DNA of 63,772 nucleotides, the filler included, from Sphacelaria rigidula (taxonomy: Eukaryota): assembly GCA_964200075.2 (NCBI GenBank). It is 11 parts of 11 records of this genome, joined end to end, with 100 filler letters (N's around TTAATTAATTAA, not from the genome) between each part and the next. Parts side by side here need not be neighbours in the genome. Positions count along the whole stretch, not along the records: positions 11,615 to 17,321 come from CAXNAA020025098.1; 10 more parts are not named here. One strand, written 5' to 3'. Made by a program: the position numbers and the translations under genes. Below the pieces are notes generated by a model. It was not told where the DNA came from. It did no database searches and saw only the letters and a program-made list of their open reading frames with translations. Shown in pieces: positions 1 through 63,772 of this stretch (position 1 is its first letter; each line of letters starts with the position of its first letter).

Positions 1-179
1 CTCGGGGTCAGGGCATTTCAGCCTGCACACTAATCTTCCCTAGAGTACAGCCTGTACATCCAGTTTTCCCAGAACTTCGGAAGCATTCCCATGGCTGGAT
101 CGAGTGATCTGTGAGCCAACCTGCCCCCCCAAAATTGTCTGGAGGAACAAATAACGCCTCTCTATATTCCTTCCTCATG

Positions 180-262
180 ACATGCTCCTGACCACGGGCT
201 GGATTGTTGCAATCAGCTAATAATGTGAGATAATCAATCAATCAATCGATCAATCAATCAAT
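180..262 (+). mobile_element. probable retroposon (LINE/SINE) 3' end with (AATC)n tail
   Basis: CTCCTGACCACGGGCTGGA...TAATGTGAGA followed by an (AATC)n tail; a related copy lies inverted at ~752-824. Confidence 0.45.
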
Positions 263-273
263 AAATGCCATGT

Positions 274-520
274 GAATGGAAGGTGGGAAACACGTACACT
301 TGATTTACCTCGTATGAATCACAGGTGAACACGTATTATATGTGATCATGCTGCATGATTGAAAGGGGAGAAACATGTAACTATGATTCATGTCGTATAT
401 GAACACCGTATATGAATGGAAGGTGGGAAACATGTTCCCGTGATTAATGCGGTATGAACCGAAGGTGGGAAACACGTAGCTGTACAGTATTTCAGATTCA
501 TGAATCACGGATGGGAAGCG
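274..520. repeat. degenerate ~42-bp minisatellite (GAATGGAAGGTGGGAAACACGTA core), ~6 units
   Basis: cores at 274, 316, 357, 414, 456 and 502; the intervening segments resemble each other. Confidence 0.7.
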
Positions 521-751
521 GCAGCGAATCGTCGCCCTTGACGGGACCGTATAATTCGTTTCTTGTTGAGAACCCACAAGTCACTGCACGCGTGATGGAC
601 GTTCCAAAAACACACTTCGAAACACAAAATTCGAAAGTGCGATGCCAACTTGCTTACCCCCGCTACCCCCGCGACCATTTTATTGTATACCTGTTGTCTA
701 TGCATCGACAGGAGCACAGACTATCATCACTACTACGCGATGCAATGTGGA

Positions 752-824
752 CTTGATTGATTGATCGATTGATTGTCGCACATTAACAGATCCCCCATGA
801 TGGTTCCAGCCGTGGTCAAAGGAG
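752..824 (-). mobile_element. probable retroposon 3' end with (AATC)n tail, minus strand
   Basis: reverse complement reads CTCCTTTGACCACGGCTGGA...TAATGTGCGACAATCAATCGATCAATCAATCAA. Confidence 0.45.
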
Positions 825-1535
825 GTGGAACCGAGCAAAGCCAGCAAGTAACTTCCAATCGTTCATAGTAAACAAGAAATCAACAATGCAATGGGATAAA
901 TTTACACTTACTGGTTAAAATATATCAAATATTCAAAAGGTCGACAAATTGAAGCGTCGGGTAATCGCCAAACTATCGTGATTCAGAGTTCATCCGAACA
1001 ATGTAATTTCCACCTTCTTGCCCCACTCCAGTCACTTAGTACCTCTGTACCGAAACGAAATACTCTATACATTAATGAGATACTGGTTTTAGAAACAGAC
1101 GCGCCCCCCCCAGGCCCCCTTATTGCCTCAAGCATGAGTAAAATCAACTGCCATAGCGTGGCGGTCATAAATCCCGCCGAACTGAGCAGAAGAGGGTCTC
1201 CTCGAAAACGAGGTTCAATATCGTGGTGAAACTCGGCCTTCGTTTGGAATTCCGCCATTTTTATGTAAATAATTGGAACAACGAAAGAACCCTTCGCCTA
1301 GTTAATATGCGTTTAAACCTGAGCACGTATGGCTGGGTGTACCCAACTCGTTCGGTGTACACGTGTGTCGATGGCGATGCCATCGGAGGAGCAATGGCGG
1401 AGAGGAAGCTCCTCGTTCGTTTCCGTTGTGTGTCTTCGGCGATTCCCAGGCGGTCGAGAGACTGGCACCACACGGACCGTTTGCCAACCCTTCCGTCGGC
1501 AAAACAACGGCAGGTGGGTTGTTGTCCACCGACTT

Positions 1536-1689
1536 GCTGAACACACCACGGCGCTTCGCGCTTGGTGGTTTGAGTGCGAGCCTGGTCCGGCGAAAGCCCG
1601 GCGTNNNNNNNNNNGTGCTCCGTCCCGGCTTTGTAGGGATGCGAGGTCAATGGCCTTATGACTACGGCATGCATGACTATGAGTACGCC
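1536..1689 (-). mobile_element. GTACTCA-terminus TIR family, subtype A, end fragment
   Basis: reverse complement matches 14203-14340 and 17262-17321. Confidence 0.75.
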
Positions 1690-1861
1690 AAAAAACGTGG
1701 GTTGAACTGCCGCATCGTGACTGATGTCTTCGTGTGTCATCTGTCGCGCTGACCAGTCCAAAGATCGGCTCCTTTCTACGTCACTTTTTGGACATGACGT
1801 GCCTCTGTGCGCCACAGAAAACGTCGTCGAAAAAGAGGGCGGTGTTCCCGTCACCGCTACC

Positions 1862-1865
<4 letters not shown>

Positions 1866-1950
<85 letters not shown>
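1866..1950. repeat. compound (CT)n(CA)n microsatellite
   Basis: seen directly. Confidence 0.98.
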
Positions 1951-1956
<6 letters not shown>

Positions 1957-2448
1957 AGCAAGGACGCTTGCGCCAAGATGTAACCGGCGGTCAGGGGTGT
2001 TATCCCAAGTATAGTCATGTACAGCTGCTTACTGCGGCAACAGCAGGGCGGAATATTATGATGGGGGCCATGGAGTATAAAACCCAGACCCATGGAGACT
2101 TTTTTGGCATGCCTAGTAAAACAAGATACCTCGGTCGGTGGCTTAGCTGCTGCTGGCGTAGCTTACATGGGGATTGGTATGCTGTAATCTCCGAGCATCA
2201 GTGCGCGGTTTCTGATGTACCGTCACTGCGCACTAGGGGGGAGGAGTCATATTTTCAATCTTTCGATCGCCGTTCACTCTGCCGACGTCACCACAAGCTG
2301 TCGCCTGGCGCGATACGGTTCCACCACGAGCAACGGCGTTGTCGTAATATGTGGTGACATTTCATGAAAGTGAAAGAAAGCGCGAGGTTTAATTCATGGG
2401 AAAGCATAGGTGCTTTGCAATTCTCCAGACGGGCTGGTTAAAGGGTTA

Positions 2449-2597
2449 AAATCGAATTTCGTTTACTCACGAAATAATCGATTTCCACTGTCGGGCAATT
2501 TGTGGGAGAAACCCAACTCGTTTGACTTCAGGAAGGAACGCACTCACGACCCGATTACCAAAATTTCTCGAGGTCGTCAGCTGAACCACCGGGGCGA
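2449..2597 (-). mobile_element. tRNA-derived SINE, 5' part (diverged)
   Basis: reverse complement aligns with 60451-60605. Confidence 0.6.
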
Positions 2598-3858
2598 TCA
2601 AACAGTCATCTCATGGTACATGTTTGCGGAATATCCTATTCCCTGGTACAGTTATGGAAGCATCGCTGCAGGATCACAAAAACGCTCAAGGGGTGATTCT
2701 CCCTGCGCTCACGACCGCCTCTTCTTATGCGTGTACGTTTTCGCCTTGCCCTCTTGTTTTCCTTATTTGACCTGCTTTACTCTTCCCTTGTGAAACACAA
2801 AATAACCAACATCATCATTGGTAATCATCATCGCAAGCGATAATGCTGTAACCACCATGCACTATTGTACGTCCTTGTGCCACAGAACAGCACATCTCAA
2901 CGGTAATTTCGATCTCTCCACATGCCATTACATTCCGTCTGCCCCGTTCCGCTATCATGGGACTCCCGACCCCCGACCCCCAAGGAGGTCGGCCTCCACC
3001 TTATGTCTTACAACTATATACGAAGAGGAGTAGGATGGACAGGAAATGAAAGAAGCTAACCATGTAATTCCTTTGATGCACCGTGAGCTCGAAGCGCGCA
3101 ACGAAAAAAAGAGAGGGAAAAAACTCGCTCACGATAGTGTCAGAATAAAGAAAAAGAAGGAGAGTACTAAGCACTGCCTAATTAGAACACACGCGAACGT
3201 ACAGTACACACACATGAATCTCGGAGGGGGGGGGAGCATGGCTAATAGAAGCGAACCTTACTACTGTAGACCCAGGGATATCACACCACACACATTAAAA
3301 ACATCATGTTATGCTTATAAAGTACGAGATACTTAGGGGGACGGAGAAAGCTGTTTTTTACTATCTAGAAAGAGATCACGGTTTATCGGTACACATCGCG
3401 AGTAGTCATGTCCCAGGACACGCGACCAATACTCATCAAGCAGCACTGACAGCTATTCTATTCATCTGGCGGGATACGTAAACCTGGCGTCCTGGCTCTA
3501 CACCTTCATCCACATTCCCAAAAATGCCAAACCTCCCATGACCTCGCGTGATCGGTTGCATGCCCACACGGTGATATTCTTTCTATAAGACAAATAGCCA
3601 CGGCCTGAACCGGTCCGGTCTGGTCCCGTCCGCGAACGGAAGGCGGCTCAAAAATATTTGTGCAGTGTACCCGGGGCGGCAAAGGCACCCACCCTCGGGG
3701 GAATTGGACCAAACTACAGCAAACGAAGAAGTGCTTCCATGATTACGAGGGTGTGTATTTCAGTGTCGTCCTAGGCGCGTCCCACATATTTCTAACATTG
3801 AAAACAAGAAAACAAGCAATATATATATATATATATATTCTTCACGGTATGCTTGTAC

Positions 3859-3928
3859 TTATTTCCCCGAGAGCTTCTCCAGAGATTCCGTGGTCTGCAC
3901 AACCACCTCGGACGTGCCGTAGTTGTTT
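3859..3928 (-). CDS. GME: GDP-mannose 3,5-epimerase, final coding exon
   Basis: cag|A AAC AAC TAC...TAA; the phase-2 junction with exon 4746-4969 gives GGA; peptide (G)NNYGTSEVVVQTTESLEKLSGK* resembles the GME C-terminal YGSSKVV motif. Confidence 0.85.
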
Positions 3929-4194
3929 CTGGCAGTGTTTTGAACAAAGCAAGACGGCAAGACACGCGAAGCATCAAGGTGAACATACAGATTCGCGTCA
4001 GAACGTGGTAGCAACACATCCAACATCTGGGGTAGGGGCGGCAACGGCGATGGCGATGGCGACGGCGACGGCGACGGCGGGGGGGGTGTACTCGCAGTTT
4101 GTCACAATTCAACTGAGAGTGGACAGATTTGATGGAGGATAACTTTCCCGCCCGGCAACTGATCCTCATTTGATCCTCGGTATGAGTTGTGTGT

Positions 4195-4345
4195 GGGTTG
4201 TCATCCCATCTATTCTGGACGCCAGTCTACACCTTTCAGTATATGTGGGGGCACCAGCCGGGGTCACACAGGAGCAAGGCCAACACGGGAGTTTTTTTTT
4301 CTCTTTTTTTTTAATTGTTTAGTTCTTCACCTTCCTTCTGCGCCT
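4195..4345 (-). mobile_element. tRNA-derived SINE, 3' part, inside the GME intron
   Basis: reverse complement matches 60665-60815 and 22860-22958. Confidence 0.65.
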
Positions 4346-4745
4346 CGGCATACCATCGTATACCATCGTGAAACCTCAATCGGTGTTTTGCACCAGTGCG
4401 TTCCAGCACAAAAGAAAATATTTTCATCAGAGACTTCACATGAAAACGACACCGAAAAAAAGGGCAAACAACCAAGATCGTACAAGACAGTGTCTCTGCC
4501 CCGCGAAAAATCAAGAGGTGCCCTCCTTCCAAGACCCAAGTGTACACAAGACACAGGCACACAGATACATGGCGATAGATGGACATCTATCCTCATTTTC
4601 ACAAAATACAACACAGCACATCACAACCATTAGCTCCTCCTCGCAAGCAAACGAAACATGGGGAGGGAGGAAGGGAGGAGGGGGGAGAGGAAGAGCACTG
4701 GAAAGAAGGTAGATTATGACGATGAGATAACGGGAGAAGACTCAC

Positions 4746-4969
4746 CCGGTTCCAGCGGCAGCCTCCGCCTCCACCTGTCCCTTGATCCACATGTACGTCT
4801 TCCTGAGGCCGTCGGCTATCGCGATGGAGGGCGCCCAGCCCAGCTTCTCCTTGATGAGAGTGTTGTCGCTGTTGCGGCCCCTCACACCCTCGGGCCCGGG
4901 GATGTGCTTGATGGGAAGCTTCTTGTCCTCGAAGCTCATGGCGATCGCCGCGAATTCATTCATCGACAC
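4746..4969 (-). CDS. GME: GDP-mannose 3,5-epimerase, penultimate exon
   Basis: VSMNEFAAIAMSFEDKKLPIKHIPGPEGVRGRNSDNTLIKEKLGWAP...GLRKTYMWIK carries the GME signature HIPGPEGVRGRNSDN; aag|GTG acceptor and GG|gtgag donor. Confidence 0.95.
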
Positions 4970-5140
4970 CTTTTCATGTTTTGGTTTGATATATATATAT
5001 ATATACACACACACAATATATGATGTCAACACGCCATCGAATGTGCTCAGTTGTTTGTTTTGCAAAGCAGGAGCAGGACGAAAGGGACGTGGCGCAGGCC
5101 ACCGGGCGACCGGGCGACACGGGGAGAAAGGGGGGAGGAA

Positions 5141-5707
5141 GGGGGCGCACTCACTCGTTACTTGCTTCAGTCATTGGCCATTGACCACGCATCCCTTTCG
5201 AGACGGAGCACCGTTCCTACTCATAGTGGAGACACCTCCGACATTTGAGCGCTCATAACGTTTTTACCATACACAAAAAACAAAGCACTTTTGCATACCT
5301 TCTTTTTTTTCCTGTTTCGCCGTCTATGGCCACCATCTATTTATCTCCTAGTATAGCGATCGTTTTCTCGCGACCATCTTATGTTCCAAACGATTCCATG
5401 CCACTGATGTTAGAGGTGAATGGGGAAGGGGGTGTACTCGTTATCTTGCAGACCGTAGTCATATAACCATTGAGGGGGGGGGGGGGGCAAGACTGCGCTT
5501 TGAACCCTGGTTCGTTTCAATACTTTCGTGCGGAACCCTTATCCTGTAAGGGGGAGAAGGGAGGGCGGGGGATGATCGACTTTGAAGAGGGATGAAAAAA
5601 CCGTTCAAGTCTATCACACTTGCATGACGAGGTGCTCCGTCTCGAAAGGGATGCGTGGTCAATGGTCGAACAACTAAGGCAAGCAACGAATGAGTACCCC
5701 CCGCCCC
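5141..5707. mobile_element. GTACTCA-terminus TIR family, subtype B, MITE-like element
   Basis: left arm 5141-5400 matches 14733-14980; inverted arm at 5631-5707; a subtype A end is nested at ~5428-5472. Confidence 0.7.
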
Positions 5708-5807
5708 NNNNNNNNNNNNNNNNNNNNNNNNNNNNNNNNNNNNNNNNNNNNTTAATTAATTAANNNNNNNNNNNNNNNNNNNNNNNNNNNNNNNNNNNNN
5801 NNNNNNN
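5708..5807. other. artificial contig linker
   Basis: 100 bp of N with TTAATTAATTAA (stops in all six frames). Confidence 0.99.
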
Positions 5808-5814
5808 GATTGAG

Positions 5815-5863
5815 TCAGCGCTGACTGGTCAGTAGTCTAGTTGGTTGTCTCTTAAACCGTCAC
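5815..5863. mobile_element. right half of the palindromic TGT...ACA mini-element
   Basis: GTCAGCGCTGACTGGTCAGTAGTCTAGTTGGTTGTCTCTTAAACCGTCACA matches 25697-25758. Confidence 0.75.
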
Positions 5864-6202
5864 AAACCCTAGGTTCCATTAAAGCAATCCTTTTTGTTCT
5901 CGTGAACTAATGAAATGTATTTTATTTTCTATCAATTTATTGCTCTAGACCCGAAAAACTAGTTTTAATCGACCATTGACTGTCGACAACACCCCCTCAT
6001 GAACGAGCTACTTACTCCGTATCAATCTGTCAGCACCGGATTGAGGATTGTGTTCTTAGCACGACCTGCTTCGTTTCCTATTATCTGTCAATACTAGGAC
6101 TATCGAAGGCTGAGGAACAATACTACACGAGGAAACTCAGAAAATATCCAACAACGACAATTTCCCAACCGAGCTCTGCATACCACAGGGGCGGCGACGA
6201 CG

Positions 6203-6276
6203 GGGGGGGCGTACTCATTTGTTGCTTGCCTTAGTCGTTTGACCATTGACCACGCATCGCTTTCGAGACGGAGCAC
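6203..6276 (+). mobile_element. GTACTCA-terminus TIR family, subtype B, solo terminus
   Basis: GGGGGGGGCGTACTCATTTGTTGCTTGCCTTAGTCGTTTGACCATTGACCACGCATC...GAGACGGAGCAC. Confidence 0.8.
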
Positions 6277-6593
6277 TCTCGTGACTAAATTTGCAGACCC
6301 AAATGTTTTATTCCTATCTGTTAATTGCTTTAGAGCCGAAAAAAAAGTATTTTTGGAATAAAAACGGCCAGCAATACTCGCCCTTTAATTCATCCAGTAA
6401 ATCCTTCAATATTAAGCACAGAGATGATTTTTGCTTGGGAATGTGAAGCGGGTGCCTGGTGCCTCCCAATCACTGAACTTCGAGAGTAAGAGTTTGCTGG
6501 GATGAGCGATGGCACGCGAAAAAACTATTGAAAATCGCCGACCACGAAGAGTACTAGATCGGTTTTGTTTTTTAGTTGGTCCGCATTCAGCAC

Positions 6594-7022
6594 ATGGCGG
6601 TCGAGGATCTCGTCCGCGCAAATAAGGATGTGCCAGCACGAGCTCTCACACGTAAATTTAAGATGGACGTACATATCACCAAGGAACGCCTCCCAAATAC
6701 CATAACACCCTACGTCGCACTGACTAAGGTCAAGCCCGCAGGGCATGATGCACCTTGATATGTACGATGTATGGTAGTATACAGTAGCCGAACGGAAGAC
6801 GCCGACGATCGGTTCGATGCTGGTTTCAAACTCGAAACCAAACGTTTTGTGTGTTACAAGCACAGCCGAAGAAGCGCAGCCGCCGAATCCATTTTCCCTA
6901 ACTTGTACGGACGATAGTGCATCAGATCGAAAGTCTGTTCGTTCCACTTGGACTACGAGAACTGGAGTGCCAAACGAATCAGGTTTCTATCCAATTATCT
7001 CAAGAAGCAAGTCCGAAAATGA
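6594..7022 (+). pseudogene. decayed intronless ORF (~142 codons, 2 in-frame stops), virus-like, unknown product
   Basis: single frame MAVEDLVRANK...HDAP*YVRC...LYGR*CIRS...LSNYLKKQVRK*; its stop overlaps the next ATG (ATGA at 7019-7022). Confidence 0.5.
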
Positions 7023-7328
7023 GTAGTACAAATCTCGTCAAGTTCCCAAGTTCGAATACCTTCGTGGGAGCACAGGTGACGAAGGCGGGAACGGACGTCT
7101 GAAATTAAAGCGATAATGTCATGCTTGTAGATGGTCTCCCGTACTTCGAACACGTACGAAATTGAAACCTCTGTCTCCAAATACAGTGTAGTCAGGTTAC
7201 GAGACGAATTTTTCATCAATCATGTCAACGGCAAGTCTTTACTTGAAATTCATTCGAGGGGAGACATTGGTATCAAATTTGAGGCTGAGGCGTACAGTTT
7301 GCATAATCCCTCTTCTTCAAAAACATGA
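7019..7328 (+). pseudogene. decayed intronless ORF with frameshift, virus-like, unknown product
   Basis: MSSTNLVKFPSS...GTDV, then shifted frame ...YEIETSVSKYSVVRLRDEFFINHVNGKSLLEIHS...SSSKT*; ends in an ATGA overlap at 7325-7328. Confidence 0.45.
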
Positions 7329-7552
7329 CCAGACAAGTAAACACCAAGTTGGCAGCAACGGTATCAGACTTGAAGCGTCCATCTGAATGCATGACGACAA
7401 ATGCAACCGCCAAATTTGGAGCATTGGCGATGCCAAACATGTCAGTCTTGGACTGCCGACGCGACAATACAAGGGAGGGCCAATCTCATAATGGAAAACA
7501 CCGCAAACCCTTGAACATCGCATTAGAAGCGACGGTGCAGAATTTAAAGTGA
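7325..7552 (+). pseudogene. short ORF, third member of the ATGA-coupled run, unknown product
   Basis: its ATG overlaps the previous stop; 75 aa; no recognisable domain. Confidence 0.35.
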
Positions 7553-7912
7553 TGATCAAAGTACGCAACGTGAAATATCACCAAACTTGAAGTGCGATGT
7601 CATATGTCCGCTGTGCCCATTTTCCCCACCGAGGCTTGATTCGTATCCAATTACTCAGCGATATGAAACAAATGACCAACCAATCACCCATGTCGGATTG
7701 TCCGACTGCTTACAAATATCATCCAGGCAGGGGCCCATGCTCTTTATCCAAATACAACACGATATATATCAAGATTTGTTGCAAATCTTTCATAAACACA
7801 TTTACATGATGTTCCAAGGGTGTATTGGGTAGGGTATACCCGATTCCCAGCTTTTTTAAAATGTTGTTCTTTTGGTGCTGTAAATTTAGCATCATCACCC
7901 CTGTGGTGGGAC

Positions 7913-8480
7913 CTACGCCTCGACAGTGGTGAACTGCGGATGACAGCTCACGGGCACTCTGGGCGGCTTCACGGAGTCGACAGAAACAACTACACGGATA
8001 CTCGCAATAGCGCATGTGCGTGGGATCGTCAACATCTGCCTGCTTCGCGCACACTCCCTGACCTGAGAGTACACGAAGGAGCCTTCACGACTGCCCGCTC
8101 TCTGGAAGCCATTCGGCACGACCACATCGTCGGCGACCTTGACAACTTCCGGTGGCAGCTCATACTCTTTGTGGTGCATGTCAATAACGGCCTGGGGTTC
8201 GATGATCACGATACAGCCACTATCATGCAACGTCGATGACTTGCATATTGCTAATTGATCCCCCTGGTGGTGCGGATGAACTGCCCCCGCTCTAGCCACC
8301 ACTCAAGGCTGGAGGTAATCCATCCTGATGGTTTGTAGTGCTGCTCATCATGTGTCGTGCTTCCACTCCGCAGCACCTCGTAACCCGTCAGATTCCAGAC
8401 CAAAGAATTTTCCGACCTCGAATTTTCGTTGGTGTGCAGTGTTGAATGAAGGAGTAGGGTAGGTTGATCGATGGGAGGTA
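7913..8480 (-). pseudogene. decayed ORF, possibly an AEP/PrimPol-type C-terminal Zn-finger region
   Basis: protein-like frames ...WWLERGQFIRTT and ...ELPPEVVKVADDVVVPNGF...LTIPRTCAIASIRVVVSVDS...VSCH; resemblance is weak. Confidence 0.3.
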
Positions 8481-8532
8481 CGTGTTCAGGTCGTGAGATT
8501 GCGTTTGGATTGAGCCTATATCCATACCTTCC

Positions 8533-9108
8533 CAAGGTATGTATAAAATATCTGTGCTCGTACCTGCAATCGGGTATATCTAGGACGGTATACCCCAACC
8601 CCGGGTAGGAGTATGGGAGGCCTACAGAGCTTACAGACATATCGGGTACCGGTATGAAAACCTTGAGAAAATTACAAAACTGTCGAGTAACCGCTTGAGA
8701 GTCTTCCAGAAATGATAAAACATGTCGGGTAGGGTATGGGAGGCTCACAGAAAACCGTAACAGCAATCGGGTACCTCTTCAAGGGTATACACTCTCCGGG
8801 TACGGGTAAACATTCTGTACAGAATTCACAGAAGAACTGTCAGATAAGGGCGTGGGAGGCTTGCAGAACTCACAAAAACTGTCAGGTAAGGTATGGGAGG
8901 CTCAGAGAAAACCGTACCCGCAACCAGGTATCTTATCAAGAGCGTGCTCGTGCCCCTCGTCAACGGTACGGGAGACTTAACAGAACTCCCAGAGCTATCG
9001 GGCAAGGGTACGGAAGTCTTCCAGAACTCACAGCACTGTCGGGTACGGTAAATACTCGGGAAAATACCCCGGGTATACAGGAACCGTACCCTACAGAACA
9101 CAACCTTG
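8533..9108. mobile_element. MITE of the CAAGGTTGTGTT-terminus family with GGGTAC-rich subterminal repeats
   Basis: right end GTACCCTACAGAACACAACCTTG is shared with 26594-26941; left end degenerate. Confidence 0.6.
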
Positions 9109-9115
9109 AAAATAC

Positions 9116-9515
9116 CAGGTAGAGCATTGACATCCTATTCGTATTGCCCAATATTTGGGTAGCGCATTGCATTGAAATCATTTCCATCCCTACCTAAACT
9201 TTAGAGTATTGCGGTCATACCTAAGCAATACTCCATGGCTGGGTTTTACCGAGAGTACTTGCCGAATGTTTGGGTAGAATAATGAGATCATACCCAAATT
9301 ACCCAGCATGTTGATAGAGTACTGATATCATACCCGACTCAACCCTCTTTTTGGTTAGAGGGCTGAGATCATACCCAAGTGATACTCCATACCGAGGTAT
9401 GCTGAGAGTACCCACCCAATGTATGGGTGGAGTATTGAGATCATATTCAACTCTACCCAACTTTTGGTGGAATATTTCTGACCACAACCCTCACACCCAA
9501 TCAACCCAAAACCTG
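9116..9515. mobile_element. MITE-like element (CAGGT...ACCTG ends, ATACCC/GGGTA repeats)
   Basis: short inverted termini; repeated GAGATCATACCCAA motif. Confidence 0.4.
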
Positions 9516-10446
9516 GAAAGAGTAAATACCCGGGTATACCCAAGTATTTAGAAGTACATGCTATTCCAGACATGTCCGTCGTAATTTACACTCGTCCCAT
9601 GATGTTTGAAAACCTCATATTCCCGCGTTTACTGATCCTACACACAATATCACCTATATCTATCTTTGCTGTATTGTTTTTTTAGTTCTCATAAGTGTAC
9701 GTTTTACACACCACACACTACGGAAACGACTGAACAGACAGTGTAGCCAGTATACTGCAGGACAGGAGGGGACATTGCAAGATAGAAGGGCATGCAATTC
9801 AATATAATTCACATACACTTTGCACCAGCTTGTACGAGCCATTATGCGTTTGGGTTTTTCTTCTGAGAAGCGCCTGATATCCGTCGTTGAAAACATAAAG
9901 ACGCGAGCAGCAAAAACGTTTTATTCGACGGGAGTCGATGCTGTGCAGGAGTTCTGATTCAATCTGCTGTTCCGAGATGATAGGCGTGTACCGCGGCAGA
10001 GATGGATTGATCACATGAGACCACAAACTCATACTGAGGAAGGGAACGGCTTCGAAGCGTACCTAACTATTAAATGAAGGCATGGCTGAGGCAAGGAAAA
10101 GCTGTCATAGTACACATGACAAGGCATTCTTCATCAATCCGAACACTTTTCGCGCTACTGAGGCGATGGCGGATATGATTAGTCTCCCAGCGATGGCCTA
10201 CGCGTCGTTCATTACACGCCTTCAGCTATTTCTTAGACGTCCTGAGTCATTTCTGATGAGTCCACAACCATTGCTTGAACTCCCCCAGCCATCCTTTAGA
10301 CACCCTTGGTCGTTTCTTAGACACCCCAAGAGGGAAAACCGGCATGAGACATTGCGACTTGTCATCGTCTGAGCCCGAATATTTCGGACCTTTGGCGGGC
10401 CAACTCTTGTTTTGCTCGAGGAGACAGCACCCAATTCGAAGCGGTA

Positions 10447-11360
10447 ATGTCAAGGTCAAGTTTGGAGAAGACACCGGACGATGTCGAATTGCAAGCTGCT
10501 TTATGGTGTCAAAATTAGGATTCCCCGAGCACAGCTTGAGAAAACGTAGAGGTGTGGAGCTTTGTGATGAAGCGCCAGCCTCTAAAGTCCAAGCAATGAT
10601 ATCGACATTGAAGTATTACTGTGATAAAACTAATAGCGACGGTGCCTATTTGGAGTAACACCTGTGTCGAACTTGGAGCCATGACGTCATATTTGCAGCG
10701 ATCTTGCTACAACCCCTGCCTCCATGGACACCACAACGCTGATTCTGACCACACTTGAAAATCCGTCTCATCTCATCACAGTTATAGAGAACGTTATAGT
10801 GTCGTCACACGATTACGAGGCGGTGCGGAATTAAAAGCAATGATTCCAACGTTGGAGCGGCTCTGCTGCAACGTTGTTGCGTATGACTGTGCGGAAAATA
10901 CCACCTCTCTCGTCAATGTTATGATGCGATTAGCCTCAGGGACTTTCGCAAAGATAGTGGAGCTCGGGAATTGTTTTTCTGACCAAGAACCAGTTGGACG
11001 GTTACGCGTAGCGCACTCATTTCCGAGCTCTAGAAAATATTCATTCATCCTGCCCACACAAAGTCCACGCCACACGTTGAACTTTCAGCACCAAATTCAA
11101 AGCAATCGTGCCAACTTCAGAGTCACGACGGTGTCAAAGTTAAAGCAATCTTGTCGAATTTGGCGAAATGCTATACTACTGAGAGTTTACGCATGCTGTA
11201 CTGCGGGTTGCACTTCGAGCGACAGCTTCTGAATCGCCGTGCGATGGCTGCGAAATAAAAAGAGAGCACCAAATTTGACGTCACGGGTGTCAAAGTTGGA
11301 GCGACACCGCGCTCAGATTGAAGGAGTGATGTCGGGTTCGTTGCAGCAGTTGGACAAAAT
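10447..11360 (+). pseudogene. decayed heptad/coiled-coil repeat coding relic
   Basis: recurrent GTGTC(A/G)AA(G/C)TT(G/A)(G/A)AGC motif encoding VSKLE/VSNLE/ISTLK/IPTLE in several broken frames. Confidence 0.3.
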
Positions 11361-11514
11361 CACACTGTTTTCGTCCGTGGCTGACTGCGCTATCTTCCGA
11401 GACCGTTCTAGGAACCATCACAACAGGCTCTACATCGAAGGAGAAGGCAGAGGAATATTTCCAGACGAGCATGTCAACCGCCATCAAAAAGCTGAGCAAA
11501 CGCCAGCACGTACA

Positions 11515-11614
11515 NNNNNNNNNNNNNNNNNNNNNNNNNNNNNNNNNNNNNNNNNNNNTTAATTAATTAANNNNNNNNNNNNNNNNNNNNNNNNNNNNNN
11601 NNNNNNNNNNNNNN
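11515..11614. other. artificial contig linker
   Basis: N/TTAATTAATTAA, 100 bp. Confidence 0.99.
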
Positions 11615-12308
11615 ACATTTATTCCCGAATTTCCCCCGAGCACTACATGTTAGTATTATCAACTAGGGTTGACTATAGGATGGTGACCCAACAAAAATTC
11701 GGGGGATGGGAGGTCGGGCCAACAAAAAATTCAAGTGAATGATGAAAAATTCGGGAATCCGAGCCCCGACAACGTGGGCTTCCCTTTGCTTCGAAGGCTT
11801 TTTTGTGGGCCAGGGACAGGGTATACCATCTTTGCAGTGACATCACTCCCGGCAACAGCCCCCCCCCCCACTGGTCGTTCTGATGTGATCGATGAATATC
11901 GCCTCGACGTGATTGGACAGATCGCTCCCAGACTTGTTTTACTAACACGTCGTGAACGTGGTGTTAGTGAGCTTCAGTCCCAAACGGGTAAAGGCGCATT
12001 TCTCAAGCGTTTCATGCCCACAATATCAATAATGAACGGGCATATACATAGTTACAGCAGCATAATATTTTAGGGTTGCAGGCGTATGTATAGCTTTTAG
12101 TATTACGTAGCCGCGTGCTTTTTAGTTATGTTCCCTCCCGTATCATATTTATTATCCGTAAAGGCTATATGTATCTCAAAACCATCGGCATGCCTTCTCC
12201 AAGACTCTCCAGGCGCATTCGAAATGGAGACCTAAGATGCATGCATGCATGCATGACGTGGTCAGAATATTTATCTCTTCCTCCCTGGCTTTCATTATGC
12301 GTGCATAC

Positions 12309-12491
12309 CTGAACCTCGCCTTCCCAGCAGATACCGCAGTGGCCTTCGGCATCTCCCTTCCCACCCGAATGCTCCGCATTGTCCTTATCGTAGGGACTGC
12401 CGCTCTTCTTTGCTTTGGTCGCATCAACGCCGAGCTCTCCCAGTTTCTTCCTGCAGGCGTTCTGGATCTTGAGTTGCGGGCCCTTGGGCAC
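12309..12491 (-). CDS. KH-SAM-RING protein exon: SAM C-terminal helix plus start of a RING-like motif
   Basis: ttcag|GTG...CAG|gtatgc, 183 bp, phase 0; VPKGPQLKIQNAC completes the SAM domain; CGICWEGEVQ is a CxxC typical of RING-HC starts. Confidence 0.85.
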
Positions 12492-13008
12492 CTGAAATAT
12501 TATATCATTCGCAGAATGCTCATTTGATTCATCGTGTACAAAAAGGACAACGAACAAGAAAAAAGACTTACACAACACATGCCTAGCCCTTTGACCGCCC
12601 GGGTATATGCGTATGTGTGTGTATACGCGTCCATCGGTTACATCGGCATCCGATATTTTCGATTGGAAAACGACGTAGGGTGTAACTGTTAGGTGTCCGT
12701 CGATCGGTGGGCCGCTCAAAGGGTGATATATACGTATATACATATATACATTCATATGTCTACAGGAAGCATCATTTTAGCCAGCATAGCAGGCCAGCAT
12801 TTTTTTGTCTAATCGAATACCAGAAGCAGCACAAGGCAGGAAATCCTCCACGAAACGGCACCCCCAGCGGTTGCTTAGCTTCAGCGTCGGGGCACAAACA
12901 AACGTGGGGACCCCAACTGAAACCTCGGCACCACCACCACTACCACCACCACCGACACGCCGGCGTGTCAAAAAAACACAAAGTAAGAACCCCGAGAGAC
13001 CAACGCAC

Positions 13009-14082
13009 ATCTATTTTCTTGAAGTCCGCATCCTCCATGAGCACGATCGCGGCGGCGTCGAACTCCCCCTCCGAGAACTTCGGCAGCAATGCCGAACACC
13101 CCGAGGCCTCCAGGACCTCCTTCAACTGTTCTAGTTGTGCAGCTCCGGCGGACGCTTTCTCCCCGTTACCGTTACCACCACCGCCGCCGACGCCGTCTAC
13201 AGAACCAACATCAGTATTGCCGGTGGGAACAACTGGGGGAGCCGGCGCAGCCGACGGCGGTGCAGCCGGCAGTGAAGCATCCGTCCTTGTAGGTGCAACA
13301 GCTGTCGGCTGGACTGAGGCGTGAATCGGCGCACCAGGTGCAACAGCTGTCGACTGGACGGAGGGGTGAACCGGCGCACCAAACGCCCCGGTGGGCCCAG
13401 GCGGCACAGCAGTAGGATTTCCTGTGGGGACAATAACCCCATTGTTTGCTCGGGTGGTCTGAAGTGGCGCCGCTGCGGGTGCGGCGGCAGCGACCGCGGT
13501 GGCGGCAGCCGGGGGGACCAGCTGCTGCCCAGGTGCTCGTTGTCCAGCGCCCTGACCCATGGGCGCACCCAAACCTGGGGGGGCCCGCGGGGGTGCGGCG
13601 ATAGGCGGAGCTGGTGGTGCAACCGGCAAGAAATAACGTGGCTGATGCTGCGTGCCAGCGGGGACGTTCACGTCGGCGTCGGCGGCGGGCGCCGGTGGGA
13701 CCGGTGGCTGCTTCTCCTGGCGAGGGGGGCGTGCTGAAGGTGGGATATTGCCACCGCCGCCACGGTCGCCATGCCTACTGCCCACGTCATTGTTGCCCAT
13801 GGCGGCATTCATATTCCGGTTTTGATGGAGGCGAGCAACCATGTCTCGGTGGCTGTGATCGCCCTGGATGTTGTCGTGTGCACCGCCGCCGGCTCTTGTA
13901 TCTTGAGCATTCACAATGCCACCGTGAAGCCGGCCGACCATTTCTCTCACTTGATCACTATTGCCAATTTCGTCAAAATCGGTTCCCTCACTACTACCGC
14001 CGCCGCCGCCGAATCCGCCGCCTCCGGCTTGGTGTGGATGCTTCTCTTCCTTTCCACCTTCTACCAACTCATTTCCAATAGT
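13009..14082 (-). CDS. KH-SAM-RING protein exon: Gly/Pro/Ala-rich linker plus SAM N-terminal part
   Basis: gagcag|ACT...GAT|gtgcgt, 1074 bp, phase 0; LKEVLEASGCSALLPKFSEGEFDAAAIVLMEDADFKKID fits the SAM pattern; the acceptor position is less certain. Confidence 0.85.
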
Positions 14083-14200
14083 CTGCTCCCCACGACCCAT
14101 GCAAGACATGAAGGACGAATGCAGCGTTTTGCGTACATGGCGAGGAGCAGGGCAGCTAACAGCGATTAGCGCGCACGTGAGGCGGGGGCAGGGTGTGTGT

Positions 14201-14700
14201 GGGGGGTGTACTCATGATCTTGCATGCCGTAGTCATATGACCATCGGTCTCACATCCCTACAAAACGGGATGGAGCACGCCGGATTTTTGCCGGACCAGG
14301 CTTGCAATCAATCACCAAGCGCAAAGCATCGTGATGAGTTCGGTGAGTTGCACGAAGGATGGCCTGCCGCTTGCTGAGATTGTTCGGCCCAAAGCATATT
14401 GATTATGTTCCAACTGGACGACAGGATCCAATGAGTTCCTTCGTTTTCTGGTATCGCCACTTCCAGAGACAACCTCGGGTCACGCCCTGCCTCATGGGTG
14501 TCTCCCATATCAAGACTGCGTAGTATGATCATCCCCTTGGCGTGGAACTGGGGTTCTCCTACCCCGCACAATATGATCTAGCTCGACCACCATCATGGTG
14601 AACGCAGAAACGAAAGCGAAAAACAAAACTGTAACCTGGTTGCCTAGTTTACACAGTGAGTGACGTGTTTTACAGCGTCGTTGCCAACCGACGCCAACCC
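14201..14700 (+). mobile_element. GTACTCA-terminus TIR family, subtype A, ~500-bp copy
   Basis: terminus shared with 17262 and 41096; body matches 50780-50905 and 52261-52618. Confidence 0.8.
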
Positions 14701-14719
14701 TGAAAAGGGAGGGGCGGGG

Positions 14720-15630
14720 AGGGGGGGGGGGAGGTACTCATTTGTTGCTTTAGTCTTTTGACCATTGACCACGCACCCCTTTCGCCACAGAACACCGTTC
14801 CTACTCCTGATAGGGACACCTCCAATATTTCGACGTTCATTACGGTTCCTCCCAACACTACACAAAAATCTTTTACATATCTTATCCCCGTCCTATTTTT
14901 GCCGTCTGTTGCCCCCGTCTATCTCCTAGTATAGCCACCGTTTTCTCGCTACTGTCCAATGCATCAAACGATTTCATGCGGTCTTCGTTCACGTCCCGTA
15001 TTTCCCTTCAACACATCCCGTTCCTCCTTGTATGGTTCACATCTTGCGACTATATTGGGGGTGGGGCGGGGGGATTCTTGAAATATCGCAGCAACAGTAA
15101 AATGATCACCTACGTTATAGGAAAAGTGTACAAACGAGTTGCTTGCCCGACGGGACATACCCCGGCGACAGCTCATGGACCCACACAAGCGATCCGACAT
15201 ATCCAACACATCTGCTCGTGAACCGGGTCGACAACCATGCACGATAGTCCCAAGGAGCGGAAATACGATCGGTGCTGCACGAGTATGGGAGATCCACCTG
15301 CGGGATAAAGGTAGCCTCTCCTCTTTTCTAGACAGGCCGTTTCTTACGTACCTCCGTACCCCCCCACAGATAATGAAACTTGTCACATTAAATCGTAGCG
15401 AGAAACGATCGCTATACTAGTAGCAGTTAGATGGTGGCCACAGACGGTGAAGCAGGAAGGGGTAAGGCGTGTAAAATATCCTTGAGTAATATATAGAAGA
15501 AACGTAATGAACGCCAAAATGTTGGAGATGTCTCCACTAAGAGTAGGAATGGTCCGTATTGCAAGGGATGCGTTGTCAATGGGCAATGACTAAGGCAGGC
15601 AACAAATAAGTACGCCTTCCCCCCCGCCCC
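14720..15630. mobile_element. GTACTCA-terminus TIR family, subtype B, MITE with ~230-280-bp imperfect TIRs
   Basis: 14733-14960 is the imperfect reverse complement of 15390-15615 (CTAGTATAGC..CGTTT.CTCGCTAC vs GTAGCGAGAAACGATCGCTATACTAG); poly-G/poly-C ends. Confidence 0.8.
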
Positions 15631-15866
15631 CCGCCACACACACACACAGAAAGAGGGAGAAGGTACGACAGCAGTGAAATGAATCAGCGTTTAGATCGAA
15701 GCCTCGTTGGGTCGGTCGGTGGAGGGGGTGATGACATCATGGGAGGTCTCTCCCGTCCCGTCCCGTTCCGTCCCCTCCCTTCCCTTCCCTTCCCTTCCGC
15801 GCAACCGCATGGCTCGTGTTTGTAATGAACCCTACATCACGTGAAACAGTTACTGCCCGCACGTAC

Positions 15867-15983
15867 CTCATAGAGCAGGGAAACTGCTGCGGTCACCTTC
15901 GGGGGCACACCAGATACGGTGATGGCTCGTGCTTCGCCGTCGGGAAACTGCTCAAACAATTGCACAGTGGCACCACTCATCTT
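15867..15983 (-). CDS. KH-SAM-RING protein exon: C-terminal half of a type I KH domain
   Basis: cacag|AAG...GAG|gtacgt, 117 bp, phase 0; KMSGATVQLFEQFPDGEARAITVSGVPPKVTAAVSLLYE fits the KH pattern SGAxIxI...RxITIxG...VxxAxxLI. Confidence 0.8.
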
Positions 15984-17261
15984 CTGTGGTGATGCAACGA
16001 CCACGACAGGAACAACAATGACAATAGCAGCAGCGACAACAAAAACATCGGCAAATGAACCAGATTGCCAGCGACCATCCAGGCAGGGGTCATGCGGGAG
16101 TATATATAAATATATATATATATATATATAATATCGGGATAAAACGCGGCTTGGGAAATACTTTCGACGGGCCGCAGACGAAATGCGTATATTGTGACCC
16201 ATCGTTTTGTGAAAGAACAATACTTCGTACATGTAGATTCACAACACAATGGCGGGAAAAATCTTGTCTAACATTGAGTGTTGGTAGAGGGCAATAATGT
16301 AGACGGTGGCATCTGTATTGAACTCTTCGTGTTGATTTTGAGCCAAGCAAGGGTTACGGTAGTTCTTGGTTTATGAAAATACCGGGCACAATGCCCGTCA
16401 CGAGAGCACGAATTGAGAAATAAGAAAATACATACATGCGTTTTCAGAATGTTTCATGATTCACACGAAAAGGTATGTACGATACTCCCACGTTTGCGGA
16501 GAACACCGTTTTTCTCCGAAAATGTCGAAGATTTCTCAACCAGGTCGGGCAATAAGGTGAATTAATACTGACAACAGATTTCTCCGCCGATCCAGCGCCG
16601 GGATATTTATTTGAGCATTTCTCTTGACAGCATTTGTTTTTGAGATTTGTTGCAGCGTTTTGTTTTTGGAGAAGTCGGACAAAAAATCCAATATGTCGGA
16701 AAGAGTAAAAATGAAGAAGAGTTAAAAATGTTGCCCGGCTAATAAGATCATCTAAGTACTCGTTTGAAAATATAACACATTTTTTTACCCAAAATACAAT
16801 ACAACACAGGTTGACCAGATTGTGAAAGTCCTTCCTCAAGGATTGGTGAATGTGTGGATACTGACAACACTCAATTCTCACAATTCTCCGTGCAGGAAAC
16901 TCTACGTTCCCATGTGGACGACACGGTATGATGATGGGACCCTGCTGCCTCATAAAAATAATTCACAGGATTCTACTCTCCTGGCTCCTACCAAAAATTT
17001 GACGGAAAGCAAAAATGAAGTTAAGAGGGCAACGCATAAGTCGCAAAATTGGCGAGGGACTTTTAACAGAGGCAGAACTGCACTAACACCGGAGACTATT
17101 CCGCGGACATTGCTGGCTTGGAAACCCAACGCACACAAAAGACACGTGGTGCATACATATTGTCACGGCTAGCCGGCGAGAAAGACTGTCTCTACAGACC
17201 TCTTCTCGTCAAAGAACGAATAAAGAGGTTCATGAAGAGAGAAGGAGGCAGGGAGGGATGA

Positions 17262-17321
17262 GGGGTGTACTCATGATCATGCATGCCATAGTCATCAGAC
17301 CATTGACCTCGCATCCCTACA
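17262..17321 (+). mobile_element. GTACTCA-terminus TIR family, subtype A, terminus at contig end
   Basis: GGGGTGTACTCATGATCATGCATGCCATAGTCATCAGACCATTGACCTCGCATCCCTAC. Confidence 0.8.
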
Positions 17322-17421
17322 NNNNNNNNNNNNNNNNNNNNNNNNNNNNNNNNNNNNNNNNNNNNTTAATTAATTAANNNNNNNNNNNNNNNNNNNNNNN
17401 NNNNNNNNNNNNNNNNNNNNN
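17322..17421. other. artificial contig linker
   Basis: N/TTAATTAATTAA, 100 bp. Confidence 0.99.
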
Positions 17422-17439
17422 GGCAGGCGGTGTATATCC

Positions 17440-17850
17440 ATTCGTGCCAGGGCTGGCGGGACGCGACCGAGGTGTGGTTGGGCAGGCGCCGATGATAATT
17501 AGCGAAGACTCGTTCGGTCGAGCGTCGGGAGGGGGCGGTCGAGCGCCGGCGAGAGGTGGCCGAGAAGGAAGTGTGCGGGCACTGGTGGCAGTTGGGAGGG
17601 ACTCGTCCGGCCGAGCGTCCGCGGGGGGTGGCCGAGCGTCGGTAGGAGCCGGCCGACGTTGGTTTGTGTAGACCCCGCTGGCAGGTCGAGGTGTAAGTGG
17701 GCAGGCGCCGCTAGCAGGTGGGAGAGACTCAGTCGACCGCGCGCCGGCGGGAGGCGGCCGAAAAGGGATTGGGTCGGCGCCGCTTGCAGGTAGCGGAGAC
17801 TCACTCGGACGAGCGCCGACGGGAGGTGCTCGAGCGACTGCTGCGCGGCG
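17440..17850. repeat. GC-rich degenerate tandem repeat (GACTCGTCCGGCCGAGCG motif), Pro-rich minus frame
   Basis: repeated ARPxES-type peptide; origin unclear, possibly retroelement. Confidence 0.5.
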
Positions 17851-17972
17851 CATCCCAGGTGGAGGCGGTCAAGATAGGCGCAGCGAAGCAGCAGCTTTCA
17901 ATATACACTGCTCTCGATGCCGCCGTGAGGACAGCTTCGTAGTATTCGTGATGGAAACGCGGAGGAATTTAT

Positions 17973-19728
17973 CAGGGATGTGTAAGGAGGATAGTCCGCT
18001 CCGCGGTGCAGATTTTGTTTTCGAAACCTCACGGAGCGGATATCCGTCTGTGTGTAAAATTACGGATAATGACAGAGCGGATATCCGCCAAAAGAAAATG
18101 TCACGGTGCGGTGCGGATTTTTCTAATATGGTACGGAGTGGAGCGGAGCGAATATCCGTCAGTGGGAAAACTCACGGATTTTCACGTAGCGGATATCCGC
18201 ACGCTACAAATGCACGGGTTATTGCGGAGCGGATGTCCGTGGCATGGATTTTTTCACGGAGAGCTTTTCCCCCCTCCGTGGAACAAACCGCACAAACCGC
18301 GGCAATTTCCCGCGGTGTACCGTCGCAGTAATCCGTGAAAACGATACGGTTATCCGCGAAAATATATATGGATATCCGCGAAATAATACCAAAAATACGC
18401 ACGGAGTTATTTCGCTTCGACTTCCAGCTGCTGGACAGGGGAGACGGTGGATTCAATAACGCACATGTAAGGTCGAATCCCTGGAGAAAAAATAATGAAA
18501 CAACTGAGAATAGTGAACAGTACACATTTGAATTTCCTACAGGACAGGGTGACGGGGGGCAGGGTGGCAGACGCGCAACAGCAGCAGCGCTTGACCCGAG
18601 ACTAAGCCTATCCACCACAAAAGAAAGCATGGAATTGACTTCTCAATTATGACGTCAATAGCAGCACAGTAGCTTTCAATTTAAAAGGGAGATTTTCGTA
18701 GTGTTTTTGTAGTCGGGGATATTCGAATATGTTTTGGCGTGCCACCGCTTATCCCAGTGGACATTTGATCTCAAAGTTTGGGGATCTACTACAATAATAG
18801 CCATCTCCACATTCCAAAATAAGATCACATCTGCGCTCATCATTGGAGGACTCACGGGCTGACCGGTTTTCGGGGGTCCTGAGACTGCCCAGCCCCAGGT
18901 TCTGACCCTTCAGTATTTTTGTACTGCGAATCCCAACTTACCCTGCATTCAGTACAAATTATCCGTGGGATTTTGTGGCTTTTCAGCGGTTTGATCTGAG
19001 TGACGCTACGGAGAACGCACGGATGAAGTACGGAGCACAATTTCAGAGCCGTATTGGCGAATTGCTTGTACAGAATAAAATTTTTCATGATTCCATTTCC
19101 AAGGTAATCGGCATTGAGGACAATTTCGTCCGTGGAATGTCGTGGCTCTTCAGCGGTTTGATCTGAGTGACGCTACGGAGAACGCACGGATGGAGTACGG
19201 AGTACAGACTTTCAGAACCGTATCGGCGAATTGCTTATCCAGAACGATATTCTTATACTTCGAATTCTAAGTTATCCGGCATTAAGAACAAGTTCCTCCG
19301 TGGAAATCCGTGTCGTTCTAGTGGTTCGATCCGTGAGTAGTGCCACGGAGGACGCACGGATTACCTATGGCGTGGATGAAACCGCAGCGTAGCAAACCGC
19401 GTTTGACAGTTCCAACCGCGCAGTTGTAATCTATACGGAGCGGAGCGATTTTTTTTTATTGTCACGGAGCGGAGCGGATATCCGTACATCGGAAAATTCA
19501 CGAGTTATTACGGAGCGGGATATCCGACTACGAAGATATCACGGTGCGGAGCGGATTTTTCGAAGATGGTACGAAGCGGATCGGAGCGGATATCAGCCAG
19601 TGGGAGAAATCACGGATTGTCACGGAGCGGGTATTCGCCCCCTACAAATGCCACGGAGCGGTGCGGATTGACAAACCGACCGTGATAATCCGCTCCGCGA
19701 ATTTCTTCTTAATCCGTGCACATCCCTG
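17973..19728. mobile_element. non-autonomous hAT (Ac/Ds-like) element
   Basis: TIR CAGGGATGTG...CACATCCCTG; flanks GAATTTAT/GAAATAAT (6/8, a degenerate 8-bp TSD); many subterminal CACGGAGCGGATATCCG repeats. Confidence 0.8.
18961..19360. repeat. ~168-bp tandem repeat x2.4 inside the hAT element
   Basis: TTCAGCGGTTTGATCTGAGTGACGCTACGGAGAACGCACGGATG at ~18981 and ~19149, with a partial third copy. Confidence 0.85.
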
Positions 19729-20339
19729 GAAATAATGCCTTCGCAACGACAAGTGCGGGCAATGGGCTTGCAGCGGCTGCTACAAGAATTGTAACCGTGA
19801 CCTCAACGTCGAGTGCTGTCGACGCGACACGAGCATCTGCCACGTTTGCGAAATACCAAAGGCGAGTCCGTGATTGGCCAAGTGTAATTTCCTCCCATAT
19901 CGCTGATCCCCGTGTTTGGGCGTAGGAGTGTTTGTGTCCGTGTGAGTTCTCGTGTGCGATGTATCGGTGTTAGGATCAGCCTCATTTCCAAGTGGAATAC
20001 ACGGCCGAAGGAGAGGACGGTGGATACGACACACATGATCCGAAAACTCTGAAAACGACCGTGGTGATGAACCTTTAGAATCGAAGCCAACTTTGATTTA
20101 CCGTGCTCGTAGATGCGCAACCTCTCGGATGGTACCACAAAGATCTGCAGGTACTAGGTGTTGAAACATTGTCGGTTACTAACGTGTGTAAGACGGATCA
20201 AGCCAAGAACTGTCGAATGCAATGGGCTATGGCTCCGCAGGTTGATCCATAGAATGTGGTGGGTGGGCGCTGAGCTCCAGCGACGTCTTCTCCTCTGCGG
20301 TGTCAGTCTTTCGCACGCAGGTAGCGGACGGCGACAGGT

Positions 20340-21230
20340 CGGAACCAGCGGCGGCCCAGTGGAGAGTGTGGCCGACGACGTGTGCGGTCACGCTGGCGCA
20401 GCCTACAATGCCCTGAAGCAGAAGACCATACAACTTGCCGCAAGGACGGCGCTCTGCGACACCAAAATCTGCACAAAACATGTGTGCGTAGCGACGGGGA
20501 AGGGTCTGTTGTCGCAGGAGGACGGGATGCGTTGGTTGAAATGGCGAAGAATGCAGAGCACAGGTACAACGGGGTTCTTTGCCGTGCGAGAGGGCGTGGG
20601 TCGTACGGTTGAGCACTGGTGGGCGCACGTCAAGAAAGATGATGACCGAGAGACGCGATCAATGTGCGAGGTGACGTGCTCATACATATCGTAATTACAC
20701 AGCATACAGCAGGGCTGAAACATTCGACGTCGGTACGCGTGTGTTGGAAGTCTGCCTGATACGCTTGCTATGGGTACTTTCGCTCAGTATCTCGATATCA
20801 CGAAACGATATATTTGTACTTGACATGAACGGAGAGACTGTCGAGGCCCGTGGCAAGCTCACTTTCGATATGTCGATGTTAATACCAACATGTTCATGTA
20901 CACTCAAGGGTATGAGGCCGCCCATATATCGTGAACCGTACAGGCTGCCAGATGAAAACGGTGCAGAGAAAGCACACTGCGAGGAACCGGGAAGTGCAAA
21001 CACACGAGCATGTCAGCGCTGGGTTTGTGCGTACACGGAGATGACTGGGGGACTCTGGTGTGAAGGTGGATGCTATGAAGACGCCTGCGGAAGCTCTGAT
21101 TCCCAGAGGCCGCGTGAACAGACGGGGAGGCGATCAGCCTTCGCTTTCTGCAGGAGCGACCGGAAGCGTTCCGAAAAAAGTCGGGTCGGGTCATCACCGC
21201 GTTGCGTACTACTTACTCCAAACCATCGAC
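20340..21230 (+). pseudogene. possible decayed Mutator-like (MULE) transposase
   Basis: fragments AAYNAL...KICTKHV (C-x2-H), IPTCSCT (SWIM-like start) and PRGR...GHHR (knuckle-like) in collinear order across broken frames. Confidence 0.35.
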
Positions 21231-21499
21231 GACGATGGCAATAAAGACGAAGATGAGTTCCAGTGGTGCTGGTTCTGGTTATCAGGGATGGTCGAACGGA
21301 AATCCTGGTAACGGCAAGTTACGGCCAAAAATCAACTGCAAGGGGGCTGCTCGACCGGTCTGCGACGTCCTCAAGCCCATCTCGCAACCAACCTTGTTAC
21401 ACAACCTTGCGCCAGTTTTTCAATATGAGGCCAGTTCTTGGCAAATTAGGGGGGGGCGGTACTACAAATGGATGCACGCGATGTGGGAACGATGTACCG

Positions 21500-21976
21500 T
21501 ACCGCTGGGCTGCCTTGCGGAAGTGGCTCCCGTCCAGCGCTTGACAGGCGTGTCAAACCATATCATACTCTCAGTCGTACGATTGAGCACAGGGAAATCC
21601 GCTCACTTAAGGTTGGAAGGACTGAGGAGCAACCGATACGCGATTCCGTGTTCGCTCCTACCGCTGACTAAGTTGCATTGCGAAGGTGGCGCCCATCCAG
21701 TACTTCGCAAGTGTGCCAAGCCACATCATAAACACTCAGCGGTGGTTGAGCACGAGGAAAACCTCATAACACAATAAAGTTGGAAGGGTTGAGGAGCAAC
21801 ACATGCGCGATCCACAGTCATGAAATGGGCTGTGGATCGAGCGTATTTGTCTCCCTCGACCCAACTGTGGCATGGGTTTTTCCCTGTGCTCAGCATGCCG
21901 TTGTGTGTGTGTGATGTGGCGTGGCACCCTTTCCATGTGCTGGACTGGCGCCTCCTTCGCAGTACAGCCCAGCGAT
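21500..21976. repeat. ~160-bp unit x3 (two direct, one inverted); foldback structure
   Basis: units at ~21500 and ~21660, plus an inverted copy at ~21830-21976. Confidence 0.7.
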
Positions 21977-22347
21977 AAGATATATCACCCCTGAAACGCC
22001 CTGGTAGACATAGAAACATGACGTGGAGCATACCACACAGATCCCAGGGCGTGGAAAATATATCGAGAGGGTCGTGTTGCTATACGAGCTGGGCCGGCCT
22101 AGACGCGGATTCAAGCTCTCAAAGCAATATCTCGTCGACACAGACGAGTCTGGCCATGATCCTCATATCGTATTGATCGTCTGATCAAAAGGAAGGTGCC
22201 CATGTGCTCAGAAGTTGGGCCATTTTTTTCTCCCACATTAAGTTTCATGTCTGGAAATCCCGAACGATATATACAGCGGATGATGACGATTTTTGGCGTG
22301 GACATTCCCTGGAGCACGGCAAAGGGTATTACATACTGTACTCATAC

Positions 22348-22958
22348 CCTGTCGCCCCGGTGGCTCAGTTGAGAACCTCGAGACCTCCTGACGGTTTGAT
22401 CGTGGGTTCAATTCTCGGAGCGATCTGGGATTTTTCCTCGCAAAATGCCCAACAGTGGAGAGTGACCATGTTGTGGGTACACAAAATTCGATTCAATGGC
22501 CGACAAGGGACATACTGCTGGACCCCTCTCGCGATGAAAACTCAAAAGGCAAGCACCGTAGAAGGAAGATGGAGAGTGATACCAATAAGTGTCGTCCTAC
22601 GATAGGGAGGGGGATATTTGATTACACAAAAAGGAGGCTCACAAGTGTGTCAGACGACCTGCCACACTCGCGGTGCGCTTGTGTTTGGTTCAAAACGGTG
22701 TCTATCGGTATGAATGAGCGTCATTTATCTATAACAAGCTCGTTCGAGCAACCGTTTACGGTTGCTGCTTTCAACGACAATTTGACTTGGAATTCCATGC
22801 AAGAAATGGTCCAAATTCCCCCCCCCCCCTATCGTAGGATGCCTCGCAAAAAAAACCCTGCTGCGTTGGCTTTCCACCTGTGTGACCCCGGCTGGTGCGC
22901 CCACATAACCGAAAGATGTAAACCAGCGTCCAGGCTAGATAGGATGACAATTCACACA
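22348..22958 (+). mobile_element. tRNA-derived SINE interrupted by a MITE
   Basis: A-box TGGCTCAGTTG and B-box-like GGTTCAATTC; both halves align to 60451-60815. Confidence 0.7.
22589..22845. mobile_element. MITE with (GAGGCA)TCCTACGATAGGG termini, nested in the SINE
   Basis: TCCTACGATAGGG...CCCTATCGTAGGA inverted pair; right end repeated at 34843-34903. Confidence 0.7.
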
Positions 22959-23128
22959 ACACCCTTTCTTTGGAGCACGGGGGAACGATCGATACCCTCA
23001 CTTTCGCCGAATAATTCGTCAGCTATCTCAAGATATATATGGCGTACATGAGCGTTTATACTAAAATCAATACATTTCGAAACAGCCAATCATCCATGTT
23101 GAGGATGGTGCTTTTGATTGAGGATGAG

Positions 23129-23228
23129 NNNNNNNNNNNNNNNNNNNNNNNNNNNNNNNNNNNNNNNNNNNNTTAATTAATTAANNNNNNNNNNNNNNNN
23201 NNNNNNNNNNNNNNNNNNNNNNNNNNNN
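23129..23228. other. artificial contig linker
   Basis: N/TTAATTAATTAA, 100 bp. Confidence 0.99.
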
Positions 23229-23299
23229 GGGAATCGAACCCCCCTACTCAACCATCAGAAGGTTACGAGGTTACCAACTGAGCCACCGGGGCGACCGGC
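23229..23299 (-). mobile_element. tRNA-derived SINE head (contig end)
   Basis: reverse complement GCCGGTCGCCCCGGTGGCTCAGTTGGTAACCTCGTAACCTTCTGATGG...GGTTCGATTCCC with A and B boxes. Confidence 0.75.
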
Positions 23300-24377
23300 A
23301 TCAGCATCTTCGAACCGGCTCAGTCAAAAACATACGTATCATACTACTGAGCAAAACGCGGAAAACATGAACGCGTGTAACGTCCGCCACTGAGAAAAGC
23401 CTAGCACCTCGATTTTTACGCCATAAATAAAACGCTTCGCATCGCCACAAAATAAATACTGAAAGCTCCTTGACGCAATGATCCCCGAGGGCACGCACAC
23501 AGTATCTAGCGGGGTAACCTACTTTATTAAACAAAGGAAAGACAAAATTGAGGTCGAGGTTTCCCACTGCCCTCGGCGGTACATTCCGTATAGCCAACGG
23601 TATAATGGTGCCTGCAGCGTGCGTGTGGGTGTGTATAGGCGCTGGGCAGCTGGCCTGGGCTAGCGTGATCAGATCCGATCCAATAAGGGGTACTCGAATC
23701 AGATCATGGTGTATGTTATCGGTTTGCGCTCGATGGAGGAACCCGTGACAAACATGGGTAGTACCGCCAGGAATTTCCGTAGGAGATTACCGTACGAAGA
23801 AAATAAGAAGTAAAACCGTTGAGTAATTTTCGTGACTCCACTTCACGCCAAAAAAAAAAGAAGCAATGAGACCGTCGAGTAATTGTCATGATTCTCACCT
23901 GTGGGTGCCTTCCCGTCCACCAGCTCGGATTCCGCGTAGAATGCCTCATCTCTTACGCTGTACCAACCAGCGTATACTCCTAGCTCTATTTGTCTGATAC
24001 GGCACCACCGAACAACCAGCACGTCAAGGTTTTGTAATAGTGAGGGGAGAAATGCCGACACACAAACATTAAAGCAGTTACCGTTTGTCTCCAACGACTC
24101 CCCTGGAAACAGGTGTCTAGTTCTCTAGTTTTGTTCTTCTTGGAAAGTATCCGATTTCCATTTTCGTCGACGACACGACGAGGACGTGAGTGGCGAAGAA
24201 ATGTTTTCGAGAGTCGACGCAGTGGATGCGGGGGAGGGCGGGGTGGGGGGGTACTGATGCAACCCGCGATGCCAAGAGTCACGCATGTATCGCACCGGGG
24301 GAGATATGGTTCAAAAATCCCTTGAGACCGCGCACACCTTCCGTGGAAGGCTAGCGTTTCAAGGTACCACGAAAACG

Positions 24378-24410
<33 letters not shown>

Positions 24411-25409
24411 AGGGGTTTGGCGGCTTCCGCCGCCACGCTCAATGAGATCGATAGCCAAGGTACATGAGGATCGGTAATCGTTGCTAGCATCAGGTGACGG
24501 AACAGATCATAGCTTCAAGTGGAGTATATTGCGCTGTGTGCATATAGAGACCCGTGTCCCGGGGGCAGGGTATGAAGAAGAGGCTCAATGATGTTTTGAC
24601 GTTCGTACCAATACGGTAGAACGGGCAAAAGACTACCTCCACCGTCGAAGAACAGATACGAAGACACTCATTTACATTTTTCACCCACAGCAACGAGTAG
24701 GAACCCGATACCCGGGGGCACAGAGACTTGCGACGGATACACACGAGTGTTCGCAACCATGAGTCCAGTACCATTGCACCGCAGAGACGCCCATCGTACG
24801 GAACAGGATCCAGAAACAGCGACTGAGAAGGCATAAAATATCCATTCCCCCTCCTTCGTGGGCAACAACGAAGCAGGCAATACCCGCAATGTAGTGGATA
24901 TATAAGAGAAACGGAAGAAGTAAGACAACAATCGACCAACAGTAGCGACCGATATCCCTCAAAACATGGTAAATGACGACCACGGATTCAACATGACAGA
25001 CTATCCCGTCGTGGGAAGGCCGTCCATCAACAGCAAAGAACACCGACACCGACCGATATCTCCCGAAACACGGACAACCCCGGATTCAACATCACAGACA
25101 TGACCCATTGTACGAAACAGGCTCCAGAAATAGCAGGACAGTTGAGCACACGACAACCGCAACATGGCGTTTCTCCGGCTTCGCCGCCACAATCAGTGGA
25201 TCGACAGCCAAGGTACATGAGCACCGGTGACAGCTGTGTGCGTTGTGTCAGCTCATGGACTGAGCACGGTAGCAAATCTGGATGATGGACACTTTTATTG
25301 AGTGAGATTGGACGGAAAGTCGTTCCGCACAACCCATCCATTCTGATTCAATTTTCAAGTGTCCTGTATACGGTAAGAGGTGGCATCTCCGACGGTCAAA
25401 GGGTCACAA

Positions 25410-26530
25410 AGAGACCCGGTTTCGCCGTACTCTAAAAGCAAGTGAAAAAGTGCACCTGTCTCAGAGCTTCTGGGAACGATTCTGACAGTCCTGTGTGCGA
25501 TGTGACATGGACGCACGAAGGGTCAATTACCACCATGGCGAGGAAATAAGGCGGAAAACACCATGCAGAGCACTGCCGTGGAAGCGATGCTCCCGAAACC
25601 TCCTGACAAGGAATCACGCAATGCTGCTTTGTCAGAGCTTGAGAGAACGAAATGACCTGCGACGGTTCAAGAGACAACCAACTAGACTTCTGACCGGTCA
25701 GCGCTGACTGGTCGCTGACTGGTCAGTAGTCTAGTTGGTTGTTTCTTAAAACCGTCACAAAAGTTAGTCGTGGGTGTCAATCCCCGTCACTTTCACTCCG
25801 AGGAGGGCGACTCCCCTTGCCAACGCTGTATCGACTGCCATCAGGACCTCTAATGTTGCCGCTTTCAGCGTATCCTAGAGTTACTCGTCTCCCCCACTCA
25901 TTCCAAGAGTGTGTGCAGAGGGGTCCCTAGCAGTATACTCCAAACATAGCCACCAGGCTATACCCCACCCTTTTCCTTTTGGGCCAATTTTTACAGAGGT
26001 TTTCTCCACTTGGGGGCAGTGTTTTATCAAACCGTCACAGACCCTGTTTCGCTGTACTTTAAAATCAAGTAAGAGCAAATGCTCGCCTCTATGAGCTTGT
26101 GAGCACAGACAGCCTGCTCTGCACACTGGGAGAGTTCGCGACTCGCGCTCGCCGTCATCTAAAAGCAAGTGAAAAAAAGTGCACCTGTCTCAGAGCTTCT
26201 GGCAACGATTCTGACAGTAATGAACGTACAAAACGGCGGTGCGATTGAAAGGCCTGTAGGGGTCTACCGCCACGCCGAGGAAAAAAGAAGCGATGCTCCC
26301 GAATCCTCACAAAGGGAAATCATGTAATGCTGCCTCGTCGGAGCTCGAGAGAACAAAATGACCCCGTTTCGCTGTACTCATGCTAGCCTCTCTAGCTTCT
26401 GAGAAGGACCGAATGACACCATTTCGCCGTACTCTAAAATCAAGTAAGAGGCAATACTGCATTCTCAGAGCTTCTGGAAGAATGAAATGGGCGCGAAAAA
26501 AGTTACTCTAAAATGAAGTGAAAAAAATGA
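25410..26530. repeat. degenerate ~75-bp satellite/subterminal array with higher-order duplication
   Basis: TTTCGCCGTACTCTAAAA(G/T)CAAGT...TCTCAGAGCTTCTG recurring at ~25420, 26047, 26150, 26366 and 26422. Confidence 0.75.
25658..26039. mobile_element. 382-bp TG...CA element with 4-bp TSD (GACC), starting with a ~100-bp palindrome
   Basis: GACC|TGCGACGGTT...AACCGTCACA|GACC; interrupts a satellite unit. Confidence 0.75.
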
Positions 26531-26593
26531 AAAACTCTTGCAACGGCGAAAAAGATAAATGAGTTAATTGATATATATGTATACATCACCGTG

Positions 26594-26941
26594 CAAAGTT
26601 GTGTTTTGTAGGGTAAACGTCTTTTATACTCGGTGTATGTGCCCGGGGATTACCCGTACCCAATATTTCTGTGGGTTTTGTAAGTCTCTCATACCGGTAC
26701 CCGTCAGTTCTGTCAGATATGTGCGAAATTGTTACCCTTAGCAGTGGTGAGGGTATATACCCTTGTAGGAATACCTGCTTGCAGGTAAGGATCTCGGTAC
26801 GAGTACAACCTTCATGCCGTGCTTGACAGGTTCTGCAAGTTTTGCAAGACTCTCAACCCGGTACCCGACGGTTCTTTCATTTTCGTGATAAAACTTCATG
26901 CCCTACCGAACATATCCGTTCCCGTACGGAACACAACCTTG
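26594..26941. mobile_element. MITE of the CAAGGTTGTGTT-terminus family
   Basis: CAAAGTTGTGTTTTGTAGGG...CCGTACGGAACACAACCTTG. Confidence 0.75.
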
Positions 26942-27804
26942 TAACAACACTTTGCTCGTTCGGTCAGTGAAGTATATCATGTTTGCCAGGCTTTATCTCC
27001 TGCTCTAAATAGGACAATTTACGGTTCACTTGGCGCTCGCGCGACAGTATTGTCACGCAAGATTCTATTCAAGTACTCATTTTTTTGTGCTCTGGTACTG
27101 TTTCGTGAAAACATTCCTTGTGTCTGGGCGTCGGAAGCGGAGCTTTCTTGGGTGCTTTCCCGTCAATTTCTGATTTTGGAGACTCAATTGAAGCTGCCAA
27201 CAACAATGAGAATGTTGCTTGAGCCTGATAAAGCACGTTGGAATCCTGAAGGATTTCCTTCCCGTGGTGGCTCATGTAAAAGCTACGGTCCCCTGCGATC
27301 TTCGAGTACATACCTTTCGGCGAGAGGGTTGTGGTAACCAAAAAGGATAGTCACGTAGGCTGCTGTTGGTTTCAAGCGTCTGGTCGCAATTTGCGCCGAT
27401 TTCCCGATTTGTCACCATCTGCGTAAAATGACGCATTGTTGCGCATGTTCTACGGAGATCCATTGTTCTTGTAGGCGGTATTCATCGGCACAGTTGGAGT
27501 CTTACACGCGCGGGCTATATTTGCGACTCGATATCAACGTGCCTGCGGGTGGAGAGAAATCCTTACCAAAAACTGACCGCTTTGATATATTTAATTTCTT
27601 CATTATTCACTTTTGGGAATTTTGAATTTTCTTGGTGAAACATCTTCATCTTGGAATTCTTCATTTTAGATGTCTATATATATATATATTTAGAACAACT
27701 CTATTCTTGAAACAATTTTATTTTCGGGAATATGTATTTCGGGATTCATTCGTTTTTCGGAATATTTTGGATTGGAGTGTATATATATATATATATATTG
27801 GAAT

Positions 27805-28060
27805 GACACTTTCTACGATAGCCCCCCCCGAAAAAACCAGCCAAGAAGTGTCCCGAAAAAAACGGTCATACAGCGCCTTACGTTTGAGTTGAGGCTGCAT
27901 GAAGCGCCTCATATGGGCGACATTGGCGAGGATGAACCCACGCGTGGGAATTCCCAGCTACTCAGGGTGCTCGACCGTTTCCAGTTCGATTTACGTGAAC
28001 ATTTCGCCTCCCCAAAGCAGGCACTTTTGGGGGGGAGGGGGGACTATCGTAGAAAGTGTC
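27805..28060. mobile_element. 256-bp MITE with 17-bp TIR GACACTTTCTACGATAG and 4-bp TSD
   Basis: perfect TIR pair followed by poly-C/poly-G; perfect TSD GAAT on both sides; the terminus recurs at ~34459. Confidence 0.9.
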
Positions 28061-28935
28061 GAATTTTTACATTCTTTTACTTTCGGCCAGTCAAACAACA
28101 GCTAGTTTTGAGCAATTAGCTCTTCTTTGCGCCGCGCATGCGCCCATTGGACTGCTGGACGGATTTTGTGGACAACTTCCGGGGGAAAATAAAAAACAAA
28201 GTAAAATCGAGGATTGCAGGACTTCCGCCAGCATGACAAGAATATTCTGGTCATAGTTGATGTCTCACGGAAATCCAAGGTACGTTATTTACTGCACCGA
28301 GGAGGGATACATACATATGTGAAGGCTGCGTACCGGCGCAGCCGGCCACACTGCTGAAAACTTGTTGCTGACGCAACCTGGATCCTACCCGCATTTTGAG
28401 TCCGCGGCGAAGCAACATGGGAGGCACCCCGCCAGAGGCGCATTTATCACACGATTTGGCTCCACTCGAGGGGAAATATGTGATTCGGTTTGACTCGGGG
28501 GGAAATAGATTTCCATTGAATAATGAGGCGTTGTAGTGGGACGCACGATAGCAGGAAAGTACTGGGTAGTGCTGGATGCCCCTTTTCCAGCACTATTAAT
28601 AGTTTCCTCGCAATACTGCTGTAAGTACTGCGTACATGACTAAGTTAAAGTACTGTGTAAGTACTGCTGTACAGGACTGCATCGGCAGTACGGTACCACT
28701 GTAAGAATACATTGGATTCGATCTGATAGGTCGTCTCCCATGAACGGATCCGCCAAGCCGCGTTTGCACCAGGTAGATGCATGTAAGATTTAACAGAAAC
28801 GAAAAAACCACTTCGCTACATGAACAAAGCTTGAGAAATCCCCCCTCTCCCCCGCCAAATATAGCGATACCTAATAATAAAGCAACTCATTGGAGGCTGT
28901 CATCCAAATGCGAGATAATCAGTAGGCTTCGGGCC

Positions 28936-29035
28936 NNNNNNNNNNNNNNNNNNNNNNNNNNNNNNNNNNNNNNNNNNNNTTAATTAATTAANNNNNNNNN
29001 NNNNNNNNNNNNNNNNNNNNNNNNNNNNNNNNNNN
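28936..29035. other. artificial contig linker
   Basis: N/TTAATTAATTAA, 100 bp. Confidence 0.99.
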
Positions 29036-29069
29036 GTCCACGCAACTTTTGCGTCATTCCACGTGTCTG

Positions 29070-29195
29070 TGCTGCGTGTACCTGGGTTGTAACGCTGAAA
29101 TATAGACTAGGGACTGATTCGTCACGAGTCGACTCATGATACTAAAACCAAGTAATTTCCAGAGACGAATCATCATTTGTCCGACTCCTGGAACG
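29070..29195 (-). repeat. dispersed repeat shared with 52030-52157
   Basis: GCTGCGTGTACCTGGGTTG...GATTCGTCACGAGT...ATACTAAAACCAAGT is the reverse complement of the contig 9 end. Confidence 0.75.
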
Positions 29196-29985
29196 GTTTC
29201 ATTAAAAACATTCGACAGCTCAACTAGTTAGACGATACTGTACATAGTACCAGTACCAGCTGGTCCGTCAGACTGGTTACAACAGAAAGTACTGGATGCC
29301 AGGTGTGCCATGGCTACATACAGCCTGGCTTCCGGTAGAAGATGACAACCGTACGTGCAAAAACAACGCTCCTCCCCTACAAACATGAACGTTCACATTC
29401 GAAAAATTCTGCAGGTGGTCCGTCATTTCGAATAGTTGGCCCGTTCGTTGGTGCTGAATGTTGAATCAGCTGACTTATTATAATTCTCATTTCGTCCGAG
29501 ATAACAGTATACAGCGGCACCCAGAGCCAGGACCCACACATTGCTGACAAAAAACACCCATCGAAAGCTCATGGGATAAAAAAAATACACCTATAGCATG
29601 GGTAACTGCCCATCACTCGCACCCTACCTGCTCTCATTCGGGTGGGCAAGAGAAAGTCTGTATTCGTCCCGTCAAACCGTTGCGTTGTGCGTCTCAGGTG
29701 TCCCTGCCAGCATCATGTTATGGTCATTTTCCAATATGTCCAGGGAAAATGCGAGGTTTCGCGCCCTGGGAGATACCGCCCAGCGTGCGCGCGTGCTCGT
29801 TAAGCAACACTTGGGCAAGGCAATGCCACGGGTTTGTATCGCCGTGAATATCACATATTACAATCGAGAGTGAGAATACATTAGTGATAGAAAGCACGGG
29901 ATAGGCACGTCAACTCAGAACTCTGAATTCTTCTTCAGCCACCAAACTGTCAAGGGCAGGCACCATATATTCTTCCGTTACACAG

Positions 29986-31038
29986 AATGAACGATGCACC
30001 CACAACACGCCGGCGCTCTGCGCAGGAGCTTGCAAGCAACAACAGCTGGGCAGCAAACGGAGGATGTCATACAGCAGTATCACTGCCCAGGCCGGGTAGT
30101 GCAATCTGTGGCATCAACACGAGCAACGCAGAAACAAGCAGCGGCGTTGGTATAGTCGCATCTCATGGACAAAAACGCGTAGGACAGACGGCGCTGCTGG
30201 TGTCTGCAACGGCCGTACTTGCAGCCTCTTACTTGGCCGTCGAGCTAATAGGAAAGGGCGTGCTCGTCCACTTTTTGGTGCTAATACTCTACGGCGCGGT
30301 GTTCTTGACACTGGGTGCTGTATTTCTCGGCAAACAGCATACAGGTAAGAATGGCGGGCGTGACTCTTGTCTCCCCGCGAGCAGCCCTCTTCCAACACCA
30401 GACGCAACAATAGGAAACCATGAATCAGCACTAGCCGCCGCGCGAACACCTCCTCTGAGTTGGGTAGGAGAAACGGTCGAAGGTTCCGTAAAATGGCTTC
30501 GCGGCAGCGCCGGCGCCGGCTACACCAGCGCTGGCGGCAGCGACCCCAACAGTGGTGCTGGCGCTATCCGCAGGCAACAAAGCATTCGAAGGGTAAGGAG
30601 CAGGAGCGACACGGGTGAACGCGCTACGGCAGGGGGCATAGGGTCTCGAGCCGACCTCGGCAACGGTGGGGGCAGCGCAGCGACCTCACCCGGGGGCGGC
30701 GGCGGCGATGGCGGCGAGCTTGGCGGCGGAGGATTTCCTATCCTGAGTCTGGGGCGCGCGGCAGCGGCAACGGCGGAGCTTGCGCTGGGGCATACGCAGC
30801 GGCAGTTGGGGAGGGCCAGGGGATGGTCGAGGACATTTGGAACCGGGGGTGTGGGTGGAGCGGTGGACGGGTCCGGCGACGGCGGCAGTGGCGGTGGCAT
30901 TGGCGGCGGCGGTAGCGGTGGCGGCGGCCGCACAGGTGGTGATACTAGTGATGAAGGTGAAGATGACAGCTTGGAGGATGGTACGGACGGCGGGAATGGT
31001 CAGGAGTGGATGGTGGGCGGTGAGACGGGAAATGAAAG
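29986..31038 (+). CDS. large exon of an unknown membrane protein (2 TM helices, Gly/Ser-rich and acidic tail)
   Basis: 351-codon open frame; cacag| acceptor and AAG|gtgagg donor; hydrophobic stretches ALLVSATAVLAASYLAV and VLVHFLVLILYGAVFLTLGAVFL. Confidence 0.7.
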
Positions 31039-31132
31039 GTGAGGAGAGGTAGGATTTGAGGCAGGGGCCGTGTGATTGTGTTGTTCACGTTTGGGCTGCT
31101 ATTGAAATATACCCGCAGTTGGGTGTGGTATC

Positions 31133-31240
31133 AGTACTGTTGTACTGTTGTACTGTCTGTTGTACTACTGTACTGTACTGTACTGTACTGTACTGTACTG
31201 TACTGTACTGTACTGTACTGTACTGTACTGTACTGTACTG
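31133..31240. repeat. (TACTG)n pentanucleotide microsatellite
   Basis: seen directly. Confidence 0.97.
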
Positions 31241-34200
31241 CTATTCATGGTCGACGCTACTGCTGTACCACACAGTAGTGCCGTTTCGTTTCGTCTGTAC
31301 AGTACTGCCCTGTACTTTACTGCCATCCGGTCTGTTTGCTTGTTTGACCTCCTGTTGGTGATGGCAGCTTGACATGAAGGAGGTCAGCACTCTCTTTGTC
31401 TCCCTCCCTTTCTCGCTCGGGTGTTCCTCCGCTTTTTTAGTAAAGAGGACCGCTGCGAATGTACTCAATTGGCCAGTTTGTCTACCGATTGTGATCTGTT
31501 CAGACCAAAGCTCAAATTATTCCGTCTAGCTTGGATGCCGACATGAATGAAGTGCACTGAAGTCAGTACGGCTAAGCAGTGCGTGAAGGCGCGCATAGCA
31601 AAAACGGAGCCCAGATGTCATAGCGAGCATTTATGCGTGCGACCCACACTTCCCCTTTTCTATCAGTACAGTTCGTCGAATTTCGACCGTTTAAACACAC
31701 TTGAATTAAACATGGAGTCAAACCGCAGGTTCAAATCCGAGGTTTAATCCTCACTGGAGGGCTGACAGCAAGCGTTTTTGCTCTACTCAGCGCCTGCGGC
31801 CGACGCATATTTTCCCTAGGAAACTGCACGCGCCCCCCTTTTGCCCTAAAGTTGTCTGCATGCGTTCTGTTGGGGTTATGACAAAGGTAAGATATGGGAT
31901 TCAGAACATTCATGATTTCTCAACCATTGGGAAATTGTCGACGATGGAACCATTTGCTCACATCCCCTCAGTACTCGCAAAATGCGGCAGCATCCCTGTC
32001 TTGCGTCCTGTTGGCTTTCTCGAAGCATTGCCAGCCGGTATCCTCGATGTCGTCCGAGGGTTTCGTTGGCTCTTTCTGTTGCATATTTTATTTTTGGCGG
32101 AAAGCATGTTTCGTTTTTGACGGGAGCAAACAGCATCGATTGCAGCCTGCAGTGCAAACTAGCACGCGGCACTGTGTATGTGGTGCCGGCGTCATTTTAG
32201 GAGCGGACGCTTGCCCACACCACCAGATGCGACTAGGCACGGTGTAGTATCTTCGGATAATAGTTCCTAATCAAAGTCGATTTCGGCTTCAACTTCAACT
32301 TCAACGACCGCGCCGCGGGTGATTACGGACGTGTCTATAGTTCGCGCCGTTCGACAGACGGCTGCGCAGCCGCACCGTGCAACGTTGCCTTTCAGCAGTG
32401 CCTCCCGCAAGGGGGTTACAAGTATCTAGCTCTTGTTCCGGTACAGACAGTATGGACACTGCTACCGCCCACAGTAGTAGCAGACCTTTTTTTCATCACG
32501 ATGCAAGAGTACGCAGCGGCAGCTCTGGGCCGTGTCAGAACATGACGTACAGTGCCGTGCAGACAGTCTCGCTGATGTGGAAATCGTGCCTCGAGTAAAG
32601 CTAGCAGAGCTAGTGTGAGTGTAGCTATTTTCGGAGCATTACACGTGGTCTCCGTACGCTATCGTACACGGTGCACGGTGCATCCGATCCTGAATGCGTA
32701 GTGCCGTCGCACTTTTTAAAAAATGGTTGAACAGTTGCACGTGGTGGCCCCCTGTCCCGAGACTGATGATGAGGCTAAGCTTCTCTATACAATCACAGCC
32801 CACAGGCGCTTTTCCAGAACGAGTTTGCAGTACTGTAGGAGTGAAACATGCGATGTTCCAGAAATCGCTCGCCGGCAGTGCCACGATAAGCTGACACCCC
32901 CGGTAAACCGTACTTGTGCATTATTTTGATCCTTCAACCCTTCCAACGCGCGGACCCCCGGTTGGACGCTCACGGGGAGGAGTGTAATGGGATGGGGGGG
33001 GGGGCACAGTTTTTATTCGAAAGAGAGAACCCTGATGCAAAAATGGCCGCTGCCGCTCATATACTTTACAGTCATCCGGGCGTGAGCCACGGCCAGCAGC
33101 AGATTGCCGTCACTGTACAGCAGAACAATATATGGAGTGATGTCAGCACGCACAACATCGACATCCATGCGCACTTGAGAACGTGTACCCTTCTCCCTCA
33201 ATCTCGGCAGAAATGCTGGCACTGGTGTACACCTTTTGACTAGACCATTGAGTCTTTACATCATTCCTGTGAGTCACCGTTTTTCATCCAGCGTCCAAAT
33301 ACGCGTACGAGAGTTGTCCTGTCCATGAACTTGCGGGAATGTCACGGACGAAATGTTGGAACATAAACTATGCTCACTTAATCCTTCGACGCCCAGCCGC
33401 TCCCTTCCCCCCCCCTGCCCTCGAGTCCTCCCCATATCCCCCATGGCCAAGTTTGGCCTCGGATATATTTCTTCCAAGTTGCATAATGCGCATATCGATT
33501 TGAACAGGTTTATGTTGGGCATGCGTATCGGATTTTTGTGCATGAGGACCCCTGACCATTTTCCCCGGCCGAGGCACGTGAGTAAACGCATTCTTTTGCT
33601 GAGGGGGCGGTACATGCTGCCATTTGCGAGTAAAAGGTGCAAGGGGACTACCACTATTGCTGCGTATCTACGCAAGCAAGATACTCTCCGCTCTCCGTCG
33701 TGCGTCAACAGTCTTGGTACTTTCGAGGCGTTGCTAGGGCACCTCCTGCATGTTTTGATGTTACACCGCATGTCACATAATCTGAACCGTGGTCTGTAGT
33801 GCCCGTGCTGCTGCTGTACTTTACAGGCAGGCTTTTTCATCAGCGGCCGAATACAACAGACAACAGAGCAATGATGTGCCCTTGCTATCCACTGCGCACG
33901 GTGTATTATTCGCCGTTTCTGTTCATACTCAGTGTTGCACAACTACAGTTCGCAGCTCTTGACAGCATCATGCGGGGGAGACATGTGATAAATACTGTGA
34001 AGAGAGCAAAAGGCCCTCACCTCACTTTTGTGTGTTTTTCGATGGTTGAGTAGTCGTTGCTTAAATGGTGAAATACAGCCTCACCTCCAAGCGGGCGATA
34101 TTGGACGATGCATAAGGCAGCAGTAGTGGATCATTCAGCCAGTCAGAACTATCAAAATATCACGTCACCCCCCTTCAGGCCTGCCGCCCGACCTAGAAAT

Positions 34201-34742
34201 TTCCTGTAGCACGCATGGTTGACCTGGGAAGCATTTGCTGACGATCGGGGGACCTTCGCGCTCCCCTGTCCAAAAAAATGGAAACCCCTGGACTGTTAGC
34301 CGGTGAAGCCACTCCGAAAGGATACCGGGCGTCAAAGAGTAGAGGGCTTGAGCCCTTGACTTCAAATTGTTTGGGGTCCTCACTGCAGGAGGTCCTCACT
34401 GCAGGAGCACCCGCACACCAGACTTGGGTCACAAAGTTCCGCGTTGGAAAGCACGGTAGACACTTTCTACGATAGCCCCCCCCCCCCCCCTGAGACCAGC
34501 TCTTGACGACTGCTCCTTCTCTCCATCTCTTGGGTGTGTACGAATTTTCCCTATCCAGTTATACAGCATAACCATCATGGTAATCATTCCTTCTCCCCCA
34601 GTACTTAAGAAATTTATTCATTGTCCCGTCTGCTCCTGTTGCCTTTGTTCTTGAGTTTAGCCACGCTCTCCTTTACTTCATCTCTAGTTAACTCTCTCTG
34701 CAATTCTTTCGAGCCTCTATCCTCCCGTTTCGACGTCTGTAC

Positions 34743-34842
34743 NNNNNNNNNNNNNNNNNNNNNNNNNNNNNNNNNNNNNNNNNNNNTTAATTAATTAANN
34801 NNNNNNNNNNNNNNNNNNNNNNNNNNNNNNNNNNNNNNNNNN
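34743..34842. other. artificial contig linker
   Basis: N/TTAATTAATTAA, 100 bp. Confidence 0.99.
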
Positions 34843-35069
34843 GACTCGAAATTTCGAGCAAAAAATGCCCCAAAATACCCCCACCCCTATCGTAGGATGG
34901 CTCGTGGGCGCTAATCCACCCAAGACGGCGTCATATGGTAGAGGGCGAGGCCCTCCCGTATGTACACCAGTCTCTGGGCACTGGAGGTCGAGGGCGTAAA
35001 TGGGCGTTGAAAAGCGTCTGATCGCGTGAATTCCAGGTTCATCGGGTTCCGTTAAACGGCATCCGGGCT

Positions 35070-36541
35070 GGAATCTGCGGCCGTAGGCCGCAGGGGTAGG
35101 CGAGAAAGAAGATCAGCGTTCCCGTTAGTTTTGGCTGGACGGTGCTTAATGGTATACTGGTATGCTGTTGGAAACTCCAACCATCGTTGTACACGGGGGT
35201 TGTGTTCGCCAACCTTGGCGAGTTGTTCGAGTTCTCCATGACCCATATAGATCTCAAAGAGCACGTGAAACAAATGTTGTCAAAGGCGCTTAATGGCCCA
35301 AGTGATTACTCTGCCTTCCAGTTCTAGCGGGCTCCAGTTGGCCTCGTTGGGCAGGGTAGCGAGGCTGATATAAAGGATGGGTCGGACGGAGCCATCAACC
35401 TGAGATTGATTCCAAACTCCGCCAAATCCGTTTGTGCTGGCGTTGGTGTGGAGTTGGAAAAGGCGAGAGCCACCTTGTACTGCTTCCCAATCAGGAAAGC
35501 AGAGTACCGGCTCTTCGGTAAGCGTCTTGAGTAATTCGCGGGTGATATGTTCCATATCGGTTGTGAAGTAAAACACGGCTTCTTTTTTTGAGTAGCTCAG
35601 TAAGGGGGCGAATCCGTTTAGATAAGTTCGGCAAACATTCGTGGAAGTAGGAAAGTCTGCCCAACAATGAGCGAAGTTGAAAAATATTGATTGGCATCGG
35701 CAAGTCAGTCATCGCCTTGACTTTGTTTGTATCTGGATGCAGGCCTACTGGCGAAATGGAATGTCCTAGGAAATCCAGATCAGTCGCACCAAGGCGAGCT
35801 TTGGATGGAGACAGTTTTAAATCGTGTGTGCGTAGGCGAGAGAGAAATTCTCGTAGGGTGCGGATATGTGCAATAGGTGAGGCATCGAAAGCGATAGCGT
35901 CATCCAGGTACATGATGTGCTCGGGGCCCTCGGTGACGCGTTGCATTAAGCGTTGGAAGCATCCCGGGGCAGTGGCAGCGCCTTGTGGCATTCGACGCCA
36001 CTCGGAGAGTCGGGACGAGGTACAAAAGGCCGTCAGTGGGACTGTGTCAGGGTGAATAGCATTCTGAAAGAATCCAGAAGCGAGGTCGGAGGTGCTGGAT
36101 ACTTTCCCTTCGCCTAAGGAGTCGAAGACTCCATCAATGCGGGGGATTGGAAGTTTACCGACCACAGTGACGCGGTTCAACCGTTGGTAATTCACGGCTA
36201 TGCGTATGTGTCCATCCTTTTTGGGACGACCACAAGGTGCGAGGAGAGGAGGAATGTTGTGTTAGGCCCGCTCCCAGATATGCATCCAAGATGGCGTTAA
36301 CTTTCTTGGTAAGGATTGGGTTTGTCCGGTATGGCCGTGAAGAGACCGGCAAAACGTCGGGTTGGAGCGTCACCTCCAAGAGCAGCGTTTTGCAATACCC
36401 AAGATCCGTCTTGGATCGAGACAACCGGTCTTGGTACTGGAGCAAGACATCACTGAGTTCTCGGATGACTGCCGGCTCCCAGCCGGGCCCATGAAGGTCA
36501 AAATCGATGTCGTGCATGTGTGGCGGTAGTTGGTGCCACAT
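35070..36541 (-). pseudogene. Gypsy reverse transcriptase plus RNase H, frameshifted
   Basis: SRPYR, NYQRLN...PIPRID, DLASGFFQ, TAFCT, RMPQG, YLDD, FLGH; RNase H LHTNAS, ELE...WAIK, RVQRWLEF, NGNADLLSRL. Confidence 0.92.
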
Positions 36542-36924
36542 TACAAGAAACTATTCTGAGAATCTGGTGATGAGCGTTGAAGCACTTCAGCAGGAGGATA
36601 GGAATTTGACTGGGCAGGATCCACGGTTTGGACCTGGGGTGGAGTCGCAGAGGCGAGGTCGAAATAAGGTTAATCGACACAATGGACTGACTCCGCCGGA
36701 GATGTGGCGTTTGGCGCAGCAGGATCTGTTGCGCACTTCTCGAGTGGGATGTGCATCAGGGGAGCAGCGGCGATTCCAAAAATACCGCCGGGTCCCAAGT
36801 TAGCATGACCCGTAAGAGGGAGGTGTTGTTGTCCCGCCGAGACAAAGGATTTTGTGTCGGCTGGTGCGCCAATACGGGGTAACATGTCGGCAAGATAATG
36901 ACCCGTAAGTGCTGGCATGCCATT

Positions 36925-37547
36925 TCAGCGAACTAGTGCAACTGCTGAAAGTTGAGGATCGTCGGAGAGTGTAATGCCAACGCTACCATTGTTTCGTAGG
37001 TGGTAAACAGCTCCGGTTGCTTGAGTATTCTTCTGGTAGGCCAGGGCGCCGTGGAGAGTACCAAAGTGTTCAAGTTTGAATTCTCCACGAGGCGTGGAAT
37101 GTAGCGATATTGGTGGAAGCGTGCGGTAGGTTCGTTTATTAAACCGCATACAGCTATCTCTGCCCAATATTATGGCGTGGTGCACTGCGCTGTCGGGGAC
37201 AATGTATGCCCAGACAGCCAGGCTGGCACAACGAGTGGTGTTGTAAAAGAACTGCACAGTGAGACGTACGGATTTCGTGTCGTCAGGGGTGCGGCAGAAT
37301 CACCGAAACCGCCCCATACTCGAGGTTGGGTGGTGGTTTCGCAAGCTGCAGTAGCAGCACCAGTCTGTTTCATGTGTTTCCATGTTGATTCTCGAATAAA
37401 TGTTTGCGGGCTGCGGCTGTCCAACAACGATACGCATTTCGTAGGCGTAGTAGCGTTTGGACCAGAGTGGATCGCAACGCCTGTAGTGAAAGTGGGCGGA
37501 TCCACAGACACTTTACCGCCGACAAGATCCGGACAGTGTTTCGGCAA
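36925..37547 (-). pseudogene. Gypsy aspartic protease, frameshifted
   Basis: LLDSRSPQTFI (mutated DSG) and IILGRD. Confidence 0.75.
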
Positions 37548-38414
37548 GGTAAATTGGTCAGGATTAGCAGGGCTGACGGCAAAAACGCACGGTGGGTGAT
37601 CCGCCGGTGGGTCAGATTTCTCTCCAGATAAGAGGTGGATGGTATATTATTTCCGGGTGTGGCACTATCGGAGTGACTATTAGCGATTTCACAAATGATT
37701 GTTTTTGGTGGACAGGGATTGCCGTCAGAGGATGATCCAGATTGTGTGGGGCTGGAGTCGTCGATTGAAGAAGTAGTGACGCCAGAAATATTTGATTTGC
37801 TTTCTACCGTGATACTTGATAGAGCCGTCTAGCTCAAAGTCGTTGCATTGTGGAGAGATTGAGGTCGAGGATTTCCGCTCGAAAGAGGTGTACGTGATGA
37901 TGCGTGCGCGTCCTTGGTGGCATGCTTACGGGGCTTTTTTTTTCGCCGTGACAATGGTCGGGGAACTTTCTAAACATTTTAGGATGATACCACGACTGCG
38001 TCCAGTCGGGTGGATGGGATCAGCATCGGGGCATGACGACGCGAAACTTGTAGGCTGCTTTCCGTAGGCAAGCTTGGCTGGTGGATCATAGCCAAAGGTA
38101 TGTTGGGGTGGTTACTATTAGAACCGACCGAAGGTAGGTCCGTGCGTGTTCAAAATCCCGGGTGAGGGGCTCGATCCGACTGATTGGGAATTACATGATC
38201 CGATGTGGTCAAGTTCAAATCAGCAACACTTGCGTCAGCTGAAAAAGGCTTGCTACTACCTGTGCGTGCGGTCGCTGAGGGAAGCCTTTGCCTCAGGGGC
38301 TGGCGGTTGGTCCTCCCACACCTCAGACTTGTACTCAACACTGAAGGACCAAGTTCAGGGCCGGGTGTAGGTCTTGGGGTGACAAAACTGTCACGCGGTG
38401 TGTGGAGGGATGAA

Positions 38415-38635
38415 GACGGGGGTCGGTTTGAACGACCGTCAGTTGCGCTCCTGCATAGTGCCGGGGGAGCCGGGCTGACAATCCTAGTCGCGGGCTCTGC
38501 GGGCTGTATTGAAAAGTGTGTGGAAGTTGGAGACGAGGGTCGATTTGAACGGCCGTCTGTAACGCTCCTGCATAGTGCCGGGGGAGTCGGGTGAACAATC
38601 TGAGTCACGGGCTCCGCGGGCTGTGTTGAAAAGTC
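38415..38635. repeat. ~118-bp tandem duplication inside the Gypsy element
   Basis: CGCTCCTGCATAGTGCCGGGGGAG at ~38446 and ~38563. Confidence 0.85.
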
Positions 38636-38688
38636 TTCGCTACTGCTGTCGGCGGCGCGGAAGACCGTAGAACGCCGGCGTCGGCACG

Positions 38689-40529
38689 TCATGGGTCTAT
38701 GCGATTCGTAGTGAAGGTACCAGGGTTTTTGGTATTGGGGTTCGAGTTGTGTGTTGGCCCCGTCCGCTGATGTCTATCAGAGGATCGTTTGTTGTCGCGA
38801 GAAGTATGATCATTCTGGCGAGGGCTTGCATTATTGTCGTTCGGTCGGCGACCGCGATGAGAGCTTTTGTGGCCACGTGGATTCGAATTATTACTATACA
38901 ATAATTTTCGATTTGGTGGGCGATAGTCGCGCATGCGGTTTTGCCATCGGCCCCACGCGGGTTCATTGTCCTGCAATTCAGGATTCATGAGATCAAAGGC
39001 ATTGATGCATGGACTGTCGCAGTCACGCATACTCTGGCCTTGAACACCACAGTTGATGCAACTGTTGGCATGACTGCTGAAGACATTGCGTCTAGCAGGA
39101 GACGAAAAAAGTGGGTTGCACGAATGGGGATCATCTGTAATGAATGCCGTTGTTGAAGTCAAATAGACATCATCACAAGTTTCCTCGGAAAACGGCCAAC
39201 CATCAAAACTCGCACTGAATGCATCTCTGTTACTTCGAACATGCATAACTGAACCAGCGGCCGAGTCGGGGGTCCATGAAGCGCGAAATGAACTCGAATT
39301 CCCGCCGCAAGACCCTTGGGCATGAGCGGAAGACACAACCGTAGGTTGTGAACGCAAGGGATGTAGAAGATTTGCCACATATGGCGGGTGTTAGAGTACC
39401 CTCTTGGTATTCAAAAGCAGACCACATAACATCAACACAGGCGTAAGACACCTCGCGATGCGCGAAGACACCCGGAAACAAGGACGGCACCAGAGCCGGA
39501 TACTGTTGAGCAACGCTGTTGCGAACGTAAGTCTGACACATTGCGTCGCTCCGTCCGTCTTGGAGTCCGAAACCCGTAGTACCAGAGACCAAAAGCATAT
39601 ATTCGCGAAGATAATCCGCGAAGGGGACATCCGATGCGACAGCAAAAGAACTCAGCCCCTGGATGGCGATTGCTTGGTCACTTTTGTCAAAATAACCTAT
39701 CAGACGCTTTTCCAGATCAGAGAGCAATACCGGGCCTGTCTTCCCCTTGGGACGATCCAGATTCTTTCGGCGAGGAAGCCGTCGAGGATATGTGTTGAAG
39801 AAGCAGCGATGTCGTGAGAGCGGGCGCTGATGGATCGATGCAATGCTTCATGCAAGGGGGTCTGCCAGCCGTCTACCCAATTGGGATCTTCACAGCGTTG
39901 GACGCTAGTTGCATCCGCCAAGTGAAGGATATTGCAAACTGTACGGCGAATGGATGTGATGAGGGCAGAAGTAAACTGTCCCGAATCTTCGTTTTCCGCA
40001 GCAGGCATGTTTTTGATATGCCAAAGATTTTTCACGTCCATCTGGATATACTGTCTCTGTACTGCAGCTACTCGGGCAGACTCGACTCTATCGGAAGCTG
40101 CTTTTTTAACAGCTTTGGAGCGTTCTTTGTCGGCTGCAGCGGTTGCTAAAGCGCGGGCTGCATTAGAAGACAATGGATGGTCTGGTGTGTCTGAATCAGA
40201 TAAGCCCAAAATGCGACCCGAAACATCGGTAAACTCAGGTATTACTTGCCTGGGTATCGCCGAACTCGACGGGGGCACGTCTGTGCCAGACCGGTTCCAG
40301 CCTGGCGCGGAAGATCCGGAAGAATTTCCTCCTGTTTTCTTCCCGGTCGGTCCGCGGTTATTGTGGACCGGTCGGTTCGGCCCGGAACCGCCCGAGGAGG
40401 ATCCTCCGCCGCCATGGCGGCGGCGTGGGCCTCCTCCACCGTTGTGGTCGTCATCCCGCCGGTGGACCTTCTTCTTGCCTCTAACAACAAATTGTGCGAA
40501 TTGAGGTTTAACTCCGAGATGAAGTTCAA
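38689..40529 (-). pseudogene. Gypsy gag, frameshifted
   Basis: overlapping protein-like ORFs 39700-40278, 39230-39727 and 38689-39378; zinc knuckle CINCGVQGQSMRDC (His replaced by Gln). Confidence 0.75.
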
Positions 40530-40548
40530 GCCTGAAACAGTGCTTTCC

Positions 40549-40648
40549 NNNNNNNNNNNNNNNNNNNNNNNNNNNNNNNNNNNNNNNNNNNNTTAATTAA
40601 TTAANNNNNNNNNNNNNNNNNNNNNNNNNNNNNNNNNNNNNNNNNNNN
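40549..40648. other. artificial contig linker
   Basis: N/TTAATTAATTAA, 100 bp. Confidence 0.99.
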
Positions 40649-41095
40649 ACCTGCTGAACTGCTACAGAAACGTTTTTGGCGAAGATGCTTTCCCTCGGCA
40701 TAACTGTTCGGCACAATAACTGCATTTAGGTTTGCTTCTTGAACCTCATTTTCGTGTTCAACCGCATTTTCGAGGATCATGTGTGATACACGGACTCCCG
40801 CCGTTACTACAGCTGCTAGTGGTGTAGTGAATTGTTGTGATCAATTCATCACAAAGCAGGGAATACCGACCCTACAGATTTCAGTTGCAATTGTCATGAA
40901 GCATTATGTTGTGGTGTCTTCAAATTCAGTGTTGGCTTGAAGGAAGGTCGATCGTGACGGGTGTTGTATGAAGAATACACGTCCTCAATCACTCCGCCAT
41001 ACAATTTAAGCCATATTCCGGCCTGTGGTTTGAGACAACTCATGCAAACAGTTCTGCGGAAAACCACTGATACCAGCATGGAAGTACAACACGCT

Positions 41096-41151
41096 GCGAG
41101 GTCAATGGTCTGATGACTATGGCATGCATGATCATGAGTACACCCATCCCC
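41096..41151 (-). mobile_element. GTACTCA-terminus TIR family, subtype A, solo terminus
   Basis: near-exact reverse complement of 17263-17312. Confidence 0.8.
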
Positions 41152-42601
41152 GCCGACCTCCACCTACCTGCATACAGGATATACTTCTGCACACAGAACG
41201 AGATAGGAAAGCCAGATCTACATCTCTTCGTAGGAAGATCCGAATAGCGCATATTTTCTTCTCGTGCTAGAATTAGCCAGAAGTCTGACTTCAATAAATC
41301 GTGCGGATTCCAGTATAGATACACTCATAAACGTCAAGAGCTTAGATTCCACATTTTGTCCCCAAGTATGGTATCATGCATCTTGAAAAACATGGTTCCT
41401 CTCACGAGGACTTCGTCATGAGTGTCGGCCATATTGTCCGCTTCTCGACGGACCTCGCGGGGATCCGCAGCGAAGCGGCGGTTTGAGCCGATGGTGCGTC
41501 TTCCGTGCATATTTTCTTCCCAAATCCAATACAAAATTTTGTTGGATATAGTGCCTACCGGAAGAAGGTGCTCCTCTCACGAGGGCTAGGCAATATGTAT
41601 CGCCCCTTGCTCCTCTTCTTGAATAAGCTTCGCGATAAATGCTGACAGGATCACTCGCTTCTAGAAAAAAGGTCCCGAGCGGCTTGTATGTGCATGTATC
41701 ATTTCACCTTTTTCACCACTTTTACGGAGTTTTCTCAGGCGGCAAGGCGTCTTATCACGCGGTTTTTTTTGCAGTGCACGAAGAAGGTGCAGTGGTACAT
41801 TACCTTTCAGGTTTTGGTGTCATCTGATACCTGTGGCGCGTGTTCTGGCCATCGAAAGTCGCCCACACTGGCTCTGTTTCGCGGGGTGTCGATCCCGAAC
41901 CACCAAAGCCTCGTCAAGATGATGGAAAACTTCAAACAGGAACCTGAACAACAAAAGCCTGTTCATGGCGGGGTATTTCTTTGCGTTCTCGTTGATTCGG
42001 GAGCACGAAGACAGCGGTTGTGCAGCGAATGTCACGAGAACATGAAAGCAAAGCAGTTGAAAACAATCGAACTTTGCCTTCGCCTTCGTCAGCAGCAAAA
42101 ACGAGACCGTGTAATGAGCCGTTGGCGAGTTGAACAAGGCACACACGTGAGCAAACTTTCTCACGGTGGGTCAGCTGTGCTGGACAAGCGCGGGGGGGTG
42201 ACGAAATCTCTGTGATCATGCAACCCGTAACAGAGAGTTCCCTCAACAGATGCACCTGTGAGGTACCGGCGCAGGAATGTCCTTGTGACAAGGATGCATC
42301 CCTGAACAAGTACTTCGCAGAGGGGACCTAAAGAAATGTACGTGAACAATGGTTGGTACTATGGAGATGCCACCAACCCCAACGCTAACCCTAACACTAA
42401 CATCGACCAAGGCAAAGCGTGCGTTGCGAGAGCTCAAATCGACGCCTTTGAGCCGATTTCGGTCCAGAACACGTTCTGGACGACCTGGTTCTACTGCTCA
42501 CCACTGCTCACCTGCCCTAAATCATGAATTTTCTCATAACTTCTTTCAGACTGAAACCAAGTAAAATTGAGTACCGATCATTGTTTACGTATATTTCTTT
42601 A

Positions 42602-44114
42602 CAGACTGGTTCACGGAAAAAACCCAAATTCTGTCATCAGCAAATGCCTTCTGCAACACGCACCCAATAGTCGCATACATGGTATCATACTGACCGCAAT
42701 GAACCGACTGACAGGGTAAAATAGCCGGATTCTTTTCAGAGGCTACAGCGGTAGCGCTATGGTCAAAAAATTGTCTCGACCAATCAGCGCCTTTCAAACT
42801 GTTCCGAAAATAAAAATACGAATTCCAAGCCCAATTTCCACCGGATCCCCACATGCTTCAAATCGTAGTGACCGTCATCACCTCAAGAATCTGACGGGAG
42901 AAACGGATTAAAAAACGGTTCCAACGGGGTCGAATTATACCCGAAACCGTAATGTTTCGGTGATTTGAAGTTTGGCGTCGTCTAATTTCCACTCATGATA
43001 CGCAGGAAAGACTCAGGGAGCCTCGAGACGATTTCCCTTGTATCTGTTGTAGAAAAGCTCAGATCATACTCAAACTCGGCAGCTCTGTAGGTATTGATGC
43101 TCCAAATGGAAAAATTGTGTCCTTGACAAGGGTCCGAAGTTTCTCCATTATCCACCAGCTTCCGGGGGTCCGGGGGTCCCAGTACAAAGACCCCCGAAAG
43201 GCGATACAAAATGACTCAAAAGAAAAAATAATAACATGATGCGTACCAGGATGGTTCAAGGAACATATGTGCATTTTTTGGTAGAGAAACTCGAAAATCT
43301 TTTACACCTTTTCCTGTCTTGACGTAAAGTTCACCCTAAAATACGTTTTCATACTCAAACCAAGTAGTTAGGAGTTTGCACGTTTCAAGCTCACATCCTC
43401 GCACGTACGCGCAATCTTGACGCATTTATTAGGAGTGAGACCCTGAAACTTTGCACAAATGTGCTATGAATCATGACGCCAATTTCGATCAACGAGGTGT
43501 TTCTGTTTCTTGAATATTCTTCCGTTTTTTGGGGGGTCCGACGGGATCCAAGTCGTTTTTTCGAGATCCTCCATTCTGGGACCCCGGAAAACCGGCACGA
43601 AAGTTTTTTTTTCATTCTCTCGCGAACGCTCTGCCGCCACACACCCAAGGAAGAACCCCACAAAGTTTCGTGACCAAACTCGATTGACTGGTGCTGGAAT
43701 TTCCATGTTCACGTCGAAACAGGCCCTGAAACGCCATTTTCATACCAAAATCTAGTAGTTTTTTGTTTCACCGTGGCACGGCAGGGTTTATCGCACAAAC
43801 GCGAAAAACTTCACGCCGGTTTGAGGAGTTAGACACTGAACGTTTGCACAGGTGTTCTATGGGTCATTACGCAACTTTTCATGAACGATTTTTTTTTAAC
43901 GTTTTACGGGGGTCCGACGGGATCGAAGTTTTCCCGACAAACTGGGACCCCGGAAAAACGGTGAAAAAAGTCAGAAAGTAAATAAAAACTCGTCCTTGTA
44001 GATTTACGTAATGACCCATGGAACACCGGTGCAAATTTTCAGGGTCTAACTCCTTAAAACGGCGTGAAGTTTTGCCGATGAGTGTATTTGGGTTTTTTTC
44101 CGTGAACCAGCCTG
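42602..44114. mobile_element. non-autonomous Tc1/mariner-like element
   Basis: TA|CAGACTGGTTCACGGAAAAAACCCAAAT ... ATTTGGGTTTTTTTCCGTGAACCAGCCTG|TA; internal ~70-bp inverted repeat 43805-43876 / 44001-44073. Confidence 0.8.
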
Positions 44115-44758
44115 TAGGTCTACCAGTGTTGGGTCAAAAAAAAAAAAGTCAAATGTGTGCGGATTTTCGCATACAAGAATGATCGTAAAATTATCAGCTG
44201 GAAACATTCGCAAAGGTAAGTGTAGTCATACGAGTGAGGTGCCCCAGAGGGAGGACCTACGGCCCACGGCACACGAGCGAGGTGCCCCGAAGGAAGGACC
44301 TACGGTCCAACAAGTTACAGATTGAGAACGTCATTGTGTCGCGCGTTCGGTGGTGTGTATGTGTTGCTCGGTACGGGTTCCTTGCGGGCCCCATGGTCCA
44401 ACGATAGGTGGCGACGACGCTTCGCGTTTCAGCGCATCACCACGCCTAGGGCGTTGTATATGGAGTGTGCAATTCGCCTGAAATGTAAGCATCTCAATTG
44501 CTTTCGAAGGAACCGCGAACGGCACGATCGCTTGTATCCATGTCTGGCGGAGCAGCTGATGGATTTGAAATTTGAAACTCCATCATGACCCATACGAAGT
44601 ATATAAAGTGCATGTAAGCTATAATACGCTGATGCAATGTAAGGTCTTCAGACACTACCAGTATCGTGATACTGCGTAACCGCATCTGAGATGCGGCGTA
44701 ACTAGTGCGTACGTCACCGCATCTCATGTTTATTTGGATGCTTTCCTCCGGTAAACTC

Positions 44759-45284
44759 TAGGCTTTTGCTTATTATGCGAGCATATAATTTCGCAAAAAA
44801 CGGGGTTTTGCGCATAAGCATGTGCGAACATATGTTTTTCGAGATTTCAGCATAACAAAGGCAAAAAACCTAAGTTTTATGCATAACTTGGTGCATATAA
44901 TACTCCAACGGGATTATGTACCCCATGTCCAGTAGCTAGTAACTGCCCACGGGTGCTCCATGTGGCGTAGTTTGTTGAGTAGTGACGTTTTTGTTCGTAA
45001 TTTCTTTTTTGAACTTCGTTGCGGGTCTGATATCGGTTACGGTGCTGTATCTGAGCTACTTTATATTCATGTGAAACTGATGAAAAAATAAATGTGTCAT
45101 ATTTCACATCAAACAGAGGAACGCACCAGGAACCGCCTCAAGACGGACGCGAAAAAGGCGCATAAGTCGCGCATATTTCACCATGAAAGGCGTAAGCCGG
45201 CGCATAATGCTTACTTTTGAACATAAATAAAATGGAAAAACGCGCATAAAATAAAATGAAAAACTCATAAGAAGCAAAAGCCTG
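44759..45284. mobile_element. hAT-like MITE
   Basis: TIR TAGGCTTTTGCTTATTATG / CATAAGAAGCAAAAGCCTG; 8-bp TSD GTAAACTC/GTAAATTC (7/8); GCATAA subterminal repeats. Confidence 0.85.
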
Positions 45285-46354
45285 GTAAATTCTCACTTTC
45301 CAGTGCAACTTTGCATGTGGATATCTCGTCTGCGACTGCGCGCTCCATCATGAAACTTTGCACACTCATCGGACACAACACAGACAGTATATGCGCCGCG
45401 CAGTTGGGGCCAAGACTTTCCTACAACATGGCCACAAGCGATTTCGGGGAATGCCGTTCATGCGCCCTCAAATCGGCTATACAGCAGCCCAGACTTTGCG
45501 CACTGCAGGCGGATGCATATATACCCGCGCAGATGCATAAGCTTGGACATGTTGAGCGGCTGGACGGCCGATGCGGTAGCAAACTGGCACCGGTCTGTAC
45601 TGCGGCCCTTTCCGGATCATGACAATCTGTAGTGTACCGATCGGCATACAGTCTGTAGAACTGCCCAGTTCATGGCGCACGGCCCTAAGCGCGCTGCAGC
45701 CGCTGCGAGGCGCTGAAACATCGCTCATAGGCTGTGCAAACCACGGTCAGCAGTTCCAAGTCACTATATCTGGTGCTGTGCGCTGCAGCAGGGCGCACTA
45801 GAGAGCAAAACGATCAGATTTTGTTCCGAAAAAAATATTTTCTTCCGTTTGGCGCAACACTGACTTCACAGGAACATCTCTGCGCCGGTACTTTACAAGT
45901 TAATACCTGTGAGTTTGCCCGCTCCTTCGGTAAGCATACACAGCAGTGCAACTGTGAAGTAACTGTGCAGGGATGTTTCTGGGGGCACTCAACAAGCAAA
46001 GTCGCACACGTAAACAATACAGTAGCTGGGATCAATACATCTGTGCAGTCTAATTAGTACACAAAACAGGGTGCGGTCCTATATGTATACATCATGCTGT
46101 ATACTACAGACACTATATTGCGTTCCCATGCAGCGGGCTTATATTGCAGCAGTCTAGATATTGTGTTCCTATTTCCCAAGAAAATAATAACCCACCCCCA
46201 ACATCATATCAACCATCCAACCAAGTAACCAATTAATCAATTAGTTGCTTTATTTACTGAACTATTAATTCACGTTTATTTATTAAAATATTTATTTGAA
46301 TATTTAATGAATTATTTCACGGTTAGGACAAATAATGATTCGTCAGGAAATTAC

Positions 46355-46454
46355 NNNNNNNNNNNNNNNNNNNNNNNNNNNNNNNNNNNNNNNNNNNNTT
46401 AATTAATTAANNNNNNNNNNNNNNNNNNNNNNNNNNNNNNNNNNNNNNNNNNNN
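46355..46454. other. artificial contig linker
   Basis: N/TTAATTAATTAA, 100 bp. Confidence 0.99.
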
Positions 46455-46474
46455 GAGCTCCCCATTGGCTTGCC

Positions 46475-46612
46475 TCAAAAACCCATCTGCGCTCTTCTTA
46501 TGTCATCCAGGAGACGCTTCGTGCCGACGGTGTCTTCGTGATCCTCCCCCAGCGCTCTTCTGCGAATTGCCAAGGCTGTCTCACAGAGCGCCGCGCTCTC
46601 GTTGTACTTTCC
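46475..46612 (-). CDS. terminal single-TPR exon (NB-ARC-TPR / kinesin-light-chain-like TPR family)
   Basis: tttag|GGA AAG TAC...TGA, phase 0: GKYNESAALCETALAIRRRALGEDHEDTVGTKRLLDDIRRAQMGF*, matching GKYxEAxxLxxRALAIxxxxLGxDHPD; absent from the ORF track. Confidence 0.8.
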   Translation of the reverse strand, partial: GKYNESAALCETALAIRRRALGEDHEDTVGTKRLLDDIRRAQMGF

Positions 46613-49600
46613 CTAAACGCGTTCGGGGGGCACGCCAATTTACGCAACAGGCAAGCAGCAGACATGCACAGGAGTAGGTCAATACTCTGCCAACTCTTCT
46701 CCATAGTATATACACCCTGCAACATTCGTTGCGCCTAAAACAAGACTTGGAGGACCGGAGGGTAGCGGGATGTGCGATTTACGGAGAGGGACAGAACGTC
46801 ACCTTTACCCTACGTCAAGTGGGAAGGCAACGTAGGGTGTAAGGGGTTGGCAGTCACGGCCGAACATTCCAGTACAGACTGGAGCAAGGCACGGGGATAG
46901 CAGTGTAGCGAGGTGGGGGAAGACGTAGCGGGGTACAAACCGTACTGTTAGTGCGCGTGGTCATACCAGAGCTTAGTTGGGCACAGGAGGGGGTCAATAC
47001 CCGGACCTCTGCCCACAACTCAACACATCGGCGAAGCATGAGGTCAGCGGCCAGCTTTAACAGTGGAACAGGGGTCAGCCTATTGGCAAGTATGGGTAGC
47101 ATCGTTGGGGGCTGAGGGTGTGCCTCGCGCGTCGTCAAGGAGAGCGTGAAGCGGTCGCCAATGTGTAAAGCTCAGATGCCACTTCGATTGAATCTATCCG
47201 CGTGCCGCAGTGGTGCAGGCAGGGGGCTGCCTGTTATTGGCATAATCAAGTTTCTCCCCGCCAACCAAGGGGCAGGCAGCGTGGGGAGAAAGCGGGCCGT
47301 AGTCTGCCTCCAAGCTCCCGCATGGTGCTTGTTTATCGCGGTGTGAAAGGGAGACACCGGCGTCGAACAAGAACAGCGGAGTCGCAGGGGCGCTTTTGGC
47401 AGCGGTGTTCGGCAGCTTTGCCAGGGCTATGACGGGGCGGGGGCTATATCACGGGACGGGCTCCGCGATGCGAGGCTAGGCACTTCGTCAAACGGGCAGC
47501 CGACTTTCGGCGGGAGGGAGGCGAGCCATGGAGCACGGACGAGCGCGATAGAGCTCGGTCGGTGGGACACGCCGGTATCTCGGCAGCAAGATCGATGTCG
47601 TACACAGCGCACTATTGGGGAGTGTACGCTGTTCGCGGGGTGGACGAAAACGGCAATTTGTGAACCACGAACGCGCAAAATCGCCACACATTTATAACAG
47701 CCCCACCGATGATTCAGCGGGAAAGATGCTGTGATGGCGATGAGTACATGTACCTTGACCAACTCTGGCGAGCATGCGCAACCTAACGAAACAAGCAATA
47801 TACCGAGGGAGCTGGCTATGTAACATCACACTGAGTTTAGGAGTATTTCACTTGTATTGAAGACATGAATGCCGACAGTAACAAATCGTACCATGAGATC
47901 GATACAAGTGGTTCTACGAGCAGACGCTACAACAAATACAGCACTGTCGACGAAGTCCCTAGGTGAAGCGCAGTTTAATACACGTATACTTGGTATCTGA
48001 TAAACGAGCCACAAATCGGCCGAACAAAAAGTACGATCAATTCCGTATGACAATGAACTTGATCTGCAGACAAAACCTAATGACCCTGACGCATCTGACA
48101 TACTAGCCCACTTGCGGTTTGGTTTGGTGTCCCTCAGCATGAAAAATTTAAAAAAGTAAGTCTAGAAAAGGTGTACCTGCGTGTTTTTCGCTAAAACAAA
48201 TCTCGTAATTTTTGATCAAAAACATGAAATTGGAAAACACGCGCCACTAACGCTATTTTCCGTTGGGGGTTTAGAGGCACATCAATCGGGAATATATGTT
48301 GCATCCGTGCCTCAGTAAGAGCGGAAAAATACGCATTTTTGCGTCATATACCGCCATGCGCGAAAGAAGCGCTCGTAGATCAAACCCACCTTACCCTGGT
48401 TACGCTAGATGTCAAGAGAATGTTTACTCCGGAGTATTACGTGGCGACTCTTTCCCCCGAGTCCTCTTTTCCGGACTCCCCTGCCCATCGTTTCTAGGTG
48501 GACGCGGACTGCCTGCAGCATATTACGCCGTCGGTGCGTGCGCTACCCAAACCTCCAGCAACAGAACCATGACACCCACAGAATCGAGTCTTTACCAACG
48601 TCTCCGCCGTTCACCAAACGCAACGACGCTCCAAAAATCTATACTTGGGAAATGGGGTGACGGGCTCAAATATCGGGATGGGCTGGGACGCCAATTTCCA
48701 GGCGATGCCTTGCTCAAGGCTTCACTGGGGGAGGGGGGGAATCCTGTCGAACAGAATAATGCGCGCACGTGTATTTCACCAAGTTCGGCGGGTCCATGTC
48801 CATCATGACTGCCGAGGTAGATGGTAAAGCAGAATATAGACAGGATATTTTCGACACACATGAACAAAAACTTCCTCTGTCCCATAGGCCTGCCTGGGTA
48901 TGGGTGTTTGGTCGTTCCAGTGATATTGCTATAACAACCGGGTACATTTGAAAGATGAAACGAAGATGATGCTACTGCAAAATACTGCTTAGAGTGCATA
49001 TTTTCGTATACATTAATTGAGTCACAACATAGTCAATTTTGGTCATTTCCGAAATTTTTTTGATGATACTATTTCCCGGGACGCTCTACAATCAAGTTTC
49101 AGTGACGGTGAGGACGACGACACGTATTTCTGCTGCTGGAACTTTGGTCGAAATACGGCCATTTTCATTCGGGCTGATTTCTTGCGGCCATTCGGCCGTA
49201 TCGAGACAAGCAGCAATTGCCAAAAGAAAACGGGCTTGGCTGACAATTTGCCAGACGATGCAACGAAAAAAACAGAGTAAATATAGGACACCGTTAAGTC
49301 CCCGTACAAACACAACAAATCAGACTTATGGGACGGAGAAACTATATATAAATAAATATGTAGACGATGCCCTCGGGGTGGGGATCTCCGTCCGACTGTG
49401 GAGTAATTCGGGTTCAGCCGCCGCCTTTTCACATAACGACTGTGCTCCAGAGACGGCAAAGGTTGCACCTGATGCGGGGGACACACCGGCTCAAGTTGCT
49501 TACGATCGAAGGGCCGACGTCGAAAGATATGGCCGTTCCTGTTTCAGATGATACGACAGCAGCGACGATATGTTGGACAGCAAGGTCTTATACGACATTA

Positions 49601-50779
49601 CATGAGACATGGCTAGGCGATATAATTCAATTTGAGGCTCCCAGTTGACAGAGACGCTTCTCGACCGCTGTTGGCAACACAGGCTTGGCTACTATTTGCA
49701 ACACAGTCAGAAGTGTTCGACCATCGGCGTATGCTTTGGATTCGATCCTTGGATTCGATCGGAAATTGGATTCACTGGTACTGACCGCCAGTGAACTAGC
49801 GAACTGGGTGACACCGTAGGTGATGTTCGGATCCACGATTGACACTCAGCGGTGGGGCATACATTTCTGAATGTCAAATACACAAAATCAACCGCATATT
49901 ACACGCGTGGCTCACAATGGGCGTGAGCACAACGGCGCGAAAGGTGTGAAGCTTGCAACGAACATCAATATATTTAACAGCAGAAGTGAAAGCTGAGAAC
50001 TTTCTCGTGTGGGGTTTGTGATACAGCCACGCCACATAGCAACTTCAGCACGGCCAGGGCGATGTTTCAGTAGGAGGACCTTGACGATGACATATTTGCC
50101 ACACGGGAAACGACCATTGAGAACTCCAACAATAGTACCCGGCAATGGTGACGGAGAAGTTACAGAATCAGAGGAATTTCATGCGATTTAGCATCGTGGG
50201 TGTAGGCATTGAGAGAAGGACTGTTGCAATAGAGGGCTTGAATGTTTGTACCTTTTTTTGCACACGTTCAACGACCGCCAGCTAGAGCATGTATGTTGTA
50301 TGGAATGACACATTCGATGGCAGGATACTGACAAGGATTGGGCATGCGGTGGGGGCATGACTTGACAGAGGACAAGAACTCGAGGGCACACAAAGCTTAA
50401 AACGACCTACGACATAACAAGGTGTACATCCATTCATGATATAACCACCACATACATCACACGGACATTACCACAAGGAAGGGACAATTGCCACAAGCGT
50501 CCGCTGGAGACGATCAGTTCGGCACATTGGCGACTTGATGAAATACTGGTTTATGCGCGGTGATCAAACTATGTCGAATTCCAATGCCGGCCCCCATCAA
50601 CGTGACGAAAGAGACAGATCCCAGAAGTTAGGCGGGCAACAAAGACTTGTGAAATCGGTGGGAAGCGAGAACCCTGGTGAGGGACTAGCTAAAAGAGCGC
50701 GAAAAAACACGGGATTGTCTCTTGCGGAGATTGTTACCTTGGCAACCCAATACACGCACAAGATATGTGAAGAAAGGTG

Positions 50780-50905
50780 TACGCCAGGTTTTCGCCGGAC
50801 CAGGCTCGCAATCACCAAGCGTCAAGCACCGTGATGAGTTGTTCGGCGAGTGGCATGAAGGGTGAGCTGCAAACTACTACGATTGTTCGGCCGGAAGCAT
50901 GCATC
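50780..50905 (+). mobile_element. GTACTCA family, subtype A, internal fragment
   Basis: matches 14277-14397. Confidence 0.7.
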
Positions 50906-51774
50906 TTGAAAATAGAATAGAGCCTTGACGGGGGCGGGGGGTGACATGGGCACCACCAGGAAGGAGGAAAAGATCCCACAAGTGTCCGCCGAGGGAATCA
51001 CTTTTTCACAGCAGGCCAGCGTGGATGAGGACAATGGTTGTCAGGGACATATAGAGGTTGGAGGGTGACCGAGCACTAGTGAGAGGAGACATCTCATTCG
51101 TGGTAACCTGCGGTGAACAGATGTGGCGGGGCGACATATCCAAGTGCAGCAGCATGCGTTCGTGTGGGAGGTTGGAATTGGGCATGGGATGGTGCCACGA
51201 AGCAACACATGGAACGGAAACGGAGAACAACATGGCCAATGGGATATCTATATAGCAATGAAAATTGATTTGCCACAGATCACGCAATGCGGCGTGGTTC
51301 ATAAAATTGCACAAGGCAATATTGAGGAACAAGAATGCGACAATTTTTCTCGAGATGTCGCGGACATGCTTCCACTAGTCGGAACTGCGCTATCGACGTC
51401 AGCCAGCTTTATGCGGTACTGACGAGTATTGGGCGGGTGAGAAGTGGAAGGCAGTACGGACAGGCGTGGTACAAAACCCCCTAGGACGAATACGGTGCAA
51501 ACGATTCCCGAGAGGGAACAAAGCCAGTACGGCCACGACCAATCTGGCAGCACTTCACTGAATCGATGGAAGAGTAGAGACGGAAGTGCCGCTACTAGAC
51601 CCATTCTGGATGCCAGCAAGAGCCGGAATGACACGGGAAGAAGCGGCATCGTTGCAGGAGAAACGTCCGGAGATCGCTTTTATAGGATATGCTGAAACAA
51701 GAAGTACGCGGGCTTCCTTGACCTGGGGAACGGCAGTGAGGTACTGTGGATGACTTTGTGTGGGGCATGGTCCT

Positions 51775-52157
51775 ACTTACAGTAGTTTTCAGCTGAAATA
51801 GGGATTTTTGTAATACTTTCGTAGCCGGTGATTTCCAATAGTCTTTTCTCGTGCCACCGTTCATCCCAGTGGACGTTTGATATTAAAGTTTAGATATCGG
51901 GAGATACTAGGTATCCGCTCCACATTTCCAAAACAAAATCATATGTGCACTCAATATTGAACGACTTCTGGGCTGACCGTTGATCGAGGTCCTGCAATTG
52001 ACCCAGCCCCAGCTGCTGACCCTTGAATGGGTATTTTTCAAGGGTCGGGCAAATAATGAGTCGTCTGAAAATCACTTGGTTTTAGTATGATGGATCAACT
52101 CGTGACGAATCAATCTCTAGGCTTTAGTTCGGCGTTGCAACCCAGGTACACGCAGCC
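51775..52157. repeat. dispersed repeat shared with 18665-18920 and 29070-29195
   Basis: CGTGCCACCG..ATCCCAGTGGAC.TTTGAT and GGGCTGACCG...CCCAGCCCCAG..CTGACCCTT are shared. Confidence 0.7.
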
Positions 52158-52160
52158 CAG

Positions 52161-52260
52161 NNNNNNNNNNNNNNNNNNNNNNNNNNNNNNNNNNNNNNNN
52201 NNNNTTAATTAATTAANNNNNNNNNNNNNNNNNNNNNNNNNNNNNNNNNNNNNNNNNNNN
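52161..52260. other. artificial contig linker
   Basis: N/TTAATTAATTAA, 100 bp. Confidence 0.99.
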
Positions 52261-52617
52261 TGAAGGGTGAGCTGCATCCTGTTAAGATTGTTCGGCCCGA
52301 AGCCTACTGATTATCTTGCACTTGTATGACAGCCTACAATAAGTTGCTTCATTTTCTGGTATCGCCACTTCCAGAGACAACCATGGCTTGTACGCTGCCT
52401 CATGGGTGTCTCACCGTGTAAACACTACGTAGTACGAACATCCCCATTGTGCGGAGTTAAGGTTTTCCCTCGCCGCACACCATGATCTAGCTCGACCACT
52501 ATTATGGTTACTGCGAAAAAAAACGCAAGCGCACAAAAAAAAAACGGTAACCTGGTTGCCTAGCTTACGCAGTGAGTGACGTGTTTCATAGCGTCATCGC
52601 CCACCGACGCCAACCCC
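52261..52617 (+). mobile_element. GTACTCA family, subtype A, 3' body
   Basis: collinear with 14353-14700 (TTTTCTGGTATCGCCACTTCCAGAGACAACC; GTAACCTGGTTGCCTAG; CCGACGCCAACCC). Confidence 0.8.
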
Positions 52618-54388
52618 ATCGAGGGTCCGCCACGCGCACGCCAGGTTCTCGCCAGACCAGGCTAAACGGGGGGGAGTTGAAACAGCAGCCAGCAGCCAGT
52701 AATCCACAATTCAAGGGTGTGTTCCTTCTCTTGTCGACATATTCTTGTGAGAACGAGCGGGTTTACCGTATGACGCCGTATTTACCTCCTTTGAACCCAC
52801 GTACCGTTCAAGCGGTATCTCCGGCATCATGTACTCATGCACTCAAACCCATCCAACAGGCGCGCTAACTCGACCGACGCCAACAGTTAATTCGTCCGAC
52901 ACATGCTACGGCAAACTAGATCATAGACAGACAGGTACCCTCGATGATGGCATTGTTCCATGCTTCCCACACCACATCCAACTCTACCTCAAAAGTAAAG
53001 GTTGTGCAAACCCTCAACCGATGCAGGGTTCGGAAAGACTGGATATTTTCAACGATAAAAAAAATCTTGGAACGCCACCGACTTATTCCATTGCACCTGT
53101 ACCGACGCTAGGCAAGCAGGAAGGGACGGGATACAAATCAGGAGCATGACTGACGAGCATAACGTAGGTGCCAGGGATCTTCAATGTACTGCAGGAGACA
53201 CAACGTACTGCACTAGACTCGAGTGACGTTGGTAATGTTTGCTACACTGTTTAGGTGAAGTCGCAGGTACGGTAAACATGGATTCGCGGCACCAAATCTG
53301 GGCAGATATCGCGTCATACTATGTATCATCACCAATAAACACAATGTTTGCAGTTGTGATGCTACAACATGAACAACATCGTAGACTGTCCCACCGCCTG
53401 TGCTGTACTGAAATGTATCCAAATAATCCAAATATGTATGACCGCAATAAGTTAACGCTTGGCTCGTACAAGATGGCAACTTAGCTTCAGAATGTATTTC
53501 CATCGCCCGACCATTGATTTTTTTCCTCCTCCTTCCTGCGCAGTTCTTCCTGCCAGTGGCCCGCGGTGATTAATTGTGTGTGTGTGTGTGTAGTACTGAA
53601 GGCTTCATGTGAACAGGGCCATCTTAACATTGGCATTGCCTCAAAAGCGTGGTCTACTGAAATAAGCGATTGTGGCAGGTAGTGCGTGCATGGTGCGCAG
53701 GGTATCTACAGTTCGATATGTACGTAGGGTACTGGACCAGAGTACATCAGAGTACATCGCTCGCAAATTGCAGTAAATACCTCATAAAGTGGGGGTAATG
53801 CCTCGCTTTTACTTCACAGCACCGTCATCGCCATACCCGGTTGTCCCCAAGGGTACACTAATCGCCACTTGCGGCGGTAGGCCGAGGGTGTGTATTTTGA
53901 CAAGAACGGTTTTGTCGACAAAAACCTGCGCCAATCGTTGAAAGCGTGATGATGTAAGTAGGGAAGAAACCCAAGGCAAGTCGACGGGGTGCGAGAGTGT
54001 TTGGTCATGATCCAATCCTCGACATTAAAAAGGCCGAGGCCGGTGCCAGGGGACAGATGGGTTGACCCGCCGAGACTACGGAATCGTCCCGCAGAATAGG
54101 GCGAGTGACAGGATAAAGAGAAGATACTGCGTCTTCGAAGTAACAGTGTCCAGTGTACACAGTACGTTCCTTTTTCTCTCTCATAGTTTTCACCCTCAAC
54201 CCCTACCCCTCTTCGGGACGAGTCCGTTTCCTCAAGGATCCGACACATCTTTACCCCGACACACTCCTCACATTTCGGTATAGCGGATTGGATCAGCACT
54301 CCCGCACAGTATTGACTTGCGTTAATTGCATTTTCTTGGCCAGTCATGTCCTCACGTTTTCAACGGCGGAGATCAGATACTTGTAATG

Positions 54389-54476
54389 AAAAAAAAAGGC
54401 GACTGCCGGGACTCGAACCCTGTATCCTTTACCCCACTGGGTTTCGGTTACACCGGGTGAACCGTCGGGGGTGCGG
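54389..54476 (-). other. tRNA-like Pol III unit (SINE head or pseudo-tRNA) with oligo-T terminator
   Basis: B-box GGGTTCGAGTCCC followed by T9; acceptor stem does not pair well. Confidence 0.4.
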
Positions 54477-55351
54477 TACCAAGGGTAGATACACGTCGCG
54501 CCACCACAAAGAACCGCTGATTCAGCACGAGGCTAGTGCCTTGTATCCTCTTGGAGCAACCAACAGCGACAATATACGTTCTTATTGGCGTTACAATTTG
54601 TACTCTAGTCCATATGTTTTGATTTTTTCCAGGCTCAGAGCCACGTTCTCAAGTGGGGGGCGCCACCTGTCCACGTGATGATGCGTAAGTGTGATGCAGT
54701 GCATCATCTAAGCACTACCGCATTGTGAAGTAAGCGCTGTACAGTTCGACGCGTAACCTACTGCAGTGTCACTTGACGTGATTTTACAGATATTTAGTTC
54801 TGTATATAAAATCATGTTGCATGCCTCTTCTGAGTTCATCCATGGTGTCAAGTCCTTGGTTTTCCTCTCCGCCTGCTGAAGACGTATCTGTAGCGTGGGA
54901 ATTCGAGGTACTCTTGGTGACGCATGAATCTTCATGCCACGTATACTGTATTGTGAATCTCGACATCGTGCAAAACCTGTTACTATACTGTCTCGAAAAC
55001 GCCAGAAAATCTTCGTAGCTGGATACAAGAGGCATTTTCGTGCATCAGACAGCACCGTCCGTACTTGTTGTACACCGGCACTAGTGTAGTTGAGGACAGG
55101 TACAAATCGAACCAAGCGGTACCCTACAGACAGCAGTACTTGCCACCCGCAGTACAGGCGCCTCGCCAGCGTCTCACCGTTCTGTTTGTCGTCGGCGAGT
55201 GGATGACACGATGAGCGCTTTTGTCTCCCGAAGACTCGACATTGGCATTTACGTTGCTGTTGATGATGTTGCTCTTGTTGCAAAACCCTTCTTCGGGCGC
55301 TGTCGGCATGCCGACACGGCAGCATTCACCCGGTTTCTGCCTCAAGACCCC

Positions 55352-55384
<33 letters not shown>

Positions 55385-56658
55385 TATTTACCTTCAGACA
55401 GTAGCTGGATATATTTGGAACACTTTTTGCTTGATGTTGTTGTCGTGATTGTCTCGATCGAGCACGTTTTCTTAGCTATCGATATCTTCCCCAATACCAC
55501 TACTACTGCATGATTTTTTGAAGTCCAACGTAGGCGGGTGCTCGCGGCTTTCTATCGCAAGTACACCGCTACACACAAGTCCGACAGTCAAGGGTGTCAA
55601 CGATGTGTTTGCCCTGCAACTTTGCACGCACTCGATCACAGCGATACATATGTCATGTACCAATTCAGTCATCTTTGCCCCTCAACCATGCGACACCACG
55701 CCTACAGAGGACGCAAAACAGGCGGCGCAACGAGTGCATAGGCACAAGCCACGCGGCACGCCCCCTCGCACGTGACTACACCCCGACATTAGGCACTCTG
55801 GACCTACAGCCAGTAACCCCACCAACGAGAACGACTGCAGTTTTGACCGACGAATCACGCTTTCTGAGAAATGACGCCTTCCTTATCGAGGGTGGTCCTG
55901 TTGCAGCTACCTGGTGCTGTGTCTCGTAGGAGTTTGGCCTCCAGGAGCAGCCCTGTTGCCCCACTGTGGCGCGTCGGCGGTAGCCGCGGTGCAGTGAGGA
56001 GATTATGGACCAACAGTGGGGATGGGAAAGGGTCGCGCGGCTTTTGCACTGGGGGTGCGGCGACGCAGCGGGTGGAGGAGGACGATCAACAGGTACAATT
56101 ATCGTCTGTGAACACTGTCCAGGGTAGTCGAGTACTTGTAAAATATTAATATCATCGAGAACTGTTGTACTATGGACTTTCATAGAGGCATGTTCGCTCA
56201 GTACACGCTTGATCACCTTCCCCAAAGGCACATGTGACGTTTGTTCAATCACTGACAGTGTGAAAGGGCGCATAGATGGTGGTCGGGCGGGCGGGAGCGA
56301 GTACTTCACACTTATGCGGATTGAATGTCCCCTTGCCCATTCTGCGCATGAAAAAGAGTAGCTGAGCTTGCGATACACTTCGCATTATGCCCTCCTTCTC
56401 CAGCGCATCGCTATGTTTTTCGCTCCATCTCACTCTGGAGGCGATACCACCTTGCAGTCCTGCTCTGAACCGTACGCATTTTTACATGTCGTACGTAGGT
56501 TCAAGCACACCCCCAAGACCTGCTTGGTTTCGTCCATAGGCGTAGCAGCAGTCGGTTCCGCTGGGTAGCTTATGCCTTAGCCAACGCAAGTTTACACGGT
56601 TTATCGACGTCAAGGTGGTCGTAGAAACGGGACGGACGTAGCACGCACTTCCGAAGCG

Positions 56659-57240
56659 TTAGAAGCGGCGTGGAACTTTCGTTCTTCGGAGAGCGTTTCC
56701 AAGCGCTTCAACCAACGTATTGCGCTGCTGAGACGGAACCGCATTCCCTTGCTTGAGAAACGATAACATCGAGATTCGCAGGTCAGCATTCATCGGCAAG
56801 GCGTGTCGAACTGCCGTACCGTGCCGTACACAATAATTCGTTGCCAGATGTGTCACATCGGCCGAGAAAAACCGCTGCCCTAGCGTGTCTGACAGGGAGT
56901 TATCATAGCATGCTACGACCAAACGTGTTTGCTGTACATGTACAGTACAGAGGCTCCAGTTAGAGGCGTCGCGTGTGCAGGACAAGAAGTACCGCGGTAG
57001 TGAAGCATGCTGCCATGTTTTGAGCGGGCAGGCGGGCGGAATCTGTGGCGGCTTTTGGCGCTCATCCCGCACATGAGCGGCAGTTTCACGTTCACTCCCA
57101 GATTGTTGCGAAGCCAATCGTCGGTTCTAATCTGCTTTGGTGACCACGATGTCTTTGATGTCAGTCACTTGGGCATCAGACGTTACTTTCAAGTTCCTCT
57201 CGCCTCCTTCAAGACCACGGATAGGTACTGTGCGGCATCT
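56659..57240 (-). pseudogene. possible decayed Ulp1/C48 peptidase (transposon-borne type)
   Basis: NWSLCTVHVQQTRLVVACYDNSL resembles HWxLxVV...IxxYDS; LKQGN resembles PxQxN; catalytic His and Cys absent. Confidence 0.35.
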
Positions 57241-57870
57241 GTGAAATAAATCAGGGATCACCCCCCCCCCCTCCCCTGCGTTTTTATGCGGTATCCATTA
57301 TGGTGGTGGAGTAATATCACATGTCCGGGGTGGAGAAACTGAACTCTGTGCAAAGTGGATGATGGCACTACGTCGCGTTCAAGGGTCTGCGACCTATGTT
57401 ACGGTTCGCAAAAACGCGGCGCAATCATTTTATGCCGAGTTTAGGCTTTGGTCCCGTCTGCGCGTTTTTTTCTTGAAATTAAGCTCTGTTTTTTATTTGT
57501 AAGTTTTTTATTTTTTCATGCCCTGTTTTAAGCTTTTTCAGCGCAAATTAGGCGCGCTTTATGCACCTTATTCCCGTCCTTGTGGCGTTGTGGCAGTATC
57601 CCCTCACGAGGCGCGCCTTCTAGCATGAGGACAAGACGACAAGTTGGGCATTCGAAGTTTTGTTCATTATTCATAATTAAAAAATGAAGCTTTTCTTCAG
57701 TTATTGAGTTTGGAGACCACAACCTGCACACCTACACCGTGACCCACGTGCGGAAACAACAAACGCCACCACACTTACAATACTTGATACAGCAGTACGG
57801 CATTGTAGCCTCCAGACACAGGGCATTGCAGCCTTTGGCCTCTCGCCCGGCAAGCTTCAAGCTTCAAACT

Positions 57871-57913
<43 letters not shown>

Positions 57914-57966
57914 ACCCCACACACTCTCCACCCCCCCCACCGCCATACCCCCCCACTACCCATTCA

Positions 57967-58066
57967 NNNNNNNNNNNNNNNNNNNNNNNNNNNNNNNNNN
58001 NNNNNNNNNNTTAATTAATTAANNNNNNNNNNNNNNNNNNNNNNNNNNNNNNNNNNNNNNNNNNNN
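57967..58066. other. artificial contig linker
   Basis: N/TTAATTAATTAA, 100 bp. Confidence 0.99.
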
Positions 58067-60450
58067 TATGTAGTGGGCGGGGATGAAGAAGCGGTATATA
58101 GACAGTTAATCTCGGTAGCTGAGAATTGCCCAGAACGTGCAATGGAGTATGCAGCAGCAGCTGCTGCTTAATTCGGAGAGGTGTACTAAATTGTTGTATG
58201 CATGCGCGCCGCAACGCTAATACCCTTCGAAGAGAATTTGCCGCATGCAACAAAGAGGGAAATGGCGGCCCACCCCGACCACAAGGGGCTGTATGGCGAG
58301 GTATAATTGTGGTCGGGGTGGGCCGTCGGTCGCCGCATCCTGTTGGAAGCTCTCTACCGCGACCCATACTGCTCGCTACACCAGATGTACACTACCTAAT
58401 GCGCACCCTGCACCTGAAAATAGAGTAGATGAAATTTTCGGTCTTCGTCATAACCCTGCGGTTACATACGCAGATTTTCAGCGACACGCCACTGTTTCGT
58501 GCAGACGCTAGACACGTCACTCCTAACCAGCCTCATTGGTCATTCTGCAGGCCCGGTCCCAAAAAGGTTGATGCTCATTTACTACAAGAGCGATGTACCA
58601 CCCAGACTGTCCGGCGTCACGTCGGCTGCAGTGTATCTCGTAGTGAAATGTGAGCAATTTTGCAACTGTGAAACGCACAGGGGTGCGCGGGAGGCAGGGC
58701 GGGGGCGGGTTGCCGTTGAAATGAAAGGAAATACTCGGACGCATATTTTCTACTTCTTCTTGTCAGCTTCTCGCAAAAGCTTCACCATGACTCCACCAGC
58801 CCCCTCCCCCCCGAAGCTGTGATCTCATCTCACTAGTTCATTTCATTACTCTCATACGTACCCCTTTTTCGAGGAGTGGGGGGGGTTGCCATTCGCGGTA
58901 GATTTCACCTCATGTCGAAGTTGTGGTCTGCGGATCTCTCCGACAGACCTACATCTAGACTCGAATTGACACGTGGTGTTCAGTTTCAGTAGTTTCCACC
59001 AAAAAGTCATGTATGCATTCCTGTGCAGTACCACTTCATTTTGTTGCCCTTGCGTATGCGATGTCACAACATACGCGGTGTGTCTGGATCAATGTTCGCG
59101 ACTATGTGTGCGTGTAAGATACCGAGTGAAACGGAGGTTTTGTTGCGCATTTTTATTGTGCCTTAACGTCTGACTGGCCTTACTGCGGCTGAATTTCGAT
59201 GTCGATCTTCTATTCGTCTGTCCAGCGGGGGTGACTGTCAACGCCACTCGCAAACGAATTCAACAATTCCACAGCCGCTCTTCTAGAACACACGGTGTCT
59301 CGAATATGATGTCTCAGAGCTATGCGTTTTACGAATCTGGTCTTGAGACTGGAACTCACTGTGGGTTGGGATCATGAGATCCTAGAATAGTGTCCGTTTT
59401 GTTTCCTACACAGAAAAGGCTGCAGTCTCTCGTGGGTATTGTAGCGCCTGTTCCGTACGATAGCAAAGAGCGCAGCCAGAGCAGCTAGGTTGTAGGGGTG
59501 GGGTCGGGCTGTACAGCATGGGTTTCATGGTGCTCGGGATGGGGGTTACTCGTGACCGCGAAAAAAAGACAGTATTATCCGGGAAAGCTGTACCAAGTCC
59601 TTACTGGAGCGATACAGGATGGCGAGCGGCAACTCGGTGTGCACCCCTGGGGTGGGATTCACGCATCCCCGTTCTGTCCTAAAAGTTTCAACGCAAATGT
59701 GCAACATAATAAAAAAAAAGTGTCCAAGATTCGACCAGGCACCTTGCTGATATGTCGATAGAAGAGCGACTTGCTTTGTGTTGGCGAAGGTTTTCGGATT
59801 GTTCCTGTCAGCGTCCAGGCCTGTTAACGCCGATTTCCCCCATCGCAAGAAAATAAAGATAGAAACAGTGAAGCATGACCAAAGTTATTCTTGTTGACTC
59901 CCCCCCCCCAAAAAAGCGACCGTTTGTATGGCACTGCAACAAAGCTATTCAAAACGGTGAGCGTGTCCCGCACCTCTCTGCCCGAAACAGGGACATTCTA
60001 CCGACAACATTGAGCATGAAGTGCTGCCGTAGTGCAAGGAGTTGTGTTTTCGAGTCGATGGCATTTTGTTCTGGAATCCATCTACTCTGTGTGATCAACC
60101 TACCGTGGGTGTCGAGTTGAGGCGTGTTGAACCGACCTCTTGTTTGCTCTTGCGGATCTAGGAACGTTCTTCTCCATCCGACGCACTGGCGACACAAAAC
60201 TTGACTTTCGACTCCCGACGGCGAAGTACGTGGCTATGAATTAAGTACCCTTGACTCCTTGACTTTTGCATCGGTAGGTCAACCATCGAAATTACATGTG
60301 GCCGCTATTGATCACCTGCATACAGCTGGGGCGATTCCCCCCCCGCCCCCCACGACGCTCGCACGGGTGTACGCATGCCTTTGATGGAGTACCGATAATC
60401 TTATTTTAATCTCATCATTCATGATTTTAGGTGTGGACTCAAATGAGTGC

Positions 60451-60815
60451 GCCGGTCGCCCCAGTGGCTCAGTTGGTAACCTCGAAACCTTCTGACGTTT
60501 GAGTCGTGGGCTCGAATCTCGGTGAAGTCACGCGATCTGAGATTTTTCCTCTCACCATGCCCAACAGTGGAAAGCGACTGTGTCGTGGGTACCCAAAATT
60601 CGACTTCATCGTCGACGAATGAAAAGGACCGCTGAACCCTTCTTGCAATACAAAATAAGACAAGCACCGCAAAAGGAAGGTTGGGCACAAGAACAAACTA
60701 GAAAAGATAAAAATCTGTGTTGGCCTTCCTCCTGTATGACCCCGGCTAATGCGCCCACATATACCGCAAAGGTGTAGACTGACGTCCAGAATACATGGAA
60801 TGTCAACATACTCGA
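60451..60815 (+). mobile_element. tRNA-derived SINE, most complete copy (~365 bp)
   Basis: A-box TGGCTCAGTTGG and B-box-like GGCTCGAATC; homologous copies in contigs 1, 4 and 5. Confidence 0.75.
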
Positions 60816-61007
60816 GTATACACACGAGATGGGCGCGTGGATCTGACAGTCACCAACGACTGTGCACATCATGTAGTTAACCGTCTGTGTTTGCCCTCCG
60901 CTTCGTCTGACCCGTTGATTCGTTCCTCCTTTCTCTTGCTTTGCTCTTTTTTTTTTCTCCTCCCTTCATTTTATTTCGTCGGACCTCTGCCGCTGCTGTT
61001 GTCGCAG

Positions 61008-61060
61008 ACGTACGAAAGCATCTCCATGTGGAATGGGATGCAACTAGCGGCACCTTCAAG
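61008..61060 (+). CDS. PAK: PAK/STE20 kinase exon: first CRIB motif (C-terminal part)
   Basis: gcag|AC GTA...AAG|gtacct; xVRKHLHVEWDATSGTFK joins GLP of the next exon in phase. Confidence 0.8.
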
Positions 61061-61877
61061 GTACCTTACCGCAATGTACCTTATGGTACGACCTACTGCA
61101 GTGTCCATTTTATGTTTTTACTCGCATGTACTCTGTTTCGTGCTTCAGTCTGTCCGCGACTCTCGAGCGTGCCAAGCTTTCTGGCGCCGTGTGCCGCCGT
61201 GGAAAGATATGGAATCGTAATTAGACACTTTTATAAAAATCGCTCATGTTCGAAAGCTGTAAGGAGATGATAATGTTGCAGGTCGGTAGCGACTCGCCGT
61301 GTTACAACGGCGTTTATACTCTTTTGAGCATCCACAGGCCGCTGGGGCGGGCGTCGATTCTACCCAAGTATCAAAGTTGAGAAAGTATTGATCCTAGTCG
61401 CGTGCTCTGGACAAGCTGGATTTTCTCGAGTTGGCTTGGATGTGAAGGAAAAATTGCCGTGAACGCCCCCGTGCCCCGAATAACAACGTGTTTTGATCGG
61501 TCACAATCTCTAGGGGAAAATATGGGTAGAATCGGATCAACTCTGGAGTCATCGAGCGCCGTCATGTGTCGTATTATGCTTTGCGGAACGCCGTCTGGGC
61601 TCGCGTAAACATTCACCATAGGGTGGACAAGGGATTAGTACCGTAGAGCATGGGCATCGAATTCAGTGATGGGACCAAGCCGCAGTTTCCACGCGCCTTG
61701 AGGCAGAAAACAGGGTACGAGGACTCCAACTGTCTCCGAATTTTGAATTTTGTGTCTGCTGCTGTTTGTGAGCCGTGGGTCGATGCCACGTAATTATGAA
61801 AGTGGTGGGCGTCGAATGCACCCCGCTCTTTCCAAGGATTTGTGTTTTCGTCACCCAGTGATCACGCCCCCCCCTGC

Positions 61878-61957
61878 CCCGTCTCGAAAGAGATGCGTGG
61901 TCAATGGTCAAACGACTAAGGCAAGCAACCAATGAGTACGCCCCGCCCCCCGCCCCC
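61878..61957 (-). mobile_element. GTACTCA family, subtype B, solo terminus in a PAK intron
   Basis: reverse complement of 6203-6272. Confidence 0.8.
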
Positions 61958-61982
61958 GGGTTTGTTGGTTTGCTTGAAACAG

Positions 61983-62084
61983 GGGCTGCCGAAGGAATGG
62001 GCAGATCTTCTCCCCGAGGGTACTGCCGTTGATACAACAACCAAGATGCCCGCCCCACCAGGAGCTTCTCACATCCAAGCACCG
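61983..62084 (+). CDS. PAK: PAK/STE20 kinase exon: end of first PBD plus linker
   Basis: aacag|GGG...CCG|gtaaga, 102 bp; GLPKEWADLL. Confidence 0.85.
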
Positions 62085-62509
62085 GTAAGAACAAGATTCA
62101 TGTGTACAACCAGGGCGATATATTTGCTAGGCCTCGATTTTCATGGAGATAGATCTGCATGCGGCGCTCATGTCTGTTTTTCTTTTCACCGGACCGGTGT
62201 TCATGTCTGAGAACGCTAGTTTCTCGTCAATGTATAGACGGGCGGAAGAAACGTTTCGGAGGTCGTTGCGGTTGATATTTGTTTTGTCGGGGGCAGGATG
62301 TTGCCGTATGCGCGCTGCTACTGCATTCTCGCGTTCCAGGCCAAGCCACGTTGTGTCAGATTCTGTGGGCGAACACCTATTCTCCGTCTTCGTCCTTTCG
62401 ACAACTGTAATAGTTTTCGTTTTCCGTCTACTGTTGCCTCGTATTAATGTCCTGTGTTTCGTCGTTTTGCTGTTTTGCTTTGATTGTGTTGAATGTCGGG
62501 TTCGATCAG

Positions 62510-62848
62510 GCGCCGACCGAGTCGACAAAGCGGCGCTTCCGTCTATGGGGTGGCAGTAAGGAGGAGGCAGCGGAGCCAGTCGGCGCGGTAATCGGCGCCC
62601 CGTACAACGTTCAGCACGTCACGCACGTCAAGCCTGACTCGCACACCAGCACGGGCTTCACCGGCCTCCCGTCGGCCTGGCGCATGGTTCTCAAGGCTTC
62701 GGGGATCACAAAGGAGGAAGCTGTGGAACACCCACAGGCGGTGCTCGATGCGCTGGCCTTCCACATGGATGGCCCCCCGCGTAAACAGTCGCAGGCAATG
62801 CCTCCGCAGATGCCGACGAAGCAGGACATTACCAAGACTGTCACTGAG
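62510..62848 (+). CDS. PAK: PAK/STE20 kinase exon: second CRIB/PBD plus autoinhibitory segment
   Basis: atcag|GCG...GAG|gtgtgc, 339 bp; IGAPYNVQHVTHV...GFTGLPSAWRMVLKASGITKEEAVEHPQAVLDALAF. Confidence 0.92.
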
Positions 62849-63452
62849 GTGTGCTTATGCAGGAGCGAGTGGGAACAGTTGGGGGGGGGAGTGTTGTGTG
62901 GTCAAGCCGCGCATGCTTTTTCAAGCGTGTGCGATATTAGTATGAAAAGGTGTGTAGCTTGGGTGGTTGCCGTGCGATAAGGAGCAGGAGTTTTCGTTAG
63001 TCATGTACTGTGTTTGGAGTCGTTGAAATGAAGAGCTCGTGGTGTTTGTAAGGCCACCTGCAGGCTGATGATGACGACACGTGTCTTGGTGCGAGTGGTT
63101 ACCTTCAACAGCATTATTTCCGCGATAATGACAATCGAATGACAGTGAGACAAGTCAAGAACGCATATTTGCGAAGATGAGGTTGGAAAGAACGGTCCTA
63201 CATATCCGTGGCTATTTTGTCCCGCACGTCATCGATCTTCACAGGGGCAAAAAACGGCCAGATTTCTTTGTTGTTTCATTGCTGGTCATCTCCAAATGAC
63301 ACCTCACGTTGAGATGATCGATCGCGAGTCGCGAACAAAACGTTCGCAGTCGCCGTCGTGCGATATGGCTTGCTTTCCCACGACGAGTTACCCAGTTGTC
63401 ACAGAGTGCATTTACGCCGGGCAATTATGATATCTCCGCCTTGTTGGTATAG

Positions 63453-63563
63453 GCGATGCCCCTGAAGACGGAGGACCCGATGCAGTTCTACACGGATATG
63501 AAGAAGCTTGGCCAGGGCGCGAGCGGGACGGTGTTCGTGGGGACAGACGTCCGAAATGGGGAG
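63453..63563 (+). CDS. PAK: PAK/STE20 kinase exon: kinase subdomain I
   Basis: tatag|GCG...GAG|gtgtgt, 111 bp; EDPMQFYTDMKKLGQGASGTVFVG carries the PAK-typical GQGASGTV. Confidence 0.92.
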
Positions 63564-63772
63564 GTGTGTGCGTGTGTGCGCGGGCGCGCGTGCGTTCGTG
63601 TTCTAGTATCCCTTCCATAATAGTATGCTCTGATTGACCGTGATCGGTGAAGTTGGAATTCTCTCGTCCCGTGATAGCGGGGGGGGGGGGGGGGGGGGGG
63701 GGTATTCTTTGTTTGTTGGCTGGGGGGGTGGGGGCAGTGCCCACCCCTTGCCTGGGCACCGGGCCCGCAGAC

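Follow-up and report, generated by a model that had tools for sequence, protein, structure and literature searches.

The locus examined here raises the question of whether one protein of a brown alga, Sphacelaria rigidula, joins a KH domain and a SAM domain to a RING finger, as the first-pass annotation had proposed in calling it a Bicaudal-C/MEX3-like hybrid. The parts of such an architecture are known from other proteins, as far as the sources used here in excerpt describe them. In Drosophila Bic-C, the KH region (aa 56-524) is followed by a Ser/Gly-rich region (598-693) and a SAM domain (805-868) (PMC3352585), and in Bicc1 the KH domains bind RNA while the SAM domain self-polymerises (PMC4561730). 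In MEX-3C, a pair of KH domains at the N-terminus is combined with a RING finger at the C-terminus (PMC6194269), and in the E3 ligase LRSAM1 an LRR, a coiled coil and a SAM domain precede a C3HC4 RING (PMC11863841). The reading we favor for the S. rigidula locus, with a probability of about 0.5, is that it represents the central portion of a transcribed gene of a brown alga, both ends of which lie beyond the contig; its product would, on this reading, comprise at least one N-terminal KH domain, a disordered Gly/Ala/Pro linker (~315 aa), a SAM domain, a spacer of 35 aa and the beginning of a C-terminal Cys-rich zinc module, most likely a RING-HC finger, and would act as an RNA-binding ubiquitin ligase.

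The window, that is, the whole stretch of 63,772 nucleotides that was analyzed, consists of 11 pieces, each about 5.7 kb long, with spacers of the form N44-TTAATTAATTAA-N44 between them, and the part of the gene examined here lies in the piece at 11615-17321. It lies on the minus strand and is read directly as three exons, all GT-AG and phase 0, each preceded by AG, followed by GT and divisible by three in length. Exon A (15867..15983) encodes 39 aa, exon B (13009..14082) 358 aa and exon C (12309..12491) 61 aa, and they are separated by intron 1 (14083..15866, 1784 nt) and by intron 2 (12492..13008, 517 nt), which reads GT...AG. Splicing them gives a product of 458 aa in an open frame that is unbroken across the junctions. 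The three exons are where the first-pass annotation had placed them, as both the direct reading and transcript-like contigs attest, and its view that the upstream KH exons and the remainder of the RING lie off the contig proved correct. The GxxG loop of the KH domain, between its first two helices, would be encoded by the exon before exon A, which is off this piece; the KH GxxG loop pattern ([ILV]IGxxGxx[ILVM]) was matched nowhere in the stretch, patterns for the rest of a RING were matched in none of its other pieces, and an Rfam search of the whole stretch gave no match.

Transcription was assessed from contigs assembled from public runs, rather than from reads, and the RNA nature of the runs in question (X1-X4) is a guess, none of them being recorded as RNA, that is backed by the intron-skipping contigs themselves. 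Exons A, B and C stand back to back in record 2 of X1 (2603 nt) and record 9 of X2 (3440 nt), with contig junctions at 15867|14082 and 13005|12487, the latter being the same as 13009|12491 given a 4-nt ambiguity (GTGC), and records 16 and 17 of X3 contain one exon junction apiece. Both introns are absent from the contigs of X1, X2 and X3, and these runs have a depth of zero in the bins of unique sequence within introns and flanks (11997-12187, 12570-12951 and 16008-17153). The DNA-like run X5 has depth in 30/30 bins, and its record 19 (11955-14220) retains intron 2 and has no splice. The three exons are transcribed as one mRNA. Since they share a transcript, the objection foreseen at the outset, that the KH exon might belong to a different one, falls away, as the contigs join exon A to exon B. 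The mRNA is longer than these exons, with X1 record 2 and X2 record 9 extending 379-1297 nt upstream and 766-847 nt downstream of them and the contigs together reaching 440-847 nt past 12307. A partial gene model of 455 aa at NCBI, CAN0063326.1 (P0003), is identical to residues 2-456 of the 458-aa spliced product, and it is labeled Sphacelaria rigidula, with which the brown-alga origin of the gene fits. The public record gives the product of P0003 as partial and unnamed.

The N-terminal side of the product is predicted to be the C-terminal half of a type-I KH domain, encoded by exon A. Pfam KH_1 (PF00013) matches the exon with E=0.011 and 15.9 bits, the cut-off being 21.5, over profile positions 29-65 of 66, a range that is so limited because the N-terminal half of the domain is off the contig; the score is likewise capped because the contig holds only half of the domain. 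The two PDB matches of exon A at E<=10 are both to KH domains, those of Nova-1 (E=0.11) and PCBP2 (E=0.23), each of them weak, and their alignments cover the C-terminal halves of these domains. KH_1 is absent from the Pfam results for the whole of P0003. The signal is weak but consistent, and the earlier assignment of a KH C-terminal half is borne out by it. The first part of exon B (13132..14082) encodes the low-complexity Gly/Ala/Pro-rich linker, which at about 312-317 aa agrees with the ~320 aa estimated previously; 47% of 312 aa are Gly (51), Ala (50) or Pro (45), and no Pfam family was found in it.

The linker leads into a SAM domain encoded by 13131-13009 and 12491-12444, that is, by the last part of exon B (the N-terminal 41 residues) and the first part of exon C (the C-terminal helix), between which lies the 517-nt intron 2. 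Pfam SAM_1 (PF00536) matches P0003 residues 356-408 with E=0.0018 over profile positions 6-59 of 64, and its 19.0 bits are below the curated gathering cut-off of 23. Among the eight PDB matches of this stretch at E<=10, seven are SAM domains from several SAM families, including USH1G (0.0077), ANKS4B (0.0081), ANKS3, L3MBTL3 and PHC3, with about 57 residues aligned, and the alignments to the ANKS4B and USH1G domains cross the exon junction and reach P0003 residue 412. The top three named Atlas clusters for the N-terminal half alone are all SAM (score 0.85), which is treated as a lead only. These matches support a predicted SAM domain of near full length spanning intron 2, in keeping with the complete, intron-split domain that had been claimed.

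The remainder of exon C translates as a charged, Gly-rich spacer of 35 aa (12339..12443) and ends in HCGICWEGEVQ, of which CGICWEGEVQ (12338-12309) contains the opening Cys pair of what is probably a zinc module, interrupted by the next intron. The contig thus includes ligands 1 and 2 (CGIC) with six further residues, and six of the eight RING ligands lie beyond it. The sequence CGICWE fits C-x-[IV]-C plus a hydrophobic and then an acidic residue, the usual start of a RING-HC finger, and the start C-x-[IV]-C-aromatic-E-x-E-V resembles that of a RING of the MEX-3 type. As the mRNA runs on for at least 847 nt past exon C, there is room for the remaining RING. By this reading of the residues, the C-terminal Cys-rich zinc module is most likely a RING-HC finger. 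The RING-like motif of the first-pass annotation therefore stands as a first Cys pair that can be read directly, and no more of it was recovered by database searches, as neither exon C nor its last 24 aa matched a Pfam family or anything RING-like, and exon C had no match in the PDB and no usable match in the Atlas.

How this ending is interpreted decides whether the product would be a ligase at all. It could instead be an RNA-binding scaffold of KH domain, linker and SAM domain like Bicaudal-C, devoid of ligase activity, in which CGIC would start a different zinc module (for example of the PHD, B-box, ZZ or FYVE type) or a short structural zinc knuckle. The KH and SAM domains are indeed the only ones with support from searches, none of the exon C searches gave a RING signal, and the plain CxxC motif is common, with 138 occurrences in the 78,309 residues of the six-frame ORF pieces of the stretch. 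The more specific pattern C-x-[IV]-C-[FWLMY]-[DE], however, has a single occurrence in these residues, the one in exon C itself, and C-x-[IV]-C-aromatic-E is how a RING-HC finger usually begins. The order of SAM followed by RING, moreover, already has a precedent (PMC11863841, in excerpt), and we consider a scaffold lacking ligase activity, together with the alternative zinc modules that it entails, to be a serious contender that is nevertheless rather unlikely. Much further from the evidence is the possibility that CGICW opens the active site of a papain-like cysteine peptidase, the domain of which would be encoded further on, in the next exons. It arises from the sole PDB match of the last 24 aa, a cysteine endopeptidase with the papain-type motif CGSCW (E=0.55), but no single aligned stretch reached the threshold by itself, the residues flanking CGICW do not extend the match and Pfam found no peptidase family, so that this origin of the motif is hardly credible.

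Two other explanations would undercut the favored reading at an earlier point. If the KH call, the SAM call or both were due to chance, the product would be mostly low-complexity and would have no KH or SAM function. Both Pfam scores are under their gathering cut-offs, and searches with the SAM half-domains singly gave no Pfam match and four unrelated PDB matches at E>0.7. The AlphaFold single-sequence models are poor as well, the 57-aa N-terminal SAM half and a 112-aa stretch both being helical and of low confidence (pLDDT 66.7 and 47.2, respectively), and a Foldseek search with the low-confidence 57-aa model returned no structure at E<=0.001. Against this, two independent libraries agree on the KH domain (Pfam and 2/2 PDB matches), whose score is in any case capped by there being half a domain on the contig, and the SAM domain is found by Pfam and by 7/8 PDB matches over almost its whole length, in addition to the Atlas lead. 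Chance calls are accordingly judged very improbable, and a KH and a SAM domain in one brown-alga protein, in a Bicaudal-C-like layout, are supported. An even slighter likelihood attaches to a transcript that is a non-functional or chimeric product of assembly rather than a protein-coding mRNA. The RNA label of the runs is a guess and the contigs are assemblies rather than reads, yet identical junctions fall at exact GT-AG sites in all three RNA-like runs, the frame of 458 codons is open across them, the independent public gene model P0003 is concordant, and the GC3 of the exons is 0.58-0.70, whereas introns and flanking sequence have a total GC of 0.43-0.52.

A multidomain product of the favored kind would share features with each of the three known systems and be the same as none of them. 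Like Bicaudal-C/BICC1, an animal translational repressor, it has the KH region on the N-terminal side, then a long low-complexity linker and then the SAM domain (PMC3352585, in excerpt), but here the SAM domain is not C-terminal, with about 46-50 residues of exon C and further exons beyond it, and the host is a brown alga rather than an animal. The PDB matches of the KH exon and the SAM stretch include no Bic-C chain, and database searches with exon B gave no homolog other than the species' own ORF. With MEX-3 it shares a KH region on the N-terminal side and a long linker, and on the C-terminal side a probable RING, represented here by its first Cys pair only, although MEX-3, unlike this protein, is without a SAM domain, and MEX-3 sequences were matched in none of the PDB searches (KH exon, exon C, SAM stretch and last 24 aa). 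As in LRSAM1, the SAM domain would precede a C-terminal RING, putative here and read from the first Cys pair, whereas the target-recognition module would be KH in place of LRR; no sequence match to LRSAM1 was found. On these comparisons, the resemblance to Bicaudal-C and MEX3 is one of architecture only. What holds of the proposed hybrid is the order of KH, linker and SAM; its RING half is limited to one Cys pair and its likeness to either parent to the layout.

If the favored reading is correct, the KH part would bind single-stranded RNA, the SAM domain would mediate protein-protein contacts, be it self-association or binding to a different SAM protein, and the RING would recruit an E2 enzyme for the ubiquitination of the protein itself or of others on the mRNP that it binds. 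The whole would be a MEX3-type RNA-binding ubiquitin ligase with the addition of a Bicaudal-C-like SAM module, and, if the RING is real, RNA binding, SAM-mediated assembly and ubiquitination would be linked in one chain. From the domain assignments we infer that there is a RING and that the protein binds RNA, self-associates and acts as an E3 ligase; polymerization and condensate formation, and the E3 activity with them, are purely conjectural. More tentative still, doubtful though conceivable, is a version in which KH, a self-associating SAM and a C-terminal RING make up a ubiquitin ligase that can polymerize on its mRNA targets and that originated by an independent shuffling of domains in the brown algae. 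Such a polymerizing ligase would work on the principles of both Bicaudal-C and MEX-3. Complex multicellularity has a separate origin in brown algae. Should a brown alga have its modules in the order known from Bicaudal-C, with no kinship detectable in the sequence, this would amount to convergent domain assembly, as the Bicaudal-C family with its KH and SAM layout is described only in animals in the excerpts used of PMC4561730 and PMC3352585. Domain fusions and fissions are reported to affect about 7% of brown-algal genes (10.1101/2024.02.19.579948). What is new here is the domain reading, together with the transcript proof, for a gene that is public only as a partial, unnamed product.

Protein and metagenome searches with the exons found no relatives outside Sphacelaria rigidula. 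A phmmer search of 1.84 billion representatives with exon B returned only P0002, which is the species' own genomic ORF; such homolog searches covered cluster representatives only, and the spliced model P0003 sits under P0002. In comparisons with longer proteins, none of 8000 candidates scored for exon B and none of 27 for the KH exon plus one codon, and the one of 38 that scored for exon C, P0001, is a genomic read-through ORF. There are two amino-acid differences from this Logan-derived ORF, one of them (H to L) in the 35-aa spacer. When metagenomes were scanned for the locus with exon B and exon C, there were 598 and 599 pattern matches, respectively, none of which was confirmed. Among the literature matches listed, judged by their titles and the starts of their abstracts, there was no description of KH, SAM and RING in one protein.

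Intron 1 is filled with interspersed repeats, copies of which occur in other pieces of the stretch at 72-90% identity. In its bins at 14098-15052, word depth ranges from hundreds to thousands for the RNA-like runs and exceeds 200,000 for X5. The same intron contains an inverted pair (14713-14952 / 15395-15635). Within the linker region there is a 45-nt tandem duplication at 13291-13380, the copies of which are 91% identical.

Three exons make up a minus-strand gene fragment in the piece spanning 11615-17321, exon A (15983-15867, 39 residues), exon B (14082-13009, 358 residues) and exon C (12491-12309, 61 residues), each of which has a length that is a multiple of three and is flanked by AG before and GT after, and on direct reading they are translated without a stop. 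Contigs from four public runs were aligned to this piece, namely X1, X2 and X3, whose RNA nature is a software guess, and the DNA-like X5. Exons A, B and C are all joined back to back in X1 record 2 (2,603 nt) and X2 record 9 (3,440 nt), one junction is present in each of X3 records 16 and 17, and the joins are exact in contigs of all three RNA-like runs. The second junction is reported as 13005/12487, which is equivalent to 13009/12491 because GTGC is present on both sides. Record 19 of X5 runs continuously through intron 2, between exons B and C, and all 30 bins have depth in this run; X1-X3 show zero depth wherever the intron and flank bins are unique. In addition, the public partial gene model P0003 (CAN0063326.1, 455 aa), an NCBI entry titled 'unnamed protein product, partial [Sphacelaria rigidula]', agrees at every residue with positions 2-456 of the splice. 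The fragment is therefore a real, expressed gene that is already public as an unnamed partial product, and the three-exon GT-AG splice proposed in the first-pass annotation is confirmed. That the KH exon might belong to another transcript does not hold, since the contigs join all three exons.

The transcript contigs extend 379 to 1,297 nt farther 5' and 440 to 847 nt farther 3', and this extra sequence is absent from the piece. The piece is one short contig of a brown-alga assembly, and the gene continues beyond its ends, as had been proposed. Pattern searches of the whole window matched neither the remainder of a RING nor a KH GxxG loop elsewhere. The 63,772 bases comprise 11 pieces of 5,706-5,707 bases each, joined by spacers (44 N + TTAATTAATTAA + 44 N, at 5708-5807, 11515-11614, 17322-17421 and onward); these pieces are probably separate contigs rather than one stretch of the genome, and the adjoining ones provide no genomic context for the gene, whose fragment sits within 11615-17321.

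Exon A alone matches Pfam KH_1 with E=0.011 and 15.9 bits (cut-off 21.5, a curated score out of reach for half a domain), covering positions 29-65 of 66, the C-terminal half of the profile. Against all PDB sequences (E<=10) it gave only two matches, both KH domains, Nova-1 (E=0.11) and PCBP2 (E=0.23), and both align through their C-halves. Pfam and PDB, each weak, are thus concordant in pointing to the KH C-half that had been claimed; the exon with the GxxG loop is outside the piece.

The SAM domain is split by intron 2 (13131-13009 and 12491-12444, minus strand) and was found by Pfam and PDB on the spliced model; searched separately, its halves gave no SAM match in either, and an Atlas feature search with the N-half returned SAM as the top three named clusters (score 0.85, a lead only). 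Spliced P0003 matches Pfam SAM_1 with E=0.0018 and 19.0 bits (cut-off 23) over positions 6-59 of 64. Seven of the eight PDB matches to the C-terminal 112 aa are SAM domains, those of USH1G (E=0.0077), ANKS4B (0.0081) and ANKS3 (0.067, 0.094) and, more weakly, L3MBTL3 (0.14, 0.52) and PHC3 (0.3), the eighth being unrelated, and the SAM alignments span the exon B/C junction. Two single-sequence AlphaFold models were of too poor quality to inform on it. The domain is taken as real and complete, though below the Pfam curated score, in agreement with the first reading of a complete SAM divided by an intron.

Between them, the first ~317 residues of exon B form the long low-complexity linker expected from the earlier reading, with 47% Gly, Ala and Pro over a 312-aa stretch and no Pfam family. 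It contains a 45-nt tandem duplication (13291-13380, 91% identical) encoding two 15-residue repeats, which points to the region having expanded recently.

The RING-like residues on the contig are only HCGICWEGEVQ, at the end of exon C. RING-HC fingers usually start with C-x-[IV]-C-[FWLMY]-[DE], and among 78,309 residues of six-frame ORF pieces from the window this pattern occurs once, in exon C itself, with plain CxxC occurring 138 times. The E-x-E-V after CGICW resembles the MEX-3 RING class. The mRNA continues at least 847 nt beyond exon C, leaving room for the remaining ~40 RING residues and a 3' UTR. With exon C as query, Pfam gave no RING, PDB gave 0 matches and Atlas gave no usable match. 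The sole PDB match of the last 24 aa was a papain-type CGSCW motif (E=0.55), regarded as chance. That CGICWE starts a RING is plausible, at odds of roughly two in three, but unproven and supported by no search. Of the proposed KH, SAM and RING in one protein, KH plus SAM is supported by Pfam, by PDB and by the joining of all three exons in one transcript, and the RING was not recovered by Pfam, PDB or Atlas.

Literature searches found no description of the three-domain combination. As presented in the sources cited, Bicaudal-C has the same order of KH, low-complexity linker and SAM (PMC3352585), MEX-3C combines a pair of KH domains with a C-terminal RING but lacks a SAM (PMC6194269), MEX3B exemplifies the human KH-type RNA-binding ubiquitin ligases (PMC5707401), and in LRSAM1, a working E3 ligase, the C3HC4 RING is preceded by a SAM (PMC11863841). 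The Bicaudal-C SAM is terminal, unlike that of the fragment, and no sequence kinship between them was detected. From domain content, which is what was observed, we infer by analogy that the KH part would bind single-stranded RNA, the long disordered linker would set it apart from the SAM, the SAM would mediate protein contacts and the C-terminal module, if a RING, would recruit an E2 enzyme. Among the nearest solved SAMs (USH1G, ANKS4B, ANKS3, L3MBTL3, PHC3), those of ANKS3, PHC3 and L3MBTL3 polymerise and those of USH1G and ANKS4B bind partners; a SAM with further sequence after it need not polymerise.

The gene is a variant on known modular kinds of RNA-binding protein, with its function inferred. 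Single-exon queries of cluster representatives found no relatives of exons A, B or C outside the species, phmmer with exon B against 1.84 billion representatives returned only the species' own genomic ORF, and no relatives were found in JGI metagenome contigs. A genome preprint, in whose main text neither 'KH domain' nor 'sterile alpha' occurs, reports that about 7% of the genes of brown algae are affected by domain fusions and fissions (10.1101/2024.02.19.579948).

Another data set contributes two Logan-derived ORFs at this locus, both genomic read-throughs, P0001 (12165-12776, minus) and P0002 (12940-14211, minus). Their intron-derived parts are identical to the window, and each has two residue differences from it, G to E plus H to L for P0001 in exon C, and K to R plus A to T for P0002 in exon B, suggestive of intraspecific allelic variation. 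Intron 1, between exons A and B (14098-15052, 15385-15635), and the piece ends (17244-17321; 11615-11996) consist of high-copy interspersed repeats, with copies of 72-98% identity in at least six other pieces; word depth in the RNA-like runs ranges from tens or hundreds to >100,000, and that in X5 is much greater still. The intron also contains an inverted pair (14713-14952 / 15395-15635). A (TA)n microsatellite (16101-16136) lies ~120 nt upstream of exon A, in the preceding intron, and a similar tract is found in another piece (24376-24411). Pfam assigned no family to eleven further long ORFs in the window, and a 256-aa ORF in another piece (35494-36261, minus) matches RVT_1, reverse transcriptase (E=6.2e-19), and thus marks a retroelement there.
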